Origin: a virus
Taxonomy: Duplodnaviria > Caudoviricetes
Reading direction: 5' to 3' (one strand)
IMG/VR virus record: IMGVR_UViG_3300028805_000056
Location: 32,001 to 96,000 of that record
Length of the DNA: 64,000 nucleotides
Shown: positions 1 to 64,000 of the stretch, in pieces
How the letters are laid out: each line of letters starts with the position of its first letter
Position numbering within the stretch: the stretch's first letter is position 1
Position numbers and translations under genes: made by a program
The notes under the pieces: model-generated
What the model was told of the DNA's origin: nothing
Seen by the model: the letters and a program-made list of their open reading frames with translations, nothing else
Database searches by the model: none

Positions 1-18
1 AAAAAATATTTTCATAAT

Positions 19-219
19 TCAATTTTCTTTAAGTTCAATATTGTTATACCAGTCTATAAATTTAATCACCCATTCAAGACAAACATCAAAACATTGTATA
101 TCACCATTTTTAATATAAACAAAACCAATAAATACAAATGCTACAATGAATAGTACGGAAGCCAATAGCCACATTATTGGATACCCTAATAGCCACAATA
201 TTCTTTTAATGTAAATCAT
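19..219 (-). CDS. Small membrane protein, hypothetical
   Basis: 66 aa with a hydrophobic N-terminal segment; ATGA overlap with the upstream gene. Confidence 0.6.
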   Translation of the reverse strand: MIYIKRILWLLGYPIMWLLASVLFIVAFVFIGFVYIKNGDIQCFDVCLEWVIKFIDWYNNIELKEN

Positions 220-665
220 AATTCTATTTCTTTATCAATTCCACAAAGTCTAAGTGCATTTTGAAGTTGATGGACATATTTAATTGGCATCTCTGAAATC
301 ATTTCATAATGTAACCCGGCACTATTATCTTCAAAATAGCAACTCAATAATTTTACTTTTCTCCACCATGTAACATAGAATGAACCATAAGCACAACCAT
401 ATTGTACATCATCATCAACTACATCTATATTACTTTGTTCCCATCCATTCTTTTCAAGAATTTCTGGGGTGATAGGAATAGGTTTAATTTCATTAAGATA
501 TAGTTGAACATTATAGCCATTCTTATTTAAGACATCAACTACATATTCCATCTTATCATAATTGACTACCTCAATGCCTATTATTTTTGATGGTACTGGA
601 GTATTAAAATCAATTCTATAAACCCAATCTCCAATTTGAATCGAATCAATACTTAACTTTTCCAT
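216..665 (-). CDS. Phage hypothetical protein
   Basis: 149 aa ORF in a co-oriented array; motifs IQIGDWV, PIPITPEILEKNGW, IKYVHQLQNAL. Confidence 0.75.
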   Translation of the reverse strand: MEKLSIDSIQIGDWVYRIDFNTPVPSKIIGIEVVNYDKMEYVVDVLNKNGYNVQLYLNEIKPIPITPEILEKNGWEQSNIDVVDDDVQYGCAYGSFYVTWWRKVKLLSCYFEDNSAGLHYEMISEMPIKYVHQLQNALRLCGIDKEIEL

Positions 666-676
666 ATAAAACCTCC

Positions 677-799
677 TTATGCAAATAAACCTACAAGCAT
701 AGTTTTGTCAGCCCAAGCACAAACATCTTCAAAGCTAAAAAGTATTCCACTTTTAGAAGCACCTTTTGCTCCTAATTCTATTTCTTCTTTTCGTGTCAT
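677..799 (-). CDS. Small hypothetical, paralog family D (MTRKEEIE...WADKTM)
   Basis: 40 aa ORF read by hand (below the track cutoff); shares both motifs with 15840..16064. Confidence 0.55.
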   Translation of the reverse strand: MTRKEEIELGAKGASKSGILFSFEDVCAWADKTMLVGLFA

Positions 800-803
800 A
801 ACT

Positions 804-1199
804 TTAGTCTTTATAAAGATTATTTTCTTCTGTAACTTCAATAGCCAAATCTTTGGGAATTAAACCCATAAAATCAAAATGATGTTCAAGCAGCCAATTA
901 AATGCCTCTTCAGTGTGAGGAAATAAACCCGCTTCATAAACATTTAATCTATTGTATTCCTCTTCCTCTTCCTCAGTCATACTTGACATTGGACGGAGAT
1001 AGGGCTTAACACCATATTTTTCTATATGGTTTAATAAATTTATTGTAGAACCGTTTATTCCCAAATTAAGAACTTTATCACAATATGTTCCATTGTACGG
1101 AAATTCTTCTATGTGATATTCTGATAATATACATTTTACTCCATAAGGTAACGCCATACAGAGGTACTTCAGTAATAGTTCTTTATTTTCTGGTGCCAT
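804..1199 (-). CDS. Hypothetical, paralog family A
   Basis: KELLLKYLCMALPYG...KPYLRPMSSMTEEE...HHFDFMGLI motifs shared with 16863, 21518 and 52854. Confidence 0.8.
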   Translation of the reverse strand: MAPENKELLLKYLCMALPYGVKCILSEYHIEEFPYNGTYCDKVLNLGINGSTINLLNHIEKYGVKPYLRPMSSMTEEEEEEYNRLNVYEAGLFPHTEEAFNWLLEHHFDFMGLIPKDLAIEVTEENNLYKD

Positions 1200-1203
1200 A
1201 ATT

Positions 1204-1581
1204 TTATTCTTCCTCCTTTTCGTTTTCTTTAGCGATAGTATCTACATATCTTGTAAGTGCATCAACAACCTTGTCAGGAAGTTGTTTTACCTTGTTATTG
1301 CCTTTAATGTAGTCAATGGTGGTGCCTAAACCGTAGATTGCAAGCATTTCCTTACTTGACGGTGTAAAGATGTGTCCGAGAAAGCAGATGGTAAGCCCAA
1401 TGAAAAAGCCCTTGATGCTTCTAAACACAATTTTCTTGTGCAAATCATTATCTTCACAGAAGTCGTATATAAGCGGTATGAAAATAAGTACAAGTCCTAA
1501 AATAACAAAACCCAAAACCATACCCGCATTAAACATGTCGCCTAATTTACCAATGCGTGTAAGCCAATAAATTTCGTTCAT
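1204..1581 (-). CDS. Two-TM membrane protein, hypothetical
   Basis: Two hydrophobic segments; co-oriented array. Confidence 0.7.
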   Translation of the reverse strand: MNEIYWLTRIGKLGDMFNAGMVLGFVILGLVLIFIPLIYDFCEDNDLHKKIVFRSIKGFFIGLTICFLGHIFTPSSKEMLAIYGLGTTIDYIKGNNKVKQLPDKVVDALTRYVDTIAKENEKEEE

Positions 1582-1585
1582 AACT

Positions 1586-2740
1586 TTATTCTCCTTTCAG
1601 TCTTTCTTTAATTGATTTGAGCCAATTATCTAAAATAGCATGTTTGCCCCAAAGAGTTTCATCTTCAGTATCAATTTCATATTCCTCATACGCTTTTTTT
1701 ACAATAAGTTTATGTAATTGATTAAGATTTTCTTCATCTTCTTCACTCCATTCTTGTTTTGGATGCAAAAATACAATATCTTTAATTCTTTCAATAAGTG
1801 ATTTAATACGAATTGCTTGAGATGGAATCCATGTTGTTTCTGAACCATTTATACAATTATTACAAAGCCAAATAATGTTATTAAGGTCAGCTTCATCAAC
1901 ATCACTCAAAGTAGGACTTACTTTTTCGTCATTCATCATCTTAGTGAAACAATAGTCCATTTCAGACTTTCCTTCATCAATAACGTGAATTTTCTTCGGT
2001 TCTTTCTTTTCAGTATCCCATTCATATCCTGCTTCTTTCATCTTTTGGAATAAGTGGTCACGCTGCTCTTTGGTGGCAGGATATATATCAGAGCATCCAT
2101 AGCTATTATCAAAACCGTCATCTGCGGGAATTTCAAATTCTCCTTCACAAACAGAACAGTAGCATCTACAAGTTCCGTTACCAGTATACTCTTTGAAAAT
2201 TGCGGTAACTTTACCTAATTGAAGCACATCACCATCCTTTGCATCAGAAATATTCCACAATCTGAAATTTTTATGAACATCATTGAAGGTAAATGTTACT
2301 CGCCTACCTTTTAGATCTTCACAAACATAATAGTCTTTTACTTCTGTAACAAGATATATGTTATGCTTGAAACCTTCGGCACATCTAATAATCCAATCAC
2401 CAACCTTATAGAATACATTCCGCTGCATTTGGGTTGTATAGTAACCTTTAAATTGGGGTTCTTCTTGTTCACCCTGTTTTTCAAGCCATGAAATAACATC
2501 ATCTGGATTTATTCCCCAAGACTTAATACAACTTTGAGTTTCTGGTGCGTGAACAGCTTTTATTGCCATTTTTCTCATAACATCATCCTCACTCTCTATG
2601 AGTTCTGGGAGGATTTTTCTAACATCATCAGTAAAGATAGTTCCGCTTTTCTTAACAGTATTTAAATTAAGTATTACGTCAAATTTTTCAATAGCCTCGT
2701 CATAGCGCTTGGCTTTTTCTTCTATACTAAGTTCTTTCAT
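1586..2740 (-). CDS. Hypothetical modular protein, paralog family B
   Basis: Start taken at MKELS (ATGA overlap). Shares AKDGDVL, PATKEQRD.LFQKM.EAGYEWD and QEWSEED modules with 17266..18978. Confidence 0.8.
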   Translation of the reverse strand: MKELSIEEKAKRYDEAIEKFDVILNLNTVKKSGTIFTDDVRKILPELIESEDDVMRKMAIKAVHAPETQSCIKSWGINPDDVISWLEKQGEQEEPQFKGYYTTQMQRNVFYKVGDWIIRCAEGFKHNIYLVTEVKDYYVCEDLKGRRVTFTFNDVHKNFRLWNISDAKDGDVLQLGKVTAIFKEYTGNGTCRCYCSVCEGEFEIPADDGFDNSYGCSDIYPATKEQRDHLFQKMKEAGYEWDTEKKEPKKIHVIDEGKSEMDYCFTKMMNDEKVSPTLSDVDEADLNNIIWLCNNCINGSETTWIPSQAIRIKSLIERIKDIVFLHPKQEWSEEDEENLNQLHKLIVKKAYEEYEIDTEDETLWGKHAILDNWLKSIKERLKGE

Positions 2741-2892
2741 AGTTCTCTTAATTTGATTAGCCATTCAATTTCTTTATCATAATTAATCATCTTTTCCGCA
2801 GCAAGTGTATTTAAAGCGAGTATAATCTCATCTACAATACCCCTATCTGCTGCTGACATTTGAATAAATGCGCCTTTTCCTAATACTTTCAT
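2737..2892 (-). CDS. Small hypothetical protein
   Basis: 51 aa ORF (MKVLGKG...KLREL) read by hand; ATGA overlaps at both ends. Confidence 0.6.
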   Translation of the reverse strand: MKVLGKGAFIQMSAADRGIVDEIILALNTLAAEKMINYDKEIEWLIKLREL

Positions 2893-3206
2893 AATATTTT
2901 TCTTAGATTAGTTTTATCGTCTTTATATTCCTCAATAAGCCAATTAAGAAAGTCCATACGGCCAGTATCCCAAACATCTTGCTCCCACCACCAAGCACCT
3001 TTCTTTTCTGCTCCAAAATTAAGAGCTTCTTCTCTTCTAAATTTAGGGAAAAGAGAATGATAGTCTACATTGATATAAATTCCATAATCTATTAAAACTC
3101 TATCAATAGAAAAGCATAATCCCTCTCTTTTCAACTTCTTAGCTCTTTTAAGCACTTCCTTCCTCGTAACAGGAAGATTAAGTATATTACTAATAAATGG
3201 TATCAT
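2889..3206 (-). CDS. Hypothetical protein
   Basis: 105 aa, co-oriented array. Confidence 0.65.
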   Translation of the reverse strand: MIPFISNILNLPVTRKEVLKRAKKLKREGLCFSIDRVLIDYGIYINVDYHSLFPKFRREEALNFGAEKKGAWWWEQDVWDTGRMDFLNWLIEEYKDDKTNLRKIL

Positions 3207-3223
3207 AATTTAATTTATTTAAT

Positions 3224-3568
3224 TCACCAACAAATACTTGCTTGATAAGGATGCGGTATAAATCCTAAAAAACTAAATGGATAGTAAGAACCACAAGCAC
3301 ATCTCCAATAATTATCCTTTTTTTGATGTATGAAATAAAGTATCATACCATAAACAGGTGTTTTAGTTTCATCAAAGAATATCCTAACCTTATTTGCTTC
3401 TAATGTATTTCTATCATACAATTCATCGAATTCTTTTCTATGAGAAGTTTCTGCTTCTTGAATAATCAACCTCATATCACGTTCAATTGCACGAGAACAA
3501 TTATATTCTTTATCCCCATAGTTAAAACTATCCTCTTTTATTGGAATATCTATGTAATTTTTACCCAT
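3224..3568 (-). CDS. Hypothetical protein
   Basis: 114 aa, co-oriented array. Confidence 0.65.
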   Translation of the reverse strand: MGKNYIDIPIKEDSFNYGDKEYNCSRAIERDMRLIIQEAETSHRKEFDELYDRNTLEANKVRIFFDETKTPVYGMILYFIHQKKDNYWRCACGSYYPFSFLGFIPHPYQASICW

Positions 3569-3574
3569 AATTAA

Positions 3575-4051
3575 TCAAAGCATTAGATAGTCACGCACTA
3601 AATCTTCATTCTCTTTGAGGAACAGTTCTCTTTGTTCAGCAGTATGGAAAGCAATGAAATGATAGGCATTATAGCTGAGACCACAATAAAAATCATTTCC
3701 ATTCCTACAAATTGTATATTTGCCACAATTTGTTGGCTTTACCCACTCCTCTTCAGTAACAACACCACCAAACCTTTCATCATTAGCCATTATTTGGCTA
3801 ATTCTTGCCATAGCAAGTGCTGATTTAGCTTGCTTTTCTGTTGCAAAAACATCATAAGCGTTTAATATATTCCACTGTAGTCTAACGTACTTAACAGTGC
3901 CGCTTTGTAAAAAATAACCATTAAATTGAGCATTTTCATCATCTCTCCACCTTTTCTCTTGGGTTGGTTTGAACCTAATGCACTCAAAAGTAGAGTTTTC
4001 TTTGTCAATCTCGAAACCTTCTGGGGGTGTAATTTTAATTTCTTTTTCCAT
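3575..4051 (-). CDS. Hypothetical protein
   Basis: 158 aa; first gene after the promoter at 4083-4114. Confidence 0.75.
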   Translation of the reverse strand: MEKEIKITPPEGFEIDKENSTFECIRFKPTQEKRWRDDENAQFNGYFLQSGTVKYVRLQWNILNAYDVFATEKQAKSALAMARISQIMANDERFGGVVTEEEWVKPTNCGKYTICRNGNDFYCGLSYNAYHFIAFHTAEQRELFLKENEDLVRDYLML

Positions 4052-4082
4052 AGTTATTCACTTTTTCTTTTCATTTCTGCTG

Positions 4083-4114
4083 CAAAGGTACAACAATTTT
4101 TTGAAATGGCCAAA
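4083..4114 (-). promoter_or_regulatory. Bacteroidota sigma70-type promoter (conserved phage copy)
   Basis: TTTG-N20-TACCTTTG; near-identical copies elsewhere in the window. Confidence 0.85.
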
Positions 4115-4118
4115 TTTT

Positions 4119-4946
4119 TCAACAACTTTTTTTATTCTCCTTAATTAATGTGTTGGCAATATCCACATAATCTTCATTCATTTCAAGACCAATGAAATGC
4201 CTATTGCTCCGAATTGCCGCAATCGCAGTTGTTCCACTTCCGACAAACGGATCAAGAACAATATCCCCCTCATTTGTCCAAGACATAATATGCCTTAATG
4301 GTAATTCAATTGGAAATATTGCAGGATGTTTTATGTCTTCACCGTTTCTTGTCTTGAATACTCTCCTGTTCTGTGCGACGGCAATATCCCAATCCTGATA
4401 GTCAACCATCTCCTGATTCACATTGTAATCCAACTCCCGCCTTCCGTCTTCTCCACCAATTATCTTCGCTGTTGACGAATAATGTTTTCCTGCTGATTTA
4501 CAAGGTATCATAATCGGATTGAATGTTTTCGGCTTATTTCCTTTGACAAAACAAAACATAAACTCAATTCTTTTCGTATATCTCGGCTGTTTCACTTGTG
4601 GCATCGGATTCTTCTTCCTCCAAAACATATAATCATTTAACTTGAAACCACATTCATCCATAAAATACAACGCCTGACGCATTGATGTGCCTGTTTTCCC
4701 GCCGTTCTCTGTCTTGTCATCAACGTTCCAAATTAGAACACCACCATCCTTCAACACCCTGTAGAGTTCCTTGGCAATCTTCTCAAACTTCTCCCTGTTC
4801 CAACAATCCCTGCATGTATTATTATAATGTCTGAGGTCATCATATGGGGGAGATGTCACAATAAGGTCAATTGAACTGTCACTAATCTCTTTCAATAAAT
4901 TCTCAGAATCACCACAATATATCTTATCTAACTCTAACATACTCAA
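4119..4946 (-). CDS. DNA amino-methyltransferase (beta class, N4-C/N6-A)
   Basis: TSPPY catalytic motif N-terminal to the DPFVGSGTT SAM-binding motif. Confidence 0.92.
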   Translation of the reverse strand: MSMLELDKIYCGDSENLLKEISDSSIDLIVTSPPYDDLRHYNNTCRDCWNREKFEKIAKELYRVLKDGGVLIWNVDDKTENGGKTGTSMRQALYFMDECGFKLNDYMFWRKKNPMPQVKQPRYTKRIEFMFCFVKGNKPKTFNPIMIPCKSAGKHYSSTAKIIGGEDGRRELDYNVNQEMVDYQDWDIAVAQNRRVFKTRNGEDIKHPAIFPIELPLRHIMSWTNEGDIVLDPFVGSGTTAIAAIRSNRHFIGLEMNEDYVDIANTLIKENKKSC

Positions 4947-4982
4947 TTCATTTTAATGCTTCTTGCTTCATTTTAATACACA

Positions 4983-6317
4983 TTAAAACGATGCATTTTT
5001 TATATTCTCCAACTCCTCAAATGACAGGAATTTTGTTTCTTTATCAAAGAAACTTTTCATATATTCGAAATATCCTTCATCCAACTCGGTCATAAAGAAA
5101 TACCTTCCCATTTTATGAGCCACCCTTCCAAATGTCCCACTGCCACCGAACGGATCAAATACAAGGTCCCCTTTATAAGAATAGTATTCAATTACTCTTT
5201 TACACAGTTCTTCAGGGAATACGGCAGAATGCACCTTGTCAGACTTCGGACATATCTCCCATACGTTCGTGGTCTCAAATCCGTCACCAACCTTGCTATC
5301 TTCAATCACTTCATACGGATACTGACGCATATTCCAATCCAATAACCTGTCAGTCGGCTTTCTGTATACCATAAGATACTCTGTCACCGAATTCGGCTTA
5401 TAACCAAGCGGTTTCCTATGCTGACTGAAACCACCAACCCTGTTCTTCACACTATACTCAGGCTTCTTCCAAATAATATCATCTATGAATTCCCATCCCT
5501 GACTTACAAGTCTGCTATGAAGATCAAATGGTATGGGATATCTCTTGCTTGAGTGTGCCCTGCTTATTCTCGGTACGATAATCGGGGACGTGTTTACAAT
5601 AAGGAAACGCCCCTCCTTCGTGATTCTCATTACCTCCTTGAATACATTGTCAAGAAAATCGAGATACTCCTCATATGATTGATAAATCGAGTAGTCACGC
5701 GCATTGTAATACGGTGGGGAGGTGAATGTAAGATGAATACTTTCATCATCCAATAATTTCATTGCTTCAATGGTGTCACTATTGACTATCACATTATGAA
5801 TAAATGACGGACTGTCAACTTGACTGACCTTTTTCTCATTCTTATCCTTATTACTGAAATATTCTTTCTGAATGATACTTTGGACCGTTTCATTCTTGTT
5901 GGACAATAATCCCTTCAATGTTTCATCCACATCAGACCTTCCCTTGAACACCAACAGACCACGAATAGCCTGACATACAACCTTGGGGTCACTGTCATTA
6001 AGTATCTCGGACAATATCTCTATGTAATGCTCAGACCTTAAGCGACCAATTGCAGAAGCACATTCCCTTCTAACCGATGTACTACTGTCATTCTTATAAG
6101 TGTAATAATAAATTGGCACATATCTCATACTACATGTTTTACCAAGAGTCTTGATAGCCAATACACGGATTGTCGCATCGTCATGAGTCACAAGACACTC
6201 AATGGCATCAAGGTTCTCATTATGATCAACCTTGCCAATGCCCCTTAAAAATCCCCTTATCTCTTTTGTGCTAGCGGTATTTATCTCATCTATAGTCATA
6301 ACACCACAAATATACAA
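4983..6317 (-). CDS. HEAT-repeat domain fused to a beta-class DNA methyltransferase
   Basis: N-terminal HEAT-like repeats (IRVLAIKTLG, VRRECASAIG, VVCQAIRGL); TSPPY and DPFGGSGT motifs; true start may be MTIDE at ~6299. Confidence 0.85.
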   Translation of the reverse strand: MYICGVMTIDEINTASTKEIRGFLRGIGKVDHNENLDAIECLVTHDDATIRVLAIKTLGKTCSMRYVPIYYYTYKNDSSTSVRRECASAIGRLRSEHYIEILSEILNDSDPKVVCQAIRGLLVFKGRSDVDETLKGLLSNKNETVQSIIQKEYFSNKDKNEKKVSQVDSPSFIHNVIVNSDTIEAMKLLDDESIHLTFTSPPYYNARDYSIYQSYEEYLDFLDNVFKEVMRITKEGRFLIVNTSPIIVPRISRAHSSKRYPIPFDLHSRLVSQGWEFIDDIIWKKPEYSVKNRVGGFSQHRKPLGYKPNSVTEYLMVYRKPTDRLLDWNMRQYPYEVIEDSKVGDGFETTNVWEICPKSDKVHSAVFPEELCKRVIEYYSYKGDLVFDPFGGSGTFGRVAHKMGRYFFMTELDEGYFEYMKSFFDKETKFLSFEELENIKNASF

Positions 6318-6354
6318 AAAAAAAGCGTCCGAAACCGAACGCTTATCTTTTTTT

Positions 6355-8496
6355 TTAACTGAAATTCAATTTGACTTTCATAAGAATGGTTATTGTTCCA
6401 CCGGTATATTGACTACTCGTTTGGAATTGAACCCTACCGGATGACCCAGACTCTGTTGTTGAAGGATTGGTGTTGCTTGCAATCTGATACCTCGCAGCAC
6501 CACTGCCATATGACGACGGCATATAGAAACCTACATAATCAGGGAGATTTATAGTAGCCTGATTGAAATTGAACCCTGTGCTCGTATATGCGGCAGAATA
6601 AACCTTCAAGTCCTCCAATACAACTGTACAAGTCTGTCCTGTGCCAAGTGATGCATTATATGTCGGAGAAGTAACCCAGAAACCTTGTCTTGTACCACTG
6701 AACGTTGCACAGACATAGTCCTTGTAATCATCACCATAGTCTGAAGCCACATTATTTGCAACGGCGCCTGTCTTGCCTGAGTTGACCTCAAGATTGCTAT
6801 ATGTAACATATTCACTTTCATAGGTTTCGCCTGAGTCAGGAGTAACGTCACCAGGTACCTCAGTAAGGATAATTCTATCACCATAACTTGGACTTATATC
6901 AGTATCATCAGCAGATGTACCCATTCTATAACACCTCATTCTTAAGTAGGTGGCGTTTGGATACTGTTCCATTATTGCAGAAGCAAGGTCCTCGTTATCA
7001 TATACCCTGTCAAAGTAGTTTAGGGATGTTGACGTTGAACCTATCTTAGATGAAGAGGTGTTGAGACCTGTGTGTCCACTTAAACGTCCAAGACAAGCGG
7101 TGGCTGTGTTCGCCGAGAAACACCATATTGACAACTCTCTGATTGAATCCTCGTTCGTTTGGTCACCAATAGGCGGCTCCGTAGTCAGATAATAATGATA
7201 TCCTTGTGTAATAGGAATATAGGGTGATCTTATACAATATGTACTGGTTGTCTCAGCCGTCATGCTGAAACCACCTTGTTCCCAAGTTCCAATTGGTATT
7301 TCTTCACCCTCGTCAGGATTAACGCCACAATGCAATTCATATGTTGCAATTGGGAGATACCTGACATAAGTGTCTCCACTATAGCCCTGTTCCGTGCTTC
7401 CGTTCTGTGATGTGTTTATATTGAAGTCTATTCCCCTTATCACAACCTTGTCTTCATACACGTCCATTACACCGCCCTGAGATTCCAAAGGCTTCTCAAC
7501 ACGGTTCGTCGATGTCTCCTGTGATGTGTTTGTATAATCCGAATCAATTGGAAGGGCACATGACGGAATGTGGATTGTCCATGCACCTTCATTACCATAT
7601 CTTGCGATGTTCACATTTTTTTGGAAACGCTGAAGGTCCCACTTCCAATGTGAATGCCCACTGAACCAAAATACGTTTTTGTAATTTGAGAGGAGATTCA
7701 TCAACGCTGTAAGTCCCGAACCGCTTAACCAGTTTCCTGTGGGATATATTCCACCCGACCCGTTAACACGTCCCAAATTTCCCGCATACTCAGGAAAAAA
7801 GAGGTGTGTAAACACAAACACACGATTGTTCTTGAATGTCTCAAGAACACCACCAAGCCATGTTATATCATCTGCAAGATATGCATTTCCGGCAGAATAA
7901 TTGTACATCGAGAAGAAAACGAAAACGTCATCCACCGTGTCACCACTGCTGTTTTGGAATGAATGGGTAAAATAATATGAATTGGCATATGCGGAAGATA
8001 TGTTAAGTGTGTGAGTCGTGGTCTCAAGCGTTCTCCTTGTGTATGTGGGAAAAGTTGAAGCACCACTATGAGAACTGTAGCAATCATGGTTTCCTGTACA
8101 GGTATAGAATGGTGTGCCCGTCAGTATCTCGGCAACCGCACTCTGTGTCATTGTAAATTCACTGTTCTCGCCATACTGCGACAGGTCTCCGCTTGCACAC
8201 ACCATATCCACATGCTCATAGTCCCTAAGCCACTTGAATGCCCGCTTAAGGTCTCCCGCACCCTCATCTGAATAAGGATACGAATTCAAATACTGTGAGT
8301 AATTGTAGTCTGTGGTATCTACGTGAATATCAGACAGTAAGCCAACCTTGTATAATGGTGTCCCCTGGTTATTTTCCAAATTTCCTAAAGGTATTTCACC
8401 GACTCTCTTATTATTGCTGTCATATATCCCAATATATTTTGCCTCTCTTGGGGCAATGTTATGACTATTGAAACCACTATATGTATATTGTGCCAT
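6355..8496 (-). CDS. Calcineurin-like metallophosphoesterase with C-terminal extension (possibly virion-associated)
   Basis: SDIH, GDLS, GNHD, THL and GHSH motifs; S/T/G-rich tail. Confidence 0.85.
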   Translation of the reverse strand: MAQYTYSGFNSHNIAPREAKYIGIYDSNNKRVGEIPLGNLENNQGTPLYKVGLLSDIHVDTTDYNYSQYLNSYPYSDEGAGDLKRAFKWLRDYEHVDMVCASGDLSQYGENSEFTMTQSAVAEILTGTPFYTCTGNHDCYSSHSGASTFPTYTRRTLETTTHTLNISSAYANSYYFTHSFQNSSGDTVDDVFVFFSMYNYSAGNAYLADDITWLGGVLETFKNNRVFVFTHLFFPEYAGNLGRVNGSGGIYPTGNWLSGSGLTALMNLLSNYKNVFWFSGHSHWKWDLQRFQKNVNIARYGNEGAWTIHIPSCALPIDSDYTNTSQETSTNRVEKPLESQGGVMDVYEDKVVIRGIDFNINTSQNGSTEQGYSGDTYVRYLPIATYELHCGVNPDEGEEIPIGTWEQGGFSMTAETTSTYCIRSPYIPITQGYHYYLTTEPPIGDQTNEDSIRELSIWCFSANTATACLGRLSGHTGLNTSSSKIGSTSTSLNYFDRVYDNEDLASAIMEQYPNATYLRMRCYRMGTSADDTDISPSYGDRIILTEVPGDVTPDSGETYESEYVTYSNLEVNSGKTGAVANNVASDYGDDYKDYVCATFSGTRQGFWVTSPTYNASLGTGQTCTVVLEDLKVYSAAYTSTGFNFNQATINLPDYVGFYMPSSYGSGAARYQIASNTNPSTTESGSSGRVQFQTSSQYTGGTITILMKVKLNFS

Positions 8497-8502
8497 TTAT
8501 AC

Positions 8503-9837
8503 TTAACTGATAGTAAATTCTGTTATTTCATCCACTCTCTCCAATGGGGTTCTATTTGAATCCTCATAGAACATCTTATATGTTCCGCTTTCGAGTGCAT
8601 TATCGTTAATCGTAATTGTAAGGTCTGATGAAGTTTTGTTAACGGTTCCTATTTCAGGTATGCTTTCCATCTCGCCGCCATACATTAGGAATGTCGTGCC
8701 GGATACCGCTTCCCCATTTACATACACACCATTCACCTTCCTCCAAAAATCAACAAATGAGATGGATGTCCACACATTATTGGTTTTCATATGTATGCGA
8801 GAAACACTCTTCATTACACCGTCAATCTTCATATACAATTTCTTGGTGACTTCACTGACTACAATGGTATGACCCGTAATGACATTAGTCAAAGTATAAG
8901 TAAATGTACCATTACTACCGGTAAATTGACTTGTTATGTCACTTCCGTTATCAACAACACTCACCTTTGATATGTCAGACGTTGTCAGGGTAAGTAAACA
9001 ACTACCCCCCTCCTGTACACTTACCGGATTTGCTGTTATTGTAGCGCCAGTATAAGTGGACGATACATTTATCGAATATGACGCTAATCCCGGTTCAACC
9101 GTTAATGTATGGTCTGCATTTACATTGCTTAGTGTGTAAGTGTAATTTGATCCGGACCTCACAAGACTTGATGTGACATCCACATCATTGTCAAATAATT
9201 TAATATCAGAAAGCGAACCAACACCGGTAATCGTTATGACATTCGTGCCGCCACTTACCGTCTCACCGCTCTGAGCGGATATTCCTACACCTTGTACGGA
9301 AGAAGAAGTAGTTATAGCATAAAACGTTTCGTCCCAAGAATAGTTAACGGTTAAAGTAGCACCACGAAATCTAGCATTATAAGTTGTACCATTTGAAGTT
9401 CTATTGACTGATATTCTTAATTTTATATTATGTAATTCTTCGACATTCCAATTTCCTGGAGTTATTGAATAAACAGTACCCGTAGTAGCTGTACTGGTGA
9501 CTTGTACTTGCGAACCTTTTACAGTTGTTCCACTTGCTAATTGTAAATATGTATATCCCCTATTTGATCTAGAAGATGAAACAGAACAACGTCCAGAACA
9601 AGAAACAGACGTTATTGATGCATTTAATGGAATTGTTGTGGTACCGGAGAAATTATAAAACGCATATAACGTTTGATTATACACACCATTTAATGTTGCA
9701 TATGTGTTACTACCAGTATTTGTTACTGGATTTAAACCATTTTCCGTGTTTGCTGCGCTTTGTATGGTCGAGTTTGTACTATCATACGACGTTGGTATCC
9801 CCGTAAAGGTCTCATTATGTGTTACTATTCTACTCAT
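8503..9837 (-). CDS. Putative virion/tail-fibre-associated protein with Ig-like repeats
   Basis: S/T-rich; duplicated DN..D.TS...YTYTL.NV...HT..V units; TATTTAT motif upstream. Confidence 0.6.
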   Translation of the reverse strand: MSRIVTHNETFTGIPTSYDSTNSTIQSAANTENGLNPVTNTGSNTYATLNGVYNQTLYAFYNFSGTTTIPLNASITSVSCSGRCSVSSSRSNRGYTYLQLASGTTVKGSQVQVTSTATTGTVYSITPGNWNVEELHNIKLRISVNRTSNGTTYNARFRGATLTVNYSWDETFYAITTSSSVQGVGISAQSGETVSGGTNVITITGVGSLSDIKLFDNDVDVTSSLVRSGSNYTYTLSNVNADHTLTVEPGLASYSINVSSTYTGATITANPVSVQEGGSCLLTLTTSDISKVSVVDNGSDITSQFTGSNGTFTYTLTNVITGHTIVVSEVTKKLYMKIDGVMKSVSRIHMKTNNVWTSISFVDFWRKVNGVYVNGEAVSGTTFLMYGGEMESIPEIGTVNKTSSDLTITINDNALESGTYKMFYEDSNRTPLERVDEITEFTIS

Positions 9838-10098
9838 CTCTATTTATTTCCATTGATATAATAATAAATACTGAAAGTAGAATTAAATATGGGGTTATGC
9901 ATATAAAGAAAATAGCCGCATTTCTGCGACTATACCATAATGCTGCTCTTACTCATGAAGATATTTGTAGGCAGCAATGACCTCCTCGTCAGAGTAAAGA
10001 ATATCGTTGTCGATCACGTACAACGCATCTTTCTCGCAAGAGAAGGCAAGAGATTTCTCTTCTTCCATAGAATCTTGCTTTTAAGGGTTAAACAATTT

Positions 10099-10869
10099 TT
10101 ACAAATTTTCTTTTATCTTATTTAAGAATGAAATAATATATTCGTCATCTGCACCGCTCTTAACCAATTCTATAGCCTTATCCAACATTTGTCCAACATT
10201 TTCGTAGTCGGTGTCGTCACCGTATAATTTTCCGCCAAACCTATTGACAATTTGTCCGATAAGGTCATCATGATCAAATGCCCATTTAACATCACCCGCT
10301 TCAGACAGTGGCACCCACTTGATACCCCCGACTTCTCCATCCTCCATATTTTCCTTGGAGAATTTGTGACTTTCCATACCTCCGTTAAGGAATGAAACAA
10401 AATAGAATACAACATTCTGTCTATTCTCATTTGGACTTGAACTGTGTCCGATACACTTGATGTTTTGACATCTGATACCTGTTTCCTCGAAAACCTCTCT
10501 TGCTGCGGCTTCTTCTGCTGTTTCATTGTAGTCAAGATAACCACAAGGGAGATTCCAATAACCCTGATAATCAGGAGTACCGCTTCCACGTTCGTTAGCG
10601 AGGACGTACCATTGTCCATTATCATTTAATAGTACGGCAGTTGCAACAGCGACAGAACGGCTGAACCATTGGCTTGGTTTTCCGTTTTCATCGTATCCCT
10701 GTCTATTCTGCATAGAGGAGTCAACTCCCCATCCTTGTCCGCCTTTCTTTATTTCATTTCCGTATTTGTCGTATTTCTTAGGGGTGGTTTCCTCCTCCTC
10801 ATTCAAAAGGTTCTTTATCGTTTCAGATAACCATTGTGTAAGTGCAGGTTCAGTTATATGTTTATCCAT
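10099..10869 (-). CDS. NUDIX hydrolase
   Basis: Nudix box GYLDYNETAEEAAAREVFEETGI; AFDH motif. Confidence 0.9.
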   Translation of the reverse strand: MDKHITEPALTQWLSETIKNLLNEEEETTPKKYDKYGNEIKKGGQGWGVDSSMQNRQGYDENGKPSQWFSRSVAVATAVLLNDNGQWYVLANERGSGTPDYQGYWNLPCGYLDYNETAEEAAAREVFEETGIRCQNIKCIGHSSSPNENRQNVVFYFVSFLNGGMESHKFSKENMEDGEVGGIKWVPLSEAGDVKWAFDHDDLIGQIVNRFGGKLYGDDTDYENVGQMLDKAIELVKSGADDEYIISFLNKIKENL

Positions 10870-10901
10870 TAATGTATTCTTTTATAATAATTACCTGTTA
10901 C

Positions 10902-11150
10902 TTACTTTTGGTTGACCTTTTCTTCAATATAATCACAAAAACGGGATAATGTTTTTAGATGAGCCATCTCTTCACTTTTTGCTTTGAAACCGAAACTCTT
11001 GTGTAAGAATACAATAACTTGTACAAAATCAAGACTGTCTATTTCCAAGTCCTCTTTAAGACGCGCCTCAGGATGAATCCTATCCTTAGGAATCTCAAAA
11101 TCAACAATTAAAAAATTTCTTACAATTTCTTCTATTTCTTGTCTTGTCAT
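10902..11150 (-). CDS. acpP: Acyl carrier protein
   Basis: 82 aa, acidic, with the DLEIDSLD phosphopantetheine attachment motif. Confidence 0.85.
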   Translation of the reverse strand: MTRQEIEEIVRNFLIVDFEIPKDRIHPEARLKEDLEIDSLDFVQVIVFLHKSFGFKAKSEEMAHLKTLSRFCDYIEEKVNQK

Positions 11151-11173
11151 ATAAAACAGTATAATAAAAAATG

Positions 11174-11809
11174 CGGAGGCTGAGGGATTCGAACCCCCGG
11201 GACGCTGTTAACGCCCGCCGGTTTTCCATTACCACACTATGTTACCATAGCCAAACAAATGTGGACTGTTACTTTTGACTGCTTATGCTTTTACATGGCT
11301 CCTTTCAAAAGCTGTCTTTCGGTAATGTTTGTTGTAGTCTGGGACATATTAGTACCATATTGAAATCCTTGCAAGACAATGCCCTTATTATAGCGCTTTT
11401 AAGCAGATTGTTTTCTCCATATTAGTACAATCATTTCGCGGCATTATACGTCATTTCAACTTAGGCATCTCCTCTATGTTCTCTACACATTTATGAATTA
11501 TAATAGGACTCGAACCTATATTTCCGCCAATTACATCTTTACTCATTTCTGAGCCGATGAGTATATAATTCAATTTAGCTCGGTATTATCCTTACACATT
11601 ATTGGTTAGTGTGTAGATTATAATAAAAGTGCTTATTTATGAGATAAGCATCTGATAACGCTTCCCTTAAATCTACTTGGGGCACTTATCTTACTTTTAT
11701 ATTTCTAAGGACTTCCACCGAATTAGGGAGATTCTACTATGGGATTTCTCGCCATAGCACTCGAATTTGTTTCAAGACCGGTGCAATAGACCAACTCTGC
11801 CAAACCTCC
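11174..11809 (-). tRNA. tRNA-Ser(UGA) interrupted by a group I intron (exons 11774-11809 and 11174-11226)
   Basis: Acceptor GGAGGTT/AGCCTCC, G73, long variable arm; spliced anticodon arm CCGGT-CT-T|GA-AA-ACCGG. Confidence 0.9.
11227..11773 (-). ncRNA. Group I intron (IC3-like), 547 nt, no ORF
   Basis: P1 CUUGAA/UUCGAG with U.G at the splice site; P3 ATCTCC/GGAGAT; P/Q/R/S-like elements AATTCGGTGGAA, AATACCGAGC, GTAGAGAACATA, ATATGTCC; terminal G. Confidence 0.88.
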
Positions 11810-11813
11810 AAAT

Positions 11814-11954
11814 TGACAGGTTGGTTATTGCCAATAGTCAGAGGCTGTCCTCTCCGTAACTATTAATTGAAATTCTTGCAAGTGTCACCCGGTTATATGG
11901 GCTGTTAACAACCTTCAACTCCGAGATTCTAATTTCACAATACCAACTCTGTCA
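11814..11954 (-). ncRNA. Unassigned rod-like structured RNA (6S-like shape)
   Basis: Ends pair (TGACAG.GTTGGT.ATTG / CAAT.ACCAAC.CTGTCA); inner stems TCTC/GAGA and AGTTGAAG/TTTCAATT. Confidence 0.45.
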
Positions 11955-11966
11955 TTTTAAAATATA

Positions 11967-12165
11967 CAGTATGTTAAAACTTGAACAAAACTAAACTTGT
12001 TCATTATTAACTTCTTGCTTCAACCTACCACTGCTTTTTAGCAAATCATTTCTGACTGGTTCATCCACAGTTGGGTAGTCCACAAGCGTAAATTCGGTAG
12101 TACTGCTACCTATACCACTTCCTCATCCTGCGGGCTATCTCATCCCACCAGGGTACTTAAAACTA
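11967..12165 (-). mobile_element. Orphan TnpB omegaRNA/reRNA-like remnant (IS200/605 or IS607 right end)
   Basis: 11991-12113 translates to IGSSTTEFTLVDYPTVDEPVRNDLLKSSGRLKQEVNNEQV*, resembling (from recall) TnpB C-terminal tails that overlap omegaRNA; many hairpins; no tnpB body. Confidence 0.6.
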
Positions 12166-12226
12166 TGTTTTTCCCCCTCCTTCTTTGGATTCAGAAGTTA
12201 TGAGACCGCCGTCTCATTTTTTTTAG

Positions 12227-12309
12227 AGCCTTCTGTTGGATTCGAACCAACGTGTCCTTACGGATCCACATTACAAGTGTGGCGCAATCGGCCGCTATGC
12301 GAAGAAGGC
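12227..12309 (-). tRNA. tRNA-Thr(UGU) with an atypical long variable arm
   Basis: GCCTTCT/AGAAGGC, U73; CCACA-CT-TGT-AA-TGTGG; extra arm TCC-GTAA-GGA. Confidence 0.85.
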
Positions 12310-12315
12310 GAAAAA

Positions 12316-12515
12316 CAGGAGACAAATTGTCGTCTTTAGCGTCTAAATCCATTTTATTAATGTGATTTGCTGTACGTCTCCCATAGTCCTTAGGAGGCTC
12401 TGTCCCAATTTATTCACTAGGTAAATTTGCTGTGCGCCTCCCTATAACAGAAGTCTTTTATTCTTTTCTGTACCGCATTCATTGAGTAATAGGAATGTTT
12501 GCTGTTATGACTTCC
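12316..12515 (-). repeat. Three tandem stem-closed units sharing ACAGCAAA
   Basis: Units 12316-12382, 12391-12442, 12448-12515; covarying stems GGAGAC/GTCTCC, GGAGGC/GCCTCC, GAAGTC/GACTTC. Confidence 0.75.
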
Positions 12516-12637
12516 ATATTCGGCATCGTGAAACATAAAGATAACATCATAGATATTTCATATACCATCGTGACAGAAAAGAACACAATGCCTGTAAAAT
12601 TATCAAACTAAAACAAAGAACACTTTTTTTTTATTAG

Positions 12638-12707
12638 TTGCGGCGGCAGGACTCGAACCTACGGGGTCTTGCTTATGAGACAAGATTGAATACCAATTCT
12701 CACCGCG
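12638..12707 (-). tRNA. Atypical tRNA-Met(CAU), initiator-like C1:A72
   Basis: CGCGGTG/CGCCGCA; minimal D-arm GAAT-TGGT-ATTC; CTTGT-CT-CAT-AA-GCAAG; canonical T-arm. Confidence 0.7.
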
Positions 12708-12738
12708 ATATATTGTCATTTCTTTTTCATTGACAATG

Positions 12739-12770
12739 CAAAGATACAACTTTTTTTTGAAATGGCCAAA
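12739..12770 (-). promoter_or_regulatory. Bacteroidota sigma70-type promoter
   Basis: TTTG-N20-TATCTTTG upstream of the RNA cluster. Confidence 0.85.
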
Positions 12771-12775
12771 TTTTT

Positions 12776-12979
12776 TTAGGATTTTTTTTCCTCTTTTGCT
12801 TCTTTTTCTTCGATTCGGTACTCTCCGAGAAGTTTTTTATCGGGTTCCTTGCGTTTTCTACGCTCCTTTAGTTTCTCATTGGCCTCATCAATGGATTCGC
12901 AACGGTCAACCGTGAACCAATCGGTCCACTTGACACCGTCCCTGACCCTATATTGATATCTTCTCTCTATGTGAAACAT
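12776..12979 (-). CDS. Small hypothetical protein
   Basis: 67 aa directly downstream of the endolysin. Confidence 0.6.
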   Translation of the reverse strand: MFHIERRYQYRVRDGVKWTDWFTVDRCESIDEANEKLKERRKRKEPDKKLLGEYRIEEKEAKEEKKS

Positions 12980-12981
12980 AA

Positions 12982-13755
12982 TTATTTAAATTTGTTGTAC
13001 GCCGCTTCCAATTTTTGATCATATTTATTAGCCTTGTATCCGGCGCCGTTGTATCTGTATGCAATCTGTGCCCAATTTTTCTTCTGCATATACGGTACAA
13101 TACCTTTAGCCTTGATGAACTTTATGAATGCATAGAAGTGTGCATCTTCACTCTTGCATAATGCATTATAAAATTCCTTTGCAGAATTGTATCCGCATAC
13201 TTTATAATTATTGCCCATAATTTGGAACATACCATAGGATGCAGATTCATAGGCAGCAGCCTCATTTATCTTGATTGCCTTTTGAAGGCGGGCATATTCA
13301 CCTGAATTTTTACCTGTGTAATATTTCTTTGTCCAAGACTTATATAATATGTCTTCATTGCCCTTAACATATTTTGTAGGATCAATTTTCCTTGCCTGAA
13401 GTTGTTTCCAGAAAACATGACCCTCAAATAACATTGTCGGGATTCCGTTCTGTAATGCCTTGCCACCTGACTCAACGGTTTTAACGGCTTTCAATACGGC
13501 GACCTCAACGTCCAATTCGATTGATGCCTTTATGTAATCGGCATCAGTTAATTCTCCCGATTTAAGGTCGTTTTCGATCAATTTCATCCAAGTCTTATTT
13601 CCGACAATACCATCAGCAACAAGTCCATGTTCCTTTTGCCATTTTTTAACGGCTTCTGTAGTCTTAGGACCCCATATTCCGTCTTGTGTTGCTCCGATGT
13701 ATTTCTGAAGCAATTTTACGTCTCCGCCTTTTGATCCTTGTTTTATTGTATTCAT
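12982..13755 (-). CDS. Endolysin: peptidoglycan-binding domain plus N-acetylmuramidase (DUF3380-like)
   Basis: DGIWGPKT..AVKKWQKEHGLVADGIVG; VESGG, LFEGHVF, SASYGMFQIMG, YNGAGY motifs. Confidence 0.92.
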   Translation of the reverse strand: MNTIKQGSKGGDVKLLQKYIGATQDGIWGPKTTEAVKKWQKEHGLVADGIVGNKTWMKLIENDLKSGELTDADYIKASIELDVEVAVLKAVKTVESGGKALQNGIPTMLFEGHVFWKQLQARKIDPTKYVKGNEDILYKSWTKKYYTGKNSGEYARLQKAIKINEAAAYESASYGMFQIMGNNYKVCGYNSAKEFYNALCKSEDAHFYAFIKFIKAKGIVPYMQKKNWAQIAYRYNGAGYKANKYDQKLEAAYNKFK

Positions 13756-13799
13756 AAGTATTAACCTTTTATTAATAATTACTTACACAATCAATTTTG

Positions 13800-13873
13800 T
13801 ACCCCCAGCAGGATTCAAACCTGCGACCCCAACATTAGAAGTGTCGTGCTCTATTCACCTGAGCTATGGGGGC
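13800..13873 (-). tRNA. tRNA-Arg(UCU)
   Basis: Cloverleaf; CGACA-CT-TCT-AA-TGTTG. Confidence 0.9.
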
Positions 13874-13879
13874 ATCTTG

Positions 13880-13951
13880 TAGCGCGTAGGAGAGTCGAAC
13901 TCCTCTTTAGAGAATGAAAATCTCTCGTCCTAACCGATAGACGAACGCGCC
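13880..13951 (-). tRNA. tRNA-Glu(UUC)
   Basis: Cloverleaf; AGAGA-TT-TTC-AT-TCTCT. Confidence 0.92.
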
Positions 13952-13964
13952 TCCTCTTGTGTGT

Positions 13965-14489
13965 TTACCGCATCTTTTCCTTACATTCGGCTGCGGTTAT
14001 CTGTCCACACAGGTATCTCCAACAATACCAATATTTCTTTAATCGTTTAAGGTCCTTTTCTTCAAGTTTTGTTAACCTCTTGATATCCATGTTATCTTCA
14101 AGATCATAAATCTTGACTACCTTTGCAAGGTCGTTCTGACTGACTCTGAGAATGAAGTCGAAATAGTCTTTTTCTTCATCCTTTCTTGTAATTGCAACAA
14201 CTGCTTTCACTATCTCGTCATCAAAACCATCCTTAATAAGGTCACTGACTGTAGTATCCGTGTCTTCAAGAATGTCGTGCAGCAATGCGACAATACGTGC
14301 CTTACGATAAAAGCCTATCACCTCCTCGTCCGCCTCACTTAGTTCAAAGTCAGATACGATTTTACTAATTGCGCCTGACACAGAAAAGAGGTGTCCGATG
14401 TATGGGTGTCCGCCCTTGTCCACTTTTCCGGTAAATTTAGCCTTAATTAGCATTACTGCCTTTGTATATTGTTTTTCTAAATCTTCCAT
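13965..14489 (-). CDS. HD-domain hydrolase, SpoT/Mesh1-like (small alarmone hydrolase-like)
   Basis: DKGGHPYIGH, ALLHDILEDT, VKIYDLEDN motifs. Confidence 0.8.
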   Translation of the reverse strand: MEDLEKQYTKAVMLIKAKFTGKVDKGGHPYIGHLFSVSGAISKIVSDFELSEADEEVIGFYRKARIVALLHDILEDTDTTVSDLIKDGFDDEIVKAVVAITRKDEEKDYFDFILRVSQNDLAKVVKIYDLEDNMDIKRLTKLEEKDLKRLKKYWYCWRYLCGQITAAECKEKMR

Positions 14490-14490
14490 T

Positions 14491-14670
14491 TTATGTGTTT
14501 TCTATTTTTTTGTCTATTTCTTCTAACATTATGACAGCCATCTCCACAGCACGTTTAGCCGAGATATCACTTGATGTTCTGTCTGCTATCTTTGAAAATA
14601 TTGAACCGTCAGAGGACATTATTCCATTGATTATTTGTCCTGACAACTCAATTAGTTCCTCTCTTTTCAT
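14491..14670 (-). CDS. Small hypothetical protein
   Basis: 59 aa ORF MKREELIELSGQ... read by hand; abuts the HD gene. Confidence 0.55.
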   Translation of the reverse strand: MKREELIELSGQIINGIMSSDGSIFSKIADRTSSDISAKRAVEMAVIMLEEIDKKIENT

Positions 14671-14722
14671 AAAGTTTCCATTATAAACAAACTGCTCTTA
14701 GCCAGTCATTCACATTTTTTAA

Positions 14723-15639
14723 GGCAATGATATACTATTTGGCCCATTGCCCGACCATTTTAATCCCGAGGTTATCAGACCACTGGATTTTTTGTGTGCT
14801 TATTAAATGTTGTTATGCCGTCAATTTAAATGTATTCAATACTGATGAAGTATTTAAAACTCTTTGACCATCATCAATGCAATTATTATATCGAAATTGT
14901 TCGCTTTCTGAATAATCATTGTTTTCCATCAACTGTCTTGCTCTTTCGATAGCATTTTTGAGAATATTAAATGATTCGATAGGAAACTCATTCAATAATT
15001 CATCATCCTTTAAGTAAATGAAGTAATTAATGATGTTTATTACACGTTCCATTTCAGAAAGGCTCTTGGAATATTCAGCCCATATTCTATCTCTTTCATC
15101 ATTCTCGTTTACATTTTTAGATTCAAGTTGTTTTAAAAAGTCATTAACCTGAGAATTTATTTTATTTGACAAGAAATTAAAAGCATCTTGGCTTTTGAAA
15201 CCGAAAATAGTCTTTGTCTCTTCGTTACCATTTATTTTTCTTATATAGTGATAGTCATCAACTATGGAATATGATTTATTTCCGAGATAGATGATAACAT
15301 ACTTAGAAGGAACGTTAAAGCCATTTAACTGTTTACACATTTCTTCGACCTTACCGCTTGCTTCCAACCAAACCCATTCATCCCAATTTGTAATATTATA
15401 TTCCATAATCATTTCCAATAGTTTAACCGCAATGGTGTGGTTCCCGTCTTTTACACAAGATGCCCCAACACACTTATTTCCGCATACTGTTTAATATCAA
15501 TTCTTTATGCAAAGATACAATAATAATCCCTTATTGCAAAACTCTAATATACAATAGTATAAGAAAAATTATTAATGGCATATATAATTAGAACCATTTC
15601 CTTTTATTTATGGTCTGGGCCAAATTGTATATCATTGCC
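14723..15639. mobile_element. Non-autonomous insertion cassette (IS1595/IS1-like ends) carrying one passenger gene
   Basis: 23-bp terminal IR GGCAATGATATAC(T/A)ATTTGGCCC with 1 mismatch; 8-bp direct repeat TTTTTTAA at 14715-14722 and 15640-15647; no transposase. Confidence 0.8.
14813..15418 (-). CDS. Passenger hypothetical protein of the insertion cassette
   Basis: 201 aa; own TTTG...TATCTTTG promoter at ~15510-15540 and a leader hairpin. Confidence 0.7.
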   Translation of the reverse strand: MEMIMEYNITNWDEWVWLEASGKVEEMCKQLNGFNVPSKYVIIYLGNKSYSIVDDYHYIRKINGNEETKTIFGFKSQDAFNFLSNKINSQVNDFLKQLESKNVNENDERDRIWAEYSKSLSEMERVINIINYFIYLKDDELLNEFPIESFNILKNAIERARQLMENNDYSESEQFRYNNCIDDGQRVLNTSSVLNTFKLTA

Positions 15640-15696
15640 TTTTTTAAAGTCTTCTATTTTTGGTACTGTTAGCATTTCTCGTTTTCCTTTCTGCTG

Positions 15697-15728
15697 CAAA
15701 GATACAACAATTTTTTGAATTGACCAAA
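15697..15728 (-). promoter_or_regulatory. Bacteroidota sigma70-type promoter
   Basis: TTTG-N20-TATCTTTG. Confidence 0.85.
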
Positions 15729-15839
15729 TTTTTGGGCGTTTTTTTTTAATCACCCCATGAATTTTTACACAATAGGATGAGGGGTGACTCCTCGTAGCAA
15801 TGCAATAATGTCTTCTCTATCTAAATCAACATTCATAAC

Positions 15840-16064
15840 TTATTCCTCCATTGCTTTTCTTAAATCATCAATAAGTTGACTGCTTAAAACCTTACCATTT
15901 TCAAATTTTCGATAAAGATATTTACATACATGATCAATCATGGTTTTATCAGCCCATTCAGCACCTTCAATCCAATGGTGATAACAATCATTCCATTCGA
16001 CAGGGTGAGAATATTGGTCTGCCCTTATCTTAGCTTTTTGTTCTATTTCTTCTTTTCGTGTCAT
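15840..16064 (-). CDS. Hypothetical, paralog family D
   Basis: MTRKEEIE...GAEWADKTM; ATGA overlap with the upstream gene. Confidence 0.7.
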   Translation of the reverse strand: MTRKEEIEQKAKIRADQYSHPVEWNDCYHHWIEGAEWADKTMIDHVCKYLYRKFENGKVLSSQLIDDLRKAMEE

Positions 16065-16453
16065 ATCTTTCCATTTTCTTTTAGCCAACAAATCATTTCA
16101 AAGGCCGTGTCAATCGAATCTTTCCAACCATCATCATGATCACTATATATATCTATAAGACATTTCCTATCATTCCCGACATATCTCAATGAATTATCAT
16201 TTGCAAATTGCCATTCAAGAAAATAAAAATAACCACTATGCTCACTTTGTTTGATACATATACTTTTTGGCATCAATCCTAATAAAGCAGAAAGACTCCA
16301 AGCAGGATTTGTCACTTGAACATCAGGCAAATGTTCCCACATAAGTTTAACATCTACTCCGTTATCACGATAGAACATATCCGCAGTATTAACATCAATC
16401 CCAAGTTTTAATAGTTTCTTGGATTGTTCAATAGTTGTACAAATTTTATTCAT
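16061..16453 (-). CDS. Hypothetical, paralog family C
   Basis: NKICTTIEQSKKL...PAWSL...FEM..WLKENGKI. Confidence 0.8.
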   Translation of the reverse strand: MNKICTTIEQSKKLLKLGIDVNTADMFYRDNGVDVKLMWEHLPDVQVTNPAWSLSALLGLMPKSICIKQSEHSGYFYFLEWQFANDNSLRYVGNDRKCLIDIYSDHDDGWKDSIDTAFEMICWLKENGKI

Positions 16454-16643
16454 AATATCACGTTTATTTTTGTTTTTATTTCACAAATTGGATGCAAACT
16501 TCTCATTCTATCTAATTCATATTGAACATGCTGTTTGAACCAACAGTTATTGCAGTCATTGTTATTATAACAACTCATACTGCATCCGTAGTTTGCTAAT
16601 AGGCGTTCAACTTCAGACATAAGGATTATTATTCATAAATATA

Positions 16644-16859
16644 TTAATATCCAAAATAATCATCATCACTTAGTTGAATCTTCTCATTACATTCGGGGCA
16701 ATCTATATATTCATGGTGTATATACATATCATCTTCACATTTATATACATCTTCCTTATTAAAATTTAATATGGTATCACAACATGGACATTTTACAATA
16801 TACTTATAAAAATCTTCAACATTCTCGCATGAATGTCTTTGTGTAAGTTTATTAATCAT
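16644..16859 (-). CDS. Small zinc-ribbon protein
   Basis: CPCC...CPEC. Confidence 0.6.
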   Translation of the reverse strand: MINKLTQRHSCENVEDFYKYIVKCPCCDTILNFNKEDVYKCEDDMYIHHEYIDCPECNEKIQLSDDDYFGY

Positions 16860-16862
16860 AAT

Positions 16863-17261
16863 TTATTTTTTATATGGGTTATTTTCTTTAGTTACAGCAA
16901 TAGCAAGACCTTTCTCAATTAGTCCACGATAATCAAAATGATGAGCATTAAGCCAATTAATTGAATCTATACTAAGAATTGCCGTATATTTTTTACCAAT
17001 AACGAGTACATTTTCAGTGATTGAAGTAAACTCTTTTATTTCCTCTTCTGTCATACTTGACATTGGACGGAGATATGGTTTGACTTCTTCTATTAACGGT
17101 GAACCACTTGTAGTTGACATAAATGGTTTTACTAATGTGACTCTTCCAAACCCAATATCAATAATATTAAAATCTTCCCCTTTATATTGTACCATCAATC
17201 CATAATAAGGCAACCTTGCACAAAGGTCTTTAAATAATAGTTCTTTATCTTCTTGCGTCAT
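16863..17261 (-). CDS. Hypothetical, paralog family A
   Basis: KPYLRPMSSMTEEE and HHFDYRGLIEKGLAI. Confidence 0.8.
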   Translation of the reverse strand: MTQEDKELLFKDLCARLPYYGLMVQYKGEDFNIIDIGFGRVTLVKPFMSTTSGSPLIEEVKPYLRPMSSMTEEEIKEFTSITENVLVIGKKYTAILSIDSINWLNAHHFDYRGLIEKGLAIAVTKENNPYKK

Positions 17262-17265
17262 AATT

Positions 17266-18978
17266 TTATTCTTCCTCCTTTTCGTTTTCTTTAGCGATAG
17301 TATCTACATACACAGCAGCATCGTGTAAAGCATCTAATTGTTCATCACTAGGCTTCCAATTAGGTTGAACTCTTTCTTTGAGTGATTTGAGCCAATCTTC
17401 TATTTCTTTTTTATCATCATAAGTATAATAGTCTGCTGCATTTATAGCACCAATAGCGTCATCAATCATTTTATCATCCTCTTCACTCCATTCTTGTTTT
17501 GGTACAAGTTCTAAGAGAATATTTGCTTGTTCCTTAATTGCATTAGTATCATTTGGGTCTAATCCTGCATGTTGACCAAAGAAAGAAATTCCTATATGCA
17601 TCATTACATTCTCAAAGTCAGTCAAAGCATCTGTATTTTCTTGTTTCCACTCATACTTTGGCTGAGGTTGTATTCTGTCTTTAAGTGATTTGAGCCAATT
17701 ACGCAATTCCTCTGCGTAACCCTCGTCAAAGCAATCATTAATTGCAAAATTTACATCAAGAAGATAGTCTTCATCATCTTTACTCCAAGCAGAACTTACT
17801 TTTTCACCATTCATCATTTTAGTGAAACAATAGTCCATTTCAGCTTTGCCTTCATCAATAACATGAATCTTCTTCAGTTCTTTCTTAGCAGCATCCCATT
17901 CATATCCTGCTTCATGCATCTTTTGGAATAAAATGTCACGTTGTTCTTTGGTGGCTGGTAAATAGTCTATAGGACTTATTCCTCCAACTTCAAACCAATA
18001 CCCGGTTCTATTGTTAATACCACAATGAACAAACATACTCCTCCTGACCATATCATATATATTTTTCTTATATATTACTGTGTCAATTCCATCACAAAGC
18101 ACATCGCCATCCTTTGCATCTTGGATAGTCCATAGATGATATAAAGAATCTATTTCAGAAACAAGCATATCATCAACATACCCTCCAACGGTTTCATAAC
18201 AATAGTACTTATCCCCAACACATCGAATCTTCAATAAATTGCAACCTTGTACTACCCAATCACCAACCTTAAACCTTGGTTCAACTTTATCAGCGGGTTT
18301 TGATTCATCTTGTTTTTCAATATCATAAAGAAATAACATACAATCTTTTGATATAGTAAAATCAGGAAGTCCTGTAGTGCCATTAGAATAAAAAGATACT
18401 AAATTTTCTTGCTCTGATTGATGTGTGTAACAAGTAATTATTTCATCTTCTTCATCTACTTCTGCAAGCCAAAGTTTGCCATATAGGGGAGAGTACAATT
18501 CTGTTCCTCTTGGATAATGTTTCAATATTTCTACAAGATTTATTTCCTTTTTCTCACCTTGCTTTTCAAGTCTATACTCATCAGCGAGTTTACCATTCTC
18601 GTCCATTATTTCTGCTGACTTTAAAAACTCTTTTGCTGTTTCTTCAGTTTCAGTGGCTTTCTTAGCGACTCGTTCAAGTTGACTTACATTAAAGCAAGTT
18701 CCATCTTCATTTTTGTATACTTTAGTTGCATTATCATCTCCATGCTCAAACTTATACCTTACTTGCTTTTCAAGCCAAACAACCCATCTTTTACATCCTG
18801 TTGACTTATCAATGTAATCAAGAATTTCTTTCCTTATCTTCTCATCCTCGCTCTCTTCTTTCTTGACTATAATCTTGCCATTTTCAATGCTTGCTGTGTA
18901 ACCTTCTGGTATATTGTATTCCCAACCTTCAAGTTCACTATCTTTAATACCGAATGCTTTTTCAATAAATTCTTTCAT
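17266..18978 (-). CDS. Hypothetical modular protein, paralog family B
   Basis: Shares modules with 1586..2740; repeated WS..D...WLKSLK.R units. Confidence 0.8.
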   Translation of the reverse strand: MKEFIEKAFGIKDSELEGWEYNIPEGYTASIENGKIIVKKEESEDEKIRKEILDYIDKSTGCKRWVVWLEKQVRYKFEHGDDNATKVYKNEDGTCFNVSQLERVAKKATETEETAKEFLKSAEIMDENGKLADEYRLEKQGEKKEINLVEILKHYPRGTELYSPLYGKLWLAEVDEEDEIITCYTHQSEQENLVSFYSNGTTGLPDFTISKDCMLFLYDIEKQDESKPADKVEPRFKVGDWVVQGCNLLKIRCVGDKYYCYETVGGYVDDMLVSEIDSLYHLWTIQDAKDGDVLCDGIDTVIYKKNIYDMVRRSMFVHCGINNRTGYWFEVGGISPIDYLPATKEQRDILFQKMHEAGYEWDAAKKELKKIHVIDEGKAEMDYCFTKMMNGEKVSSAWSKDDEDYLLDVNFAINDCFDEGYAEELRNWLKSLKDRIQPQPKYEWKQENTDALTDFENVMMHIGISFFGQHAGLDPNDTNAIKEQANILLELVPKQEWSEEDDKMIDDAIGAINAADYYTYDDKKEIEDWLKSLKERVQPNWKPSDEQLDALHDAAVYVDTIAKENEKEEE

Positions 18979-18980
18979 AA

Positions 18981-19232
18981 CTATTCTCCTTTCATGTATT
19001 CTATAAAATCCTTAACCATTTCTTCTTCGGTGTCAAATTGATATGCTATGACTCCGCATTCATCGTGACCTAAGTTATTATTAAACCAAATAGCCGCCTT
19101 TTGGATAAAGGCATCAGTTCGAGTGTATTCAATATTTTCTGCCCCTTTAACTGGAGCCTCTTTCCACAGCGTCTTACCTTTATCATTGTCAAGGTATGTT
19201 GTTGTACGAAAAATCTTGTCAGGTGTTTTCAT
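18981..19232 (-). CDS. Hypothetical protein
   Basis: 83 aa; array member. Confidence 0.65.
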   Translation of the reverse strand: MKTPDKIFRTTTYLDNDKGKTLWKEAPVKGAENIEYTRTDAFIQKAAIWFNNNLGHDECGVIAYQFDTEEEMVKDFIEYMKGE

Positions 19233-19561
19233 AATTCATACGGAAATTCTTCATCTATTTTTTTCCACAATCCATCTCGTGTGCACCAAGTTAACTTAAT
19301 TCTGTTATTTAATTGGTCAATTTCAAGTTTATCTTGAGGATGTTCAAGTGACATACGACGAAGGACTTTAACCATTACCATTTTATCTGCATTACGACTT
19401 GGGTAATGGTCATATATATCTACCCATTCTCCTTCATTCTTATATAGCTTTTGAACAAACTCATCAACCATACGTGTAGTCGAACCATTCATTCTGGTTC
19501 TCATATTTGCTATAGATTGCAAAAACTCTTTATCTTCTTTTTCAGTTTCAGGTGTTTTCAT
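19229..19561 (-). CDS. Hypothetical protein
   Basis: Start taken at MKTPETE to avoid overlap. Confidence 0.6.
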   Translation of the reverse strand: MKTPETEKEDKEFLQSIANMRTRMNGSTTRMVDEFVQKLYKNEGEWVDIYDHYPSRNADKMVMVKVLRRMSLEHPQDKLEIDQLNNRIKLTWCTRDGLWKKIDEEFPYEL

Positions 19562-19566
19562 ATCTT

Positions 19567-20031
19567 TTATTCTTCTTTCTCCAAGTCTCCCTCTTTCGCT
19601 TCTGTACTTAGATGTTCTTTTCCCCAAACAGCCCACAACAATGCTAACTTTTCAAAAAGTTTACCCTGTGTTGCATGATAGTCAAAATACTTAATCCTAA
19701 ATGTTTGCTCACACGTGTTGATGAAATTCTTGAAATCGTGTAGTTGTTTACCTTTTAACTTAGGAAGTTTATTTCCAAATTTCTTATCAAAGACATTTAT
19801 ATATGCTTCGGCAAGTTCTCTTTCGTTTACCGTTTCAGTAAGAAGATTGTCTTCTTTTACTTCAAGGGTTTCGAGGAAAGAAAGAATTTTGCCGCAAGTA
19901 GCAATATGTTCAGACCATGCAATACAGCTTACTTGGTCATTATTTTCTTGAGATTGTTGACATTTTAATTTTCCATTTGATACCATTTTCTCTATCTCCG
20001 CCACTAAAGCGTCTTTGTCAATCAGTTTCAT
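19567..20031 (-). CDS. Hypothetical protein
   Basis: 154 aa; array member. Confidence 0.7.
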   Translation of the reverse strand: MKLIDKDALVAEIEKMVSNGKLKCQQSQENNDQVSCIAWSEHIATCGKILSFLETLEVKEDNLLTETVNERELAEAYINVFDKKFGNKLPKLKGKQLHDFKNFINTCEQTFRIKYFDYHATQGKLFEKLALLWAVWGKEHLSTEAKEGDLEKEE

Positions 20032-20035
20032 AATA

Positions 20036-20473
20036 TTAGTTGTTATTGTTATATAATTTTGTTAGTTCTTCTTCTTTCTTGTTTAAAATATCTTTAAGGC
20101 GTATAATGTCTTCTTCAATATTCTTCCTTCTAATTTCATCTGATTTACCATCATAAAGTAGTTTATTTCTTTTGACAGTTTCTTCAAAGTTAAGAAGATT
20201 AATGTATCTTGGAAATACCATTCCGCAATCTGTATAGTCATCTATGTGTATTTTGATATGTATGGAAGGACCACTTACATTAGCAATCTCAAAATCAATA
20301 TAATCTTCCCAATTGTCTGGATGTTCCCTCATACATTCAAATAACTCATCATTACCTCCCGCTAACGGATTAAGAAAGTAATATATCCAATCAGAGTTTG
20401 AATCAATATAAGTTGTAATATCTCTTGTTAAATGAGATATTCTTGTTGCTAAATCTTTTTCTTTGTCATTCAT
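20036..20473 (-). CDS. Hypothetical protein
   Basis: Start taken at MNDKEK (ATGA overlap). Confidence 0.65.
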   Translation of the reverse strand: MNDKEKDLATRISHLTRDITTYIDSNSDWIYYFLNPLAGGNDELFECMREHPDNWEDYIDFEIANVSGPSIHIKIHIDDYTDCGMVFPRYINLLNFEETVKRNKLLYDGKSDEIRRKNIEEDIIRLKDILNKKEEELTKLYNNNN

Positions 20474-20805
20474 AATTTTCCATTTTCTTTTAGCCAAACT
20501 ACCATTTCAAATGCAGCATCAATCAATGACATATCATTTCTGATAGTTCTATAAGCATTTTCAATTTTAATTTTATTACCACTTTTATAAAAATTAACAC
20601 CGGGCATTAACTCCAATAAAGCAGCAAGACTCCAAGCAGGAATAGAATTTCCATCCATATCTAAATCATCAATACTTTCTAAAACATTTGGAGTTTTATA
20701 CCATTCAGAATTGCCATTAACTGTGTAATAATACATATCCGCACTTTCAAGTGGCAGTATCTCAGCCAACTTCTTTGATTGTTCTAAATCTGTATAACTT
20801 TTCAT
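20470..20805 (-). CDS. Hypothetical, paralog family C
   Basis: EQSKKL...ADM...PAWSLAALLEL...AAFEMVVWLKENGK. Confidence 0.8.
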   Translation of the reverse strand: MKSYTDLEQSKKLAEILPLESADMYYYTVNGNSEWYKTPNVLESIDDLDMDGNSIPAWSLAALLELMPGVNFYKSGNKIKIENAYRTIRNDMSLIDAAFEMVVWLKENGKL

Positions 20806-21236
20806 ATCTTACCATTTTCTTTTAACCAAACTACCATTTCAAAAGCGGCATCAATAGGGTCATCATACCATTCTGTTATGTAAATTGCAGAACGATAAAC
20901 AATGTGCCATTGATTATTATCCCATCCTTTGCATAAATTTGGCTGGCAACCTCCATCTTCAGGGTCATTCTCCCATTCATATAGTTTTGGCAACAATTCC
21001 AATAATGCAGCAAGAGACCAAGCAGGAAGTTCGCCATCATACTCATTTTCTGAGAAGTTTGGATTCCTCTTTAAGAAATCCTTTGGATATGGAACTTCAT
21101 CATAACCACCATCAAACATTCTATCAGAGTAATCATATGGTGCTATATAGCCATATCTCATATCCGCAGTATTAATATCAACCCCAAGTTCTATGAGTTT
21201 CTTGGATTGTTCAATAGTTGTGCAAATCTTGTTCAT
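20802..21236 (-). CDS. Hypothetical, paralog family C
   Basis: Start taken at MNKICTT by homology to 16061..16453. Confidence 0.8.
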   Translation of the reverse strand: MNKICTTIEQSKKLIELGVDINTADMRYGYIAPYDYSDRMFDGGYDEVPYPKDFLKRNPNFSENEYDGELPAWSLAALLELLPKLYEWENDPEDGGCQPNLCKGWDNNQWHIVYRSAIYITEWYDDPIDAAFEMVVWLKENGKI

Positions 21237-21240
21237 AATT

Positions 21241-21534
21241 TTAATCTTCAAACATAATTGGTTCAACTTCAATTATTCCATTACACTTTTCAATGGTATC
21301 GTCATCTTTCCATGCAAGTATATGAAATGCAATTTGTGTATCTCCTTTTAATATTATCTTAGGAGTAATATTTAATGAAGAGTCTTTTTCATTAACCCAA
21401 TTAGTAATATCTGTTAAAATTTGTTCCATTCTTTCTGAGGCTTTCTTTTCAGAATGATAATAGAAAGGTCCCCACGTTAACATATGTTCATTGGGATACG
21501 TGATATTCCCTTCAACTTTAAAGTCCATTTTCAT
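21241..21534 (-). CDS. Hypothetical protein
   Basis: 97 aa; array member. Confidence 0.6.
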   Translation of the reverse strand: MKMDFKVEGNITYPNEHMLTWGPFYYHSEKKASERMEQILTDITNWVNEKDSSLNITPKIILKGDTQIAFHILAWKDDDTIEKCNGIIEVEPIMFED

Positions 21535-21916
21535 ACGGATTATTTTCTTTAGTTACAGCAATAGCAAGACCCTTCTCAATTAGCCCACGATAGTCAAAAT
21601 GATGTGAAAGACAATAGTCTATTACTTCTTTAGAAGTTTTAACTATATCAATAGTCATAGTTCTATTGAAATATTCTTTCTTTTCCTCCTCAGTCATACT
21701 TGACATTGGACGAAGATAGGGTTTAATTTCTGTATAATCATCTTCATCCTTTAGTAATTGCTCAATATGGTCAGGTTCAAGGATTGTGTTAATACACGTC
21801 CCTTCATCCATAACCCACCAGGTAAGTTCTATTTTAACTCCATAAGGCAACCTTGCACAAAGGTCTTTCAATAATAGTTCTTTATCTTCGCGTAACATAA
21901 TCTTATTCTCCTTCAT
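21518..21916 (-). CDS. Hypothetical, paralog family A
   Basis: Family A motifs; first gene after a promoter. Confidence 0.8.
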   Translation of the reverse strand: MKENKIMLREDKELLLKDLCARLPYGVKIELTWWVMDEGTCINTILEPDHIEQLLKDEDDYTEIKPYLRPMSSMTEEEKKEYFNRTMTIDIVKTSKEVIDYCLSHHFDYRGLIEKGLAIAVTKENNPYENGL

Positions 21917-21931
21917 TTTTCATTTCTGCTG

Positions 21932-21963
21932 CAAATGTAAGACATTTTTTTGAAATGGCCAAA
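21932..21963 (-). promoter_or_regulatory. Bacteroidota sigma70-type promoter
   Basis: TTTG-N20-TACATTTG. Confidence 0.85.
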
Positions 21964-21981
21964 TTTTTTGCCAATTTTTTT

Positions 21982-22608
21982 TTAATCCCACCAATAATCG
22001 GTGTACTTTTCCCTTATTTTATAATATAGGTGTCTTGCTTTCGCAATATAATATTCATGATCATAATTTCCATTCTTGAAGAAATCAGATTCCAAAACGG
22101 AGTTGTTTAAAAAACGTTTTGCATTCCTCTTGTTCAAATATGGTCCGTCATAACGATACACAAGGTTGTCAAGTTTAATCTCCCGCAAAGCAAACTTACT
22201 ATTGTCACCCACAGGTTTTGTCTCACCATCCTCAACACCCCCGTCAAAATGGAAATAATCGGTCTCGTTATTCATTATATGAATGCAATGTTTCGCCCAC
22301 CTTAAAGAACGTACAATTTCATTATATTGCTCATCAATCATATTCTGATGATGATCAAACCAATGTATCTGCTTGTCTATCTGCAATTCCTCAAGTTCTA
22401 AAAGATAAAAACCATCCCAAGGATTACTAAGGAACGCCTGTTTTACCAATCGCCAATGATACTTGTTGAAATTGCTACGAAACCAACCCCTTACAGAGTA
22501 ATATGCACTTTTCGGCTTGCTGTACACATACCATAGGATATAGTCATCAATCCATTCGCATACCTTATTAGATTTGCATTTTTTGTACCACCAATCGCTA
22601 ATTTTCAT
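21982..22608 (-). CDS. Hypothetical protein
   Basis: 208 aa, Trp-rich, ends WWD. Confidence 0.7.
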   Translation of the reverse strand: MKISDWWYKKCKSNKVCEWIDDYILWYVYSKPKSAYYSVRGWFRSNFNKYHWRLVKQAFLSNPWDGFYLLELEELQIDKQIHWFDHHQNMIDEQYNEIVRSLRWAKHCIHIMNNETDYFHFDGGVEDGETKPVGDNSKFALREIKLDNLVYRYDGPYLNKRNAKRFLNNSVLESDFFKNGNYDHEYYIAKARHLYYKIREKYTDYWWD

Positions 22609-22699
22609 TGTTATCTTTTCTATTTACTGAGATAAATATACAAAAAAAATGGTACAACCATTCAGGCTGTACCAAAAAAAAGTGAAAGAGAAAATTTGT

Positions 22700-22955
22700 G
22701 AGGAACAGACTTTTGCAACCTTCGTTAAAATTGAAGGAAACCCGCTATTAGGCACTTGCGCTGTTTTATGACTTTTGTTGTGTTCCCACTTATGGCTCCT
22801 TACGGAATCTGTTGCTCTTCACATCTTGAGCATACGCTCAACCAACACGTTTCATCAGGCGGAGGGATACTGTTTCGCACCCAATCTACTTTCCTAATTT
22901 TACTCGAGTTATTGTTTAAGAAATTACCCTGATACCTACTAAGTGACCTGTTCTC
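22700..22955 (-). ncRNA. Unassigned ~255-nt structured RNA
   Basis: Closing stem GAGAACAG/CTGTTCCTC; ATCAGG/CCTGAT; TTGAGC-GTAT-GCTCAA; TTCC-GTAA-GGAG; terminator follows at 22650-22675. Confidence 0.5.
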
Positions 22956-22965
22956 TTTCTAGTAT

Positions 22966-23457
22966 CTATTCCTGTTCTTCTTCACTATTGTCTTGCGGAA
23001 TAATCTCCGACAACTTCGTGAAATCAAGTATACTGTCATCAACCCTCGACCTGACATACCATTCCCTATTTTGGAAAAGATACTGATAGTCTTCCTTCAT
23101 CTCGGGAATTGAACCATAAAACATCGGTTTGCAATCATCCCAATTGTTCTTCCACTTATCATATGATGGTTCGCCGAATATTTTGCAATTGCCCTCAGCA
23201 ATTACATTACAATATACTCTGTCAAGCAATTCATACTCATCATCAATCTCGTCATGCTTACTGAACAATGAAAGTATTGTCTTCCCTAAATTTTTAGGTT
23301 CTCCATCCGTTCCAACGAAAACTTCAGCATAGTGGTTTATCAACTGTACTTCAGGATGCTTGTGATTGGCAACATCATACGTGTATGTCTGTCCTAGAAA
23401 ATCATCTTCTATCTCAACAACAACAGTTGCTTTTGATCTTTTTAAATTTATCATCAC
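22966..23457 (-). CDS. Hypothetical protein
   Basis: 163 aa; TATTTAT upstream. Confidence 0.65.
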   Translation of the reverse strand: MMINLKRSKATVVVEIEDDFLGQTYTYDVANHKHPEVQLINHYAEVFVGTDGEPKNLGKTILSLFSKHDEIDDEYELLDRVYCNVIAEGNCKIFGEPSYDKWKNNWDDCKPMFYGSIPEMKEDYQYLFQNREWYVRSRVDDSILDFTKLSEIIPQDNSEEEQE

Positions 23458-23492
23458 TTATACATTTTTATATAAATATACAAAAAACATTT

Positions 23493-24170
23493 TTATCTTC
23501 GTCCGCCACGAGACATTCCTCCACCAATCGATGAGCCTCTTGAAGGTGTAGAACCCATTCCTCTTGAAGACGGAGAAACAGATGACCTGCTTCCTGACAT
23601 TACGGATGAACCTCTGCTAACGGGTGACTGTCTGACGGTAACTCTCGTTGAACTGTTTATGATGGATGACCTGCTTGTATTTGTGCCACGTACATCACCC
23701 ATCGGTCTGCCTGTGTGCCCATCATTTCTTGTATGATCAATAGTTGAACCACCAATTCTTCCACCATTACTTCTTGGCCCTACACGGTAATGATTACCGC
23801 CACCTCTTCCATATTCCCTTCCCATGTCACGATGCGAAGGACCGTAGTTATGACGGTGATAGCCGTTATGGTCTCCCAATCTGTGTGTCGGTCTCCAATA
23901 TCTGTCAGGAACAAATCTCCAACCATAAGGGTGGGGTCTGTGGTACGGTCTGAAATACCACACGTTATTCCAAAGATAAGGATAATAGAAAAGACCCTTG
24001 TAATAGTAATACCCAATGACACTGTCATAATAATATGGCGTACCATATGTCACAATCGTACTATAACTTATTCCGTCATAATCGTCATAATAAACTTGTC
24101 CGTAGGTATCACAACCGGAGACAAACAAAAGGGTCATCAGACCGATCAAAAACAATTTAAACTTCTTCAT
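23493..24170 (-). CDS. Lipoprotein with a Tyr-rich core and R/G/S-rich disordered tail
   Basis: Signal peptide with lipobox FVSG-C; low-complexity C-terminus. Confidence 0.75.
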   Translation of the reverse strand: MKKFKLFLIGLMTLLFVSGCDTYGQVYYDDYDGISYSTIVTYGTPYYYDSVIGYYYYKGLFYYPYLWNNVWYFRPYHRPHPYGWRFVPDRYWRPTHRLGDHNGYHRHNYGPSHRDMGREYGRGGGNHYRVGPRSNGGRIGGSTIDHTRNDGHTGRPMGDVRGTNTSRSSIINSSTRVTVRQSPVSRGSSVMSGSRSSVSPSSRGMGSTPSRGSSIGGGMSRGGRR

Positions 24171-24296
24171 AATCCCGATATTTTTAAAAATGTATTTTAT
24201 TTCTTTCTAACATAAATATACAGAAATAGGTAGTAAAAATATCGGGGTTTTTCCTAAATTTTAGGGGAATATCCCCCACCACTTTTTTTCACTTTG

Positions 24297-24380
24297 TACC
24301 CCCGGTGGGACTCGAACCCACAAGCGTATCTCAGCACCTGATCCTAAATCAGGCCCCTTTACCATTTTGGGCACAGGGGT
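24297..24380 (-). tRNA. tRNA-Leu(UAG)
   Basis: CCTGA-TT-TAG-GA-TCAGG; variable arm; A73. Confidence 0.9.
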
Positions 24381-24389
24381 AATTCATTG

Positions 24390-24483
24390 TCGGGGAGGTG
24401 TGATTCGAACACACTTACTGCGAGTCCACTACGACAATTTGTTAAAGCAGAGCGATTTTACAGACCGCTGCCGTTACTCCCCG
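24390..24483 (-). tRNA. D-armless tRNA-Tyr(GUA)-like RNA
   Basis: CGGGGAG/CTCCCCG; 8-nt linker in place of the D-arm; GCGGT-CT-GTA-AA-ATCGC; ~37-nt variable region; canonical T-arm. Confidence 0.65.
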
Positions 24484-24492
24484 TTATTTTTG

Positions 24493-24566
24493 TGTGTTAG
24501 ACAGGGTACGATCCTGCAACCAGAAGAACCACAATCTTCCGCTCTGCCAATTGAGCTACTAACACC
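24493..24566 (-). tRNA. tRNA-His(GUG)
   Basis: GAAGA-TT-GTG-GT-TCTTC; encoded G-1 opposite A73; T-loop ATCGTAC. Confidence 0.85.
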
Positions 24567-24575
24567 ATATTGTTG

Positions 24576-24662
24576 CGGAGAGACAGGAATTCGAATCCTA
24601 TACCCTAAAAGAGTACGTTCTGATTAGCAGTCAGACCTTGCTCCCCGCAAGTTGTCCTCTCC
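24576..24662 (-). tRNA. tRNA-Ser(GCU) with an atypical D-arm
   Basis: TCTGA-CT-GCT-AA-TCAGA; G73; long variable arm; D-arm CTTGC-GGGGA-GCAAG. Confidence 0.78.
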
Positions 24663-25530
24663 TATTATATCTTTTATCTCTTGCGCTTTTGCCCTTATTT
24701 AAAGCCATATAGTTCTCTGTCATTGCGTGACAGTTTGGACATAATACTTTTAAATTTTTTGTGGTATTATTACCGCTATTACCATCAATGTGGTGTATTT
24801 GTAAAATTGTGTTTTTGGTCGCTTTATTATATCCTTCAAAACCACATTCTTCACATTTATAATGAGCTTTTTCAAATAAAAATTTTCTAATAATTTTAGG
24901 AAGCTTTAAATTTGGATCTAAAGTTAATTCTTCGTTTTCCCATTTTTCAATATACTCTTTACTCCTATGTATCGAACAGCATTTATTAGAACAGAATTTT
25001 CTGTTACTATGTCTACTTTTAATTATTTTACCACATTCTTGACACGTATATTCCTTTCCATTACTTATGTATTTATTTCTATTTCTACAAGATTCTGAAC
25101 AATATTTACGTTGGCGACCTTCTAATTTTTTACCACAAATTGCACAAAACTTTTCTACATCTTTATCCTGTTTGTGTCCTTTTTTTCTGAGTTTGTCCCC
25201 AATTTTTTTATAAATTGCTTTATCCCTGTGTTTGTTGTTATATTTAGCCGAACAAGATGGGCTGCAAAAACTTTTGGCCCACTTATTACTAATTTCTTTC
25301 CCACATTCTTTGCAGTATTTTTTTGGGGTATTATGTCTATCTTTGTAAACAGACATGTTAAAACCAACTGATTCTGCAATTTCCTTCAAGTAATTAGCGC
25401 CTTGAGTATTGTCGCTTATTCCAAAATACTTGTGTGCTTGATTTTTACTACTGAAACTATCAAACTTTTCAAAGACCTCTTTTTTTCTTTCTCTTGTACT
25501 AATGTCTATTACCTTTTTTTTCCTTTCCAT
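24631..25530 (-). CDS. HNH endonuclease with repeated Cys zinc-finger modules
   Basis: Three CxxCGK...(F/Y)CSxxC repeats; LQIHHIDG...N...NLKVLCPNCH. Confidence 0.88.
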   Translation of the reverse strand: MERKKKVIDISTRERKKEVFEKFDSFSSKNQAHKYFGISDNTQGANYLKEIAESVGFNMSVYKDRHNTPKKYCKECGKEISNKWAKSFCSPSCSAKYNNKHRDKAIYKKIGDKLRKKGHKQDKDVEKFCAICGKKLEGRQRKYCSESCRNRNKYISNGKEYTCQECGKIIKSRHSNRKFCSNKCCSIHRSKEYIEKWENEELTLDPNLKLPKIIRKFLFEKAHYKCEECGFEGYNKATKNTILQIHHIDGNSGNNTTKNLKVLCPNCHAMTENYMALNKGKSARDKRYNRRGQLAGSKV

Positions 25531-25610
25531 AATAAAATTTTATTTTTTATAAATAAATATTATATTATGCGGAAAAATAAAGGCTTCGACTTAACTTTTT
25601 TATTTTAAAG

Positions 25611-25676
25611 TAGAGATGCGGGGGGTAATCTTAGATTAAACCATCCCCCCCCCCTCACCAACTTGGGTAACTCTCC
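25611..25676 (-). pseudogene. Degenerate tRNA (Ser/Tyr-type 5' end)
   Basis: GGAGAGTTACCCAAGTTGGTGAGGGG resembles an acceptor plus D-arm; followed by a G-run/C-run stem; no T-arm. Confidence 0.4.
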
Positions 25677-25701
25677 GAATTGAGGTAAAAATTACCTCAA
25701 T

Positions 25702-26208
25702 TTACTTTTCGACACGCTTTAATTTAGCACTGCCATTTACAATCTCATAGATGTGTGTTCCGTCGACGATTTCCTTTGGAACAGTGTACGGCTTTTTAAC
25801 CAACCGCATTTGTTTCCTTTCTGCAAGGATTTCATCGTAAGGTTTAACATCATAGGTCCCATTGTACAGTGTCTCAAGGTCCTCCTTCAACTCACGAATG
25901 TGATTGCGTGACATACTGATCTTATCAGTTGTAATCTGTGCAAAGTTACCAAACAACTTTCCTCCTGAAGTACCATTGTAAAAGTTGGCAAACGACTTGC
26001 AATCCTCCAAAACTTCTAACATTGACTTAATGTCAGCCTTTCTGATATCAATCTCATTGCGCTTCATAGCAATCAATTGACCGATTCCAATGTTAAAGTT
26101 GTCCTTCTCACTTACCTTTGTCTTAGAAATAAACACATTACCATGTGATTTCTGACAAAATACCACGATACCTGCTTCGGCATCAATTTTAAATTCTTGA
26201 TTCTTCAT
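25702..26208 (-). CDS. Hypothetical protein
   Basis: 168 aa inside the tRNA region. Confidence 0.7.
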   Translation of the reverse strand: MKNQEFKIDAEAGIVVFCQKSHGNVFISKTKVSEKDNFNIGIGQLIAMKRNEIDIRKADIKSMLEVLEDCKSFANFYNGTSGGKLFGNFAQITTDKISMSRNHIRELKEDLETLYNGTYDVKPYDEILAERKQMRLVKKPYTVPKEIVDGTHIYEIVNGSAKLKRVEK

Positions 26209-26260
26209 ATTATTATTTTTTTATTTATTTGTTGCTCACAAACAACATTATTAATTTTTG

Positions 26261-26333
26261 CGTAAGAAGAGAGGCTCGAACTCCCGACACCTGGTTTTGG
26301 AGACCAGTGCTCTACCAACTGAGCTATTCCTAC
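26261..26333 (-). tRNA. tRNA-Trp(CCA)
   Basis: CTGGT-CT-CCA-AA-ACCAG; G73. Confidence 0.92.
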
Positions 26334-26342
26334 ATTTTTAAG

Positions 26343-26414
26343 CGGTCCATAAGAGAGTCGAACTCTTGCCCCGTGATAGACAGTCACGTATACTAACCGT
26401 TATACGAATGGACC
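26343..26414 (-). tRNA. tRNA-Asp(GUC)
   Basis: CGTGA-CT-GTC-TA-TCACG; G73. Confidence 0.9.
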
Positions 26415-26420
26415 AATTTG

Positions 26421-26492
26421 CGCTTCGGGGGAATTACGATATCCCGACCCTCTGATTAACAGTCAGATGCTCTGCCTCTGAGCTACCGAAGC
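26421..26492 (-). tRNA. tRNA-Asn(GUU)
   Basis: TCTGA-CT-GTT-AA-TCAGA; atypical T-loop ATCGTAA. Confidence 0.85.
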
Positions 26493-26497
26493 AATTG

Positions 26498-26571
26498 TGG
26501 ACCTGATGGGAATCGAACCCATGACCCCCTGCTTGCAAAGCAGGTGCTCTAGCCATCTGAGCTACAGGCCC
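26498..26571 (-). tRNA. tRNA-Ala(UGC)
   Basis: G3.U70; CCTGC-TT-TGC-AA-GCAGG. Confidence 0.93.
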
Positions 26572-26575
26572 AATG

Positions 26576-26607
26576 CAAAGATACAACAAATTTTTAAATT
26601 GACCAAA
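26576..26607 (-). promoter_or_regulatory. Bacteroidota sigma70-type promoter internal to the tRNA array
   Basis: TTTG-N20-TATCTTTG. Confidence 0.8.
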
Positions 26608-26628
26608 TTTTCAAACATTTTTTTTTTG

Positions 26629-26701
26629 TGGGGCAGGATGGAATCGAACCATCATCTAAGGATTTTCAGTCCTCCGCATTGACCACCTCTGCCACTGCCC
26701 C
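26629..26701 (-). tRNA. tRNA-Phe(GAA)
   Basis: GAGGA-CT-GAA-AA-TCCTT. Confidence 0.9.
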
Positions 26702-26708
26702 AATATTG

Positions 26709-26784
26709 TCTACCCGATGGGACTCGAACCCATGACCCACGGATTAAAAGTCCGTTGCTCTATAACCTACTGAGCTACGGGTAG
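26709..26784 (-). tRNA. tRNA-Lys(UUU)
   Basis: ACGGA-CT-TTT-AA-TCCGT. Confidence 0.92.
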
Positions 26785-26796
26785 GTTTTCCTTACG

Positions 26797-26870
26797 AGGG
26801 CAGAGTGAGAATCGAACTCACGAATCGTAGGTTTTGCAGACCGCGCCATTAACCGCTTTGGTATCTGCCC
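26797..26870 (-). tRNA. tRNA-Cys(GCA)
   Basis: U73; GGT-CT-GCA-AA-ACC; upper anticodon stem mismatched. Confidence 0.85.
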
Positions 26871-26877
26871 GTTTTTG

Positions 26878-26951
26878 TGGGCTTGGTAGGGTTCGAACCT
26901 ACGACTTCCATCGTATCAGAATGGCACTCTAACCAACTGAGTTACAAGCCC
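26878..26951 (-). tRNA. tRNA-Ile(GAU)
   Basis: CCATT-CT-GAT-AC-GATGG. Confidence 0.9.
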
Positions 26952-26954
26952 GAT

Positions 26955-27004
26955 AAAAAAGAAAAAAGGCTGTCGTTTTCCGAATGGTTCACAACAGCCT
27001 TTTT
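26955..27004 (-). terminator. Intrinsic terminator (attenuator) immediately upstream of the tRNA array
   Basis: AGGCTGTTGT/ACGACAGCCT stem followed by TTTTTCTTTTTT. Confidence 0.85.
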
Positions 27005-27037
27005 GGTAAATTATATGTATAAACTTAAATGTTCCCA

Positions 27038-27148
27038 CTATATACTGTCTATGAACCCTTCACTTCCGACAAAACAAATATCGAACCACTTGCTATCATA
27101 CGCGAGTGATTTATTATCAATACTATTATGTTTTGCAAAATTCATCAT
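27038..27148 (-). CDS. Putative 36-aa attenuator leader peptide
   Basis: MMNFAKHNSIDNKSLAYDSKWFDICFVGSEGFIDSI*; its 3' end can pair with the terminator 5' arm; TATTTAT at 27191-27197 upstream. Confidence 0.7.
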   Translation of the reverse strand: MMNFAKHNSIDNKSLAYDSKWFDICFVGSEGFIDSI

Positions 27149-27229
27149 AATTGAATAGTTCTTAAAACAGTTTTTATCTTTTTTTCTTTTATAAATATAT
27201 CTTTATTTTAAAAAGTACATTTTTTTTTG

Positions 27230-27303
27230 TGCGATATCGTGGAGTCGAACCACAATTTTTGTCCTGATGACAAGACAATGTTCTTCCATTGAACTAAAAT
27301 CGC
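27230..27303 (-). tRNA. tRNA-like gene with an enlarged anticodon arm (identity undetermined)
   Basis: Acceptor, D and T arms intact; TTGTC-TTGTCATCAG-GACAA (10-nt loop, or an 8-bp stem with a TCAT loop). Confidence 0.6.
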
Positions 27304-27473
27304 AAATTGGGGAGATTTGGAGCTATCACGCCATCACTGACGTTTAGTGTTCATTAATCATAATTCGGACTCCCCATTCAAGGTTTCCCTTTTCCTTGCC
27401 GATCATCCGTGACGTTGGTTGTCCGATGATTTTCGCTCTTCTATTTTTCCAACTTCAAGCGACTGGTGTGACG

Positions 27474-27534
27474 TGACCCATCCGTGACTCGAACACGGGG
27501 AAACTTGTGCTCTATCCAACTGAGCTAATGAGCC
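27474..27534 (-). pseudogene. tRNA lacking the 3' half of the anticodon arm (Arg-CCN-like remnant)
   Basis: GGCTCAT/ATGGGTC, intact D and T arms, only ACAAGTTTCC between them. Confidence 0.7.
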
Positions 27535-27553
27535 AATACAAATATACACTTTT

Positions 27554-28855
27554 TTATTTTATAAATCCATACTTGTTATCATTTTTTTTCGTTGAATCTA
27601 TGAAATTTTCAATTGCATCATTTCTTAAAAGCATATTTTCACTTATACTTGAGTCAATCGACACATTTTTCATTTTCCTACACCGACTAAGTGCGGTATA
27701 TAATTGTCCCGTTTGGAATATTTCCTTAATATGCAAGACAACGTGATCAAATGTGAGTCCCTGACTCTTGTGAATTGTAATGGCATATGCGAGTGTCAGT
27801 GGAAATTGTGTGCATGTTCCTGTACATACCCTATTCACAACCGTATTCATTTTTTCATCCACCTTCACCTCATACTTGTAACTTTCCCACTCGTTCGGAT
27901 AAATAGCAACCTTTTTTCCTTCATCCGTCAATACCGTGATAACCTCTGAAGTTATTTTATCCACAACACCAAGTGTTCCGTTATAGTACTGTCCTACGTC
28001 GCCGTCATTCTTTGTGATCATAACTCTCGCGCCGACTCTCAGTTTCAGTTCGAGATCACAATTTGCGCTCTTCGGATTGAAATCACCTGTAAGTGTTGCC
28101 TTAAAAACATGTGTTGGTTTACCAAGTTTCTTTTGGTTGAATGTATCAGCAACACTTCTTAATGCACAAAGATGAATAGCATTCTTGCTTGGTTTGTTAT
28201 TATTAAGCATTTCCTCTATCCACATCTTTGATTTGTCTGTCAACTTTCCATTTCTGACATTGTTAAGGAGGGAAATGAAGTTCTTATCCTTTTGTCTGAA
28301 TATCTCGGATAGTTCTATCATTTCAAATTCCGTGTTTTTAAATACATTTGCATTGAAGAAATAGAAATTGTCATAGAATTCACTTAACACATTTGCCTCG
28401 TCTGTTGTTACCACGGGTGGAAGTTGCATCATATCACCGAACATAAGAACCTGTAGACCACCGAATGGCTTTTTACACTTTCTTGCGGCACGAAGTCTCC
28501 TATCAATGGCATCCATAAGGTCGCATCGTACCATTGATATTTCATCAATGATGAGAACCTTGGCGTATTTAAGAACGTTTCTCTTGTTTACCGGTAGTCT
28601 CCATTCAAGTTTTTTATCTGGCTCGATGACACCGATAGGCAGGGAGAACATGCTGTGTATAGTAACACCACCCGCATTGATTGCTGCCACACCCGTGGGT
28701 GCTACGATTACCCCTGATAGACTGAAACGCTCCTGTAAAAGTTTTAGGAATGTTGTTTTACCACTTCCCGCCTTTCCTGTTATAAATAAATTCTTACCCT
28801 GATCAATAAGGTCAAGGGCAGTTTTCATTTCCTCTGTAATGACTATATTTTCCAT
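27554..28855 (-). CDS. PIF1-family SF1B helicase
   Basis: GKAGSGKT, APTGVAA, IIDEISM, FGDMMQLPPV, AITIHKSQGLT, YTALSR. Confidence 0.92.
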   Translation of the reverse strand: MENIVITEEMKTALDLIDQGKNLFITGKAGSGKTTFLKLLQERFSLSGVIVAPTGVAAINAGGVTIHSMFSLPIGVIEPDKKLEWRLPVNKRNVLKYAKVLIIDEISMVRCDLMDAIDRRLRAARKCKKPFGGLQVLMFGDMMQLPPVVTTDEANVLSEFYDNFYFFNANVFKNTEFEMIELSEIFRQKDKNFISLLNNVRNGKLTDKSKMWIEEMLNNNKPSKNAIHLCALRSVADTFNQKKLGKPTHVFKATLTGDFNPKSANCDLELKLRVGARVMITKNDGDVGQYYNGTLGVVDKITSEVITVLTDEGKKVAIYPNEWESYKYEVKVDEKMNTVVNRVCTGTCTQFPLTLAYAITIHKSQGLTFDHVVLHIKEIFQTGQLYTALSRCRKMKNVSIDSSISENMLLRNDAIENFIDSTKKNDNKYGFIK

Positions 28856-28887
28856 ATTTCAAATATACAAAAAAACCGCCCATTTTG

Positions 28888-28969
28888 TATCCCCTCTCAG
28901 ATTCGAACTGAGACCCAATTAAGGAACCGCTTTTGAGACGGTCGCGTCTACCAATTCCGCCAAGGGGAT
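28888..28969 (-). tRNA. tRNA-Leu(CAA)
   Basis: ACCGT-CT-CAA-AA-GCGGT; variable arm. Confidence 0.92.
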
Positions 28970-29104
28970 ATTATACATTCTCTATATAGGAGGCGCTTTT
29001 TTAATGAGCAACTGCAATAATCTCATCCTATAGTCTTAGAGAATGTTTTTAATATGGTTTCTTGTACGGGTCAAACTCATATCCTAAACTACGTGCAGTA
29101 TTCG

Positions 29105-29177
29105 TACCCAGAGAAGGACTCGAACCCTCATCATGGCATCCGTAGTGCCGTATTCTAATCCATTGAACTATCTGGGT
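29105..29177 (-). tRNA. tRNA-Arg(ACG)
   Basis: GGCA-CT-ACG-GA-TGCC. Confidence 0.88.
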
Positions 29178-29197
29178 ATGCCTATTGTAAATACGTC

Positions 29198-29767
29198 TTA
29201 TTGGTAATTTTCGTCTTGAATGATACCGAACTTGTGGAAATACCTCAATGGTCTCCATTTATGACCATTAACATAGAAGCCCCATTTATGTCTTGGTCTT
29301 CCCTCGAACATCAATGTCCAAGCACCACCCTTGGGAATAGAAAGATAATGTCTATCTTCTGCTTTTGAGAACCAAATTGAACGGTTCATATGGAAGAAGT
29401 TGTGCCAAGAATTAAAAATTCCTTCAACATAGCATTCTTTTTGATTTATGGTATGGCAAGCCAAGTCATATTTATCAAACTCGGTTTCATTCTTGAATTG
29501 AACCAATTCATTGGGATTCTTATCTGGGTCAATTGGTTTTACGTTCCAATATTTCCCTTTCAGAACAATGCTCAACAAATCAGAACTATGGTCATGAAAG
29601 AACCTGTTATCATCGGATTTAATCCAATGGTGGATTCTCATTGAATAGCCAAAGAAGATGAATGTCCAACGAATAAGGTATGGATTATCCTCATATCCGA
29701 TTTTTTCTTTCCATCTGATTTGGAACTTCTTGAATTGTTTCAGATTTGTGGAACCTTTCATATTCAA
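29198..29767 (-). CDS. Cupin-like phage protein
   Basis: RIHHWIKSDDNRFFHDH...SIVLKGKY...RH...WTL...WGF motif pattern. Confidence 0.55.
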   Translation of the reverse strand: MNMKGSTNLKQFKKFQIRWKEKIGYEDNPYLIRWTFIFFGYSMRIHHWIKSDDNRFFHDHSSDLLSIVLKGKYWNVKPIDPDKNPNELVQFKNETEFDKYDLACHTINQKECYVEGIFNSWHNFFHMNRSIWFSKAEDRHYLSIPKGGAWTLMFEGRPRHKWGFYVNGHKWRPLRYFHKFGIIQDENYQ

Positions 29768-29786
29768 ATTTTGTTTTTAAGTTTTG

Positions 29787-29976
29787 TCAACGGGGAAGGA
29801 TTCGAACCCCCATACTTCATTGCCAATACATTGCCCTATAGAATGCTCTTATTGACAATTCCGTGCTGTCTCAGCCCCAACCATGTATTAGGTGTGTCTC
29901 TCCCGTCGTCACGGAATCGTTTCCATCGTCATGGAAACACCTACGATTGTGCTCTTCCTATTTGAGCTACCCGTTG
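29787..29976 (-). ncRNA. 190-nt tRNA-like RNA with a large structured insert replacing the anticodon arm
   Basis: CAACGGG/CCCGTTG-A acceptor; D-arm GCTC/GAGC; T-arm GGGGG-TTCGAAT-CCTTC; ~135-nt internal domain. Confidence 0.7.
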
Positions 29977-29985
29977 TTTATTTTG

Positions 29986-30648
29986 TGCGCAAGTCGGGAC
30001 TCGAACCCGAACGGGCATAATGCCCAGCAGATTTTCCTGCTACTCTATGTTACCATAGCCAAACAATGAGTGATGCTGGACAATAATATTTCTGCATTAT
30101 TTCAGCAGGCACCATTTTAACGTCCTATAGTCTATTGTTTGTTGTAGTCTGGAACATATCATTACCATATTGAAATTCTTCGAAGTAGGAAGCATCAGTT
30201 TTTTTTTAACTTTCTTATATATTCAATCATTATCGAAATAACATGTATTTTCTTACTGAAGTGATATATTACTTTTCTTCCAATTTCAACTTAGGTATCT
30301 CCTCTATGTCCTCTACACATTTATGAGAATCTTTCATCCTTTCTCAAGGGCTATCTTCTTCCATTTTATTGATAGCATCTTCTCAATTTAGCTCGGTATT
30401 ATCCTTACACATTATTGGTTAGTGTTTAATACTTTGGACAAGCAGTCTGATACCAATCACATTTAACTTTCTCTTCTCTATGACTAAGAGTGTGAATCTA
30501 ATATTGAGCCTGATATATTACAACCATATTTTTCTTTGGCAATTAATTAAAAGGACTTCCACCGAATTAGGGAGATTCTACTATGGGATTTCTCGCCATA
30601 GCACTCAATTTAATAAGTCTGCCGCGTCTACCATTCCGCCACAAGCGC
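29986..30648 (-). tRNA. tRNA-Leu(UAA) interrupted by a group I intron (exons 30615-30648 and 29986-30035)
   Basis: Spliced arm GCAGA-CT-T|AA-AA-TCTGC; Leu-type D-arm and variable arm; A73. Confidence 0.88.
30036..30614 (-). ncRNA. Group I intron (IC3-like), 579 nt, no ORF
   Basis: P1 CUUA/UGAG with U.G; core blocks nearly identical to the Ser intron; ends in G. Confidence 0.88.
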
Positions 30649-30673
30649 ATACATTATTTCAAAGAACATTTTG

Positions 30674-30747
30674 TGGGCCTTGAGGGGCTTGAACCCACGA
30701 CCTTCAGATTATGAGTCTGCTGCTCTAACCAACTGAGCTAAAGGCCC
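30674..30747 (-). tRNA. tRNA with CAU anticodon, Ile2 (lysidine)-like
   Basis: GGGCCTT acceptor; CAGA-CT-CAT-AA-TCTG. Confidence 0.85.
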
Positions 30748-30776
30748 TATGATTTACTTTTATTTTTATTTATTTG

Positions 30777-30848
30777 TAGGGGGTAACTGAGTCAAACAGT
30801 TTCCTTCAGAGCCAAAATCTGACGTGGCTATCGCTACACCAACCCCCT
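30777..30848 (-). tRNA. tRNA-Gln(UUG)
   Basis: TCAGA-TT-TTG-GC-TCTGA; divergent D and T loops. Confidence 0.8.
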
Positions 30849-30876
30849 TTATAATTCATTGTTGTTTTTCATTTAA

Positions 30877-31088
30877 AAAGTTTCCTACATCTGTCTTAGA
30901 GCTATTAACCAAGTCGCCTTTCGGATACGGTGCAGATTCTCACTGCTTTTCTCTTTCACAGTCTCCATCACGTTGCTTTACGTACCTATGACCTCAATTA
31001 CGTGTTTGCCACTACAAGGTCTTCCAACTGTCAATTCAGTATTCCCATAGAAAGTTCTTATTGAATCACTTTCAGCCTCGGAAACTTT
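30877..31088 (-). ncRNA. Unassigned ~210-nt structured RNA
   Basis: 9-bp closing stem AAAGTTTCC/GGAAACTTT; T-loop-like GCAG-TGAGAAT-CTGC; CC-GAAA-GG; begins just after a promoter. Confidence 0.5.
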
Positions 31089-31132
31089 ATGTCATTTAAC
31101 ATCCGCTGATGTTTTCATTTTCATTTCTGCTG

Positions 31133-31164
31133 CAAATGTACGACAATTTTTTGAAATGGCCAAA
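31133..31164 (-). promoter_or_regulatory. Bacteroidota sigma70-type promoter
   Basis: TTTG-N20-TACATTTG. Confidence 0.85.
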
Positions 31165-31168
31165 TTTT

Positions 31169-31408
31169 TCACAGAAAATTTTCGGATATTTCAATTTTCT
31201 TAAAATATGCGTCAGGATGTTCTTCCTTATATTCTATGTCCTTGATTATCCCTTCTGACAGACACATACAGAATTCGATATTATTTAGGTCGTCGGCAAG
31301 TCTGTCACATTCATCAGATAATTCACATAAGTCACAAGACCCGTTTGTTCCATTACCGTTCCAATCATTAAGATAAAATCCGTGAAAAAATCTATTCTTG
31401 TCAATCAT
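31169..31408 (-). CDS. Small Cys-rich hypothetical protein
   Basis: 79 aa; CDLC...C...C. Confidence 0.6.
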   Translation of the reverse strand: MIDKNRFFHGFYLNDWNGNGTNGSCDLCELSDECDRLADDLNNIEFCMCLSEGIIKDIEYKEEHPDAYFKKIEISENFL

Positions 31409-31412
31409 ATCC

Positions 31413-31619
31413 TTATTTAGAAATGGTTAAGTCTTCTTTATCTGTCTTACTTACAAACTGATCAATATCAAGGGTTTTACAACTTGAAATGATGGCATCG
31501 GAATCAATATATGAATAGACCTTTATTGTGTTATTTTCACCATCCCACACATATTGTCTTCCGTTGTTGTCATATACCTTCTTACCTTCTTTAAGGGCAT
31601 TTACATAGATATTATCCAT
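31413..31619 (-). CDS. Hypothetical protein
   Basis: 68 aa, operonic. Confidence 0.6.
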   Translation of the reverse strand: MDNIYVNALKEGKKVYDNNGRQYVWDGENNTIKVYSYIDSDAIISSCKTLDIDQFVSKTDKEDLTISK

Positions 31620-32031
31620 ATAGTATTTCCTTTTTGTCTTTATCTGTTGATGCTATGTTCTTACCGATTTCATCCTGCACTTGAATGTTGTTCCAAATGA
31701 AGATAAGGAACATTGAATTGAGTTTTGACAATGGCTTTCCATCAATTGTGGTATCATCCTTTATCATTATCACCTGATAACCACTGTTCCTATATTTCTC
31801 GACAATACTCGGAACAAACTTTTCCTTGTCAACATCAATTTCAAACATAGCACAGTACTTTCCACATTCACACTTGTACTTGATGCCGCTCTTGATTTCA
31901 TCGAACAAGTTTTTCATCAACTCTTCATCAGTGTACTCCTTACCATATTTTGATCTGAAATAAGAGTCTCTTGCTGAAACAATCCTGTCCTTCTTTGTGG
32001 ATGTAAATGATTCAAAAATTTTAGTATTCAT
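31612..32031 (-). CDS. Hypothetical protein
   Basis: 139 aa; TATATTTG upstream. Confidence 0.7.
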   Translation of the reverse strand: MNTKIFESFTSTKKDRIVSARDSYFRSKYGKEYTDEELMKNLFDEIKSGIKYKCECGKYCAMFEIDVDKEKFVPSIVEKYRNSGYQVIMIKDDTTIDGKPLSKLNSMFLIFIWNNIQVQDEIGKNIASTDKDKKEILYG

Positions 32032-32126
32032 TTTTTTCTTTTACTTTTTAAGTTTTTGTCTTTCTTCTCCAAATATACAAAAAAAAATGGGGAACCGTGA
32101 GTGTGGTTCCCCATAACAAACAATCA

Positions 32127-32714
32127 TTAGCCCATTCGCCTTAATAGGGAATGGAACCCCTCTGAAACCTCCTCCTTTCCTGATAACCGTCTGAATACGA
32201 CATCAGGTCTGTTATATTTTTCGTAATCCCAATCTTCTGGTGCATATTGATCATCCCACTTGCATCTGTCATACTCCGCAAAACCGTTTCTTTCATAGAA
32301 ATCAGATAGACAACCCTCGAAATGATCAAGTTGTGTACCACCGTTGTTCTTTGCGGATGTCATAAGACTATTCACAACACCCTTGATATTAGGCTCGTTA
32401 TTGTGGACGGATACAATATCTACATTACCGTCCTGCATTGGTATCAACGCATAGCCAATTTCAAAACCTCTCAATTGATATGTCGTGGCATTCATCTTTT
32501 TGAAATCCTCAGGTGTGTATTTTGTCAGGAAACCGGGATGCTTGCTATGCTTTATATCCTCGCAGAATCTTGGATAGTCATTAACAACCCAACACTGCTC
32601 AGATTCTATCATCTCCCTAACCTTCTCGGATAATTCCGCATCACCGTCTTGCATCGAGTCATTCTGTACCTGTTCCCATAGACTGAACGCTTCAAGTATC
32701 TGTTCGTTAATCAT
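32127..32714 (-). CDS. Hypothetical, possible GNAT-like fold
   Basis: DIVSVHN...LMTSAKNNGG...DFYERNGF pattern. Confidence 0.5.
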   Translation of the reverse strand: MINEQILEAFSLWEQVQNDSMQDGDAELSEKVREMIESEQCWVVNDYPRFCEDIKHSKHPGFLTKYTPEDFKKMNATTYQLRGFEIGYALIPMQDGNVDIVSVHNNEPNIKGVVNSLMTSAKNNGGTQLDHFEGCLSDFYERNGFAEYDRCKWDDQYAPEDWDYEKYNRPDVVFRRLSGKEEVSEGFHSLLRRMG

Positions 32715-33402
32715 TTTTTTCTTCTTCTATTTCTTTCCCTAATAAATAGTCATACACTTTATTAATTGTGCGTTTTAGAAGGAAAAAATAGTCAGGAATT
32801 GGATTCAGTGTTGTCTCATTCATATAAATTCTCTTGTTCACCTCTATCATAATCGAGTGATATTTCTTGTCACTCTTTGGTGAAATCGAATTTGAATATG
32901 GATTATTGATGGAGACAAGATAACCCTCATCCTCGAATATGGTACATATCTTATCAATGGTTTCCTCATCAGGTCGTGTTTCATCGTCGTTGACACCGAT
33001 ACAGATATCCACATTTGACTCCGTTGATGGGAAGGAGTGGCAATCTATCAGCATTGTGTTATCCACAATTGGGGTTGCAAGCATTGAATTGTGTATCTCA
33101 TACCAACGCAGGATGTCAAGTTTCAATTTTTCATCAACATCGCGTTCGAAACCACCGAACTTATAATAGATTATACCTCTACCCTCCTTCTCCAAGGGGT
33201 CATTGACAAGGCGTTCGACATCACAGAAGAAACGGGAGAATGGGAAACGAACCATAGTGGCACGCTCATTCTGAAAAAGGATGTCAGTGTGCCAATCGGT
33301 CCATTCCTTCACGACATGAAACATATTTAAACAACCCTTCCATCCCTCATAACAGCGTTCTATGGAAGAATGCGGTACGTTTAATACAATCTTGTCATAC
33401 AT
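32707..33402 (-). CDS. N-formylglutamate amidohydrolase family
   Basis: NVPHSS, TDWHTD, SRFFCDVER, IDCHSF, INNPYS, SIMIEVNK. Confidence 0.88.
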   Translation of the reverse strand: MYDKIVLNVPHSSIERCYEGWKGCLNMFHVVKEWTDWHTDILFQNERATMVRFPFSRFFCDVERLVNDPLEKEGRGIIYYKFGGFERDVDEKLKLDILRWYEIHNSMLATPIVDNTMLIDCHSFPSTESNVDICIGVNDDETRPDEETIDKICTIFEDEGYLVSINNPYSNSISPKSDKKYHSIMIEVNKRIYMNETTLNPIPDYFFLLKRTINKVYDYLLGKEIEEEKND

Positions 33403-33405
33403 CTC

Positions 33406-33783
33406 CTATCGGTTCATTTTCACGAGAATGTTTCTCTTTATTTTTGAAGGTATTTCACTCTCGTTCTTGAGAACCTCACGAATCTGACTGTATGCCTCCT
33501 CATACATAGCCATTGTCGGCTTCTCATAACGCTCACCGGGTTGTCTGCGGTTGCTCTTGTTGTAATCATACATATAGAGGTATCCGTCCTCCATATTGAT
33601 CTTTACGGAATGCAACCACATGTTCGAGGTGTCACGTTTCTTCCACTTGTTGTAGTTAGACAGTGAAATACTGCGAAGGCCACGGGTCTTCATAATCTCC
33701 TTGATTGTACCACGGATTTCCTCCTTGTGGTAATCCTGACGCGCTTTAGTGCTCATAAACAAATTTTTTAAAAAGTTAAACAT
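33406..33783 (-). CDS. Hypothetical protein
   Basis: 125 aa; TATCTTTG upstream. Confidence 0.7.
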   Translation of the reverse strand: MFNFLKNLFMSTKARQDYHKEEIRGTIKEIMKTRGLRSISLSNYNKWKKRDTSNMWLHSVKINMEDGYLYMYDYNKSNRRQPGERYEKPTMAMYEEAYSQIREVLKNESEIPSKIKRNILVKMNR

Positions 33784-33869
33784 TAAACTTGGTCTTTATT
33801 ATCTCAATACAAAGATACAAAAAAAAACTCGAAAATGAGGCAAAAACAGGTTTATTATAGTATATATAG

Positions 33870-35666
33870 ATGATAATATGCATAATAGTTATGATTGAAA
33901 ATTATAATGTATTTAAGGGAATCAAACAAGTTTTTGAATCCACATACACAGCATTGACAAATAGCCAAAAGGAAGGCTACCTTTGGTTCGTAAGAAAAGA
34001 CAGTGCAACCACGGTTGGCGATGTTTATTTTGGGGCTAAAAAATATGCCGAAGCCACCGATATAAGCATTAAGGCGGATAAGTCAGAAGCAATCAGTGCG
34101 TTGTCTCTTACTATGGACAGCGAGTATAAACTGACTCTATCAGGAAGGACAGCTGATGGTTCCGGTTTCACTGTTTCTGATGTAATTGATCTCCCATTGG
34201 AAACAATGGTTGTCAGTGGTGCATATGACAGTGCAAACACACAGATTGTCTTAACCTTAAAGAACGGTAGTACCACAAGTTTCCCTGTATCGGCATTGGT
34301 TGATGGTTTACAGAGTGAGATTACAACAGGAAATACACTTTCCGCTGATCTTATCTCTGACGGAACAACAAACAAGGTAGTTACTGGTACGGATAAGACA
34401 AATTGGAACAATGCGTCAAGTAGTGCACATAGCCACGACAATAAGACCGTTCTTGACGACATTTCCTCAAGTGATGTTGACAAGTGGGATGCTGCTATTC
34501 AGGGCGTAAGGGTAAATGGTGTTGACATAACACCTGATACCGGTAATGTGATAGACATAACAATTTCTGAAGGAGAAGGAGGAGATGATACTGATTATAG
34601 TACACAGTATCTGACATTTGAGGCAATAGAAGACACTACATTCACATTTACGCGAAATCCACTTCAATACAGTTTAGATGGTGGTGCTACTTGGACGAGT
34701 TTATCCAGCAATTCACATACGCCAACAGTGAGTGCCGGTAATAAGATACTTTGGAAACAAGGTACTACTACACCGTCTATCACTCAGAATTATGGTATGG
34801 GTACTTTCTCTGCAACAGGAAGTTTCAAGGCTTACGGTAATGTGATGAGTTTATGTTACGGAGATAATTTTATTGGAGAAGTTAGTCTATCTGGAAAGAA
34901 CTATATACTTCAAAGATTATTCAGACAAAACACATATTTGGTTGATTCATCAAATCTTGTATTACCTGCAACCACATTAGCAAATCAATGTTATGATTCT
35001 ATGTTCTCTGGTTGTACTTCATTGACAAGTGCACCTAAAATATTACCTGCAACTTCACTGACATATTATTGTTATCAAGAAATGTTCGAAGGTTGTACAT
35101 CATTGACAAGTGCTCCTGAATTACCGGCACCTACTTTAAAGATGTATTCTTATTCTTTTATGTTCAATGGTTGTACATCATTAAGTTATATAAAATGTCT
35201 TGCAACTGATATATCTGCAAGTAATTGTACATATAATTGGGTACAAAATGTTAGTTCAACTGGTGTGTTTATTAAGGCTGATGGTATGAATGGATGGACT
35301 GTCGGTAATAACGGTATACCAACCGGTTGGGTTGACTCTACTGAATCAGAATATGGCTATGCACGCGGTTATCAAATACCAAAAAAGACTTCTGATTTGA
35401 CTAATGACAGCGGTTTTATAACGTCCGATAACATTTCGGGTAAGACTGATTCAACCACATTCGGTACACACTCAGCAACCACAATTGCAAATGGTACATC
35501 ATCACAGATGCACTTACCTACGGTATCTGCAAGTGACAACAACAAGGTACTTATGGTAGTGAACGGTGTTTGGACACTCGTTGCGCCTTCAATGATTTAT
35601 AGCGGAAGTGGTGCTCCTGACAATTCTCAGGGCAACAATGGTGACTTATATATACAGACAAGTTAA
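33870..35666 (+). CDS. Putative tail-fibre/adhesin protein with an LRR-like cassette
   Basis: LPATTL...CY..MF.GCTSL repeats; SDLTNDSGFIT; C-terminal SGSGAPDNSQGNNGDLYIQ; likely start at 33891. Confidence 0.7.
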   Translation: MIICIIVMIENYNVFKGIKQVFESTYTALTNSQKEGYLWFVRKDSATTVGDVYFGAKKYAEATDISIKADKSEAISALSLTMDSEYKLTLSGRTADGSGFTVSDVIDLPLETMVVSGAYDSANTQIVLTLKNGSTTSFPVSALVDGLQSEITTGNTLSADLISDGTTNKVVTGTDKTNWNNASSSAHSHDNKTVLDDISSSDVDKWDAAIQGVRVNGVDITPDTGNVIDITISEGEGGDDTDYSTQYLTFEAIEDTTFTFTRNPLQYSLDGGATWTSLSSNSHTPTVSAGNKILWKQGTTTPSITQNYGMGTFSATGSFKAYGNVMSLCYGDNFIGEVSLSGKNYILQRLFRQNTYLVDSSNLVLPATTLANQCYDSMFSGCTSLTSAPKILPATSLTYYCYQEMFEGCTSLTSAPELPAPTLKMYSYSFMFNGCTSLSYIKCLATDISASNCTYNWVQNVSSTGVFIKADGMNGWTVGNNGIPTGWVDSTESEYGYARGYQIPKKTSDLTNDSGFITSDNISGKTDSTTFGTHSATTIANGTSSQMHLPTVSASDNNKVLMVVNGVWTLVAPSMIYSGSGAPDNSQGNNGDLYIQTS

Positions 35667-35728
35667 CTATGACAATTATATAATGAAAATGGTACCAAGA
35701 TTTTGGTACCATTTTTTTTTCTTTTTGA

Positions 35729-36160
35729 TCAGCCTATACATCTATTGACTGACACATCGGCATATCTGATTATTTTACCATTATATGTATAACCGTGTTT
35801 GATTATTCCACTAACCGTGTTATCTTCCATTAGAGTGTTATCTGTGGTGAAAACGGCGTTGTATTTTTCGTCATCGAACTTATCTCCGACATTACCGAAC
35901 CTCTCTATTCCTATAGATGACAAGGCTTTCACAAGTTTCTTATATATTCCCTTCAGTGTCGGGTCCCCGTAATTCAGACCAATTGTCAGGTCATCTATAA
36001 TTGGGAGGATTTTAAGAATTATCTCACTTTGTGAAGAATCAACCGCATTTGTCAAATTCTTTCTCGATGTCTTCTTGTAATTTTCAAAATCAGCCAATAG
36101 TCTGATATATTTGTCATACAACTCGTCATATGACATTTCGTTTCCTATTTCTTGTTCCAT
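35729..36160 (-). CDS. grpE: Nucleotide exchange factor GrpE
   Basis: YIRLLADFENYKK, ILPIIDDL, GDKFD, GYTYNGKIIRYADVSV. Confidence 0.88.
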   Translation of the reverse strand: MEQEIGNEMSYDELYDKYIRLLADFENYKKTSRKNLTNAVDSSQSEIILKILPIIDDLTIGLNYGDPTLKGIYKKLVKALSSIGIERFGNVGDKFDDEKYNAVFTTDNTLMEDNTVSGIIKHGYTYNGKIIRYADVSVNRCIG

Positions 36161-36171
36161 ATTACCAAAAT

Positions 36172-36888
36172 TTATTTATGTATGGCTAAATGTGTTTCCC
36201 AATCGCCCCATTGCCACTTTATTTCATATCCTAATCCTTCAATGAAGTTTACCATTTGATCATGGGTTTCCTGCGTCATACCATAATATCCAACTTCCCA
36301 TAATTCAAACAGGATTGGTGGATAGTTGTTTCGGATTATTGTACCTAAACCGCCTTTTAGAACCTGATATTCCATTCCCTCAACGTCGATCTTAATAAAT
36401 CCGATGTTATTTAAATCAAAACTGTCCAAGGTGAGACATTGTGCTTTTTTTGAATTTTTCTTATCAAAGACATTACTGTTTATCTTGCTTGTGTATTCTG
36501 TGTTGAAACCGTCATAGTCAATACATTCAATCTTGTCGGATAAAAGTACATTATGAACATCACATTTGTCTAACTTACCGTGTAGTAACATATTAAATTC
36601 AGCCAATACACAATTCTCCCTGTTTCCATCAAACATATGATAGTGGTTAAACTCTGTGGCGAATGAAAATGTCCCAACGTGTGAGCCAATGTCTATCATC
36701 GATTTTGAAAAGTCGAAATAGCCATCTTCATTTTCATTAATTTTAATGATGGTGTTAGCCTCCCAACAATACAACTCATTGTCATCTATGAAGATCCGTT
36801 CTGGATAATTCATTGCATATCCATCATTTGGTAATAGTTTTGTATCAACCAAATATTGTTTAAAACCTATTTCTTTTATCTTCTCCAT
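36172..36888 (-). CDS. FkbM-family methyltransferase
   Basis: IDIGSHVG, TLDSF, FIKIDVEGMEYQVLKG, PILFE; start taken at MEKIKE. Confidence 0.85.
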   Translation of the reverse strand: MEKIKEIGFKQYLVDTKLLPNDGYAMNYPERIFIDDNELYCWEANTIIKINENEDGYFDFSKSMIDIGSHVGTFSFATEFNHYHMFDGNRENCVLAEFNMLLHGKLDKCDVHNVLLSDKIECIDYDGFNTEYTSKINSNVFDKKNSKKAQCLTLDSFDLNNIGFIKIDVEGMEYQVLKGGLGTIIRNNYPPILFELWEVGYYGMTQETHDQMVNFIEGLGYEIKWQWGDWETHLAIHK

Positions 36889-37046
36889 ATTACAAATATA
36901 CAAAAAAAATACGAGACGTTTCACAACGTCCCGTATCCGCATCGAGTGTTGTTCCTAAGGCTATCAAGCAGTCAGCACTCGTTTAATTTGTTATATTTTC
37001 TAAAAAAAAAGAGGCGGGGTACCGATAACCCCGTCTCGTTGTGACG

Positions 37047-37499
37047 CTACTGGATCAACAGTTTGCGTCCCTTGTCTTCTACAAGCGGTTTTTCTTCCTT
37101 CTTTGGCATTGTGATAACCAATACACCGTCTTTTACAGACGCATTGATACCATCCTCTGCCACATTTTCGGGAATCTCAATAGAGCGACTGAATTCTGAT
37201 GAAGACCATTCCTTAGAAATAATCTTACCGTCATCATCCTTCTTCTCTTTCTTGTTTTCATCCTTGTAGTTTACACATACAACCCCATCCTTAACTTCGA
37301 TATCAAGATGTTCTTTATTCAATCCTGGAATGGCTATTTCAAATTCGTAACCCTTGTCGGTTTCCTTTGAATTTGTTCTTGGGAAGTCAGTAAGTGTACT
37401 CACGTTGAAAAAGTCACGCGAAAATGCTTCAGTGTCGAAGTACGGAAAAAAGCTGTCACTGAAAATTGTACTTAAATAATTCTTCATAATAACCTCCAA
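37047..37499 (-). CDS. Hsp20/alpha-crystallin small heat-shock protein
   Basis: EIAIPGLNKE, FSRSIEIP, ASVKDGVLVITMPK. Confidence 0.9.
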   Translation of the reverse strand: MEVIMKNYLSTIFSDSFFPYFDTEAFSRDFFNVSTLTDFPRTNSKETDKGYEFEIAIPGLNKEHLDIEVKDGVVCVNYKDENKKEKKDDDGKIISKEWSSSEFSRSIEIPENVAEDGINASVKDGVLVITMPKKEEKPLVEDKGRKLLIQ

Positions 37500-37539
37500 T
37501 TTTTAAATAAATTATTATTATATGTGTCTATAGACATTG

Positions 37540-37614
37540 TAGGGTAGACAGGATTTGAACCTGCGACCACAGCATCCCAAATGCCGCATTCTAACCGGGC
37601 TGAACTACTACCCT
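37540..37614 (-). tRNA. tRNA-Pro(UGG)
   Basis: CGGCA-TT-TGG-GA-TGCTG; A1-U72. Confidence 0.88.
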
Positions 37615-37642
37615 ATCTTTTTCAAATATACAAAAATTATTT

Positions 37643-38071
37643 TTATAATAAACAATTCTTGACACATTCTGAGACTAATTTACCATCAGCACCGATCAAA
37701 ACATTCTTAATCTCCTTGATAACTACTCCCATTTGTTTCTTTTCAACACCATTAGGATAATGTTGTCTAAGATACTCTCTAATATCATCCTCAGTTGGCA
37801 ATGCAGGAAGTAATGCTTGAAGTACATCAGCCTGAGCCAATTCGTCATTAGCCAAGTCTTGTCTATTGTTGTTCTTATATATTTCAGCAGAATTCATCCT
37901 GTCATCAATCATCTTCCTTATGAGATTGATCTCTTCGGTTTCATTGTATTCCTTCGCATTCTTTGCTGTCTTGAATTCAAGAATCTTTGCCTTTAACAAC
38001 TTGTAAGTCTCGGAAGCCACCTTATCATGAGCCTTCATAGCCTCCATAATCTTCTTATTAACATCTATCAT
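37643..38071 (-). CDS. GatB/YqeY domain protein
   Basis: AMKAHDK, RQDLANDE, LP, MGVVIK, ADGKLVS. Confidence 0.88.
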   Translation of the reverse strand: MIDVNKKIMEAMKAHDKVASETYKLLKAKILEFKTAKNAKEYNETEEINLIRKMIDDRMNSAEIYKNNNRQDLANDELAQADVLQALLPALPTEDDIREYLRQHYPNGVEKKQMGVVIKEIKNVLIGADGKLVSECVKNCLL

Positions 38072-38355
38072 AATCTTTTTAATTTAATATATTACCATTT
38101 AGATCAGTTAACTCTCCATTATTATTTATTAAACAATTATAACCAATAGTTAACTCATACCAATAATCAATATCTTTATATAGTATTAACATCATTTGTG
38201 CCAAAATTTATAACAATGTACATAATTTTTTTTTTGGATATTTCTCGGGTTTCATCGTCATATGGTTTATAATACATGGCTTGTTGTAACCTCCAAAACT
38301 AATACAATCTTCACACTTTGTAAATTTCTGTTTATCCATTTTTAATTTCCTTTTT

Positions 38356-38610
38356 TTATAACCTCTTTATGTCTTCCTTACATATTTCAATTCCGTTTCT
38401 TGTGAATTCCTTGAATTTCTCCTTCATTTCATCAGAAATGTCTGCATCGTCAATGACACTGTATATCTTTTCAAGAATGCCTAATGATACTTCAGCATCT
38501 TCTTTAGTTAAAATATTGTCACTGCTGATCAATGAAACAAAGAATAGACTATATGTTGTTTCATTCTTTGCCAATTCCTCTATAAAATCACTCGTTATGT
38601 TGTATTCCAT
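38356..38610 (-). CDS. Hypothetical protein
   Basis: Start taken at MEYNIT, downstream of TATATTTG. Confidence 0.6.
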   Translation of the reverse strand: MEYNITSDFIEELAKNETTYSLFFVSLISSDNILTKEDAEVSLGILEKIYSVIDDADISDEMKEKFKEFTRNGIEICKEDIKRL

Positions 38611-38815
38611 ATCATTAACAAATATACATTTTTTTCCAATATAGACAAAAAAAAAACCTCCATTCATTCTTTTGGAACTCTTGGAGGCTGGAGAATATGA
38701 TAGTGCTTTAAAGCTATGAAGCCATAATTAATTGAACTATATGTAGTTATCTTTTTTCAATCATAAATACTTTTAAAAACAAAAAAAGAACGATTTTTTC
38801 TACATTTTTTTTTTC

Positions 38816-39208
38816 TTATTTTTTTTCAAAATAGAATTTACCGTCCCATTCATTGAACGTCATTATTCCATATTGCATAGCAAGACGTGTCTGAAATGTT
38901 GAACGGCAACTCTTTTGTAGTCGTTCCTTTATGTTGTCACGAAAACCCTCAAGGTCTGTCATTCCCTTATAGAAATTACAAGCACGACAACTTGGCATCA
39001 GATTATCAATTCCATCCATACTGCCATCCTTTATCATATTCTCTATTGGTTCACGTTGTTCCTTCGTACCGTACACGCTCCACATATATGGTACTATGTG
39101 ATCAACCTGCATATCCTTATACTCTATTTCTTTTCCACAATATGCACAGTGACCGTTGTACTTGTCATAAACCTGTTGACGTATTTCTTTAGGTATTCTT
39201 TTTCTCAT
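38816..39208 (-). CDS. HNH endonuclease
   Basis: GHCAYCG...MQVDHIVP...NLMPSCRACNFYK. Confidence 0.88.
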   Translation of the reverse strand: MRKRIPKEIRQQVYDKYNGHCAYCGKEIEYKDMQVDHIVPYMWSVYGTKEQREPIENMIKDGSMDGIDNLMPSCRACNFYKGMTDLEGFRDNIKERLQKSCRSTFQTRLAMQYGIMTFNEWDGKFYFEKK

Positions 39209-39960
39209 TTTTCCTTTAATCTGTTTTCGGCATATTCACATTGTGCTTGTGAAATTTCTGATCCTATATAGAACATATTCATATTTTTACACGCTTTTGC
39301 TGTTGTTCCTGTGCCCATAAACGGATCATAAACTATCATACCTTCCTTACCGTATATATTGAACAGTTTCTCACAGAGTTCGGTACTATATGTAGCCTGA
39401 TTGATGTTTCTTGTCTCTCCGTCGTTGTTCTTTGCCTCGACAAAGTTATAATATATATTATAGTATTTCTGTCCTGTTTTCTCGGAGATGCTCTTTACAC
39501 CCTTATTGCAAACAAATGTATCGATATCACTCTTCCTTACAAACACCCATATGAATTCCCAATTTCTTGAAAGTCTCCTCTCATTTGCTGGGAATGGAAG
39601 ACCACTTGTTTTCTTCCATATGATAGTGTCCGCGAGACACCAATTCGTCCTGGCATACAATTCACTTACTAATATATAAGGTAATGTGGGATTCTCTATT
39701 GAGTAGGAGAAATTATATAATACAACACCATTTTCCTTTACGATTCGATCAAAACGGTCAAACAACTTGGTTGTCATATTAACATACTCGTCAACGGACA
39801 GCCAATCAGTATACACATCATATCTCCCCGTATCGGCGTTTCCACCCTTTCTCTTTGTCATATTATACGGAGGGGATGTCATCACCATATCAATTGAATA
39901 TTCCTCAATTTTGTCAATGGTGATGAAACAATCCTCATTATAAATCTTATTGACCTCCAT
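39205..39960 (-). CDS. DNA amino-methyltransferase (beta class)
   Basis: TSPPY and DPFMGTGTT. Confidence 0.9.
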   Translation of the reverse strand: MEVNKIYNEDCFITIDKIEEYSIDMVMTSPPYNMTKRKGGNADTGRYDVYTDWLSVDEYVNMTTKLFDRFDRIVKENGVVLYNFSYSIENPTLPYILVSELYARTNWCLADTIIWKKTSGLPFPANERRLSRNWEFIWVFVRKSDIDTFVCNKGVKSISEKTGQKYYNIYYNFVEAKNNDGETRNINQATYSTELCEKLFNIYGKEGMIVYDPFMGTGTTAKACKNMNMFYIGSEISQAQCEYAENRLKEK

Positions 39961-39963
39961 ATA

Positions 39964-40416
39964 TTACTTCTTCTTCCTTGCTTCCTTGGCCTCCTTTTCC
40001 TCATCAGCAATCTGTTGGAGAGTGAGAAGTGCAAGTTCAGCCTTTTCAACGGCGATGTTTCCGAACTTGTGATACAACCCGATAGGGATGTTCAGTTCAG
40101 GCTTCGTGATTACAATCTTGTCCTTGTCCATATCATAACTGATTTGACTAAGAAGAGAACGAATCCAAATTTCCTGTGTTTGTTCATCCACACGATCAAA
40201 TGCATCCTCATAAATTGCAACAGCAACTGTAGAGTTGTCACCTGTGAATAGTTCTACAAGGTCGTTAGCCTTCAATACTTGTCCGACTTCCTTCTTACTC
40301 TTCTTAAGACGAACTGGTGTGACATTGATACCTGTAGCCCTAAGACCCATCTCATTTGCAAGGTTTTTTACCTTTTCCTCTAAATAAGAGGACAAATCTT
40401 TTGAATATTTTCCCAT
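39964..40416 (-). CDS. Hypothetical protein
   Basis: 150 aa; TATATTTG upstream. Confidence 0.7.
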   Translation of the reverse strand: MGKYSKDLSSYLEEKVKNLANEMGLRATGINVTPVRLKKSKKEVGQVLKANDLVELFTGDNSTVAVAIYEDAFDRVDEQTQEIWIRSLLSQISYDMDKDKIVITKPELNIPIGLYHKFGNIAVEKAELALLTLQQIADEEKEAKEARKKK

Positions 40417-40627
40417 AATTAAAAAGTTTTAATGTATGACAAATATACATTTTTGTTTTAAAAAAACGGAAAAAAGAGATAATCTATATAACTGTATATG
40501 TATGCGCGTGCGTATATAAGTACTTTAAGTACAACATGACATTCCATGGGCCTCCATGCTTAAAAACCATGCATGCCACGGTAAAAAAAAAATATTAAAT
40601 TTAAAAAATTATTTATATATTTGAAAT

Positions 40628-40909
40628 ATGAAAAAGGAATATAAACTGTTTAATAGGGATAATTTACCTGTAAGTCTAAAACTTATAGAGGACAATGACT
40701 ACCGTTTGGTTATTGATGGCGAAAACGCATATATCAGTATATCAAAACTCGGTGACGAATATAAGTTTATTGATCCGCAAGGAGGACCAATGATTGCACT
40801 TGGCGGACTTTTGGAATGCGGTAATGAGATAATCAAGGTAAAAGAAATATCCTATGATGAAGAAAATAAGTCATTTGTGTGTAAGTTGAAGAAGATAAGA
40901 AACAAATGA
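40628..40909 (+). CDS. Hypothetical protein
   Basis: First plus-strand gene after the strand switch; TATATTTG upstream. Confidence 0.65.
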   Translation: MKKEYKLFNRDNLPVSLKLIEDNDYRLVIDGENAYISISKLGDEYKFIDPQGGPMIALGGLLECGNEIIKVKEISYDEENKSFVCKLKKIRNK

Positions 40910-41154
40910 AAAGCAAGAATATAACCAACATAGCAATATTTGAAGAAATCATTGTATTTGTTTCAACTTTATTGCTTTTATATATGAAAGTGTATGCTAT
41001 AAATGAGATGAGTTGGTGGGCATTACTATATCCAATTGGAATTGCAGTTGGCATCAATGTTATCTTACTTATTCTATCTTTTGTAATGTTGATCATCGGA
41101 GCATTTAATAAAAAGAACTATATTAATGGAGAAAACAATGGAGAACGAGTGTGA
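40906..41154 (+). CDS. Two-TM membrane protein
   Basis: Two hydrophobic segments. Confidence 0.6.
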   Translation: MKSKNITNIAIFEEIIVFVSTLLLLYMKVYAINEMSWWALLYPIGIAVGINVILLILSFVMLIIGAFNKKNYINGENNGERV

Positions 41155-41617
41155 AGAAAGACCCTTATGTATGAGATGTGACCACGAGTTAGTCGAGGTT
41201 GATGCAGGGCTAACAGGAGAAGAACTTGGAGTAAGAGAATTTAACTGTCCCTATTGCGGTGAAATTGAAATATTCTATCCTTGCCCTGAGGAAGATAGGG
41301 AAAACTATGCCTATTATAATGATGAAAACGAGGATACACTCGGTGGTTGTGATCACGGATATCCCGGACTCTGCCCACAATGCGGCAGTCACATCATATG
41401 GGGTTCTGACTTTATGAGGTCAGAAGTGCTCGGTGATGTTGACGAGGACGATGTTGATGAGTATGGCATTCCTAATGATGATGCACTTGCAAGTAGCGTA
41501 CATTGCCCACACTGCGGAGCAAGTATTGATGTTATCGATGCAAAACCATCCGAATATCATCTATATCCTCTATATAAGAATTGCGAAAACACGGAAGAAG
41601 ATGATAGTACTACCTGA
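41126..41617 (+). CDS. Acidic double zinc-ribbon protein
   Basis: Four CxxC motifs. Confidence 0.7.
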   Translation: MEKTMENECEERPLCMRCDHELVEVDAGLTGEELGVREFNCPYCGEIEIFYPCPEEDRENYAYYNDENEDTLGGCDHGYPGLCPQCGSHIIWGSDFMRSEVLGDVDEDDVDEYGIPNDDALASSVHCPHCGASIDVIDAKPSEYHLYPLYKNCENTEEDDSTT

Positions 41618-43265
41618 TATACACGGAAGAGATTTTTGGAAAGATGCGGTAAAGGGTCACGAGAATGAACTTATCATTTTTCTCGGAGACTATACTGATC
41701 CGTATAATTATGAGGGAATAACAAAGGAAAAGTGTCTTGAATCGATAAAAGAAGTCATAGCATTCAAAAAGGAACACCCTGACAATGTAATACTGTTGTT
41801 GGGAAACCACGACCTGAGTTACATCTATGACAGGGCACCTCAAGTCCGTTATGATTATCTGAATGCCGGTGAGATAAATAAACTGTTTATAAATAACATT
41901 GAACTCTTCCAAATCACGTACACAAAGGAAATAAACGGAAAGAGATACCTGTTCTCCCATTCAGGATTAATGCCCGAATGGTACAGATGGCACGAGAGAA
42001 ATGAGGAGATAGCACCAATAGAACTCGAACTTATGCCCGAGAAGATAAACGAAATGTTCAAAAACGACAGAGAACACATATGTAAATGGTTATCTGATGT
42101 TTCACCTGAACGTGGAGGAAGTTACTCAAGATGTTCGGGATTGGGGTCCTGTATATGGGGTGGAATCAGTGAATTGTACAGTTATCTCAAGAATCCAAGT
42201 TATGAGAACTTTACAAATACATTACAGATTGTAGGACACACACAATTAAGAGATACACCGGTAAATGAACGGAATTTCGTGTGTCTTGATGTAAGACGCG
42301 GATTTATATTGGATGAAGAGAGCGGAGAAATAACGGAAATGAATGGAAAAATAGTAAAGCCAAAGATGAAAGATGTGTTAGTTGTAGGTTCTGAAGGACA
42401 ATTAGGGCAAGAGATAACAAACAGATATCAATTGGTTGATAAGAATAATGCATATCACTTCACCACCTATGACGGAGAAAATAAACTTGACATAACTGAT
42501 TATGACTCTATCGAGAAATATGTTGAAAAATTACACATAGATTACATAGTGAATTGTGCAGCATATACAAATGTTGATAAGGCCGAGGAAGATTATGACA
42601 GCGCATATGATGTGAATGTGAAGGGTGTTGAAAATCTTGCGAAAATATGTAAGAAATATGACATAAAACTGATACACATTTCAACAGACTATGTGTTTGA
42701 CGGTGAGAAGAACGAGCCATATAAAGTTGATGATGCCACAAACCCAATAAACAACTATGGCTTGACAAAATGGCTTGGAGAACAGGCAATCAGAGATATC
42801 GGTTGTGACGCGCTTATAATAAGAACATCGTGGCTCTATTCATTATATGGCAATAATTTTGTCAAGAAGATGATAGAACTCTTCAATAAAAATGAAACAG
42901 TAAAGGTCGTAAGTGATCAATTCGGTTCACCAACAAATGCAATGGACTTGGCGGATTTCATCCTTACTGTACTTTCTGACGGTAATGTCAAAAACGAAAC
43001 GGTACAATTTTCAAACATCGGGGAAATATCGTGGTATGATTTTGCAAAGAAGATATATGAATATGCCATTGGCTTCGGAAATTCATTCAAATGCAATCAG
43101 ATTGTACCATGTAATACCGATGAATTCAAGACAATTGCAAAACGCCCGTATTACTCCGTAATGGACAAGAGCAAAATAAAGGAACTGTTTAACTATGATA
43201 TTCCAAATTGGGAAAATTCATTGAGAACATGCCTGTTGTATATGAACACCTTTAACTATTTATAG
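41601..43265 (+). CDS. Metallophosphoesterase fused to dTDP-4-dehydrorhamnose reductase (RmlD/RfbD)
   Basis: PDIHG, GDYTD, GNHD, SHSG, GHT; then GSEGQLG, NCAAYTNVDKAE, HISTDYVFDG, YGLTK, DQFGSPT; start taken at MIVLPD. Confidence 0.85.
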   Translation: MIVLPDIHGRDFWKDAVKGHENELIIFLGDYTDPYNYEGITKEKCLESIKEVIAFKKEHPDNVILLLGNHDLSYIYDRAPQVRYDYLNAGEINKLFINNIELFQITYTKEINGKRYLFSHSGLMPEWYRWHERNEEIAPIELELMPEKINEMFKNDREHICKWLSDVSPERGGSYSRCSGLGSCIWGGISELYSYLKNPSYENFTNTLQIVGHTQLRDTPVNERNFVCLDVRRGFILDEESGEITEMNGKIVKPKMKDVLVVGSEGQLGQEITNRYQLVDKNNAYHFTTYDGENKLDITDYDSIEKYVEKLHIDYIVNCAAYTNVDKAEEDYDSAYDVNVKGVENLAKICKKYDIKLIHISTDYVFDGEKNEPYKVDDATNPINNYGLTKWLGEQAIRDIGCDALIIRTSWLYSLYGNNFVKKMIELFNKNETVKVVSDQFGSPTNAMDLADFILTVLSDGNVKNETVQFSNIGEISWYDFAKKIYEYAIGFGNSFKCNQIVPCNTDEFKTIAKRPYYSVMDKSKIKELFNYDIPNWENSLRTCLLYMNTFNYL

Positions 43266-43282
43266 AAAACAATTTTAAAGAT

Positions 43283-43642
43283 ATGGGAATATTCAATTTT
43301 TTATTTAAAAAGAAAAATGACGCGGATAAGAAAGAAACCGCTAAGATTGAGGAACTTACATCTTCAGACATTGTCGTTGAGGAGAAAGAAAAAGAAACAG
43401 TTGTACCTAAAAAGGAATACACTTGTGAAATCCCCCTTTATGGACAATACAACTGGTTAGATGTTCAAGTGGAAACAAAGATGAAATACAGTGTCGAGGA
43501 CGGTAAATTGATTGTAAAGTCAGAAAACCCGATTCGTAAATCAAATGTGTCTGAAGACGTGACTGAAATTACAGTTAGAAGTCTTAAAGAAGTTAATAAA
43601 ATTATCCTGAACAAAGAACAAGGTCTAATTGAAGTTAAGTGA
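43283..43642 (+). CDS. Hypothetical protein
   Basis: 119 aa between rmlD and rmlA. Confidence 0.65.
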   Translation: MGIFNFLFKKKNDADKKETAKIEELTSSDIVVEEKEKETVVPKKEYTCEIPLYGQYNWLDVQVETKMKYSVEDGKLIVKSENPIRKSNVSEDVTEITVRSLKEVNKIILNKEQGLIEVK

Positions 43643-43643
43643 C

Positions 43644-44552
43644 ATGAAGGGAATCGTACTTGCAGGAGGAAGTGGTACAAGACTTTATCCAATTACAATG
43701 GGTGTTTCAAAACAACTTATCCCCGTTTATGACAAGCCAATGGTGTATTACCCGTTATCCGTACTTATGCTTGCGGGAATAAGAGATGTTATGATAATAT
43801 CAACACCGGATGATATAAGTGGTTTCAAACGTCTTTTCGGAGATGGAAGCGAACTTGGTATAAACCTCACCTATGGGACTCAGGATAAACCTGAAGGTAT
43901 TGCACAATCATTTCTCATTGCAGAGAAATACGGGTTTTTAAAAGAAGGGGAACCTTGTGCATTAATACTTGGAGATAACATTTTCTATAGTGCGGGATTA
44001 ACTGATGACCTTGTAGAAGCCGCAGGTTATGCCAAGAGTATAAAAGTTCCGCTTGCCACAATTTTCGGAATTCAAGTAAAAGACCCCGAAAGATATGGTA
44101 TAGTTGAAACAGCAGATGACGGTTATGGCGAATATATCGTTAGTATAGAAGAAAAACCAAAGCATCCAAAGTCAGACATTTGTGTGACAGGACTCTATTT
44201 CTATCCGAGTGACATATTAGATAAAGCGCACAATGTTGTACCTTCTGATCGCGGTGAATTGGAAATCACAAGTATCAATCAGATGTATCTCGATGAGCAT
44301 AAACTCAGTCTCAATAAATTAAAACGCGGAAGTGTGTGGCTTGACACAGGAACTTTTGACAGTCTATATGAGGCTTCGGCATTTGTCGAGACAATAGAAA
44401 AGAGGAGTGGTACAATGATATGTTGTCCTGAGGAAATCGCCTATAATAACGGTTGGATAGATTTGGAAACCTTATTGAAACGAGGTGAGGTGATGAAAAA
44501 CAATAACTACGGACAATATCTGTTGTCATTAAAAAAAAGGAACCCGAATTGA
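43644..44552 (+). CDS. rfbA: Glucose-1-phosphate thymidylyltransferase
   Basis: MKGIVLAGGSGTRLYP, SKQLIPVYDKPM, LILGDNIF, EEKP, RGELEIT, WLDTGT. Confidence 0.95.
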   Translation: MKGIVLAGGSGTRLYPITMGVSKQLIPVYDKPMVYYPLSVLMLAGIRDVMIISTPDDISGFKRLFGDGSELGINLTYGTQDKPEGIAQSFLIAEKYGFLKEGEPCALILGDNIFYSAGLTDDLVEAAGYAKSIKVPLATIFGIQVKDPERYGIVETADDGYGEYIVSIEEKPKHPKSDICVTGLYFYPSDILDKAHNVVPSDRGELEITSINQMYLDEHKLSLNKLKRGSVWLDTGTFDSLYEASAFVETIEKRSGTMICCPEEIAYNNGWIDLETLLKRGEVMKNNNYGQYLLSLKKRNPN

Positions 44553-44589
44553 GTTCCTTTTTTTTTCTTATTTTATCTGTCATCAGTCT

Positions 44590-47500
44590 CTAAGTGTAAA
44601 CTATAGTCCAAGGATAACTTAGCCATTCGGCGCTTGCTTCTAATGCACTCTGCATTCTACTTGGAAGTGTTAGTGTTGTTCCGGGCGCAACGTTACCAAA
44701 CGTAGAGTCTGTAATTACAGGAAGTGCTGTTTCAGCCGCCACTGGACTTATTGTAATTCCACTGATTACTTCTCCCCTGAAAGATAGGCCTTCAAGGGTA
44801 ACATTACTTGTATATCCACTAAATAAAATATTGTATTTATTTGTAAGAGTTGTTGAAAAGGCATTGCTTCTTACTATTGTGGCATCATCACTGTTATTTG
44901 TTGGTGAATAGAACGTTATCCCCCCATTAAATTTCACGTTAAAGAATGCAAAACTTGATATTTCTTTTCCTCTGAAGACATTACCAAATCCTGTTCCGCC
45001 CATTGTTTCCAATTCCAAGTTTGTGCAATAGGCAAAAGCCGAAACCTTTATTTTTTTAACAGATGTCGGTATGGAAATATTTAACGTCGTATTATCACAA
45101 TTATTGAAAAATGAAGCCGGTATTTCATCGGATACACCATAATCAGTACCTGAACCACCTAACCACACCATTTGTAAATTATGACAATTCTCGAACACGC
45201 CAATTCCGCTGCTGTTAGGATCAAGTTCATATTTATCGATAGTAACCTCGCTTATATTAGTATCTTTGAATACATATTTTCCGGAAATGGTAACACTAGA
45301 ACCAATGTGTACAGATCCTTCCAAACCACTTTTATAAAAAGTGTAGGAACCCAATTGTGAAAAATCACCGCTCGTTCCAAAGTCAAGCGTTTTAAGTGAA
45401 CTGCAATTCTCAAATGTGCGTTCGGTTGTGATTGCACTACACGGTATAGTAACAGACGACAATGAAGTATCAAAAAGAAATGAATCTTTAAGATTAGATG
45501 CATTATCGGGTAATGACGCTTTCACGAGTGAAGGACAAAGTGCTAGTATAGTGTTAAAATCAGTTGGAATGTTATTATGTGACTCAAACGTTATTAAGTT
45601 TTCACAACCATAAAAAGTACCCGCCATTTGTGTGCCGGCATAATATTTTATTGATGTAACATAGGGATTGTAAGTTAAAGTATAACAACTCACGGATGGT
45701 TTTAAAAACAACGTTAAATGATGATTTCCCGAGGTTGTAAAATTATATTCTTTTGTTCCTCTATTATATGTATTTCCGGACCGTATACAAGCAGCAAGGT
45801 CGCCATTTATGTCTTTATATCCGGTATCGCCTGTCGGTATATTGAAGTCTAAATCAATATGACCCATACGTCTACTATTCCACCCATAATATCCAAGATA
45901 ATACTGAGTTCTTCCATTAATGAAATTACTTGTTAAAGTTGTCCAGACAAATGTGGATAAGTCTCCGCGATAATAAAAAGTACCATTTTGTTTTACCTTA
46001 AAGAACGTGGTGTTGTTACCAATAGTACATGCACTTGTCAGACAAAAGATTTCCTCTAAAGATGTTGCGCCACTGAAAACATTATTTCCAATAGAACTCA
46101 AACTTGGCGGTAATGTTATCGAAGAAAGTGCCGAACAAGCGCGAAATGAATAATGGTCAAGTAAAGTCACACTGTTTGGAAGTTCAACATCTGTCAGACT
46201 TGTACATCCCTCAAAATAATATTGTCCGAGTGTGGTGAATGTTGAACCGCTTCCAAACTTGACACTTTTAAGTGACGTACATTGTTGGAATGTCCTAACC
46301 GGATTGGTTGTCACATTTCCAAGTACAATATTTTCCAAAGAACTGCACCCGGAAAATGCGGCATTTGCAATAGAGGTTACTTTAGATGTATCTATTTCAG
46401 TCAAACTGCTACAACGTGTAAAGCCTGAAGCCCCTATTTGTCTTACGGTTGTTGGTAACGTTATGTTTTCAAGTGAGGAACAGCCAAAAAATGCCGCTTC
46501 CTGCACTTGTGTGAATGTTCCGCCAAGTGATGCCGTTGTCAACTTTGTACATCCCGAAAATGAGCCATTACCAAGAGAAGTCAGGTTTGATGCAGTAACA
46601 CTATCTAAATTAGTGCACCCCTTAAATGCACTAACTCCAATTACCGTTGTATTGGTACTTAGTATGACCTTATATAATGCTGTCGTGCCTGAGAAAGAAC
46701 CCGCATTAACATAGCCGCTTGGATATTTTACAACATGTAAATTATCGGTCATTGTTTCTGTGAAGGTATATGAGGATGCGGCAGGATACAATGTTCCGTC
46801 CACATACATTTGTGCTGTGGTTGTTCCACCACTTGTATCTCCACTACCGGGTCCGCCACCTGATCCTGGCAGTCCTGAAATATAAGAAGCATTACACAGT
46901 TTAGTTACTGAGTTTGTTGCTGCACTATATAAGAATGTATCCCAATCTATATCGTTTTCATTAATCCAATGATAGTATCCAAGATAATATGCGGCTGTAC
47001 TTAGCATATTCCCAATACTGTTGGTATTAGGATGAGATAACACACCGTAGGACGCAATACCTTCAAATGTTTTATTTTTGATAGATGGCGCCGTTGAACC
47101 GACATAATTAATATTTTTCAATTTAGAACAACCATCAAAACAAGAAAGCGAGATTGTTGTTACTGCTGAAAATGCGGGTAACTTCAAACTTCTCAAATTG
47201 TTACATGCGTCGAAACATCCGGTATCAATTGTTATTGCCGTAGCGTTAATGTCAATATTATTAATGGAAGAACCGCTTTTGAAAGCATTAATGCCAATCG
47301 AAGTAACCTGAGATGGTAATATGACACTTCTGATATGAGAAGTGGTACCCGAAAATGCACGATCAGGAACATTTTTATACAGTGGTAAGAAGAATCTCAA
47401 TTCACTGTTATCATTAGTAAAACCTGTTGCCTCCTTATCACCCTCAACCGGTAACGGGTTTACCCCATTAATGGTAAATGCCCCAAGCCATTTTTCATTT

Positions 47501-49455
47501 GTGCCGGTGAAAGAACTGTCGGATAGGCTAAATTTAATGGTACCTTCATCTCCTTTGATCTCCGTCATCTGATTGAAATCCCATGATGCGGGGAATCTTG
47601 AACTGAAGGATGTAATTCCTGAACAAGTGTCAAACATATAGAATACGTGACCGCTTTCAGGAAGAACATATGGTGCTGTGCTTCCGCTAAATGCGTTACT
47701 TGCAATAGTTGTAGGTGGGGTTTTACCCTCAAATACTATATTAGTCAAACAATCACAATGACAGAATGAGACACCGCTAATTGTTTTTATATTCGGTCCG
47801 AATACAAGTTCCTCCATTTCTTGCAAATATCCGAAAGCATAGTATCCAACTGTCTCTACGTTATTCAAAAAGAGATACTTTACTTTTCTTGCATTACTGA
47901 AAGCCTCTTTCGCAATAGTTTTAACATTCGGTCCAAATTTAATATTTTCTAATTTATGAGTACCTTTGAACATACCCTCTCCCATTACTGGCGAGTTGTA
48001 TTCAACGGACGTTAATGACTTACAAAACAAAAATACTTCAGTTCCTGCACTAACAAGCTGTTCGGATATGATTATATCACATTCAAGTAGAGTACAGCCA
48101 GAGAATGCCTGAGTACCTAAAATTTCAACGTTAGTTGGGAATAGGTTATATTCATCAGTCCCTTCCACACCTCCGCCGAAAATCTTTAATTTTGAACACC
48201 CACAAAAGGCTTGACTATGAATTTCCTTTAGGGTTGTTATATCCTCAAACGTTACGGATGTAAGGTTTATACAGTTTTTAAATGCGTCGGTAGAAATCAC
48301 CGTACAGGATGCGGGTATTACAATACTTGTAAGTCCGGAACAGTTTTCAAATGCGTGTTCACCAATAGTTCTCAATGTATTCGGAAGAGTAATGTTGTTT
48401 AGACGATAACACCCGTTAAATGTACTATATGGAAGTTCTGTTAATGTTGAATTCTCACCAAAATTAAAAGTCTCCAAATTATGACATTCTCCGAACACGG
48501 CGTTACCAAGTTCGTTTATCGTATCACAATCAACCCTTGTAAGACTAGAACAGGCGATAAAGGCCCACGTTCCTATAGAAGTGACATCTTCACCAAGTTC
48601 TACGTATTGTAAGTTACCACAAAATCCAAAGCAACCGCCGGGCACTTCACTTTGATATAATACTCTTGATGTAATCAGTCCGCTCAATGAATTAAACGAT
48701 ATTACCGGATCAGCACCTTCTTCTACAGTACTTCCTGATGTTATAAAACGTGCTGCGGTCTTTCTACCATCATTTGGTACGCTTGTTGTAAATGTCGGAG
48801 CATACTCATATACTATAGTGTTTCCACTTGCAAACAATTGGTTTCTAACATCATCGTTAACAGTTATTAAATCAAGTGTGGTAGAAACCGATGTTGATAA
48901 ATGATAAGTGTTTAGGAACATTGGATTGGGCTTAATACCAACAACACTGAGTTTTGGACACTGGTTTTCTTGCGGCACTTGTTTAAAATTGAAATATGAT
49001 GATAGGTAATTATTCGTTGAAGAATAATATGGTGCATAATTCATCTCAAGCCTTTGTTGCAAAAGTAATGATGATTGTATTATAGATAAATCTCTAACGG
49101 TACCTATTTTTCTATTATCAGTCATATACGTAAAAGAGGCTTGTTCAAGTGTTGGTGCAGTTATGCCACTCTCTCTATCAAAACCAGGACGATACGCCGT
49201 AAGATTCGTGTTAGAACTATTTCCACTTGTTGACGACCATATTGCGACACCATCCGCATCACCAATCGCCACTAAACAAGAGTTGTTTCCTAAAAGCGTA
49301 TTTCCCGTATTAGGTACAGGATTTCCATTAATGGTTGCTCCGGCAATATTTGCCGATTCTGGTGTACCGGATATAATAAGGACACCGCCCAACGTACCCG
49401 GATTATTGTCGCCATATTCGGTATACCTTTTTAGTTTTAACTTATATAAACTCAT
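44590..49455 (-). CDS. Large BspA-type leucine-rich-repeat protein
   Basis: Many AF..C..L..I.LP..(V/L)..IG repeats over 1621 aa; TATTTAT upstream. Confidence 0.9.
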   Translation of the reverse strand: MSLYKLKLKRYTEYGDNNPGTLGGVLIISGTPESANIAGATINGNPVPNTGNTLLGNNSCLVAIGDADGVAIWSSTSGNSSNTNLTAYRPGFDRESGITAPTLEQASFTYMTDNRKIGTVRDLSIIQSSLLLQQRLEMNYAPYYSSTNNYLSSYFNFKQVPQENQCPKLSVVGIKPNPMFLNTYHLSTSVSTTLDLITVNDDVRNQLFASGNTIVYEYAPTFTTSVPNDGRKTAARFITSGSTVEEGADPVISFNSLSGLITSRVLYQSEVPGGCFGFCGNLQYVELGEDVTSIGTWAFIACSSLTRVDCDTINELGNAVFGECHNLETFNFGENSTLTELPYSTFNGCYRLNNITLPNTLRTIGEHAFENCSGLTSIVIPASCTVISTDAFKNCINLTSVTFEDITTLKEIHSQAFCGCSKLKIFGGGVEGTDEYNLFPTNVEILGTQAFSGCTLLECDIIISEQLVSAGTEVFLFCKSLTSVEYNSPVMGEGMFKGTHKLENIKFGPNVKTIAKEAFSNARKVKYLFLNNVETVGYYAFGYLQEMEELVFGPNIKTISGVSFCHCDCLTNIVFEGKTPPTTIASNAFSGSTAPYVLPESGHVFYMFDTCSGITSFSSRFPASWDFNQMTEIKGDEGTIKFSLSDSSFTGTNEKWLGAFTINGVNPLPVEGDKEATGFTNDNSELRFFLPLYKNVPDRAFSGTTSHIRSVILPSQVTSIGINAFKSGSSINNIDINATAITIDTGCFDACNNLRSLKLPAFSAVTTISLSCFDGCSKLKNINYVGSTAPSIKNKTFEGIASYGVLSHPNTNSIGNMLSTAAYYLGYYHWINENDIDWDTFLYSAATNSVTKLCNASYISGLPGSGGGPGSGDTSGGTTTAQMYVDGTLYPAASSYTFTETMTDNLHVVKYPSGYVNAGSFSGTTALYKVILSTNTTVIGVSAFKGCTNLDSVTASNLTSLGNGSFSGCTKLTTASLGGTFTQVQEAAFFGCSSLENITLPTTVRQIGASGFTRCSSLTEIDTSKVTSIANAAFSGCSSLENIVLGNVTTNPVRTFQQCTSLKSVKFGSGSTFTTLGQYYFEGCTSLTDVELPNSVTLLDHYSFRACSALSSITLPPSLSSIGNNVFSGATSLEEIFCLTSACTIGNNTTFFKVKQNGTFYYRGDLSTFVWTTLTSNFINGRTQYYLGYYGWNSRRMGHIDLDFNIPTGDTGYKDINGDLAACIRSGNTYNRGTKEYNFTTSGNHHLTLFLKPSVSCYTLTYNPYVTSIKYYAGTQMAGTFYGCENLITFESHNNIPTDFNTILALCPSLVKASLPDNASNLKDSFLFDTSLSSVTIPCSAITTERTFENCSSLKTLDFGTSGDFSQLGSYTFYKSGLEGSVHIGSSVTISGKYVFKDTNISEVTIDKYELDPNSSGIGVFENCHNLQMVWLGGSGTDYGVSDEIPASFFNNCDNTTLNISIPTSVKKIKVSAFAYCTNLELETMGGTGFGNVFRGKEISSFAFFNVKFNGGITFYSPTNNSDDATIVRSNAFSTTLTNKYNILFSGYTSNVTLEGLSFRGEVISGITISPVAAETALPVITDSTFGNVAPGTTLTLPSRMQSALEASAEWLSYPWTIVYT

Positions 49456-49563
49456 ATTATATGTTTGTTTTATCTCTTATAAATATTTTTGTTTGTATAT
49501 TTATGACGTTAAAAAATAAAAGTATTTTTGTATATTTACGTCGATCAATAATTTTGGGATGAT

Positions 49564-49785
49564 ATGTTAACGAAGGATTTTATTGACGGTTTTACACAAA
49601 TTGAGGAAATTTTAAAGACAAGCGAGACCGAAGAACAATTCGGAAAGACAAAACAATGGGCACTCACATACATTGACAATGAGAGAAGATTCCAAAGGAA
49701 AAAGTATTTCTTTTTCTTAAGGAAATATGTCGATGAAATATATGACGTGTTCTATGAAATAATTCTACATAAGAAATTTAAATAA
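49564..49785 (+). CDS. Hypothetical protein
   Basis: 73 aa. Confidence 0.55.
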   Translation: MLTKDFIDGFTQIEEILKTSETEEQFGKTKQWALTYIDNERRFQRKKYFFFLRKYVDEIYDVFYEIILHKKFK

Positions 49786-49820
49786 CATTATAAAACAAAT
49801 AAATTAATTTTTTTAAAACT

Positions 49821-50867
49821 ATGAGAAAATTCATTTTTAGTTTGGTCATCATGATGATGACCGTGATGAGTGCTAATGCACAGACAGCTCTTCAGGAGCA
49901 GAAGTTTTTTGACAACGTGTTTGTCAGTGTAGGCGGCGGTGTATCAACCCCACTTGATTTCAATTCAGTATTCCCACTGAATCCATCTGCCACAATTTCA
50001 GTAGGTAAGTGGTTCAACCCTGTTGTTGGTGCAGAAATCGAAGGTACCGCTTGGTTCGGTAGCCACGACTCCCAAGGTACAGAAAACCGTTGGGACCTGA
50101 CGACTACACACAATGCCTTCCGTGGCAGTTACGTGGGACTTAACGGACTCGTTAACTTTAACAACCTTTTCTGTGGATATAACGGAAACCGCAGATTTTT
50201 CGAGGTTAACGGCGTTGTCGGTCTCGGTTGGGAACACTTCTATCGTCCCGGAGTGAATGACAGATATTCAAATGGACTTGGTGTTAAGACAGGTCTTGAT
50301 CTCGCATTCAATCTCGGTAAGCAACGTGAACACGCAGTAAGTATCCGACCAGCAGTTCTTTGGAATTTGAGTAGCCCCGGTAATGCAGTTAATGGTTTAG
50401 CATTTAACAAGATGGGTGCACAACTCTATCTCGGTGTCGCTTACACCTATCATTTCAAGACAAGCAATGGCACGCATTCATTCAAGAAGTATGATGTGAC
50501 ACCTGTTGATCCTAAGGTAATCGAGAAGATTGTTGAGAAGAAGGTCGTTGTCAATAAGGAAGTTGTCAAGGAGGTTGTAAAGCCTGTTCAGAACACTTGG
50601 ACTGTTTACTTTGCAAAGAACAGCGATGTATTGACAGATGCAGCAAAGGCTGAACTTGACAAGATTGGTCAGAATGCTGTTGTTGAGATATATGCAACCG
50701 CTTCTCCTGAGGGAACTGACGAATACAATCTCGCACTTTCACAGAAACGTGCTGACGCTGTAAAGGCTTATCTTGAAAAGCGTGGTGTTAAGGTTGCCGG
50801 CGCTGAAGGCCGTGGTGTAATTGGTCCTGAGTCAAACCGTGTTGCGGTTGTGACAATGGCAGAGTAA
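49821..50867 (+). CDS. OmpA-family outer-membrane protein (Bacteroidales type)
   Basis: Signal peptide; beta-barrel ending GVAYTYHF; VYFAKNS, ASPEG, YNLALSQKRADAVK. Confidence 0.9.
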   Translation: MRKFIFSLVIMMMTVMSANAQTALQEQKFFDNVFVSVGGGVSTPLDFNSVFPLNPSATISVGKWFNPVVGAEIEGTAWFGSHDSQGTENRWDLTTTHNAFRGSYVGLNGLVNFNNLFCGYNGNRRFFEVNGVVGLGWEHFYRPGVNDRYSNGLGVKTGLDLAFNLGKQREHAVSIRPAVLWNLSSPGNAVNGLAFNKMGAQLYLGVAYTYHFKTSNGTHSFKKYDVTPVDPKVIEKIVEKKVVVNKEVVKEVVKPVQNTWTVYFAKNSDVLTDAAKAELDKIGQNAVVEIYATASPEGTDEYNLALSQKRADAVKAYLEKRGVKVAGAEGRGVIGPESNRVAVVTMAE

Positions 50868-50903
50868 AAAAATGGTGGTGTACATAGTAGTACACCATTA
50901 CTT

Positions 50904-50978
50904 GCAAGTGTCGCCTAGATGGTTATGGCATCTGATTTCCATTCAGAAATAACGAGGGTTCGAGTCCCTTCACTTGCT
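50904..50978 (+). tRNA. tRNA-Gly(UCC)
   Basis: GCAAGTG/CACTTGC, U73; TCTGA-TT-TCC-AT-TCAGA. Confidence 0.9.
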
Positions 50979-51008
50979 CAATTTTAAAACTTTAAAATTC
51001 AATTTTTT

Positions 51009-51224
51009 ATGAAAGCAGATTTGGAAGATTTGGAACGTGAACTTTGGTTAAGGAAGAGGGAACGTGGACAAATACTTTGGGAGACAAAGGATGGAAAAAA
51101 AATTGCGATTAAGGATATGACAGATTCCCATCTGATGAATGCAATTAACCATTGCATAAAAACAAATGAATACAATGCAATTGCCGCAGATTATGAGGCA
51201 TATATAGATGAAAGATTTGGATAA
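51009..51224 (+). CDS. Hypothetical protein
   Basis: W.TKDG..I.IKDMTDSHL.N motif. Confidence 0.7.
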   Translation: MKADLEDLERELWLRKRERGQILWETKDGKKIAIKDMTDSHLMNAINHCIKTNEYNAIAADYEAYIDERFG

Positions 51225-51226
51225 AC

Positions 51227-52213
51227 ATGAACATAATAGAACCGAAATTTGAAATTATAGAACAGTCTTTTGACGGGGATTTGTTATCTGATATGTTCAA
51301 ACACATCGAGTTATGTGGGAGAACGTGTTATAAATCAGAGGATAAGATTACGGATGACTCCATGTTCAAGTTTATTGAACATCTTGAGAAGAGTGAACAT
51401 GGTGCGATGCTTGAACATGGAACAGTTTATTTGACAATATCTGTCTTAAGTCCATTAGATGATGCTCAATATATTTTCAAGACTGACATTGTTAATTTTT
51501 TCCAACATAATGAATATTCAAAAGTTAATAAAGAAACTGTCACCTCTTGTTTAACAATTTTCTATATAACAACGAATTGGAGAGTTATATTTGAAAATAA
51601 GGACGAATTGATGTGTAAGAACATTTTTGAAAATCATCATATTCAAAAAGAAGATTTAGAAACAAGTATTCTTCAATTTATGACAGTTCCGACTGAACAC
51701 CACGAAAAAAGATACACAGTTAAGTTTACTTGTGACATCGGTGTAAGCAGGGAGTTCAACAGACACAGGAAGGATTCGATAGCGGAAGAATCCACAAGGT
51801 ACTGCAATTACACAAAGGACAAGTTTGGAGGAGAGTTGAACATTGCGAAACCAGTATGGATTAGTGAAGGTGAGTATGCAGGTATTGGATATGATATATT
51901 CAAGTATTGTTATTGGATTTCCCAACACAAAGATCAAGATGAGTTTTCAGATATTGACTATTGGTTATTTGCAAATCTTGCTGACGAATATTCATACATC
52001 AATCTGATAAGATTGGGTTGGACCCCACAACAGGCGAGAGTTGTCCTTCCGTTGGATACAAAGACAGAATTGGTTCATACTGCATTTGCAAGTGATTGGA
52101 AGCATTTCTTTAATCTAAGGGCATTGGGAACTACCGGTGCGCCACATCCATCCGCTAAGGAGTTAGCACTGCCGTTAATGGAAGAATTTATAAAAAGAGG
52201 ATATTTGAAATGA
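51227..52213 (+). CDS. thyX: Flavin-dependent thymidylate synthase
   Basis: GRTCYKS, HGAMLEH, REFNRHR..S..EESTRY, QQARVVLP, FFNLR. Confidence 0.92.
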   Translation: MNIIEPKFEIIEQSFDGDLLSDMFKHIELCGRTCYKSEDKITDDSMFKFIEHLEKSEHGAMLEHGTVYLTISVLSPLDDAQYIFKTDIVNFFQHNEYSKVNKETVTSCLTIFYITTNWRVIFENKDELMCKNIFENHHIQKEDLETSILQFMTVPTEHHEKRYTVKFTCDIGVSREFNRHRKDSIAEESTRYCNYTKDKFGGELNIAKPVWISEGEYAGIGYDIFKYCYWISQHKDQDEFSDIDYWLFANLADEYSYINLIRLGWTPQQARVVLPLDTKTELVHTAFASDWKHFFNLRALGTTGAPHPSAKELALPLMEEFIKRGYLK

Positions 52214-52225
52214 CATATTACAATT

Positions 52226-52849
52226 ATGGGATGGAGAATTAGTTTATATTGTGTACCAAAAGATGTTGCATCCAAATATAAGGATATGACACAAGAGGAA
52301 TATGATGCTGACGTTGATGGTGTTATGTTTGAAGACTTGGAAAAAGAAAAAATCAAATATGACACATTAACTGATGTTATATGCAGTGATAAAGAAGACA
52401 AATTTTCAACAAAATTTTTTGCAAACAAATTAAATATCGAAGAAGATATGTACTTTGGAACAATATCCAAGGAACAATTATTGAATATCATTGAAGATGT
52501 CAGGGTTAATCACATCATTAAATGGTTTGATGGAAGAAGGGTTGATAAAGATGATAAACTTGGCGAAACATGGATAAAGCAGAATTCATATCTAATGAAA
52601 GATGGACCATGGACAGCAGAAGATGCAAGAAAGGCCAATCAGATGGAATGGAATTTCAAGGCCAATAATTGGAAATATCAATGGGGTGGGGATAACGGGA
52701 CAACCCATTATTATAATATGAATATTGATATGGATAATAAGTGGGAAATATCTGGCGGAAATACATACGAATACCTCATATTTGATTTGATTCATATATT
52801 GAAGATATTTGATTGGGAAAATAACATATTAATGTGTATCGGGGGATAA
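52226..52849 (+). CDS. Hypothetical protein
   Basis: 207 aa, operonic. Confidence 0.7.
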   Translation: MGWRISLYCVPKDVASKYKDMTQEEYDADVDGVMFEDLEKEKIKYDTLTDVICSDKEDKFSTKFFANKLNIEEDMYFGTISKEQLLNIIEDVRVNHIIKWFDGRRVDKDDKLGETWIKQNSYLMKDGPWTAEDARKANQMEWNFKANNWKYQWGGDNGTTHYYNMNIDMDNKWEISGGNTYEYLIFDLIHILKIFDWENNILMCIGG

Positions 52850-52853
52850 TGTT

Positions 52854-53228
52854 ATGACACAAGAAGAAAAAGAACTATTACTGAGGTACCTCTGTATGGC
52901 ATTGCCTTATAGAATGGCTATAAAAGATGATTATGGAGATACAATTTTCCTAGATTACAACGATGTTCACATTCAAAATTATTTTGAGGCAATTGTGGAT
53001 GGTGTTGTCAAACCATATCTCCGTCCAATGTCAAGTATGACTGATGAAGAAGCAACGGAATATGCAAATTGTGGTAGTATTATAGCAATCTCTCATCAAA
53101 ATGATTATTTAATTCCTAATCCTAAATCTATTCAATACCTTCTTGAAAATCATTTTGATTTTATGGGTTTAATTCCAAAAGGCGTTGCTATTGAAGTAAC
53201 TGAAAGTAATAATCCTTATAAAGAATAA
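52854..53228 (+). CDS. Hypothetical, paralog family A
   Basis: LLLRYLCMALPY...KPYLRPMSSMTDEE...HFDFMGLIPKG. Confidence 0.8.
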   Translation: MTQEEKELLLRYLCMALPYRMAIKDDYGDTIFLDYNDVHIQNYFEAIVDGVVKPYLRPMSSMTDEEATEYANCGSIIAISHQNDYLIPNPKSIQYLLENHFDFMGLIPKGVAIEVTESNNPYKE

Positions 53229-53232
53229 AATT

Positions 53233-53655
53233 ATGACACAAGAAGAATTAGACAAGAAGGCATTGGAGTTGTATCCGATTAAGACATATCCGATACAGTG
53301 TAAGGATTTCAATCGGGTGGAAACCGTTGATTTGAATGAGGTGGCGAGAAAGGCGTACATGTCAGGATATGAAGACTGTATGATGGAATTGTTGGAAACC
53401 ACAAAGAAAACAGGGAAGGATTATTTTGAAAGTGGTAGGAATATTGGAAAGATGGAGATTTTAAAGAACCTACCGAAATGGAGAACCGCATCAGATGACA
53501 TCTTTTGTGACACGTTGGACTATATCGTCAAATACAAACATGATGGTGGGGACCATGATGATTGGGAATCACCGATTGTTACCAATAGGGTTTTGAAAGG
53601 TGAGGAATATCTTGAGATATGCGACCTCGTTAATTTAGGAAAGGAGGGAATATAA
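53233..53655 (+). CDS. Hypothetical protein
   Basis: 140 aa, operonic. Confidence 0.7.
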   Translation: MTQEELDKKALELYPIKTYPIQCKDFNRVETVDLNEVARKAYMSGYEDCMMELLETTKKTGKDYFESGRNIGKMEILKNLPKWRTASDDIFCDTLDYIVKYKHDGGDHDDWESPIVTNRVLKGEEYLEICDLVNLGKEGI

Positions 53656-53853
53656 ATGTCAGTACTTGATAATATGGATAAAAAGAGGGTTTTATTTGAA
53701 GAGGATTTTGAAACGTGGGATGAATATAGGGAATACGTGGAGAAAGAATTAAAGGACGATGTTCTCGATTTTATGTCTATATATAGGATTGGAATAGGTT
53801 CATCATTTTTCGCCACTATTTTGCGAAAGGTCGCAGATTACGTGGATGATTGA
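53656..53853 (+). CDS. Hypothetical protein
   Basis: 65 aa, abuts the previous gene. Confidence 0.6.
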   Translation: MSVLDNMDKKRVLFEEDFETWDEYREYVEKELKDDVLDFMSIYRIGIGSSFFATILRKVADYVDD

Positions 53854-54121
53854 ATTTTTTTAGGTGTTGGAAGGTATTTATAGAGGACGCCAAAATAATA
53901 AAAGATAAAAACATTAAAACTATGAAAACTTTTCTTTTAATTATTCTAATTGGGGTGTTTCTCTTTAGAATCTACACGTGCAAACATTCAAGAGATTGTG
54001 CTAAGAAAATGTGCAATTTCTTTAAGGAAAAAATGAAAAAGATGACGGAAGAATAAGAGAGAAAGTTTAGTGCCACACATTGTGTGGCATTTTTTTATTA
54101 ACATTTTTTAACATCAAAAAT

Positions 54122-54152
54122 TTTGTGGTTTCAAAAAATTGTTGTACCTTTG
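54122..54152 (+). promoter_or_regulatory. Bacteroidota sigma70-type promoter
   Basis: TTTG-N19-TACCTTTG. Confidence 0.8.
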
Positions 54153-54184
54153 CAGCGCAAATAAGAAATAAAAACTTTAAAATT

Positions 54185-54418
54185 ATGACCAACGAAGAAT
54201 TAGACAAGTGGTTTGACAACCTGAGTTATGAAGACAAATGTGTGGCTATTTTCTGTTTAGCAGATGACACGTATTCAGTAAAAAAACTGAAGAAAATGTA
54301 TAGTACACCTGAGGACATGTTAGAAGACACGTATGGAAGACGTACATTTGAGCCAAATCATTGGTATGACAGCGATTTAGAAGATAAACAATATGTTTAT
54401 GATTTCTTTAAGAAGTAA
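54185..54418 (+). CDS. Hypothetical protein
   Basis: Start taken at MTNEEL after the promoter; hairpin terminator at 54425-54453. Confidence 0.65.
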   Translation: MTNEELDKWFDNLSYEDKCVAIFCLADDTYSVKKLKKMYSTPEDMLEDTYGRRTFEPNHWYDSDLEDKQYVYDFFKK

Positions 54419-54464
54419 AAAAATAAACCCGAGTAGAAAATCACTCGGGTTTATTAAATATTCT

Positions 54465-55580
54465 TTATTGTCTGTTATGTATCCTATCTGACATTTTATA
54501 AACTGTAGGTTCTATAACACCAAGTGTAAATGCAATAATGTTGGTTACACCCAGTTGTTTTAACTTTAGACAGAAATCATCTAACGTAGCACCGCTTGAT
54601 ATGTTGTCGTCAAAAACTACAACCGATTTACCTGACAGTTTATGTTGCATTTCAAGATATTGTGGATTTATATCAAACAGTCCTTCAATTGCCCTACGGT
54701 TTTTATCATCCAAAGATTTGATTTGCCAACTCTTAACATTACCATTTGCATCAACTGTAGAATCTCTGCCGCGTTTTCCCTTTCTTAGGATTCCTATTTG
54801 ATCTTGGTAATTTTTAAGTAAGTCTTGTTTCTTTGTAAATTCTAAAGATGGTCTACCCCGTTTTCTTGTTGCAATAATTTGGTTTATTTCATTTTCTAGA
54901 CTTGCAATTTTTCTTCTTAAATCTCTAATATCCTCATCACTGTGCCATTTTTCGACTTGTCTCTGTAATGTATGGATTTCTGAATCGGTCATTCCAATTT
55001 CCTTTGCTACATCCGTATTCACATATATTCCTCTAACATTCTTTACTAACATATCAGGTTTTAATTGTATACCAGATGACGATGGAAAATATTTCATTAT
55101 TGCGTTTAGCATCAATTTATTAAATCCCGAAGATGATTGTGGGCAAGTGAAATAATCAACAGGAGAATTACCAATGAGAGCCTTTATATATAATGCGCTT
55201 CTATCAATGAAGTAATTTATTGACTCTGAGTATTTATCTTCACCCTGATTCCATACTACATCGTTGCCTTCAAGGTCTTTATGATGTTTTAGTGCTTTAT
55301 TTACCTTCATTGTTTTACCTAAGTCATACAGATTATAGGACATTACGTTACTTTTTGGTAATAGTTTTTCAGTTACTTTAAATGTTTTGTCGGCATTAAA
55401 AATTTCTGTGTTGGCTAATCTGTCAGTGTTTGGCTTGAAACTGAAAACACCATTTCTCATACCAAACCCTTCGTTTTCCGGATTTTCCAACATACCGGAT
55501 TCAGAAATCACATTCCTTCCATTAACAATTCTTTCGTATAGTTCCTTATATTGTTTCTCACTGATAATAATACGCCTCAT
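54465..55580 (-). CDS. Phosphoribosyltransferase-like protein with a coiled-coil insert
   Basis: VVVFDDNISSGATL PRPP-binding loop; PQSSS; TATTTAT upstream. Confidence 0.7.
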   Translation of the reverse strand: MRRIIISEKQYKELYERIVNGRNVISESGMLENPENEGFGMRNGVFSFKPNTDRLANTEIFNADKTFKVTEKLLPKSNVMSYNLYDLGKTMKVNKALKHHKDLEGNDVVWNQGEDKYSESINYFIDRSALYIKALIGNSPVDYFTCPQSSSGFNKLMLNAIMKYFPSSSGIQLKPDMLVKNVRGIYVNTDVAKEIGMTDSEIHTLQRQVEKWHSDEDIRDLRRKIASLENEINQIIATRKRGRPSLEFTKKQDLLKNYQDQIGILRKGKRGRDSTVDANGNVKSWQIKSLDDKNRRAIEGLFDINPQYLEMQHKLSGKSVVVFDDNISSGATLDDFCLKLKQLGVTNIIAFTLGVIEPTVYKMSDRIHNRQ

Positions 55581-55645
55581 ATGTTAAAATCTTACTTTTA
55601 TAAATACTTTACTATATTGGAAAATATTGTATATTTGTTATGTAA

Positions 55646-56776
55646 ATGAAGACAGAGAAACTTACAAACGATGAGTTTATATCCAAGGCCAAGGAAATAC
55701 ACGGTGACAAGTACGATTATTCTAATACATTGTATAAGGACAATCGCAGCTATATCCGTATCATTTGTCCTGAGCATGGGGAATTTAAGTTGAAGCCGAA
55801 GGACCACCTTAATGGTGTCGGTTGTCCTGAATGTGCAAAGGAACCGACAACAGAGGACTTTATTGAAAGGGCAAGGAAGATACACGGCGACAAATATGAC
55901 TACTCCAAGGTTGATTATAAGAAACCATTCATAAATGTGATAATAACCTGCCCGATACATGGGGACTTCAAACAAAGACCTGCTGTCCACCTAAGCGGTA
56001 GGGGATGTGCGGAATGTTTTAATGACTCAAAAAATAGATTGGCATATTGTCCGAATGAATTCTATAATAAGGATAATGTAAGCGTCGGCGAATTTAAGAC
56101 CATTGAGGAGATGATGAATTTCCCGATAAAAGATGTGTGGGATATAAATAGGACAAAATCTAACAAGTTCAATCTGTATAGATCAAATGGTATGAGATTC
56201 TTCATCCTGTGTAATTGGTGTAAAAAAATGCGGGATCCGGAAAAATACATATTGATAATGAAATACAAAAGCGGAAAGATCAAATGTCTTGATACCAATA
56301 ATAATGAAATAGAAAAAAATACAATGGATAGAAGAAATTTTTTAAGAAAATTTGGCATTGGATTAGGTGCATTAACACTTCCAAATAATGCAAAATCACA
56401 AGAAACTAAGAAACTGACATATAGTTTTGATGAGATATTTTACCGTCCTTATGAAGGTAATCAAAATTTAATATATGTTAAGGACAATAGCATCCTTGCT
56501 GATAAGATATATGCAACTGGTAGAGTAGATAAAAATTACAAATCGGAATATAGTGTCGGAATGTATTTCCCTGTTCGTGACATTTTTCTTGAATTAAAAG
56601 ATGAATATTATGAACAAGATTTTGCCGGTATTATATTTTATTTAAAAAACAAGGATCCTCATATTTTTAGATTCATACCATTTGATAATTGGAAGAGTGG
56701 GAGAAGTCCTATGAGATTTATATTAAATAAAGAAGGTTATATGCAATCAGAATTTTTATCAAAAAGTTATTTTTAA
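55646..56776 (+). CDS. Chimeric ORF: two HGDKYDYS zinc-ribbon repeats (DUF723-like) plus an internal Tat-signal domain
   Basis: Repeats FI.KA..IHGDKYDYS...I.CP.HG.F..P..HL.G.GC.EC; internal MDRRNFLRKFGIGLGAL. Confidence 0.6.
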   Translation: MKTEKLTNDEFISKAKEIHGDKYDYSNTLYKDNRSYIRIICPEHGEFKLKPKDHLNGVGCPECAKEPTTEDFIERARKIHGDKYDYSKVDYKKPFINVIITCPIHGDFKQRPAVHLSGRGCAECFNDSKNRLAYCPNEFYNKDNVSVGEFKTIEEMMNFPIKDVWDINRTKSNKFNLYRSNGMRFFILCNWCKKMRDPEKYILIMKYKSGKIKCLDTNNNEIEKNTMDRRNFLRKFGIGLGALTLPNNAKSQETKKLTYSFDEIFYRPYEGNQNLIYVKDNSILADKIYATGRVDKNYKSEYSVGMYFPVRDIFLELKDEYYEQDFAGIIFYLKNKDPHIFRFIPFDNWKSGRSPMRFILNKEGYMQSEFLSKSYF

Positions 56777-56781
56777 GAAAT

Positions 56782-57072
56782 ATGGAAAATGCAAGTAAAT
56801 GTCGTGAATTAACAAACAATCGTAGCCTGTTCTATACGATTATGTACGAAAAGGACCACCCAGTTATTATGGGGAGAATAGAGTCTGCAATTATGACCGC
56901 AGTTGAAAACGGTCAATACATCGTCTCAATAGAGATGCATAACCTGTCGTCTTATGACATTAAAATGATCACAAGAGTGCTGGAATATTACGAATTCTCA
57001 GCAGATTGGCACCCAATACAGAATGATGACGAATCCTGTCAAACCATATCTTTGGTAATTCATTGGGCATAA
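56782..57072 (+). CDS. Hypothetical protein
   Basis: 96 aa. Confidence 0.6.
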   Translation: MENASKCRELTNNRSLFYTIMYEKDHPVIMGRIESAIMTAVENGQYIVSIEMHNLSSYDIKMITRVLEYYEFSADWHPIQNDDESCQTISLVIHWA

Positions 57073-57095
57073 AATATTTTTTGTATATTTGAAAT

Positions 57096-57770
57096 ATGAG
57101 AGTAGTAGTTCTATCTGATTTACACGGAAACCTTATCAAGGTTAAGGAACCGTTTGATCTTATGATAATTTGCGGAGATGTGTGCCCCGTAACTGATCAC
57201 AGAAACCAATTCCAACGGGAATGGATTAATAACGAATTTTCAGAATGGATAAAGGAACTTCCATACATTGACGACGAAAGTAAGGTCGTAATGATTCCCG
57301 GTAATCACGATTTCGTGTTCGAGAGTATATCAAAAAAGAGATTAAACGAGTTCCTGTCAAAGACAGACGGAAGACTTGTATATCTTGACAATGAGGAATA
57401 TTGGTTCAAGGGACTGCACATCTTCGGATGCCCGTACTGTAAACCATTACCCGGTTGGGCATTCTGTAGGGATAATCTTGACAAGTACTATTCATATATC
57501 CCAAATAACCTTGACATACTGATTACACACGATGCCGCAGATTTTGACAAACTCGGAACAACAACAGAAGGACATAATGCGGGTAGGAACTTCGGAAACA
57601 AACTTCTTGGTGAATATATCCTGAAAACAAAACCCCGCTACTACTTCTGCGGACATATCCACACAGGTACACACGGTTTACATAAATATGAGGGAATAAG
57701 GGTGGCTAATACCTCAATACTTAACGAAGACTATCAAGTAACCTATGAACCACTGCTTGTCATAATATAA
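57096..57770 (+). CDS. Calcineurin-like metallophosphoesterase
   Basis: SDLHG, CGD, PGNHD, ITH, CGHIH. Confidence 0.9.
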   Translation: MRVVVLSDLHGNLIKVKEPFDLMIICGDVCPVTDHRNQFQREWINNEFSEWIKELPYIDDESKVVMIPGNHDFVFESISKKRLNEFLSKTDGRLVYLDNEEYWFKGLHIFGCPYCKPLPGWAFCRDNLDKYYSYIPNNLDILITHDAADFDKLGTTTEGHNAGRNFGNKLLGEYILKTKPRYYFCGHIHTGTHGLHKYEGIRVANTSILNEDYQVTYEPLLVII

Positions 57771-57801
57771 AATAATAAGATAAAAAAAAAAATATAAAAT
57801 T

Positions 57802-58164
57802 ATGGGAGATAAAGTTTTAACTTTTGATTATTCAGATATACAGCCATATACGTTTAATAGTAGTGCTGCTATATCTTCAGATTCAAGCAGTTGTCTTACT
57901 TACAAAGCGGATTATTTAACCACAAAAGTAAACACAAGTACGGATTGGAACACAAGTATCACAACAGATGAATTTTGGCCAAATTACACTTTCCAAAACT
58001 ATTTTACATATAATAAATCCGATGTTGAAAAAGAAATTACCGACGAAATTAATAGGTTACTTTGTGAGGGATTGGAACACAAATACTTTATTAAGACCAC
58101 TCCAAAAGACCGATTGAAGATTAAGAAAGTGAAAATAAATAAATGTTACCTAATAAATTTTTAA
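57802..58164 (+). CDS. Hypothetical protein
   Basis: 120 aa. Confidence 0.55.
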   Translation: MGDKVLTFDYSDIQPYTFNSSAAISSDSSSCLTYKADYLTTKVNTSTDWNTSITTDEFWPNYTFQNYFTYNKSDVEKEITDEINRLLCEGLEHKYFIKTTPKDRLKIKKVKINKCYLINF

Positions 58165-58170
58165 ATCACT

Positions 58171-58503
58171 ATGAAGAGAATCGATTACATTATTCGAAAC
58201 AAGAAGGGTGTCCTTAAGGACGACTATCAGTTCAGAGAAAAGAAGGTTAGAAGAACCCTCGAAGATGCTATTGACTACGCCGAAGAACAAGCGTTTGATT
58301 CAAAGCGAAAGGCCGTTGACATTATCAACTCCGTGAAAGATGTTGCAGATGACAAGGAGAAGATTACAACAAAACTCAACGAGTATATCACGGAAAAGGA
58401 AAATGCCGAAGGATACTTGCGTACAAAGAAGTACCTTGAAGAGGTTAAGACACTGTTAGAAGAGGAAGTTGACTTCGAGGAAGATGAGGATGAAAAGAAG
58501 TAA
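58171..58503 (+). CDS. Hypothetical coiled-coil protein
   Basis: 110 aa; terminator at 58537-58565. Confidence 0.7.
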   Translation: MKRIDYIIRNKKGVLKDDYQFREKKVRRTLEDAIDYAEEQAFDSKRKAVDIINSVKDVADDKEKITTKLNEYITEKENAEGYLRTKKYLEEVKTLLEEEVDFEEDEDEKK

Positions 58504-58624
58504 TTTCTGTTTCATAGATTTTTAATTTTTTTTTAGAAAAGCAGGTATTTCACCTGCTTTTTTGTTTTTAATAATGTAAAGTTTCCTATATTTATTATAG
58601 AATATAATTCTATAGGGAAAAGTT

Positions 58625-61600
58625 ATGCCAAACGTTTTTATTAAAGTAGACGGTGAATATACACAATCCGCCAATTTTTATAGAAAAATAAATGGAGAAT
58701 GGTCGAGTATCACACAGGAAGAACTTATCTCTTATGTTGGTACAACAGTTTTCAATTATGGTGGAAATGTTAACAATACAAGGTTTGAAATTGCAGGACC
58801 AAGCAATGTTACGGCTGAAACCTGTTCCTGTGTTGCCATTCTTAATGGACAAACAGTCTCCAACGGCGTTTCATGGAGTATAACAAGTGGCGTACAATAC
58901 GCAACAATTGATACCGGTGGTACTGTTACAATACTATCAACGGCAGATGAATCAGAAATTGTGGTAACAGCCCAATATAACAGATATACTGCAAGCCTTA
59001 CAATGAATATAACATTCCTGTCAGGCTCTACATCAGAAACAACAGTCGAAACTGTAACTGACTCAAGTGGTAATACTACTACAACAACCACAACCACAAC
59101 TGAAAACGAGGATGGCTCATCAACAGAAACCACCACAACAGTCATTACTGATGAAAGCGGCAATACCATCGGAAGTACGGAAGTTAGTACTGAAACCAAT
59201 GCTGATGGTTCTTACACTGGTACAACCACGAACTATGACTCTGAAGGTAATGCAGTCGATGGTACTAATGTTGTCGGTGATTCAAGCGGTAACGTAAGTA
59301 CACAAGATGTTGAATATGATGAAAGCGGTAATACTGTGGTAACATCATACACAATTGATACAAGCGGTAATCCTAATGGTGAGAAAAACTTCAATGGTGA
59401 CGGTATTAACACTGAGTACTATGCATTTGATATGACACACGGATTCGTTGTCGAACTTAACTTTACCATTGACTTTTCAAATCAACCGGCAGGACAGAAT
59501 GAAAACCACCACCAGATACTTTCTGCAAAGAGAGCAACACCAACGCCTTGGTATGGTTTCCAAATAAGACAGTCAGGTACTAACAAGTACATACAACTCG
59601 GTACACAGTTTGCAACTGGTAGTAATACCAATACAACAATCAGTGCACAAACAATTACGAACAATGTTGCTGAATACAATATTACTATAACATATAATCC
59701 AACAGCAAGTACAAATACATTTGTATGTTATGACAATATTAAAGACAGTGTTGTTTACAGAAGCAATAATGTCTTCCCTGACATCGATGACTTGAAATAC
59801 CTTAAGGTGACTCTCGGTCATGGTATGGACGAAAATGGTGACCCATACAGATATTCAAACATTGATGTTAAAAACTTTGTAATTAAAAGACTTAATAACG
59901 TGGCGGATCCTGCTATCACTTGCGATGGTATGGAAGTTACTATTACTTGTGCTACACAAGGTGCAGATATCTACTACAGATTAGGCAATGCGGGTCTGTA
60001 TTCTACCTATACCGCTCCTATTTCGATAAGTGCGGATACTGTTGTATATTCATATGCTGAATTAAACGGTGACAAGAGTAATACTATATCTCAACTCTGC
60101 GTATATGACAATGGTATTGAGAATCCCGTCATCACTTGCGATGGTATGGAAGTTACAATTACCTGTGTAACACAAGGCACAACTATATACTACAAAAGAG
60201 AACAAGAGGCTTCCTATTCTACATATAATGCACCATTTTCCATAAGTGCTGATACAGTCGTCTATGCATATGCAGAATATAGCGGGCTTACAAGTAGCGT
60301 AGTGTCAGCAACTTGCGTTTATGACAACGGCATTGAAGCACCAGTTATATACTGCGATGGAGAAAATGTTACCATTACTTGTAACACACCAAGTGTTGAC
60401 CTTTATTATAAATTGAATCAGGAAACGGGATATACCGTATATGATGATGCAATTACAATAAGCGCGGACACTGTTGTTTATGCATATGCTGAATTGAATG
60501 GTGCAACGAGTAATGTTGTATCAGCAACTTGTGTATACAGCCCAATAGTATTGGTAAGTCCTGTTATTACTTGCGACGGTGAATTTGTAACAATCACTTG
60601 TGAAACACAAAATTCAACAATATTATATAAAATAGGACAGGAAGGTACATATGCCGCATATACAGTTGCATTCCCAATAAGTGCGGATACTACAGTTTAC
60701 GCATACTCACAGTACAATGGACAGACAAGTACCGTTGTTTCAGAGAATTGCATATACAATCCTGTTCACGATTACAGTAAGGATTACCTCACATTCAGAA
60801 TAACGAGTGGTGGCACTATCTGTTGGAAATCAGTCGGAAGCGGTTATGCTAAAACAATAGAATACAGTCTTAATGGCGGGGAATGGACATCTATAACCGC
60901 CGCATCCACACCACCATCAATTTCAGTGGCTGAAGGCGACGTTATAATGTTTAGAGGAACTAATCAAACATATGCAGGAAATAAATCAAATTATTCGTCA
61001 TTCGGTCACGATACCAGTGGTAGCACAGACGTGGGTTCAACCGCACATTTCACTATTGAAGGTAATATAATGAGTCTTATCTATGGTGATAACTTTAGTG
61101 GACATACAACATTCAATGGAGGAACATATAATTTATGTTCAATATTCAAACGTACAAATGTAGAATCTGCTGAAAATCTTGTATTACCTGCAACTACATT
61201 AACAAATTACTGTTATCGTGCAATGTTCAGCTGGTGTACTTCATTAATGACACCACCACAATTACCTGCAACTACATTGGCTCAAGGCTGTTATTGGTAT
61301 ATGTTTGAGCAATGTCCGATGACTACGGCACCTGACCTTCTTGCTGAGACATTGATACGAGAGTGCTACGGATATATGTTCACAGGTTGTGGAAACCTTA
61401 ATTATATCAAATGTCTTGCAACAAATGTTGCATCCCCGCCAGCTTCAGCATTAACGGGATGGGTTAGCAATGTGGCTGCTACAGGTACATTCGTAAAGGA
61501 TACAGACACAACTTGGTCAACAGGTAACAACGGTATTCCAAACGGATGGACAATATATGATAATACAGCAGTAGCCTCACCGGTAATAACATATGACGGA

Positions 61601-63739
61601 TTTAATACTGTATCAATATCTTGTGCGACACAAGGTGCTGACATATATTATAATGTGAATCATCTTAGAAGTTATACATTATATACCGCTCCGTTTACGA
61701 TAAGCGATGATTCATATGTTGAAGCATATGCCATACTTGGCGGACAGAGTAGTAACACATTGACTCAGAACTGTGTTTATGTCAGTGATGTACCGGTAGA
61801 AGCATCGAACAGAGACATTAAATATTGGACAAATAACGGACAAACAATTACAACGCCTTATTCAGTTAATGCAATTGACGGACACTCGTCAAGTTATTCA
61901 AGGGGTACATTTAACTTTGAATCGAGTTTTGCACTAAGACAAGCACAACCCGCATACTTATGGTTCCAACACGCAGACCAATCAGCATCTGTATATATAG
62001 ACGATACATTGGTTGAGAAGCATTGGGGTGGCTATACCGCATTCTTTGTTGATATATCCAATTATGTTCATAGCGGAACAAATAATGTAAAGGTGGCATT
62101 GAAGAACAACGAAGGTAATAACCTTGCACCGGCAGGTGGTGACTTTAACTTCAACGCAACACTCGGTAATGTGAAGTTACTGACAAGCCCGTGTTTACCC
62201 GCAATGAAATACGGCTATGACGGTTTCCACATCACATCTGATGTTGCCACTTCATCTGCAACAATATATGTGAGAACCACAGTTCCTACAGGTGCAACGT
62301 TAGTATGTACGATAAGCGGTACAAACTGTAATTACACTTCGACAAGTGCAAGTACGGGAGAAGAAATGACATTCAGCACAACTATTTCAAACCCCCATCT
62401 TTGGGGCGGTACAGCTGACCCATACCTGTATGATGTCAAACTCGAAATCTACAACAACAATGTGCTATATCATTCATTTGAAAGACCTTATGGACTTAGG
62501 TTCTATGAATATGTCTTCAATGAAACGATTAACGGAAACCCATATACAGGCTTCCTGCTCAATGGTTCACCATATCTCTTGAGAGGTGTATGTATGCACG
62601 ATGATATAGACGGTAAGGCCAATGCATTATCAGCAAGTGACTATGAACAGGAGTTCAACATTATACAGGAACTTGGTTGTAATTTCATCCGTCTTGCACA
62701 CTATCCTCATCCAAAGGAAGTATATGACAATTGTGATAGGTTAGGTATTGTAGTACAGACGGAGGCTCCTTGTGTAAATAAACTCCAATCTACTATGCCA
62801 TCCGATTACTATACACACCTTGAAGGACAATATACGGATATGGTAAATCAGCATTATAACCATCCTTGTATATTCTTTTGGGGTCTTAGTAACGAGACAA
62901 CAACTGATGATAAGGACTTCGGTAAGACAAAGATAGAGGGATACACAACCCTTATCAGAAGTCTTGACTCAGAACGTATGATTGGTTATGTGATGTCACA
63001 CAGTTGGGAAAACCCAAGTGCATATTATAACAATCCTGATGTTGACTGGTTCGGCTGTAATATCTACACAGGTTGGTATATTGATCAAAATTCAAATAAC
63101 CCGTCAAATCGCCTTAACACACGTATAAACAATATCATAACCACCTTACAGAAGCCAATGGCATATTCTGAGTATGGTTGTGGTGGTACACAGCGATGTC
63201 ACTCAGATAACTTTATGTCGACGACCACAAGGGGTAATAATGAGAGACACGATATTGAATATCAAATGTGGCTGCATGAGGGTCATATTGCTACAATAAA
63301 GAATTATCCACAATTAATGTTTACCGCACAATGGCAGTTGTTTGACATTGCGGTTGCAAACAGAAACGAGGGTTATACGGTATGTCTTGACGGTGAGAAT
63401 GCAACTACGGATGACAACCTCAGGAGATTGAACAACAAGGGTCTTGTTGAGAGAGACCACATCACGAAGAAGGATACGTTCTATCTCTATAAGGCATGGT
63501 GGAATCCGACACCATTCGTCCACATCTGCGGTAAGGATTATACAAAAACAACAGACAGAGTGATCAAGTGTTATACGAATGATGGTGCTTCATTGTCAAT
63601 GTATGTGAACAACACGTTTGTTGAAACGGTTAATGTAACTGACAACATTGCCACATTTACGGCAACGAACTTTAGTAATGGTGATGTTGTAAGGGTTGAG
63701 GGTACAAACACAAATGACACATTAACATTTGGTTCATAG
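58625..63739 (+). CDS. Multidomain putative virion protein with a C-terminal GH2 glycoside hydrolase
   Basis: Ig-like domain, T/S-rich repeats, five P.ITCDG..VTI.C Fn3/chitobiase-C-like repeats, LRR cassette; GH2 motifs LRGVCMH, IRLAHYP, NHPCIFFWGLSNE, YSEYG, NNKGLV. Confidence 0.88.
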   Translation: MPNVFIKVDGEYTQSANFYRKINGEWSSITQEELISYVGTTVFNYGGNVNNTRFEIAGPSNVTAETCSCVAILNGQTVSNGVSWSITSGVQYATIDTGGTVTILSTADESEIVVTAQYNRYTASLTMNITFLSGSTSETTVETVTDSSGNTTTTTTTTTENEDGSSTETTTTVITDESGNTIGSTEVSTETNADGSYTGTTTNYDSEGNAVDGTNVVGDSSGNVSTQDVEYDESGNTVVTSYTIDTSGNPNGEKNFNGDGINTEYYAFDMTHGFVVELNFTIDFSNQPAGQNENHHQILSAKRATPTPWYGFQIRQSGTNKYIQLGTQFATGSNTNTTISAQTITNNVAEYNITITYNPTASTNTFVCYDNIKDSVVYRSNNVFPDIDDLKYLKVTLGHGMDENGDPYRYSNIDVKNFVIKRLNNVADPAITCDGMEVTITCATQGADIYYRLGNAGLYSTYTAPISISADTVVYSYAELNGDKSNTISQLCVYDNGIENPVITCDGMEVTITCVTQGTTIYYKREQEASYSTYNAPFSISADTVVYAYAEYSGLTSSVVSATCVYDNGIEAPVIYCDGENVTITCNTPSVDLYYKLNQETGYTVYDDAITISADTVVYAYAELNGATSNVVSATCVYSPIVLVSPVITCDGEFVTITCETQNSTILYKIGQEGTYAAYTVAFPISADTTVYAYSQYNGQTSTVVSENCIYNPVHDYSKDYLTFRITSGGTICWKSVGSGYAKTIEYSLNGGEWTSITAASTPPSISVAEGDVIMFRGTNQTYAGNKSNYSSFGHDTSGSTDVGSTAHFTIEGNIMSLIYGDNFSGHTTFNGGTYNLCSIFKRTNVESAENLVLPATTLTNYCYRAMFSWCTSLMTPPQLPATTLAQGCYWYMFEQCPMTTAPDLLAETLIRECYGYMFTGCGNLNYIKCLATNVASPPASALTGWVSNVAATGTFVKDTDTTWSTGNNGIPNGWTIYDNTAVASPVITYDGFNTVSISCATQGADIYYNVNHLRSYTLYTAPFTISDDSYVEAYAILGGQSSNTLTQNCVYVSDVPVEASNRDIKYWTNNGQTITTPYSVNAIDGHSSSYSRGTFNFESSFALRQAQPAYLWFQHADQSASVYIDDTLVEKHWGGYTAFFVDISNYVHSGTNNVKVALKNNEGNNLAPAGGDFNFNATLGNVKLLTSPCLPAMKYGYDGFHITSDVATSSATIYVRTTVPTGATLVCTISGTNCNYTSTSASTGEEMTFSTTISNPHLWGGTADPYLYDVKLEIYNNNVLYHSFERPYGLRFYEYVFNETINGNPYTGFLLNGSPYLLRGVCMHDDIDGKANALSASDYEQEFNIIQELGCNFIRLAHYPHPKEVYDNCDRLGIVVQTEAPCVNKLQSTMPSDYYTHLEGQYTDMVNQHYNHPCIFFWGLSNETTTDDKDFGKTKIEGYTTLIRSLDSERMIGYVMSHSWENPSAYYNNPDVDWFGCNIYTGWYIDQNSNNPSNRLNTRINNIITTLQKPMAYSEYGCGGTQRCHSDNFMSTTTRGNNERHDIEYQMWLHEGHIATIKNYPQLMFTAQWQLFDIAVANRNEGYTVCLDGENATTDDNLRRLNNKGLVERDHITKKDTFYLYKAWWNPTPFVHICGKDYTKTTDRVIKCYTNDGASLSMYVNNTFVETVNVTDNIATFTATNFSNGDVVRVEGTNTNDTLTFGS

Positions 63740-63823
63740 GTATAATAAGAATAAGAATTTGAAAACGGACAGGTCATTTTTTTTTGGCTTGTCCGTTTTT
63801 TTTTGAAAAAAGTTGGCAAAAAA

Positions 63824-63855
63824 TTTGGTCATTTCAAAAAATTGTCTTACCTTTG
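63824..63855 (+). promoter_or_regulatory. Bacteroidota sigma70-type promoter
   Basis: TTTG-N20-TACCTTTG. Confidence 0.85.
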
Positions 63856-64000
63856 CAGCAGAAAACAAAATAATGGATATGGATAGTAGTACTTATTTAC
63901 CAATTAACATTTTTGAGGAGTTCGACATTTTAAGTCAGTCGAGGGCGCCCAAGTCAATAGTGTATGATTCTGAAATATATGAACTTGTTGTCAGACCGTA

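Follow-up and report, generated by a model that had tools for sequence, protein, structure and literature searches.

What interrupts the anticodon loop of the tRNA-Ser(UGA) gene at 11174-11809 of this phage DNA, and what would be needed for the gene to yield a usable tRNA? The gene lies in a 64-kb stretch (the window) of a 148.5-kb virus record from a large gut or rumen phage, and an earlier note had proposed that a group I intron of 547 nt sits after U34 and that its removal restores a normal Ser(UGA) cloverleaf. Default ARAGORN and Rfam at gathering thresholds reported 19-21 tRNAs in the window and none at 11174-11809. Once introns were permitted, ARAGORN returned a minus-strand tRNA-Ser(tga), c[11173/4..11809], whose anticodon loop holds an insert of 547 nt, and at default thresholds it called the joined exons as a 90-nt, class II tRNA-Ser(tga) with a long variable arm and G as the discriminator. 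The boundary can be shifted over 4 nt, since both junctions carry GAAA, and all four possible placements give the same mature tRNA. We fixed the intron boundaries by the U(-1)/omega-G rule, since only one placement, U34/G35, has both a U at -1 and a G at the intron 3' end; the loop order at the site is then C32 U33 U34 / G35 A36 A37 A38. The insert after U34 is thus borne out by ARAGORN together with the boundary rule, and the restored cloverleaf by the call on the joined exons. The gene is laid out as follows.

11774 to 11809, minus strand: exon 1 of tRNA-Ser(UGA), with the acceptor 5' strand, D arm, anticodon stem 5' strand, and C32 U33 U34 (ARAGORN -i)
11227 to 11773, minus strand: probable group I intron, 547 nt, no ORF, starting at G11773 and ending at omega-G11227 (U(-1)/omega-G rule, covariance model R1, covariation)
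11174 to 11226, minus strand: exon 2, with G35 A36 A37 A38, anticodon stem 3' strand, long variable arm, T arm, and acceptor 3' strand (ARAGORN)

With this boundary the mature anticodon loop is the 7-nt CUUGAAA, closed by a stem that the exons form as CCGGU/ACCGG, and the predicted ligated junction is CCGGUCUU joined to GAAAACCGG. The discriminator is G11174, and CCA is not encoded. Uninterrupted versions of the same gene are found elsewhere: the tRNA-Ser(UGA) of MT837178, a human faecal phage scaffold (L002 907-992), has a 5' half 100% identical to exon 1, that of Lak-A2 is also uninterrupted, and the exact empty-site 22-mer is present in 73 IMG/VR contigs. The occupied Ser junction was found in no further IMG/VR contig. 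The split gene is the sole tRNA-Ser on the 148.5-kb record, where UCA, the commonest choice within the UCN box, makes up 27% of Ser codons. Since the phage fragment has no other tRNA-Ser, a usable phage-encoded tRNA requires splicing.

Our reading, to which we assign a probability of roughly 85%, is that 11809-11174 is a phage tRNA-Ser(UGA) gene split at U34/G35 by a 547-nt, ORF-less group I intron. At the level of sequence, the group I identity is supported by three lines of evidence: a covarying architecture, a match to a covariance model of bacterial introns, and a guide that matches both exons. The helices follow the order seen in compact bacterial introns, namely P1, P2, P3, P4, P5, P6, J6/7, P7, P3', CCUAAG, and P8, and then J8/7 (UAUGGU..), P7', P9, and, last, a terminal GNRA hairpin with a short tail whose final base is G. 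The individual elements are listed from the 5' splice site onward.

11760 to 11776, minus strand: P1, exon C11776 U11775 U11774 plus intron G11773 A A against U11765 U C G11762 A G11760
11737 to 11757, minus strand: P2 hairpin, CUAUGG / CCAUAG, with a 9-nt loop containing GAAA
11727 to 11732, minus strand: P3 5' strand AUCUCC, partner 11472-11467 (pairs accepted by model R1)
11706 to 11721, minus strand: P4 5' strand 11721-11716, J4/5, and P5 5' strand 11711-11706 (alignment pairing counts)
11595 to 11705, minus strand: peripheral extension of P5, about 110 nt and branched, with a conserved hairpin whose loop is UAACCAAUAAU (internal pairing read by hand)
11580 to 11594, minus strand: P5 3' strand 11594-11589 and P4 3' strand 11585-11580 (aligned by model R1 to the bacterial consensus AAUaCCGAGC)
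11494 to 11572, minus strand: P6, 11572-11564 with 11502-11494, closing a tRNA-shaped insert (inner pairs covary)
11467 to 11493, minus strand: J6/7, P7 5' strand, and P3 3' strand GGAGAU 11472-11467 (90% identical to the primase gap of cr116_1)
11360 to 11459, minus strand: P8, 11459-11453 with 11366-11360, bearing an extension of about 85 nt (covariation)
11341 to 11359, minus strand: J8/7 (UAUGGUACUAAU) and P7 3' strand 11347-11341 (the UAUGGU and ..GUCCAGAC blocks are common to bacterial tRNA introns)
11252 to 11331, minus strand: P9, CAAACA 11331-11326 with UGUUUG 11257-11252, closing a 68-nt extension (covariation)
11227 to 11250, minus strand: terminal hairpin CUAUG-GUAA-CAUAG (GNRA loop), 3' tail UGUGGUAAU, and omega-G11227 (99% paired)

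The elements that the earlier note had named, a P1 helix placing U.G at the 5' splice site, P3, P4, and P7 core elements, and a terminal G (G11227), could all be located. Within P1 (CUUGAA/UUCGAG), the wobble at the 5' splice site is U11774.G11762, read from the sequence and in agreement with the minimum free energy (MFE) fold, which also recovers P1. The UUC at 11765-11763 can in addition pair with the 3' exon G11226 A A and is a candidate P10. The 5' strand of P7 consists of G11483, a bulged A11482, and G11481-U11476. G11481-C11342, with the bulged A11482 and G11483-C11341, looks as a guanosine-binding pair should and is invariant in 34 sequences, and we presume by analogy that the G11481-C11342 pair is the guanosine-binding site. 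It is adjoined by a mismatch in P7, A11480 opposite C11343; the same A.C occurs in one other family member (L003), whose core is otherwise intact.

The structure of the Ser intron was derived by hand and then counted on tool-made alignments of related phage introns. In 20 sequences of subfamily A, 94.5% of cells were paired, compared with 36-48% when the 3' partners were slid by 1-3 columns, and both-side changes occurred in 20 pairs compared with 6-11, a control that is somewhat favourable to the structure because the structure was derived from the same sequences; none of 500 shuffles reached the observed measures. Across 34 sequences from both subfamilies, for P3, P6, P7, P8, and P9, the corresponding figures were 93.6% paired versus 31-50% when slid, with both-side changes in 22 pairs. 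P2, P4, and P5 were counted on subfamily A only, because MAFFT loses register across both subfamilies. Compensatory changes fall mostly in P2, P6, P7, P8, and P9. P2 is 100% paired in the 20 sequences with both-side changes in 4/6 pairs, P8 is 99.6% paired in the 34 sequences with both-side changes in 6/7 pairs, and P9 is 100% (20 sequences) or 95% (34 sequences) paired with both-side changes in 6/6 pairs. P7 is 98.6-99.2% paired and includes compensatory changes. Within subfamily A, P4 is 99% paired and adds one U-A/A-U swap, P5 is 86% paired, and the loop motif UAACCAAUAAU of the P5 extension is kept throughout. P3 is invariant across the phage family; its columns do covary, and strongly, in the bacterial relatives.

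Covariance models gave a divided answer to the check that the earlier note had suggested: the Rfam model came out negative, and a model of bacterial tRNA introns came out positive. Rfam RF00028 (Intron_gpI) scored the locus at 12.6 bits (E 1.5-3.7) against a gathering score of 50 bits, with only P1-P6 and P3' aligned. The same model passes only 2/10 bacterial split-tRNA loci tested and misses 8/10, and, according to Williams 2020 (bioRxiv 10.1101/2020.01.27.920355), none of its seeds is bacterial. Bacterial introns were sought with a 22-base pattern from the core of the phage family (GTAGAGACTA..CCTAAG..TATGGT). The pattern retrieved at least 120 bacterial loci, 94 of which ARAGORN identified as split tRNAs, both classical and newer types, with Leu(UAA), Met/Ile2(CAU), Arg(CCU), Asp, Asn, Thr, Tyr, His, and Ile(UAU) as hosts. 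Model R1 was built from 50 non-redundant bacterial tRNA introns, which are compact (about 190-260 nt), with P2, P3, P4, P5, P8, and P9 paired, and was run unfiltered over both strands of the window (128 kb). Its best match was the Ser intron, 11779-11449, at 22.8 bits (E 1.1e-6), a match that in the J6/7-P7, CCUAAG, and UAUGGU blocks arises partly by construction because the training set was selected with a phage-derived pattern, and that in P1-P6 lies outside the selection pattern. Next came two pieces of a second intron, in tRNA-Leu(UAA) (E 7e-4 and 1e-3), and the 3' end of the Ser intron (11340-11224, E 0.13); background began at E 0.68. On these comparisons, the intron core is shown to be homologous to the group I introns of bacterial tRNA anticodon loops. 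A class IA2 (T4 td-like) assignment suggested by the motifs CAUAAAUG and GCUAAAUUG was considered and dropped: the core aligns with bacterial tRNA introns, and the P7.1/P7.2 of IA2 introns are absent, with only CCUAAG between P3' and P8 and the extension placed inside P8.

The failure of the Rfam model could also be taken to mean that the insert is no ribozyme at all: it could be a protein-removed insertion resembling the "enigmatic" introns in Lak phage tRNA genes, or an artefact of assembly. Devoto et al. 2019 (PMC6784885) did describe introns in phage tRNAs for which Rfam gave no class. We consider this extremely improbable, given the covariation in nine helices of group I topology, the covariance-model match, the matching of guide and exons, and the recurrence of this architecture, which dozens of independent contigs share and the 148.5-kb record holds twice.

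The guide sequences are best seen across the family to which the group I intron belongs. Its J6/7-P7-P3' block matches, at 90% identity, the gap that separates two "primase" CDS in the crAss-like phage cr116_1, and exact-pattern scans with the core found 20 IMG/VR loci, 69 metagenome loci, and a second copy in the same window. Requiring U(-1)/omega-G boundaries and joined exons that form a normal tRNA yielded 43 split tRNAs, distributed over the following hosts and sites.

Leu(UAA), after U34: 27 of 43 split tRNAs
Arg(UCU), after U34: 8 of 43
Arg(UCU), after U36: 4 of 43
Met/Ile2(CAU), after U36: 3 of 43
Ser(UGA), after U34: 1 of 43 (11809-11174)

The ARAGORN labels "Ser", "Phe", "Stop", and "SeC" on several split tRNAs were rejected as mis-registered Leu(UAA) or Arg(UCU) and were corrected by the boundary rule and guide pairing. 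Taking the guide triplet as the three bases that precede UGC/UGA at the start of P2, it is complementary to the last three exon bases in 43/43 cases (GAG/CUU, GGA/UCU, GUG/CAU, and one AAG/CUU). The base pair at -1 is U.G in 42/43 split tRNAs and U-A in 1/43. The exception is a Leu(UAA) intron (L012 483-958) with the guide AAG rather than GAG and thus U-A at the 5' splice site; this copy may be impaired, or the change may be tolerated. The 3-4 bases on the 5' side of the guide triplet likewise track the 3' exon (UUC/GAA in Ser, UUU/AAA in Leu, and AG/CU in Arg after U34), with a mean of 2.41 contiguous P10 pairs to the intron's own exon versus 0.90 to the exons of other host classes.

The second copy in the window is the sibling of the Ser intron, and these two are the only introns in the 148.5-kb record, in its sole tRNA-Ser and its sole tRNA-Leu(UAA).

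29985 to 30648, minus strand: tRNA-Leu(UAA) gene split after U34 by a sibling intron of 579 nt, 30614-30036 (model R1 matches)

The two introns share a 5' segment of 62 nt that is 98% identical, the guide GAG, and the site after U34, whereas the P10 guide is AUU in Leu and UUC in Ser, and the extensions in P5, P6, P8, and P9 are unrelated.

Family members also occur outside recognisable tRNA genes. The cr116_1 copy (MT774389, about 18819-19411; L001 1346-1938) is an unannotated intron between the "DNA primase" and "DNA primase/helicase" CDS, with guide GAG, after an exon ending ..CUCUU, and L013 and L024 are arranged in the same way. In IMGVR_UViG_3300021254_000026 (L004, ~5150-5800), an intron with guide GAG has a tRNA-like 3' end just upstream and T-arm-like sequence downstream, and no split tRNA could be reconstructed around it. 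Complete family copies without a recognisable tRNA host were found at L149, L152, L167, L170, L195, L196, and L203. Two longer members, L184 4941-5748 (794 nt) and L189 426-1135 (696 nt), carry large insertions after P3 or in P6.

Four extensions of 60-110 nt, in P5 (11705-11595), P6 (11563-11503), P8 (11452-11367), and P9 (11325-11258), set the Ser intron apart from the compact form (about 200-300 nt) of bacterial-type tRNA introns. None of the extra length encodes a homing endonuclease, as the earlier note had stated: under code 11 the longest stop-free run within the insert is 49 codons, and 71-74 codons when TGA or TAG is read through. The two small ORFs have no Pfam match, and no endonuclease ORF emerged under recoded stops. 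The P6 insert has the outline of a tRNA, with a 9-bp closing stem, UA, a D-like hairpin, a T-arm look-alike (AUAGG-UUCGAGU-CCUAU), and 22 unpaired-looking bases in place of an anticodon arm and variable loop. We considered whether P6 encloses a working tRNA of its own and rejected the idea, as ARAGORN calls a tRNA-??? only at its 80% threshold and the Rfam tRNA model has no match on this strand; nor did ARAGORN at thresholds of 90-100% find nested tRNAs in 34 family introns. T-arm look-alikes, with a 4-5 bp stem, compensatory stem changes, and a 7-nt loop of the UUCGAAU type, number 8 in 34 non-redundant family introns, compared with 0.63 on average and at most 3 in mononucleotide shuffles. 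They lie in the P6/P9 peripheral domains of L003, L006, L008, L150, L212, and L214 and at 11503-11519 in the window, and they could be captured pieces of tRNAs, or modules for folding or protein binding.

These features bear on whether the intron could fold unaided. An alternative to an autonomous ribozyme is a group I intron that is unable to self-splice, its AU-rich core and extensions needing a phage or host protein such as an RNA chaperone or a maturase-like factor. In its favour are a G+C content of 35% and the A.C mismatch in P7, the extensions in P5, P6, P8, and P9, which are unique to the Ser copy or present in one relative only, and a weak overall stability (z = -1.78 for the whole-intron fold relative to shuffles); the recurring peripheral T-arm look-alikes could be handles for protein binding. 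The single-sequence MFE fold reproduces P1, P2, and the terminal hairpin and misses the long-range core. Against a need for protein stand the family consensus of every core helix and junction motif and the presence of the same mismatch in L003 with its otherwise intact core, and no candidate cofactor gene was identified. We regard protein-dependent splicing as unlikely, though a possibility to be kept in mind. The P7 mismatch, the low G+C with the large extensions, and the weak overall fold also count against our main reading.

Nucleotides 15-204 of the Ser intron, from P2 to P4' and including the entire P5 extension, are 99.5% identical to an intron (L189) that splits a tRNA-Arg(UCU) after U36 and has the guide GGA. 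The two introns differ in the first 14 nt, which comprise the P1 loop and guide, and are unrelated from P6 onward, and the P8 extension of the Arg intron is that of the Leu intron in the window. These shared blocks indicate that the family, which is drawn from gut and rumen phage contigs and has Leu(UAA), Arg(UCU), Ser(UGA), Met/Ile2(CAU), and a crAss-like primase gene as hosts, is a mosaic in which conserved core blocks act as crossover points. Reaching the Ser site needed little or no change of guide, because one Leu copy (L007) already bears a UUCGAG guide and the loop bases C32-U33-U34 are shared by Leu(UAA), Arg(UCU), and Ser(UGA). The near-identical block, the L007 guide, and the empty Ser site in 73 other viral contigs make it conceivable, although we put this forward only tentatively, that the Ser copy is a very recent arrival from another tRNA site and would provide a natural before-and-after record of a gene-less intron relocating. 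The route could have been either reverse splicing or DNA recombination between intron copies. If the copy did arrive in this way, and if it moved by reverse splicing followed by copying back into DNA, the family would make a long-proposed route testable, and the T-arm look-alikes might be captured pieces of target tRNAs.

The same comparison bears on the possibility that the intron is dead, leaving the tRNA-Ser as a pseudogene and the phage reliant on the tRNA-Ser of its host. The lone occupied junction among IMG/VR contigs in which the empty site is common, the mismatch in P7, and the unique extensions in P6, P8, and P9, which could be disruptive insertions, would fit such a decay. However, the two exons show no damage and together fold as a normal tRNA, the conserved core blocks, the U.G wobble, omega-G, and a Ser-specific P10 guide are all in place, and the 99.5% identity of a 190-nt block to a relative argues for recent insertion, not long decay. 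A dead intron is thus improbable.

An active group I intron would be expected to work as follows. The pre-tRNA would fold so that the guide UUC-GAG (11765-11760) pairs with the exon CUU and the first intron bases, which places U11774.G11762 at the 5' splice site. Free guanosine, bound at G11481-C11342 of P7, would then attack the 5' splice site, and the terminal G11227 would subsequently occupy the same pocket while UUC pairs with GAA of the 3' exon (P10). Exon ligation would generate the CUUGAAA anticodon loop. Guanosine binding, both transesterifications, and splicing itself are predictions from the DNA sequence.

The closest known systems are bacterial. In Williams 2020 (bioRxiv 10.1101/2020.01.27.920355), the four classical bacterial tRNA introns are assigned to subgroup IC3 in the database cited there, and the list of bacterial tRNA group I introns is extended to 21 tRNA/site types. 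The bacterial IC3 introns include those in Leu(UAA) after U34 ("Leu.3Ug", cyanobacterial and plastid), the Azoarcus-type Ile(CAU), Arg(CCU), and fMet. They share with the Ser intron an anticodon-loop site, U.G at -1, and omega-G, and the U34|N35 site is that of Leu.3Ug. Also common to both are the blocks GUAGAA..AAUUCGG, AAUaCCGAGC, GUGUAGAG, CCUAAG, UAUGGU, and GUCCAGAC and the terminal GNRA hairpin, which in the bacterial introns likewise takes the form of a hairpin (with a GAAA loop) followed by a ..GGUAAG tail. In contrast to the bacterial introns, the Ser intron is phage-borne, measures 547 nt rather than about 190-260 nt (the 50 introns of the model), has extensions in P5, P6, P8, and P9, differs in P3 and part of P7 through compensatory changes, and fails the Rfam threshold.

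The earlier note had also remarked that Ser(UGA) was not a host it recognised for group I introns, and this part of its claim is weakened. The seed alignment of Williams 2020 (bioRxiv 10.1101/2020.01.27.920355) contains a bacterial tRNA-Ser intron, "Mun3.Ser.3Ug", so that a tRNA-Ser host at the U34 site is already recorded for bacteria. In the first alignment blocks, this intron matches ours in isotype (Ser) and in site: it follows the third base of the loop, with -1 occupied by U and omega by G. Its P1 reads CUUG/CGAG, compared with CUUGAA/UUCGAG here, and it is compact and resides in a bacterial genome. The kind of intron, and even the Ser site, are therefore already known from bacteria, and what we describe is a well-supported annotation, not a new mechanism.

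Among phages, the likeness to T4 td-type IA2 introns is that both are phage-borne, that some copies are ORF-less, and that the present family, too, has a copy inside a protein gene (the cr116_1 primase). A 2014 review of bacterial group I introns placed all phage introns then known in protein genes (PMC3984707). No subsequent publication that assigns a phage tRNA intron to group I turned up in our literature search, so tRNA group I introns in phages seem not to have been described in print. Devoto et al. 2019 (PMC6784885) reported Lak megaphage tRNA inserts that Rfam left unclassified, one of them possibly encoding a tRNA. These "enigmatic" introns resemble the Ser intron in being anticodon-loop inserts of phage tRNAs, and the possible inner tRNA recalls the tRNA-shaped P6 insert. 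Two oversized tRNA-like genes in the tRNA arrays of other gut phages were also noted: one of 187 nt in Lak-A2 (L289 566-752), with a 114-nt insert, and one of 102 nt (L002 1161-1262), both too short for a group I core.

The practical consequence is for annotation. Standard tRNA finders and Rfam miss the split gene, so that the phage appears to lack tRNA-Ser and tRNA-Leu(UAA) though it carries both, and split tRNAs missed in this way affect tRNA inventories and codon-usage arguments for large phages. The family also offers dozens of natural variants of one ribozyme, with rewritten guides and swapped peripheral modules, as a system in which to study changes of target. Elsewhere in the window, the minus strand at 12226-12309 encodes a tRNA-Thr(UGU) of 84 nt whose variable arm is a 13-nt stem-loop, unusual for a threonine tRNA.

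Follow-up and report, generated by a model that had tools for sequence, protein, structure and literature searches.

It has long been asked why phages have tRNA genes of their own. Recent work (PMC10264068, PMC11555353) argues that phage tRNAs stand in for those host tRNAs that defence nucleases have destroyed. The locus described here raises the further question of whether a phage might regulate its own tRNA genes. On the minus strand of a 64,000-nt stretch of phage DNA, referred to below as the window, a short ORF is followed by a strong intrinsic terminator, and a tRNA array begins a few nucleotides later. A preliminary description of this locus had proposed that the ORF and terminator together form a leader-peptide attenuator that switches on the array when tRNAs run short. 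We have examined the parts of this unit, their conservation, the RNA structures they can form and the relationship between the codons of the ORF and the tRNAs downstream.

The leader unit and its surroundings

The window comes from an IMG/VR virus record of 148.5 kb, which is an estimated 41% complete and so represents a fragment of a very large, uncultured phage. A gene for a Pif1-type helicase adjoins the leader region, and the more distant homologues of this helicase (44-48% identical) are labelled Prevotella or Bacteroides. From these labels, together with TAnnTTTG-type promoters between the tRNA genes, we infer a Bacteroidota-type host.

All of the elements that had been described (a promoter-like motif, a 36-codon ORF at 27148-27038, a terminator and a tRNA) are present on the minus strand where they had been placed. 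The parts of the unit and of the downstream array are as follows, L008 being a related contig introduced in the next section.

27189..27217, minus strand: promoter-like region, with the 11-nt motif TATATTTATAA at 27199-27189 and a T-rich stretch about 20 nt upstream
27157..27171, minus strand: region 1, a 5'-UTR strand whose pairing with the ORF 3' end closes a rod-like hairpin enclosing the whole ORF
27038..27148, minus strand: leader ORF, 36 codons and a TAG stop, beginning ATG ATG AAT
27071..27142, minus strand: proposed sensing stretch (codons 3-26), whose 24 codons specify the 12 amino acids of the downstream tRNAs and no others
27086..27110, minus strand: apical hairpin of the rod, where most differences between the window and L008 cluster
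27043..27063, minus strand: region 2, the 3' end of the ORF (codons 29-36), whose alternative partners are region 1 or the terminator 5' arm and loop
26986..26999, minus strand: region 3, the terminator 5' arm and part of its loop, the antiterminator partner of region 2
26955..27004, minus strand: intrinsic terminator, a 9-bp G+C-rich stem extended by A-U pairs, an inner 2-bp stem and a 13-nt U-rich tract
26628..26951, minus strand: genes for tRNA-Ile(GAU), Cys(GCA), Lys(UUU) and Phe(GAA), not separated from the terminator by any promoter
26576..26622, minus strand: internal host-type promoter, TTG ... TATCTTTG, between tRNA-Phe and tRNA-Ala, with its element at 26583-26576
24296..26571, minus strand: distal array of Ala, Asn, Asp and Trp tRNAs, a 168-aa ORF, an HNH endonuclease ORF, and Ser(GCU), His, Tyr(GUA) and Leu(UAG) tRNAs

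The motif TATATTTATAA is the same in all five members of the leader family that we have identified (the window, L008, L006, L241 and L245). It reads TAnnTTTA, one base from TAnnTTTG, which we take to be the -7 element of the Bacteroidota promoter consensus. There are only three occurrences of the motif in the 148.5-kb record, and one other site lies 26 nt ahead of a gene start. The terminator pairs 26999-26991 with 26976-26968, encloses the inner 2 bp and runs into a U-tract at 26967-26955; the hairpin has a predicted energy of -21.3 kcal/mol, and a simple terminator scanner skipped it solely because its loop exceeds 8 nt. The gene for tRNA-Ile(GAU) begins at 26951, 4 nt past the U-tract. Searches of 24100-31000 against Rfam 15, at gathering thresholds and with E values up to 1, returned only tRNAs and chance matches, and no leader, riboswitch or T-box.

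Twelve tRNAs lie downstream, as far as 24296. ARAGORN called ten of the 12 at default settings and tRNA-Ser(GCU) (24662-24575) at relaxed settings, and a D-armless tRNA-Tyr(GUA) (24483-24390) was read by eye from the sequence, so that the twelve isotypes listed originally are right. The same four tRNAs (Ile, Cys, Lys and Phe) come after the leader in L008, and the internal promoter motif TATCTTTG recurs between tRNAs of L006, L241 and L008. The 5' part of tRNA-Ser(GCU) is overlapped by the ORF of a 299-residue HNH endonuclease (24631-25530, minus strand), with a Ser-like 5' tRNA fragment upstream of this ORF at 25620-25680; an HNH protein of 330 residues, encoded within the arrays of L006 and L245, shares 33% identity with this endonuclease.

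The leader does precede the array that starts with tRNA-Ile, but the tRNA region itself starts earlier, with further tRNAs upstream of the ORF on the same strand (27303-27229, about 27547-27475 and 28969-30848). The one just upstream of the leader (27229-27303, minus strand) is a tRNA-Asp(GUC)-like gene whose 10-nt anticodon loop is treated by ARAGORN as holding a 3-nt intron; this gene is identical in L008. The spacer at 27304-27474 was considered as a structured RNA and rejected (z -0.27). None of the other tRNA clusters of the window has a leader ORF and terminator. Structured RNAs free of ORFs lead other clusters (11814-11954 and 30877-31088, minus strand), and the rod-like hairpin at 11814-11954 stops 4 nt before a tRNA-Ser.

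Conservation and alternative pairing in two lineages

The neighbouring helicase led to the Logan contig L008 (SRR17284437), which is 92% identical to the window over 1 kb, and to a second lineage (helicase about 64% identical) represented by L006, an 86.9-kb ENA contig, and L241. A further member, L245, lies on a 121-kb IMG/VR contig and was found with a 20-mer from the L006 core. These five sequences, in two lineages, share the motif, the ATG-ATG-AAT start, the ORF, the terminator and a tRNA that begins 3-5 nt after the U-tract. The ORF has 36, 36, 30, 28 and 28 codons in the window, L008, L006, L241 and L245, respectively, and stays open in all five, although the sequences differ by indels and radical substitutions and the stop codon has moved. 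The second-lineage leader has about 38-47% of residues in common with the window type, and the leader DNA is largely unalignable between them. A profile search of 1.84 billion protein representatives yielded a single further variant, P0121 (29 aa), in which the ORF is again open. On this sequence evidence the leader family is small yet conserved across clearly diverged genomes. Conservation in homologous loci had been named beforehand as a test capable of refuting the attenuator proposal, and the proposal withstood it, both the ORF and the antiterminator being kept in the two lineages.

Other searches added no members. Among GenBank phages there was no close relative, blastn giving tRNA matches only and tblastn with both leader peptides giving chance matches only. 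IMG/VR and JGI metagenomes were also scanned for exact matches to the antiterminator 14-mer, to the terminator and to the motif plus start (with or without TGGTT); these scans produced only chance matches, none of them before a tRNA. With the helicase as anchor, nine look-ups located the unit only in L006, L241 and L008, the other relatives being without a tRNA array after the helicase. With the HNH endonuclease as anchor, 79 loci of related large phages held no new MMN-type leader besides that on L245's own record, and other MMx ORFs near tRNAs at these loci were rejected as internal pieces of larger genes.

The tRNA regions of these relatives also contain RNAs of interest in their own right. 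In L008 the first tRNA (3509-3590, compared with window 26951-26877) keeps the acceptor stem, T-arm and GAU anticodon, while its D-arm and variable regions have been swapped for unrelated sequence, and it receives no ARAGORN call. Beside the last tRNA of L006 (10426-10590) and L245 (456-629) is an RNA of ~165-175 nt with a full-length match to the archaeal RNase P model, at scores of 45-48 bits, below the gathering score of 84, and E values of 1e-10 to 2e-11; this may be a miniature phage-encoded RNase P RNA, and in L006 it just precedes a tmRNA. Four tRNAs of L006 (7040-7127, 7205-7290, 9193-9281 and 9533-9620) are 84-89 nt long and have long variable arms combined with the anticodons CCA, GCA, CCU and UUU, which are normally found on short-arm tRNAs; their anticodon loops look canonical. 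Finally, a tRNA with anticodon CUA, which reads amber and is labelled Pyl by ARAGORN, is present in many related large-phage contigs and lies directly after a terminator in L303 (4664-4744) and also in L309, L310, L313, L346, L349 and L350. This hints at TAG recoding in the phages that carry it.

An antiterminator helix of 13 bp with one bulge, formed between the end of the ORF and the terminator, was central to the original proposal and proved to be real. The end of the ORF (27058-27044) pairs with the terminator 5' arm and loop (26998-26986) through 13 bp, of which three are G.U pairs, with one bulge; the predicted energy of the duplex between regions 2 and 3 is -15.8 to -19.6 kcal/mol, and only 1.0-1.5% of dinucleotide shuffles are as good. 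When the 3' end of the ORF is set against the 5' arm plus loop, the window gives -19.6 kcal/mol (P 0.015) and equivalent helices are found in L006 (-21.6 kcal/mol, P 0.02-0.05) and L241 (-20.5 kcal/mol, P 0.0025-0.02), where they join ORF codons 20-31 to the 5' half of the terminator. This wider definition of region 3 was adopted after the 5' arm alone, without the loop, had given a pairing not above chance in the L006 type. An A-to-G change in region 3 of L008 converts a U-A pair to U.G and so keeps the pair, and the pairing of the terminator stem is kept by compensatory change between L006 and L241. As a control, 17 other terminator-to-tRNA junctions from the 79 loci of related large phages showed no comparable upstream complementarity, with a mean z of -0.08 and a minimum of -1.7 versus -2.6 to -3.6 for the leader pairing.

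Folding under a stalled-ribosome constraint, as had been suggested, favoured the same helix. The RNA left free by a ribosome halted within the first two-thirds of the ORF was folded as far as the terminator loop, and in every member the helix between regions 2 and 3 was its minimum free energy structure (-17 to -23 kcal/mol for a stall no later than codon 26 of the window ORF). Once the 3' arm is added the terminator becomes the predicted fold, with a margin of just 3-9 kcal/mol. In each member the stop codon falls either at the antiterminator strand or within it. The whole window leader folds at -62.2 kcal/mol (z -5.4 versus shuffles). The rod formed by regions 1 and 2 is well supported in the window type, by both minimum free energy and consensus folds (-32.7 kcal/mol, z -2.9, one of 200 shuffles as good), but it is not significant in the L006 type (z -0.6), for which it was rejected.

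Codon content of the leader and the downstream tRNAs

Codons 3-26 of the window ORF specify exactly the 12 amino acids of the downstream tRNAs, each of them one to four times and with no codon runs. The preliminary description had asked for a permutation test of this composition against AT-matched short ORFs, and the exact 12-isotype match lies above chance: a stretch with exactly this set is seen in 2.4e-5 of random peptides of matched composition and in none of 830 other short ATG ORFs from the window phage and related phages, and only 4 of 50388 random 12-isotype sets fit the leader as well. The match extends to the decoding of individual codons. In the sensing stretches, which were set after the data had been seen (codons 3-26, and 3-19 in L006), 22 of 24 codons of the window ORF are readable by anticodons of the array against a background of 0.48 (P 7.6e-6), the exceptions being TCA and CTC, and the window ORF is the only one of 829 short ORFs to reach this score. 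Its last ten codons match in four cases, and in all members the rest of the ORF outside the sensing stretch matches worse (1/10 to 4/10).

The relatives show a more modest match. In L006, 12 of the 17 codons of the sensing stretch are readable (P 0.004), a level reached by a window in 37 of 829 short ORFs, and codons 4-19 spell all nine isotypes of the array with one outlier; in L245 the score is 9/17 (P 0.0025). The window leader fits its own array (26/34 codons) far better than the other two arrays (13/34 and 7/34), whereas the L006 leader fits its own array (15/28) about as well as that of the window (14/28). L245 is without the Tyr, Phe and Pro tRNAs of L006, yet Tyr and Phe codons are kept in its leader. 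Similarly, the L008 array has a tRNA-Val, but the L008 leader has lost its sole Val codon. The L008 leader has gained a Pro codon and L008 has a tRNA-Pro; this pairing of Pro codon and tRNA-Pro (L006 versus L245, L008 versus the window) was not counted, because changes in Thr, Val, Tyr and Phe do not track. The match between leader and array is close in the window (22/24) and modest in L006 and L245, and the arrays of L008 and L245 are not fully mirrored in their leaders. The idea that the leader is a roster of the tRNAs downstream is thus strongly supported in the window and weakly replicated in its relatives.

Cassettes with related properties are present in an unrelated, cultured phage, the Caulobacter phage phiCbK (JX100813). 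The annotated 45-residue gp083 (49540-49677) and a predicted terminator stand before a Pro/Lys/Leu/Ala/Ser tRNA block, and 23 of 44 gp083 codons are served by this block, whereas each of the two remaining blocks serves 1/44. At 51341-51439 a 32-codon ORF that is not annotated, also with a terminator, comes before a Phe/Val/Ile/Gln block, which serves 10 of its 31 codons versus 3/31. The phiCbK genome paper makes no mention of leaders or attenuation.

Interpretation and comparison with known systems

The sequences themselves show the parts of the unit and that both lineages have kept them, the three mutually exclusive pairings predicted for the window, and the match between codons and anticodons. 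We favour, at a probability of about one half, the interpretation that the unit is a translation-coupled transcription attenuator, placed before phage tRNA genes and working by the leader-peptide logic of trp and ilv. The host RNA polymerase would start a few bases after TATATTTATAA and a ribosome would load on the tandem AUG AUG as this emerges. If no ribosome were present, region 1 would pair with region 2, the terminator would fold and the transcript would end 4 nt ahead of tRNA-Ile. Smooth reading to the UAG would place a ribosome over region 2, masking it, and the terminator would again form. A stall at any of codons 3-26, where the cognate tRNA is scarce, would leave region 2 free to pair with region 3, so that no terminator would form and transcription would read through into tRNA-Ile, Cys, Lys, Phe and beyond, with RNase P freeing the tRNAs. 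In this scheme we infer that the ORF is translated, that ribosomes stall on it, that the terminator is read through and that a physiological trigger exists.

This attenuator interpretation, as originally put forward, is strengthened by the recurrence of the unit, by alternative pairing in both lineages and by the codon match of the window, and weakened by the modest match in the second lineage. The caveat about an internal promoter that accompanied it also stands. The predicted host-type promoter at 26583-26576 comes after the fourth tRNA; only Ile, Cys, Lys and Phe would therefore depend strictly on read-through, and this promoter can express eight of the 12 matched tRNAs without the leader.

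The wider idea of on-demand tRNA supply is one that we put forward tentatively. The leader would list the codons served downstream, depletion of any one of these tRNAs would stall the ribosome and open the terminator, and a multi-input sensor of this kind would have arisen repeatedly in unrelated phages, namely large Bacteroidota-type phages and phiCbK-like Caulobacter phages. Possible causes of depletion include host tRNA nucleases, host shut-off and the codon demand of late infection. The belief that no attenuator had been described for a phage tRNA operon agrees with our full-text literature searches, which found no description of a leader-peptide attenuator for tRNA genes.

The main alternative, which we consider rather unlikely, is that the leader is a structured RNA whose terminator is regulated or leaky but does not respond to stalled ribosomes. 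The folds may be set by a phage or host antitermination protein, by polymerase speed, by temperature or by an RNA-binding factor, or the hairpin may serve mainly as a stable 3' end of the upstream transcript after an RNase P cut; the ORF would then be incidental or would merely aid RNA unfolding. Substitutions between the window and L008 fit such an RNA, as base pairing survives all six that fall at paired positions (a double change from C-G to U-A and four one-sided changes) and the remaining differences of the rod's apical hairpin fall in loops. The alternative pairing, moreover, is the best-replicated feature of the unit, and other tRNA clusters of the genome are led by structured RNAs without an ORF. 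In these phages it is quite general, and no special mark, for a terminator to abut a tRNA; the arrangement is common in the related phages after non-coding spacers and also after ordinary genes of 84-121 aa. As it follows such genes, the junction alone is not evidence of regulation, and read-through or processing at these sites needs no leader. A structured RNA or leaky terminator would, however, leave the codon-anticodon match of the window (P about 8e-6) unexplained. It also sits poorly with an ORF that is open in five of five DNA sequences and has a conserved tandem start, the probability of a frame open by chance being ~8% for the window type and ~13% for the L006 type (rough estimates from base composition), and with a stop codon at or inside the antiterminator strand in every member. 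In addition, no Rfam family, riboswitch or T-box matches the leader.

It is improbable, in our judgement, that the ORF is an ordinary small gene encoding a phage micro-protein of 28-36 residues, with its own promoter and a partly efficient terminator, and that it matches the tRNAs by chance. Small ORFs are common in these phages, the promoter-like motif also stands ahead of at least one normal gene of the genome, and all five peptides share, unchanged, the Met-Met-Asn start, Trp-Phe and a single Cys, Lys and Tyr. Close relatives nevertheless differ by radical replacements: seven codons differ between the window and L008, with four non-synonymous changes that include Ser to Pro and Asp to Leu, and L006 and L241 differ at seven codons, six of them through non-synonymous changes, and in the position of the stop codon, with the frame still open. 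The length of the C-terminus varies, the lineages are separated by a 9-residue indel, and apart from the one variant there was no homologue outside the family among the 1.84 billion protein representatives or in GenBank phages. A micro-protein would also leave unexplained the antiterminator complementarity, which is absent from the control junctions. As these radical substitutions keep the frame and, between the window and L008, every RNA pair, there is no sign of a functional peptide; the pattern fits a translated frame and a folding RNA in which the peptide itself is irrelevant.

Finally, it is very improbable that the unit is a coincidence, in which an AT-rich spacer whose only function is termination holds a chance open frame and chance complementarity, because the whole unit is kept across two lineages and the ORF, pairing and codon match are jointly rare, even though AT-rich DNA favours Asn, Lys, Ile, Phe and Tyr codons and several thresholds were set after the data had been seen. 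Both the micro-protein and coincidence are less likely than either an attenuator or a regulated or leaky terminator.

If the attenuator interpretation is correct, the phage would control its tRNA supply by feedback, through decoding of the very codons that are served downstream. Leader-peptide attenuation would then extend from amino-acid and synthetase genes to tRNA genes, and nature would have provided, in compact form, a sensor that monitors many tRNAs simultaneously.

The nearest textbook comparison is with the enterobacterial leader-peptide attenuators of amino-acid operons (ilvGMEDA, thr, trpL, hisL, leuL and pheL), among which the ilv and thr leaders are multivalent. As in the ilv, thr and trp leaders, a short leader ORF on the 5' transcript is followed by an intrinsic terminator. 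Mutually exclusive 1:2, 2:3 and 3:4 pairings are predicted, the 1:2 pairing with significance in the window type, and the position of the stop codon is such that a ribosome terminating there would mask the antiterminator strand. The sensing stretch, as in ilv and thr, contains codons for several different amino acids. In contrast to these attenuators, the phage unit precedes tRNAs and not biosynthetic enzymes, its leader has twelve amino acids with one to four codons each and no runs, and region 1 lies in the 5' UTR and not inside the ORF. The phage is also of a Bacteroidota-type host, in which the coupling of transcription and translation has been little studied.

The pheST attenuator of E. 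coli, which controls phenylalanyl-tRNA synthetase, responds to a single amino acid by means of consecutive Phe codons. Like pheST, the phage unit would apply leader-peptide attenuation to a component of the decoding apparatus rather than to biosynthesis; unlike pheST, it lists twelve amino acids and precedes tRNA genes, not a synthetase. T-box leaders of Gram-positive bacteria bind uncharged tRNA directly, with no need for translation, and have a conserved specifier loop and T-box sequence. They share with the proposed attenuator the purpose of a terminator/antiterminator switch that reports tRNA supply, whereas the phage leader matches no T-box or other Rfam leader even at permissive thresholds. 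The phiCbK cassettes differ in having no sequence relationship to the unit, in being G+C-rich and in belonging to a phage of a different host phylum. They resemble it in combining a promoter-proximal small ORF, a rho-independent terminator and a tRNA block, with ORF codons that favour their own block, and the likeness thus consists of the ORF, the terminator and the codons.

Follow-up and report, generated by a model that had tools for sequence, protein, structure and literature searches.

A tRNA-Val-shaped gene with two structured inserts and self-complementary hairpin loops lies upstream of a conserved cupin gene in a giant phage

The stretch of DNA analysed here (the window, 64,000 nt) is part of a 148.5-kb record of a giant gut or rumen phage, whose completeness is ~41% according to CheckV. 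Inside a tRNA array on the minus strand the window carries a 190-nt element that runs from 29976 (nt 1) to 29787 (nt 190, which is A73), and a gene for a cupin-fold protein lies just downstream of it. The parts of the element and the gene that follows it are these:

29787-29976, minus strand: whole tRNA-Val-shaped gene, 190 nt; the sole match in the window to covariance model R1 (98 bits)
29970-29976, minus strand: 5′ strand of the acceptor stem, CAACGGG, starting with C1; pairs with 29794-29788; seven of seven pairs covary and 99.6% of cells are paired
29951-29967, minus strand: D arm, GCTC, a 9-nt loop with GG, and GAGC; helix 2, paired in 100% of cells in the family
29945-29949, minus strand: 5′ strand of the anticodon stem, CAATC, followed by G32 and U33 (29944-29943); helix 3, with five of five pairs changed on both sides in the family
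29888-29942, minus strand: insert 1, 55 nt, between U33 and U34; an outer helix and two GACG hairpins; the outer helix (helix 5) covaries
29920-29937, minus strand: GACG hairpin 1, UUUCCAU-GACG-AUGGAAA; loop invariant in 30 of 30 close homologues
29901-29916, minus strand: GACG hairpin 2, CCGU-GACG-ACGG; a second copy of the motif was noted only here and in one homologue (L112)
29883-29887, minus strand: anticodon U34 A35 C36, then A37 and U38, placed by the family alignment of 58 members
29878-29882, minus strand: 3′ strand of the anticodon stem, GGTTG, from the family alignment and covariation
29812-29877, minus strand: variable region, 66 nt; the shortest in the family (others ~97 nt)
29865-29875, minus strand: small hairpin GCUG-AGA-CAGC, counterpart of a family hairpin with GAGAA/GUGAA/AAGAA-type loops
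29828-29846, minus strand: hairpin GCAUU-[CUAUAG]GGC-AAUGU with a 6-nt palindrome at 29841-29836; equivalent loops of homologues are UCUAGA, UCCGGA, UCGCGA, UGUACA, UGCGCA and UUGCAA
29795-29811, minus strand: T arm (helix 9), GGGGG-UUCGAAU-CCUUC; its two G.U pairs, 50-64 and 51-63, are conserved in 42 and 36 members
29788-29794, minus strand: 3′ strand of the acceptor stem, CCCGUUG, then A73 (29787) and a C, from the sequence and the family alignment
29198-29767, minus strand: conserved cupin-fold gene, 189 codons, ~25 nt downstream of the RNA; probable ATG at 29761; matches phrog_4786

The element is a tRNA-Val(UAC) body, anticodon stem and anticodon included, that carries two inserts. The outer helix of insert 1 is UAGGUGU/ACACCUA, and its first U is U33 (29943), which lies just outside the insert coordinates. 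The first 5 nt of the variable region (GGGCU) can act as a normal variable loop, and the remaining ~61 nt constitute insert 2. When both inserts were deleted in silico, the 74-nt sequence that remained was called tRNA-Val(UAC) by ARAGORN. The intact element has the cloverleaf of a canonical tRNA-Val, with acceptor, D, anticodon and T stems all present and covarying, but not its dimensions, since the encoded anticodon loop is 62 nt and the gene 190 nt long, where 7 nt (with U33) and about 73-93 nt would be expected. The default run of ARAGORN did not report it; no Rfam family was assigned to it, either at gathering thresholds or at E values up to 10, and the tRNA model RF00005 misses it. Positions 3-70 form an A-U pair rather than the G3.U70 of a tmRNA, and ARAGORN -m finds no tmRNA. 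The intron mode of ARAGORN proposed a tRNA-Met(CAT) with a 97-nt intron; this reading was set aside because its anticodon stem is mismatched, and the covarying CAATC/GGTTG stem was preferred. The original prediction had recognized the perfect acceptor stem (C1-G72, A73), which is 7 bp long, the D arm and the T arm, and had taken the element for neither a normal tRNA nor a tmRNA, all of which agrees with these results. It had also placed a pseudoknot-capable domain, within an interior of ~135 nt, where the anticodon arm should be, and here it has to be corrected: CAATC pairs with GGTTG (29949-29945 with 29882-29878), this 3′ strand is directly preceded by UAC-A-U (29887-29883), and the interior is made of two separate inserts and the anticodon arm. 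Its description of a tRNA-scaffolded ncRNA comes near to the reading that we prefer below, except that the scaffold is a complete tRNA-Val with anticodon stem and anticodon.

The element is predicted to fold stably (minimum free energy -60.8 kcal/mol, z = -3.6), and its interior holds six perfect 7-mer complement pairs, compared with 0.39 in shuffled sequences (P ~0.001). The four complementarities that had been listed earlier do exist, at nt 34-40/82-88, 39-46/51-58, 60-67/112-119 and 88-94/146-152 of the element. The outer helix of insert 1 is conserved in the family. Two long-range pairings reach 11 bp (ATTCCGTG/CACGGAAT) and 9 bp (AATACAT/ATGTATT) in this copy (P ~0.01), but they are without counterpart in 30 homologues and show no covariation, so that a pseudoknot was rejected as a feature of the family. 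The 11-bp pairing competes with the local CCGU-GACG-ACGG hairpin, a family-conserved motif, and formation of the 9-bp pairing would hide both the anticodon and the 3′ strand of the hairpin that bears the palindrome. Judged from sequence, these pairings would represent at most a lineage-specific alternative fold. This copy is atypical of its family: CUAUAG takes the place of UCUAGA, no other member has so short a domain 2, and the GACG hairpin is duplicated. Some further structural readings were discarded. The geometry does not fit a K-turn in the GACG hairpin, nor a hammerhead or guanidine-II motif, and Rfam has no match to any of these. Domain 2 contains a cis "codon", GUA here and GUU in several relatives, with which the anticodon could pair, but the two do not change in step: the segment is identical in L100 (UAC) and L108 (CAC), and it is absent from L049, L059 and L063.

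Homologues were searched for through the downstream protein, and 37 viral and 80 metagenomic loci were fetched. More than 60 distinct RNA homologues were found in jumbo-phage contigs, just upstream of the cupin gene. When the element itself was compared with phage records by blastn only short T-arm matches were obtained, and two exact-pattern scans of viral contigs returned nothing or already known loci only (one of the patterns was wrong by one G). The pairing statistic covers the arms of the tRNA together with two helices of insert 1, the outer one and the inner hairpin; in these regions 96.8% of cells form standard pairs, as against 76% in shuffles and ~45% with the partners slid, and 28 of the 31 pairs are changed on both sides. 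The anticodon stem is a good example of this, as CAATC/GGTTG is replaced by CAGTC/GACTG, TAGTC/GACTA, CTATT/AATAG or TCACC/GGTGA in other members. In the alignment, read directly, the stem of the small variable-region hairpin likewise differs by member (GCU/AGC, GUC/GAC, GUU/AAC, GGC/GCC). Instead of a unique, non-covarying insertion, which the original prediction had set against its own view, the homologues thus contain inserts that are conserved and that covary. The position of the inserts varies among relatives, which carry them in the anticodon loop, the variable loop, the T stem or the D loop. In a sister sub-family (L002 5828-5976, L042 136-272, L054 1000-1139 and L056 2052-2180) the second insert is located inside the 5′ strand of the T stem and is a single hairpin with a G-UUGCAA-A loop. 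More distant relatives (L016 2714-2793, L017 5920-5999 and L019 2421-2501) have a C1-G72 tRNA-like gene of 80-81 nt before the cupin gene, with an 8-nt anticodon loop (UUUUACGA, UUUAACUG), and one or two tRNA(CUA) genes precede it.

The major identity determinants of valine tRNAs are A73, A35 and C36 (PMC9976931). All three are found in the element and are nearly invariant across the family: A35 and C36 are present in 56 of the 58 aligned members, and A37 in 54, while C1-G72 together with A73 is found in 61 of the 66 members scored. Nearly all full-length members start with C1 and end with G72-A73-C, and position 71 is almost always U. The first anticodon position is free, with A in 46, C in 7, U in 3 and G in 2 of the 58 members, so that all four valine anticodons occur. 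Position 33 is a U in only 3 of the 58 members, U33 being missing in 53, and a relative without insert (L011) also has G33. The element in the window does have U33, and removal of its nt 35-89 would restore a canonical GUUACAU loop; one homologue (L093) carries an uninterrupted GUUACAA anticodon loop. A canonical tRNA-Val gene coexists with the ornate one in two complete or near-complete relatives: in the complete 356-kb relative G001 (loci L130-L147) a canonical tRNA-Val(UAC) lies 3.5 kb from the ornate copy, and the L009 locus also holds both. In the 148.5-kb record (~41% of the genome), which has tRNAs for nearly all other amino acids, no canonical tRNA-Val was found. Taken together, the conservation of A35, C36 and A73, the free N34, the loss of U33 and the coexisting canonical tRNA-Val favour selection for synthetase recognition over selection for decoding. 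As a separate observation, G001 has a tmRNA (tag GNYEYALAA) within its tRNA array and also encodes a tRNA with anticodon CUA (146453-146852 and 253584-253656), which suggests reassignment or suppression of TAG in that phage.

Both inserts are tipped by hairpin loops that are complementary to themselves. In 45 of 66 distinct members GACG is presented on a covarying stem of at least 4 bp (CCAU/AUGG, CCAC/GUGG, CUGC/GUAG, or CCGU/ACGG, the last of these also in L100 and L108), and in the element two such hairpins stand in tandem. In the sub-families that lack GACG, the domain 1 hairpin loop at that position holds a 6-nt palindrome instead (UAGCUA, CUGCAG, UGCGCA, GCAUGC, AGUACU or UGUACA). The insert 2 hairpin presents a purine-flanked 6-nt palindrome, which is UCUAGA in 30 members, CUAUAG in this window and UGUACA, UGCGCA, UUGCAA, UCCGGA or UCGCGA in others, and its two central bases change together (UCUAGA/UCCGGA/UCGCGA and UGUACA/UGCGCA). 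A palindrome presented by a hairpin was found in 27 of 33 low-similarity representatives, compared with a null proportion of 0.33 from dinucleotide shuffles (binomial P = 1.6e-8, the representatives not being fully independent). The G.U pairs found in the stems show that it is the RNA strand, rather than the DNA, that is under selection. In MoMuLV and MoMuSV the SL-C and SL-D hairpins kiss through GACG tetraloops, and HIV-1 has as its dimerisation initiation site an apical loop with a 6-nt palindrome; purine-flanked palindromes of this length are a documented kissing-dimer motif (PMC7357161). In sequence, the element and its relatives have what is expected of kissing-loop elements, that is, self-complementary apical loops on stable stems that are kept by paired changes, and the RNA would thus be predicted to self-associate through kissing loops. 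As far as we can tell, this kissing-loop design is a new observation. The idea that the GACG hairpin is a dispersed mobile element was rejected, because hairpins of this kind with four-bp stems are not enriched in the genome (21 in 148.5 kb, with 14 expected) and only the two copies inside the element match the family motif.

Relatives were also detected in cultured phages, namely Caulobacter phages CcrColossus and CcrPW and Paraglaciecola Antarctic GD virus 1 (GD1), where they lie in stretches without annotation in the records examined. Two of these loci were described as follows:

L149 1689-1815 (MW805361.1 ~113999-114125): GD1 tRNA-Val(GAC)-like gene, 124 nt; no annotated feature
L148 1428-1703 and 1716-1964 (NC_019406.1 ~241461-241997): two tandem tRNA-shaped genes of CcrColossus, 250-276 nt; no annotated feature

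The GD1 gene has a 50-nt insert in the anticodon loop with a GCU-GACG-AGC hairpin, and it directly follows genes for RNA ligase and phosphatase, with a cupin gene downstream of it. The CcrColossus genes resemble tRNA-Phe(GAA), with C1-G72, A73, an encoded CCA and the remnant of a Phe-type AUGAAGA loop with G37; each carries an anticodon-loop insert of 172-200 nt, and they are upstream of a putative rRNA methyltransferase gene and a cupin gene. In both phages, a canonical loop that has U33 would result if the insert were removed, which keeps alive the possibility that the inserts are excised.

In most loci the RNA is encoded 10-210 nt upstream of the cupin gene. The cupin protein has more than 1000 homologue clusters, none of them named, and its mean column identity is 60% in an alignment of 24 sequences. 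An AF2 model of it (pLDDT 83) shows a generic cupin fold (Z ~12), and an invariant cluster of His and Asp residues (H46, H47, D52, D53, H58, D59, H60 and H140) looks like a metal site. The PHROG label of the family is "cysteine dioxygenase". Searches for its function yielded no Pfam match and no match in a PDB sequence search, and the fold searches gave generic small-molecule cupins only, and nothing in the fold points to RNA binding. Between the element and the cupin gene, neither a promoter nor a terminator signal was found. In six loci (L043, L045, L052, L055, L056 and L062) a small ORF with CxxC...CxxC motifs (MKIKCPKC...) lies between the tRNA-like gene and the cupin gene.

Other tRNA genes of the window are unusual as well. 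A tRNA-Leu(UAA) gene located 8 nt upstream of the element (29985-30648, minus strand) has a 579-nt insertion after U34. In tRNA-Leu(UAA), this is the classic site of the cyanobacterial and plastid group I intron. The Rfam group I model does not match the insertion at E values up to 10; short stretches of it match the crAss-like phage cr116_1 and Lak phages. Elsewhere in the window, at 11173-11809 (minus strand), a tRNA-Ser(UGA) with a 547-nt anticodon-loop insertion was detected by the intron mode of ARAGORN, and the tRNA-Thr(UGU) at 12226-12309 (minus strand) is, at 84 nt, unusually long for class I; G001 has a tRNA-Thr of the same length. Genes for RtcB, PF09414, Rnl1, Rnl2 and TROVE/Ro60 proteins were not found in the record, which carries little weight at ~41% completeness, and the complete relatives encode one to four RNA ligases of family PF09414.

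The reading that we prefer, with a probability of about 0.45, is that the element encodes a stable, non-decoding, valine-type tRNA mimic that self-associates. The RNA would be transcribed together with the neighbouring tRNAs (Gln, Met and Leu) and the downstream cupin gene, as suggested by spacers of 8 and ~25 nt and the lack of a terminator; it would then be excised like a tRNA by RNase P and the 3′ tRNA-processing nuclease, for which the intact acceptor, D and T arms speak, and CCA would be added. Charging with valine is probable, given that the bases read by ValRS (A73, A35 and C36) are retained and conserved. The ribosome would most likely not use this RNA, which would retain one structured domain within the anticodon loop, just 5′ of the anticodon, and a second where the variable loop meets the T stem, in a family that as a whole has lost U33. 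The self-complementary tips of the domains, GACG and the 6-nt palindrome, would probably engage in loop-loop kissing with other copies of the RNA, giving dimers or larger assemblies, and the synteny suggests that the product may act with or for the cupin metalloprotein encoded downstream. Such a mimic, at the same somewhat less than even odds, would explain the loss of U33, the free N34, the coexistence of canonical tRNA-Val and the strongly conserved motifs of the inserts. Against it stand the U33 of this very element, whose loop can be restored, and the uninterrupted loop of L093; the U33 loops that GD1 and CcrColossus would regain on removal of their inserts; the lack of a canonical tRNA-Val in this record, which covers ~41% of the genome; the departures of this copy from its family (CUAUAG, shortest domain 2, duplicated GACG hairpin); and a cupin fold that gives no hint of RNA binding. 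A bolder version is only tentatively put forward: the family may be a new class of self-assembling, valine-charged, tRNA-shaped RNA, in which two orthogonal kissing loops build dimers, chains or closed assemblies, and which may serve the adjacent cupin metalloenzyme as substrate, cofactor or scaffold.

The alternative that survives best, although we consider it doubtful, is an interrupted tRNA gene, in which both inserts are removed after transcription, either by nucleases of the phage or host together with an RNA ligase, or by a small ribozyme that has escaped recognition; what is left would be a functional tRNA-Val(UAC), and the released, structured pieces might have their own function. Deletion of the 55-nt and 61-nt inserts does produce a sequence that ARAGORN accepts as tRNA-Val(UAC), with a G32-U33-UAC-A37-U38 loop, and this is the loop that L093 carries uninterrupted, while those of GD1 and CcrColossus become canonical after a single excision. 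No other tRNA-Val was found in the record, two neighbouring tRNAs of the same phage have large introns after U34, the complete relatives have the PF09414 ligases mentioned above (one to four each), in GD1 genes for RNA ligase and phosphatase directly precede the tRNA-like gene, and Lak megaphages are reported to have "enigmatic" tRNA introns (PMC6784885). Other observations argue against removal. The catalytic core of a group I intron (P3-P9) needs more than about 200 nt. At 55 and 61 nt the inserts are far below the size of group I or group II introns, and neither RF00028 nor any other Rfam ribozyme or intron model matches them at E values up to 10. The motif cut in archaeal-type introns, the bulge-helix-bulge, consists of a 3-nt bulge, a 4-bp helix and a 3-nt bulge; here a 7-bp helix abuts the anticodon stem and the junctions, read directly, have no paired 3-nt bulges. 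Two cuts and two ligations would be necessary, at sites that differ between relatives, the RtcB, Rnl1 and Rnl2 genes were not found in this incomplete record, and the canonical tRNA-Val coexists in complete relatives. Furthermore, no excision could restore U33 in 53 of the 58 members. The novel small intron or ribozyme that had been offered as the second option in the original prediction is therefore conceivable but unsupported: Rfam has no ribozyme or intron match, a bulge-helix-bulge is absent, and excision cannot restore U33 in most homologues.

Two further explanations rank low because neither accounts for the conserved structure of the inserts. It is unlikely that the element is mainly a cis-acting processing or expression signal, in which the cuts of RNase P and the 3′ tRNA-processing nuclease set the 5′ end of the cupin mRNA and the RNA is a by-product, in the manner of tRNA punctuation or of the t-elements of plant mitochondria. 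The element does lie ~25 nt ahead of the cupin start codon (10-70 nt in most relatives) with no promoter or terminator signal in between, and even the short, plain tRNA-like genes of L013 and L011 keep the association; but an acceptor/T minihelix alone would suffice for this purpose, the RNA and the cupin gene are kept apart in several relatives by a small ORF or by 150-210 nt, and A35-C36-A37, the invariant GACG, the covarying palindromes and ~115 nt of conserved extra structure would be left unexplained. Least probable of all is that the tRNA-Val gene is in decay and has been invaded by small selfish hairpins, the inserts having no function, since, in spite of the variation of insert position and content among close phages with cupin proteins 85-88% identical and of the atypical features of this copy (duplicated hairpin, shortened domain 2, altered loop motif), compensatory changes keep the tRNA core and the insert helices across many lineages, the loop motifs are invariant or change in pairs, and the GACG hairpin is not scattered over the 148.5 kb, as the counts given above show.

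Several known systems share features with the element. tRNA mimics as such are already known. The "enigmatic" tRNA introns of Lak megaphages (Devoto et al. 2019, PMC6784885) likewise lie in insert-bearing tRNA genes of very large gut Bacteroidota phages, which are missed by standard bacterial tRNA finders and whose inserts cannot be classified by Rfam. The element differs from these in its two inserts with conserved motifs, its fixed C1-G72/A73 and its fixed cupin neighbour, none of which appears in the consulted passages of the Lak description, and blastn against phage records revealed no sequence match of the element to Lak records. The valine tRNA-like structures of plant viruses, such as TYMV TLS-Val, are also viral mimics that keep the identity bases A35 and C36 and the discriminator, and they are not used for decoding (PMC9976931). 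They are, however, located at the 3′ end of an RNA genome and have a pseudoknotted acceptor arm, whereas the element is encoded by a DNA phage as a gene in its own right, its acceptor helix (7 bp) and its D and T arms are normal, and it has additional domains. As in SL-C and SL-D of MoMuLV and MoMuSV (PDB 1F5U), GACG is presented on a short stable stem, and it is doubled in the element as it is in MoMuLV; as in the HIV-1 DIS (PMC7357161), a purine-flanked 6-nt palindrome occupies an apical loop, and compensatory changes preserve its self-complementarity in the family. There is no homology to these retroviral loops and the context is wholly different, the dimerisation of the element being predicted from its sequence. 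ROOL and GOLLD are structured phage ncRNAs found in or beside tRNA islands, and they form RNA-only multimers through kissing loops and A-minor contacts (PMC12286853), but they are 3-4 times larger than the element and are not tRNA-shaped; the Rfam models of both gave no match in the window that passed the gathering threshold. YrlA and other Y RNAs (RF02553), which occur in bacteria and phages, also combine a tRNA-like module with an extra helical domain; YrlA is circularly permuted, ends in a Ro-binding stem and has a loop-closed acceptor, whereas the topology of the element is not permuted. A YrlA match reported by Rfam (25.5 bits, with a threshold of 69) combines one arm from each of two adjacent genes, the T arm of tRNA-Leu and the D arm of the element, and it was discarded as an artefact. 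In the papers searched we found no description of an RNA that combines a full cloverleaf, synthetase identity, two conserved dimerisation-loop domains and a fixed link to one uncharacterised metalloenzyme family (>1000 clusters).

Since cultured carriers exist, retention and excision of the inserts can be distinguished directly at the bench. If the inserts are removed, there would be a bacterial tRNA splicing route independent of both group I introns and the archaeal endonuclease, and this would also explain the "enigmatic introns" of megaphages. If the RNA is instead stable and self-associating, it would be a small and tractable addition to the natural RNA-only assemblies of phages, which have been recognised only recently, and it would point to a non-ribosomal use of charged tRNA during infection. 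Should the reading as a self-assembling tRNA be true, these assemblies would be akin in kind to those of ROOL and GOLLD, but built from tRNA.

Follow-up and report, generated by a model that had tools for sequence, protein, structure and literature searches.

Homologous introns of probable bacterial group I type divide the tRNA-Leu(UAA) and tRNA-Ser(UGA) genes of a gut phage

Two tRNA genes of a large rumen phage, tRNA-Leu(UAA) and tRNA-Ser(UGA), are each divided at the same point of the anticodon loop by an insert that is very probably a group I intron of the type found in the anticodon loops of bacterial tRNAs, enlarged by peripheral inserts and devoid of an endonuclease gene. On the best reading of our analyses both introns would be working, or would have been working until recently, and would restore the two tRNAs by the standard two-step pathway. 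Introns of this kind are known from bacteria and their site classes have been published; the phage adds a further member and no new mechanism. The stretch of DNA analysed (64,000 nucleotides, henceforth the window) spans positions 32001-96000 of an IMG/VR virus record that is 148.5 kb long and has an estimated completeness of 41%; the public runs in which this stretch occurs are bovine and sheep gut metagenomes.

ARAGORN with its intron option recovered the split tRNA-Leu independently, with an intron of 579 nt, and the exons joined in silico were called as tRNA-Leu(taa). The 5' exon ends in ...GCAGA-CUU and the 3' exon starts with AAAA-UCUGC (Table 1). Excision of the 547-nt insert from the other gene restored a canonical tRNA-Ser(UGA) in the same program, whose intron option placed this split gene at 11173-11809, likewise with an intron of 547 nt. 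A preliminary description of this DNA, made from its letters, had proposed that the 579-nt insert at the U34 position of tRNA-Leu is a group I intron homologous to the one in tRNA-Ser, and this was confirmed. Leu(UAA) and Ser(UGA) are each represented by a single gene copy in the 148-kb record, both of them split (ARAGORN). The largest sense ORF within the introns has 32 aa (Leu) or 40 aa (Ser). No homing endonuclease gene was found inside either intron or among the ORFs adjoining them, and no candidate splicing-factor gene adjoins either intron; the neighbouring ORFs encode a PIF1-like helicase, an FGase-family protein, a NUDIX protein, an acyl-carrier-like protein and a muramidase, or have no match.

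Table 1. Positions in the window of the two split tRNA genes and of the elements of their introns (paired segments are joined by "with").
Feature	Positions	Strand	Remarks
tRNA-Leu(UAA) split gene	29986-30648	minus	ARAGORN intron option and spliced product
Leu 5' exon, 34 nt	30615-30648	minus	C32-U33-U34 at end; spliced product called by ARAGORN
Leu group I intron, 579 nt	30036-30614	minus	no ORF; splits gene after U34
Leu 3' exon, 50 nt	29986-30035	minus	begins A35; ARAGORN
Leu intron P1	30618-30615 with 30606-30603	minus	
Leu intron internal guide	30603-30608	minus	UU (P10, A35-A36), GAG (P1, C32-U33-U34), then U:A31
Leu intron P2	30601-30596 with 30586-30581	minus	GAAA loop
Leu intron P3	30576-30571 with 30302-30297	minus	
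Leu intron P4	30566-30561 with 30397-30392	minus	
Leu intron P5	30556-30553 with 30404-30401	minus	
Leu intron P6	30385-30380 with 30329-30324	minus	
Leu intron P7	30311-30306 with 30157-30152	minus	
Leu intron P8	30289-30283 with 30176-30170	minus	
Leu intron P9	30141-30136 with 30065-30060	minus	
Leu intron P9.1 hairpin	30058-30045	minus	GUAA loop
Leu intron omega-G	30036	minus	
tRNA-Ser(UGA) split gene	11172-11809	minus	ARAGORN intron option and spliced product
Ser 5' exon, 36 nt	11774-11809	minus	ARAGORN
Ser group I intron, 547 nt	11227-11773	minus	no ORF; between positions 34 and 35, as in Leu
Ser 3' exon, 55 nt	11172-11226	minus	begins G35; ARAGORN
Ser intron guide	11765-11760	minus	UUC-GAG
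Ser intron P2	11757-11752 with 11742-11737	minus	
Ser intron P3	11732-11727 with 11472-11467	minus	
Ser intron P4	11722-11717 with 11584-11579	minus	
Ser intron P5	11712-11709 with 11591-11588	minus	
Ser intron P6	11572-11567 with 11499-11494	minus	
Ser intron P7	11481-11476 with 11347-11342	minus	one pair is A.C
Ser intron P8	11459-11453 with 11366-11360	minus	
Ser intron P9	11331-11326 with 11257-11252	minus	
Ser intron P9.1 hairpin	11250-11237	minus	
Ser intron omega-G	11227		

The Rfam model for group I introns, Intron_gpI (RF00028), gave no match on the Leu intron, even when the 711-nt region was searched alone at E<=10. The Ser intron scored 11.1 bits in its 5' portion (E 0.26; the gathering score is 50 bits), on ten related loci there was no match, and neither a window-wide Rfam scan nor an RF00028 scan of the whole record returned a usable group I match. 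The missing match is a limit of the model and not evidence against the group I class; according to Williams (2020, bioRxiv 10.1101/2020.01.27.920355), the RF00028 seed contains no bacterial sequences. Because Rfam misses the inserts, the P3-P9 fold was tested directly on an alignment of 25 introns from phage contigs (A2), whose splice sites were chosen by restoration of the tRNA. The structure drawn on the Leu copy comprises P2, P3, P4, P5, P6, P7, P8, P9 and a terminal hairpin, P9.1, in the pseudoknot topology of group I introns, with P4-P6 lying within P3, and P3' and P8 within P7. Over the alignment 92.3% of the cells are paired; shuffles give 81.3%, and sliding the partner strand gives 33-47%. 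Both sides have changed in 26 of the 52 pairs (116 cells), a level reached in 0 of 500 shuffles, and compensatory changes are present in P2, P4, P6, P7, P8, P9 and the P9.1 hairpin; P3 is invariant and is therefore neither supported nor contradicted by covariation. A stem with a single bulged C carries loop L2, a GAAA tetraloop throughout, and the loop of the terminal hairpin is GUAA or GCAA, of the GNRA type. Both introns contain AU-rich peripheral inserts that bring each of them to 2-3 times the size of a bacterial tRNA intron, and at 579 and 547 nt they may need a chaperone or a protein for folding.

Throughout the alignment, the exon triplet preceding the cut pairs with the intron triplet immediately before P2. 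The pairs of exon and guide are of five kinds (CUU/GAG, UCU/GGA, CAU/GUG, UGU/GCA and ACU/GGU), and in all five the splice-site U faces a G in a U.G wobble. U-1 and omega-G are found in 25 of 25 aligned introns, although part of the regularity of U-1 and guide was selected for, since among equivalent tRNA-restoring cuts the one fitting the guide was kept; the variety of triplets and the P10 pattern are unaffected by this choice. P10 is seen in the base 5' of the guide triplet, which in 23 of the 25 introns pairs with the 3' exon at position +1 and does so through A-U, G-C, C-G and U-A alike: this base is U for A35 in the Leu, Arg (after U36), Met and Tyr introns, C for G35 in Ser, G for C35 in Arg split after U34, and A for U34 in Leu split after U33 and for U35 in the Lys(UUU) introns found later. 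The preliminary description had both window introns use a GAG guide to read CUU, which holds, and had overlooked that the base 5' of GAG differs between them, the Leu guide being UU-GAG (U:A35) and the Ser guide UUC-GAG (C:G35).

We place the inserts with bacterial tRNA-type introns because the motifs of a published bacterial seed alignment match theirs in the same order. Rows of that alignment (gpI.sto of Williams 2020: Leu.3Ug, Ser.3Ug, Arg.3Ug, Arg.5Ug, Leu.2Ug and Tyr.4Ug), compared with A2 by eye and unscored, carry successively guide-UGC, a GAAA-capped P2, GAA-P3-AAA-UUCGGGG, CCCGA-GCC-AAG, GU-GUAGAG-P7-GAC-P3'-CACC-UAAGG, GGUG-AAGG..GUCCAG-ACCAC, a GAAA hairpin and a tail ..GUGG..AAG. 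The phage family has GAG-UGC-P2(GAAA), GAA-P3-(A/U)AA-UUCGG, CCGA-GC-AA, GU-GUAGAG-P7-GA-P3'-ACC-UAAG, GGU..GUCCAG-AC(C/U)AC and hairpin-AG..GUGG..AAG. Both site classes of the window introns, Leu.3Ug and Ser.3Ug, are thus present in the published alignment, and the four classical classes of bacterial tRNA introns are listed as subgroup IC3. Leu.3Ug introns (Kuhsel et al. 1990 as cited in PMC3984707) share with the window Leu intron the U34|A35 cut, the CUU/GAG pairing with its U.G wobble, omega-G, the lack of an ORF, a GAAA L2 and, block by block when compared by eye, the junction motifs. The window Leu intron differs from them in being far longer by virtue of its P5, P6, P8 and P9 inserts, in residing in a phage and not in a bacterium or plastid, in a J3/4 that reads UAA instead of AAA, and in going undetected by RF00028. 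The Ser.3Ug row resembles the window Ser intron in its CUU|G junction and CGAG guide, the C of which pairs with G35. Bacterial Ser.3Ug, Arg.3Ug, Arg.5Ug, Leu.2Ug and Tyr.4Ug introns (Williams 2020), together with Leu.3Ug, cover most site classes of the phage family; they are short and bacterial, whereas the phages hold all these classes in one closely related, enlarged family, and as all classes there share a near-constant core, the changes of guide become readable. The Azoarcus-type intron has a counterpart in one of the phage relatives (L008), which lies after U36 of a CAU tRNA with guide GUG, and the two-tetraloop architecture is common to both kinds. The window introns, in contrast, sit at U34 and are much larger.

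IMG/VR was scanned three times by exact pattern with conserved core motifs, which yielded 17, 38 and 98 contigs. Among the 50 introns with a tRNA call, about 30 split Leu(UAA) after U34, seven Arg(UCU) after U36 and three Arg(UCU) after U34; Ser(UGA) after U34, Lys(UUU) after U34 and Leu(UAA) after U33 account for two introns each, and Met/Ile2(CAU) after U36 and Tyr(GUA) after U35 for one each. Many phages have several split tRNAs per genome. The intron also lies within the DNA primase gene of four crAss-like contigs, at CTCTT|AAAAT, a target with the same 3+5 bases as tRNA-Leu. The earlier proposal of one intron family retargeted among tRNAs is borne out, with at least eight tRNA sites and one protein gene on a near-constant core. 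Its expectation that other tRNAs with C32-U33-U34 are targets also proved right, given that in other phages relatives with a GAG guide interrupt Arg(UCU) and Lys(UUU) after U34. CUU is insufficient as a target, because three tRNAs of the window's own genome with C32-U33-U34, namely Thr(UGU), Arg(UCU) and Lys(UUU), are uninterrupted. These sequence comparisons suggest that the family would have spread by keeping its conserved catalytic core and rewriting a few guide bases per target.

How closely the two window introns are related to each other depends on the part compared. A 54-nt block is identical at 30553-30606 and 11709-11762 (two matches in 0 of 100 shuffles), and pairwise alignment gave further shared blocks at P5'-P4'-P6, J6/7-P7-P3'-P8, J8/7-P7'-P9 and the GGCTATGGTAACATAG hairpin, with divergent P5, P6, P8 and P9 inserts, just as the preliminary description had stated. 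The block does not point to recent copying: 51 of its 54 positions are also identical in introns of other phages in Arg, Leu (site 2) and other contexts, and it thus reflects conservation across the whole family. A tree of 25 tips was built from 223 strictly aligned core columns, leaving out guide and inserts; it assumes no recombination, an assumption that the mosaic periphery contradicts. In this tree the two window introns group with an Arg intron (L009_Arg5) with support 88/89, the nearest tip to the Leu copy is the Ser copy (path 0.076), and constraining the two to a single clade is not rejected (p-AU 0.59). Both also have the rarer P4 variant UUCGG/CCGAG, most relatives having AACGG/CCGUG. 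A ranking by overall identity over loose core columns, which had put another Leu intron, L030_Leu3 (84%), closer to the Leu copy than the Ser copy (78%), was replaced by this strict-block tree. The host site changes 13 times over the 25 tips, and mixed-host groups are found (L034_Leu with L044_Arg, 95/89; L027_Arg with L047_Tyr, 95/95). A single clade is rejected for the Leu introns of subfamily 1 (p-AU 0.003) and for the Ser introns of the window and a related phage, G002 (p-AU 0.0006), and is not rejected for the Leu introns of the window and phage G003, which have identical exons (p-AU 0.24).

The periphery tells a different story from the core. The Leu P9 insert resembles that of L030_Leu3 and Leu P6 that of a Tyr intron (L047_Tyr4), the Ser P5 insert resembles that of an Arg intron (L033_Arg5), and the Leu introns of G001 and G003, inserted in exons identical to those of the window, have different P5, P6 and P9 modules. 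The claim that the two introns are sisters is therefore upheld on the core columns, where sequence makes them mutual nearest relatives with moderate support, and fails for the peripheral domains, which group with different external introns. This discordance indicates a history that includes modular recombination or gene conversion and goes beyond a single hop. The likeness of the cores fits a move between Leu and Ser, in either direction, at the shared CUU site, or a later homogenisation.

A survey of related phages for empty alleles, as the preliminary description had proposed, was productive at both sites. G001, a complete genome of 348,671 bp, carries the Leu intron between exons identical to those of the window; 1.1 kb downstream lies a tRNA-Ser(UGA) gene without an intron, which reads through GGTCTT|GAAAACC and is 94% identical to the window's spliced tRNA-Ser, the differences being compensatory stem pairs. 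The reverse holds for G002 (401 kb), where the intron splits the Ser gene and a more distant tRNA-Leu(UAA) is uninterrupted. Searching five relatives by pattern for a Ser junction that lacks the intron, with the anticodon stem as in the window, gave no match; the empty Ser allele was found with ARAGORN, and its stem differs by a compensatory pair. With occupied and empty alleles in G001 and G002, both sites are polymorphic among large rumen phages, and the pattern of presence and absence shows intron gain or precise loss.

We also compared the region 29900-30750 with three rumen metatranscriptome runs from different studies and with one DNA run, the RNA data consisting of assembled contigs in which many phages are pooled at a likeness of 90%. 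The conserved core blocks had a word depth of 10^4 to 2x10^5 in the RNA runs, and stretches specific to the window Leu copy one of 80-540, with exact matches to such stretches in one contig over 270 nt and in another over 133 nt. Exons and flanks stayed at 0-36, and the DNA run was flat at about 10-100. Among the matches listed, several RNA contigs and none from the DNA run joined the 3' end of an intron to its 5' end, and the few letters between the joined ends fit P1 loops of relatives. No ligated-exon junction occurred among the RNA contigs listed, which is uninformative because mature tRNAs are short and poorly assembled. We read these data as accumulation of excised intron RNA, partly circular, at the level of the family, whose pooled contigs they describe, and not as a sign of activity of this particular copy. 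Intron circles are documented for Azoarcus (PMC13168695).

In the proposed pathway the precursor would fold so that the guide, 5'-UU-GAG in Leu or 5'-UUC-GAG in Ser, pairs with C32-U33-U34 to form P1 with the U34.G wobble. A free guanosine bound in P7 would attack after U34, the terminal G of the intron would then occupy that site, and the two or three bases 5' of GAG would form P10 with the first bases of the 3' exon, so that the exons are joined into a tRNA with a normal anticodon loop and an intron able to circularise is released. The two copies belong to one phage-borne family, whose peripheral domains would have been swapped between copies by recombination. As to how such introns may move, the textbook account of transposition without an endonuclease is reverse splicing (PMC3984707), which would fit the guide-target rule and the CTT|AAAAT target shared with the primase gene; allele exchange between co-infecting phages, together with gene conversion, explains much of the same pattern.

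It may be, then, that no direct hop from Leu to Ser took place and that each intron arrived separately, by recombination with alleles of co-infecting phages and gene conversion between the residents, an account we regard as a real contender without favouring it. It would explain why nearly all of the 54-nt block is common to introns of other tRNAs in other phages, why the external introns matched by the peripheral domains are not the same for the two copies, why a clade of window and G002 Ser introns is rejected and one of window and G003 Leu introns is not, and why L030_Leu3 exceeds the Ser copy in overall identity to the Leu copy. It sits less well with the core tree, which makes the window introns nearest neighbours, and with the rarer P4 variant they have in common; moreover, the signal left by a direct hop is also that of gene conversion, and the data do not separate the two. 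We consider it rather unlikely that the inserts are relatives of group I introns which splice conditionally or with the help of a protein instead of by themselves, and so gate the supply of two tRNAs during infection. Their size and long AU-rich inserts, T-arm-like hairpins in these inserts that could bind tRNA-handling proteins, and their position in the sole Leu(UAA) and Ser(UGA) genes of the 148-kb record would suit such a role, but covariation shows the complete catalytic core, the guide and both tetraloops to be maintained, the RNA samples are rich in excised intron RNA and circle-like junctions, and the genes next to the introns offer no candidate factor.

The preliminary description had further suggested that an interrupted anticodon loop might shield the precursor from anticodon nucleases; the idea may be widened to protection of the gene and to other tRNA-directed defences. 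That the family is common in phage tRNA genes, often several per phage, agrees with such an adaptive role circumstantially; we nevertheless judge it very unlikely, as the mature tRNA, once spliced, would offer its normal anticodon loop to a nuclease like any other tRNA, close relatives thrive with uninterrupted genes, the same intron also occurs in a primase gene, and the distribution is in keeping with a selfish element that persists where its insertion is tolerated. Hardly credible to us is that the introns are decayed relics in tRNA pseudogenes: against the missing Rfam match and two U.U mismatches in the acceptor stem of the spliced tRNA-Leu stand helices, guide, U-1 and omega-G that are intact and covary across the family, Leu exons that are identical in three phage genomes (the window, G001 and G003) and intron RNA well above the level of the flanks.

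Going beyond the preferred reading of two introns that restore their tRNAs, one may imagine an actively mobile, endonuclease-free ribozyme that reverse splices between phage tRNA genes by means of a programmable guide of 5-6 nt (P10 plus P1), and whose excised, partly circular RNAs would be among the most abundant phage RNAs of the rumen and might serve a separate function, be it through the T-arm-like or other peripheral modules or by timing the supply of tRNAs for A-ending codons; this is a speculation to which we give a low probability. The family does offer a natural retargeting series, in which P1 and P10 bases are rewritten on a near-constant core for eight tRNA sites and one protein gene, and the occupied and empty alleles of related complete phages make the spread of an endonuclease-free intron testable with defined donors and recipients. 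Rfam and tRNA finders at default settings overlook these genes, so that annotations of large gut and rumen phages under-report tRNA-Leu(UAA), Ser(UGA), Arg(UCU) and Lys(UUU), and the intron RNA is a very abundant, unlabelled component of rumen metatranscriptomes.

A literature search returned no paper describing this phage intron family or the abundance of its RNA, and two reports come near it. In Lak megaphages, Devoto et al. (2019, PMC6784885) described 'enigmatic' conserved introns in tRNA genes, unclassified by Rfam and assigned to no class, and knew of no prior report of introns in phage tRNAs. Like the window introns, these are conserved inserts in tRNA genes of phages of gut Bacteroidota; a 47-nt module of the window Leu P5 insert recurs in Lak genomes, and folding of this insert and its Lak look-alike revealed no clear common structure. 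For crAss-like phages, Yutin et al. (2021, PMC7886860) described group I introns in core genes, primase among them, with tRNA introns unmentioned. The primase intron of cr116_1 (MT774389) and its relatives belong to the family analysed here, with a CTT|AAAAT target and a GAG guide as in tRNA-Leu; Yutin et al. detected theirs in protein genes by the endonuclease domains that the introns encode, whereas the window copies have no ORF. A blastn comparison with GenBank phages produced short matches only, to the crAss-like primase intron and to Lak phages, which were used purely as leads. The exact intron pattern is rare outside virus collections, a scan of 185,579 prokaryote genomes yielding nothing beyond a single match. 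This lies on a 42-kb contig of a Clostridium MAG, probably a phage contig, whose tRNA genes include a tRNA-Leu split in this way.

Members of the intron family are not confined to tRNA genes, as four loci from phage contigs carry one in a primase gene. The target of this intron, CTCTT|AAAAT (the bar marking the insertion point), is a copy of the anticodon-loop target of tRNA-Leu(UAA), and in the crAss-like phage cr116_1 the intron divides a single gene into two ORFs, annotated separately as 'DNA primase' and 'primase/helicase TOPRIM'.

A different departure is seen at six further loci (L031, L036, L048, L050, L051 and L032), where ribozyme cores of the same family lack the guide G, P9, the terminal hairpin and the omega-G. 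These cores are preceded on their 5' side by a conserved element, GGTCAGTGGTGGAGGACTG..CAGCCCCTAACAA, and 4–5 nt past P7' comes a tRNA-like gene missed by ARAGORN. They may represent a domesticated or free-standing form of the intron family. In rumen metatranscriptome assemblies, the conserved core blocks of the family (window 30136-30606 in the Leu intron) reached a word depth of up to about 2x10^5; the corresponding depth in one DNA run was about 10^2. The family may rank among the most abundant RNAs left unannotated in data of this kind.

Other members are irregular in their exons or guide. At four of them (L046, the second copy in L047, L057 and L009:5322) a normal tRNA 3' half serves as 3' exon, but on the 5' side there is either a match to the acceptor strand alone or nothing recognisable as a 5' half; these may be split tRNAs that have degenerated or been rearranged. 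One Leu intron of subfamily 2 has the guide AAG instead of GAG, which replaces the U.G wobble of the 5' splice site by a U-A pair; the change could stem from sequencing or mark an impaired copy.

The peripheral inserts also contain recurring modules. In many members of the family, hairpins resembling a T arm (5-bp stem, loop UUCGAxU) occur in the P6 and P9 inserts, and one intron encloses a complete tRNA-like unit (L012:2078-2182, 34 bits with the Rfam tRNA model). The hairpins could be T-loop modules with a structural role, or else pieces of tRNA that were captured. Part of the P5 insert of the Leu intron, reading ..GCCAAAGAAAAATATGRTTG.AATATATCAGGCT..CTGCTTGTCCAAAGT.., was present in all Lak megaphage records (15/15, 89% identity), in which the copies lie within a tRNA cluster and adjoin an apparent tRNA 3' half.

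Features of the intron family and its surroundings
Feature	Location	Strand	Remark
Family intron in primase gene	L006 (cr116_1, MT774389:18819-19411), L018, L019, L024
Ribozyme cores, P2 to P7'	L031:12330-13200, L036, L048, L050, L051, L032
Subfamily-2 Leu intron, AAG guide	L017:about 900-960	(-)
T-arm-like hairpin, Ser intron	window 11503-11519	(-)
T-arm-like hairpins, other members	L029, L056, L008, L039
Recurring part of Leu P5 insert	window about 30429-30541	(-)
Lak copy of this part	L007:1501-1547 (Lak-A1 MK250015)
U.U mismatches, tRNA-Leu(UAA) acceptor stem	window 30642-30643 with 29990-29991	(-)
tRNA-like gene, ~190 nt	window 29786-29976	(-)	10 bases 3' of Leu gene
abiF RNA (Rfam)	L015:3509-3546	(-)	50.1 bits vs gathering score 37

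No group I core motifs were found in the tRNA-like gene downstream of tRNA-Leu(UAA), which ARAGORN, run with its intron option, reads as a tRNA-Pro(agg) interrupted at position 33 by 106 nt. In the acceptor stem of tRNA-Leu(UAA) itself, positions 5-68 and the neighbouring 6-67 are both U.U mismatches, and both are unchanged in two relatives carrying the Leu intron in identical exons (G001 and G003). On a crAss-like contig (L015), the tRNA cluster that includes another split tRNA-Leu also contains a match to the abiF RNA, about 260 nt from that gene.
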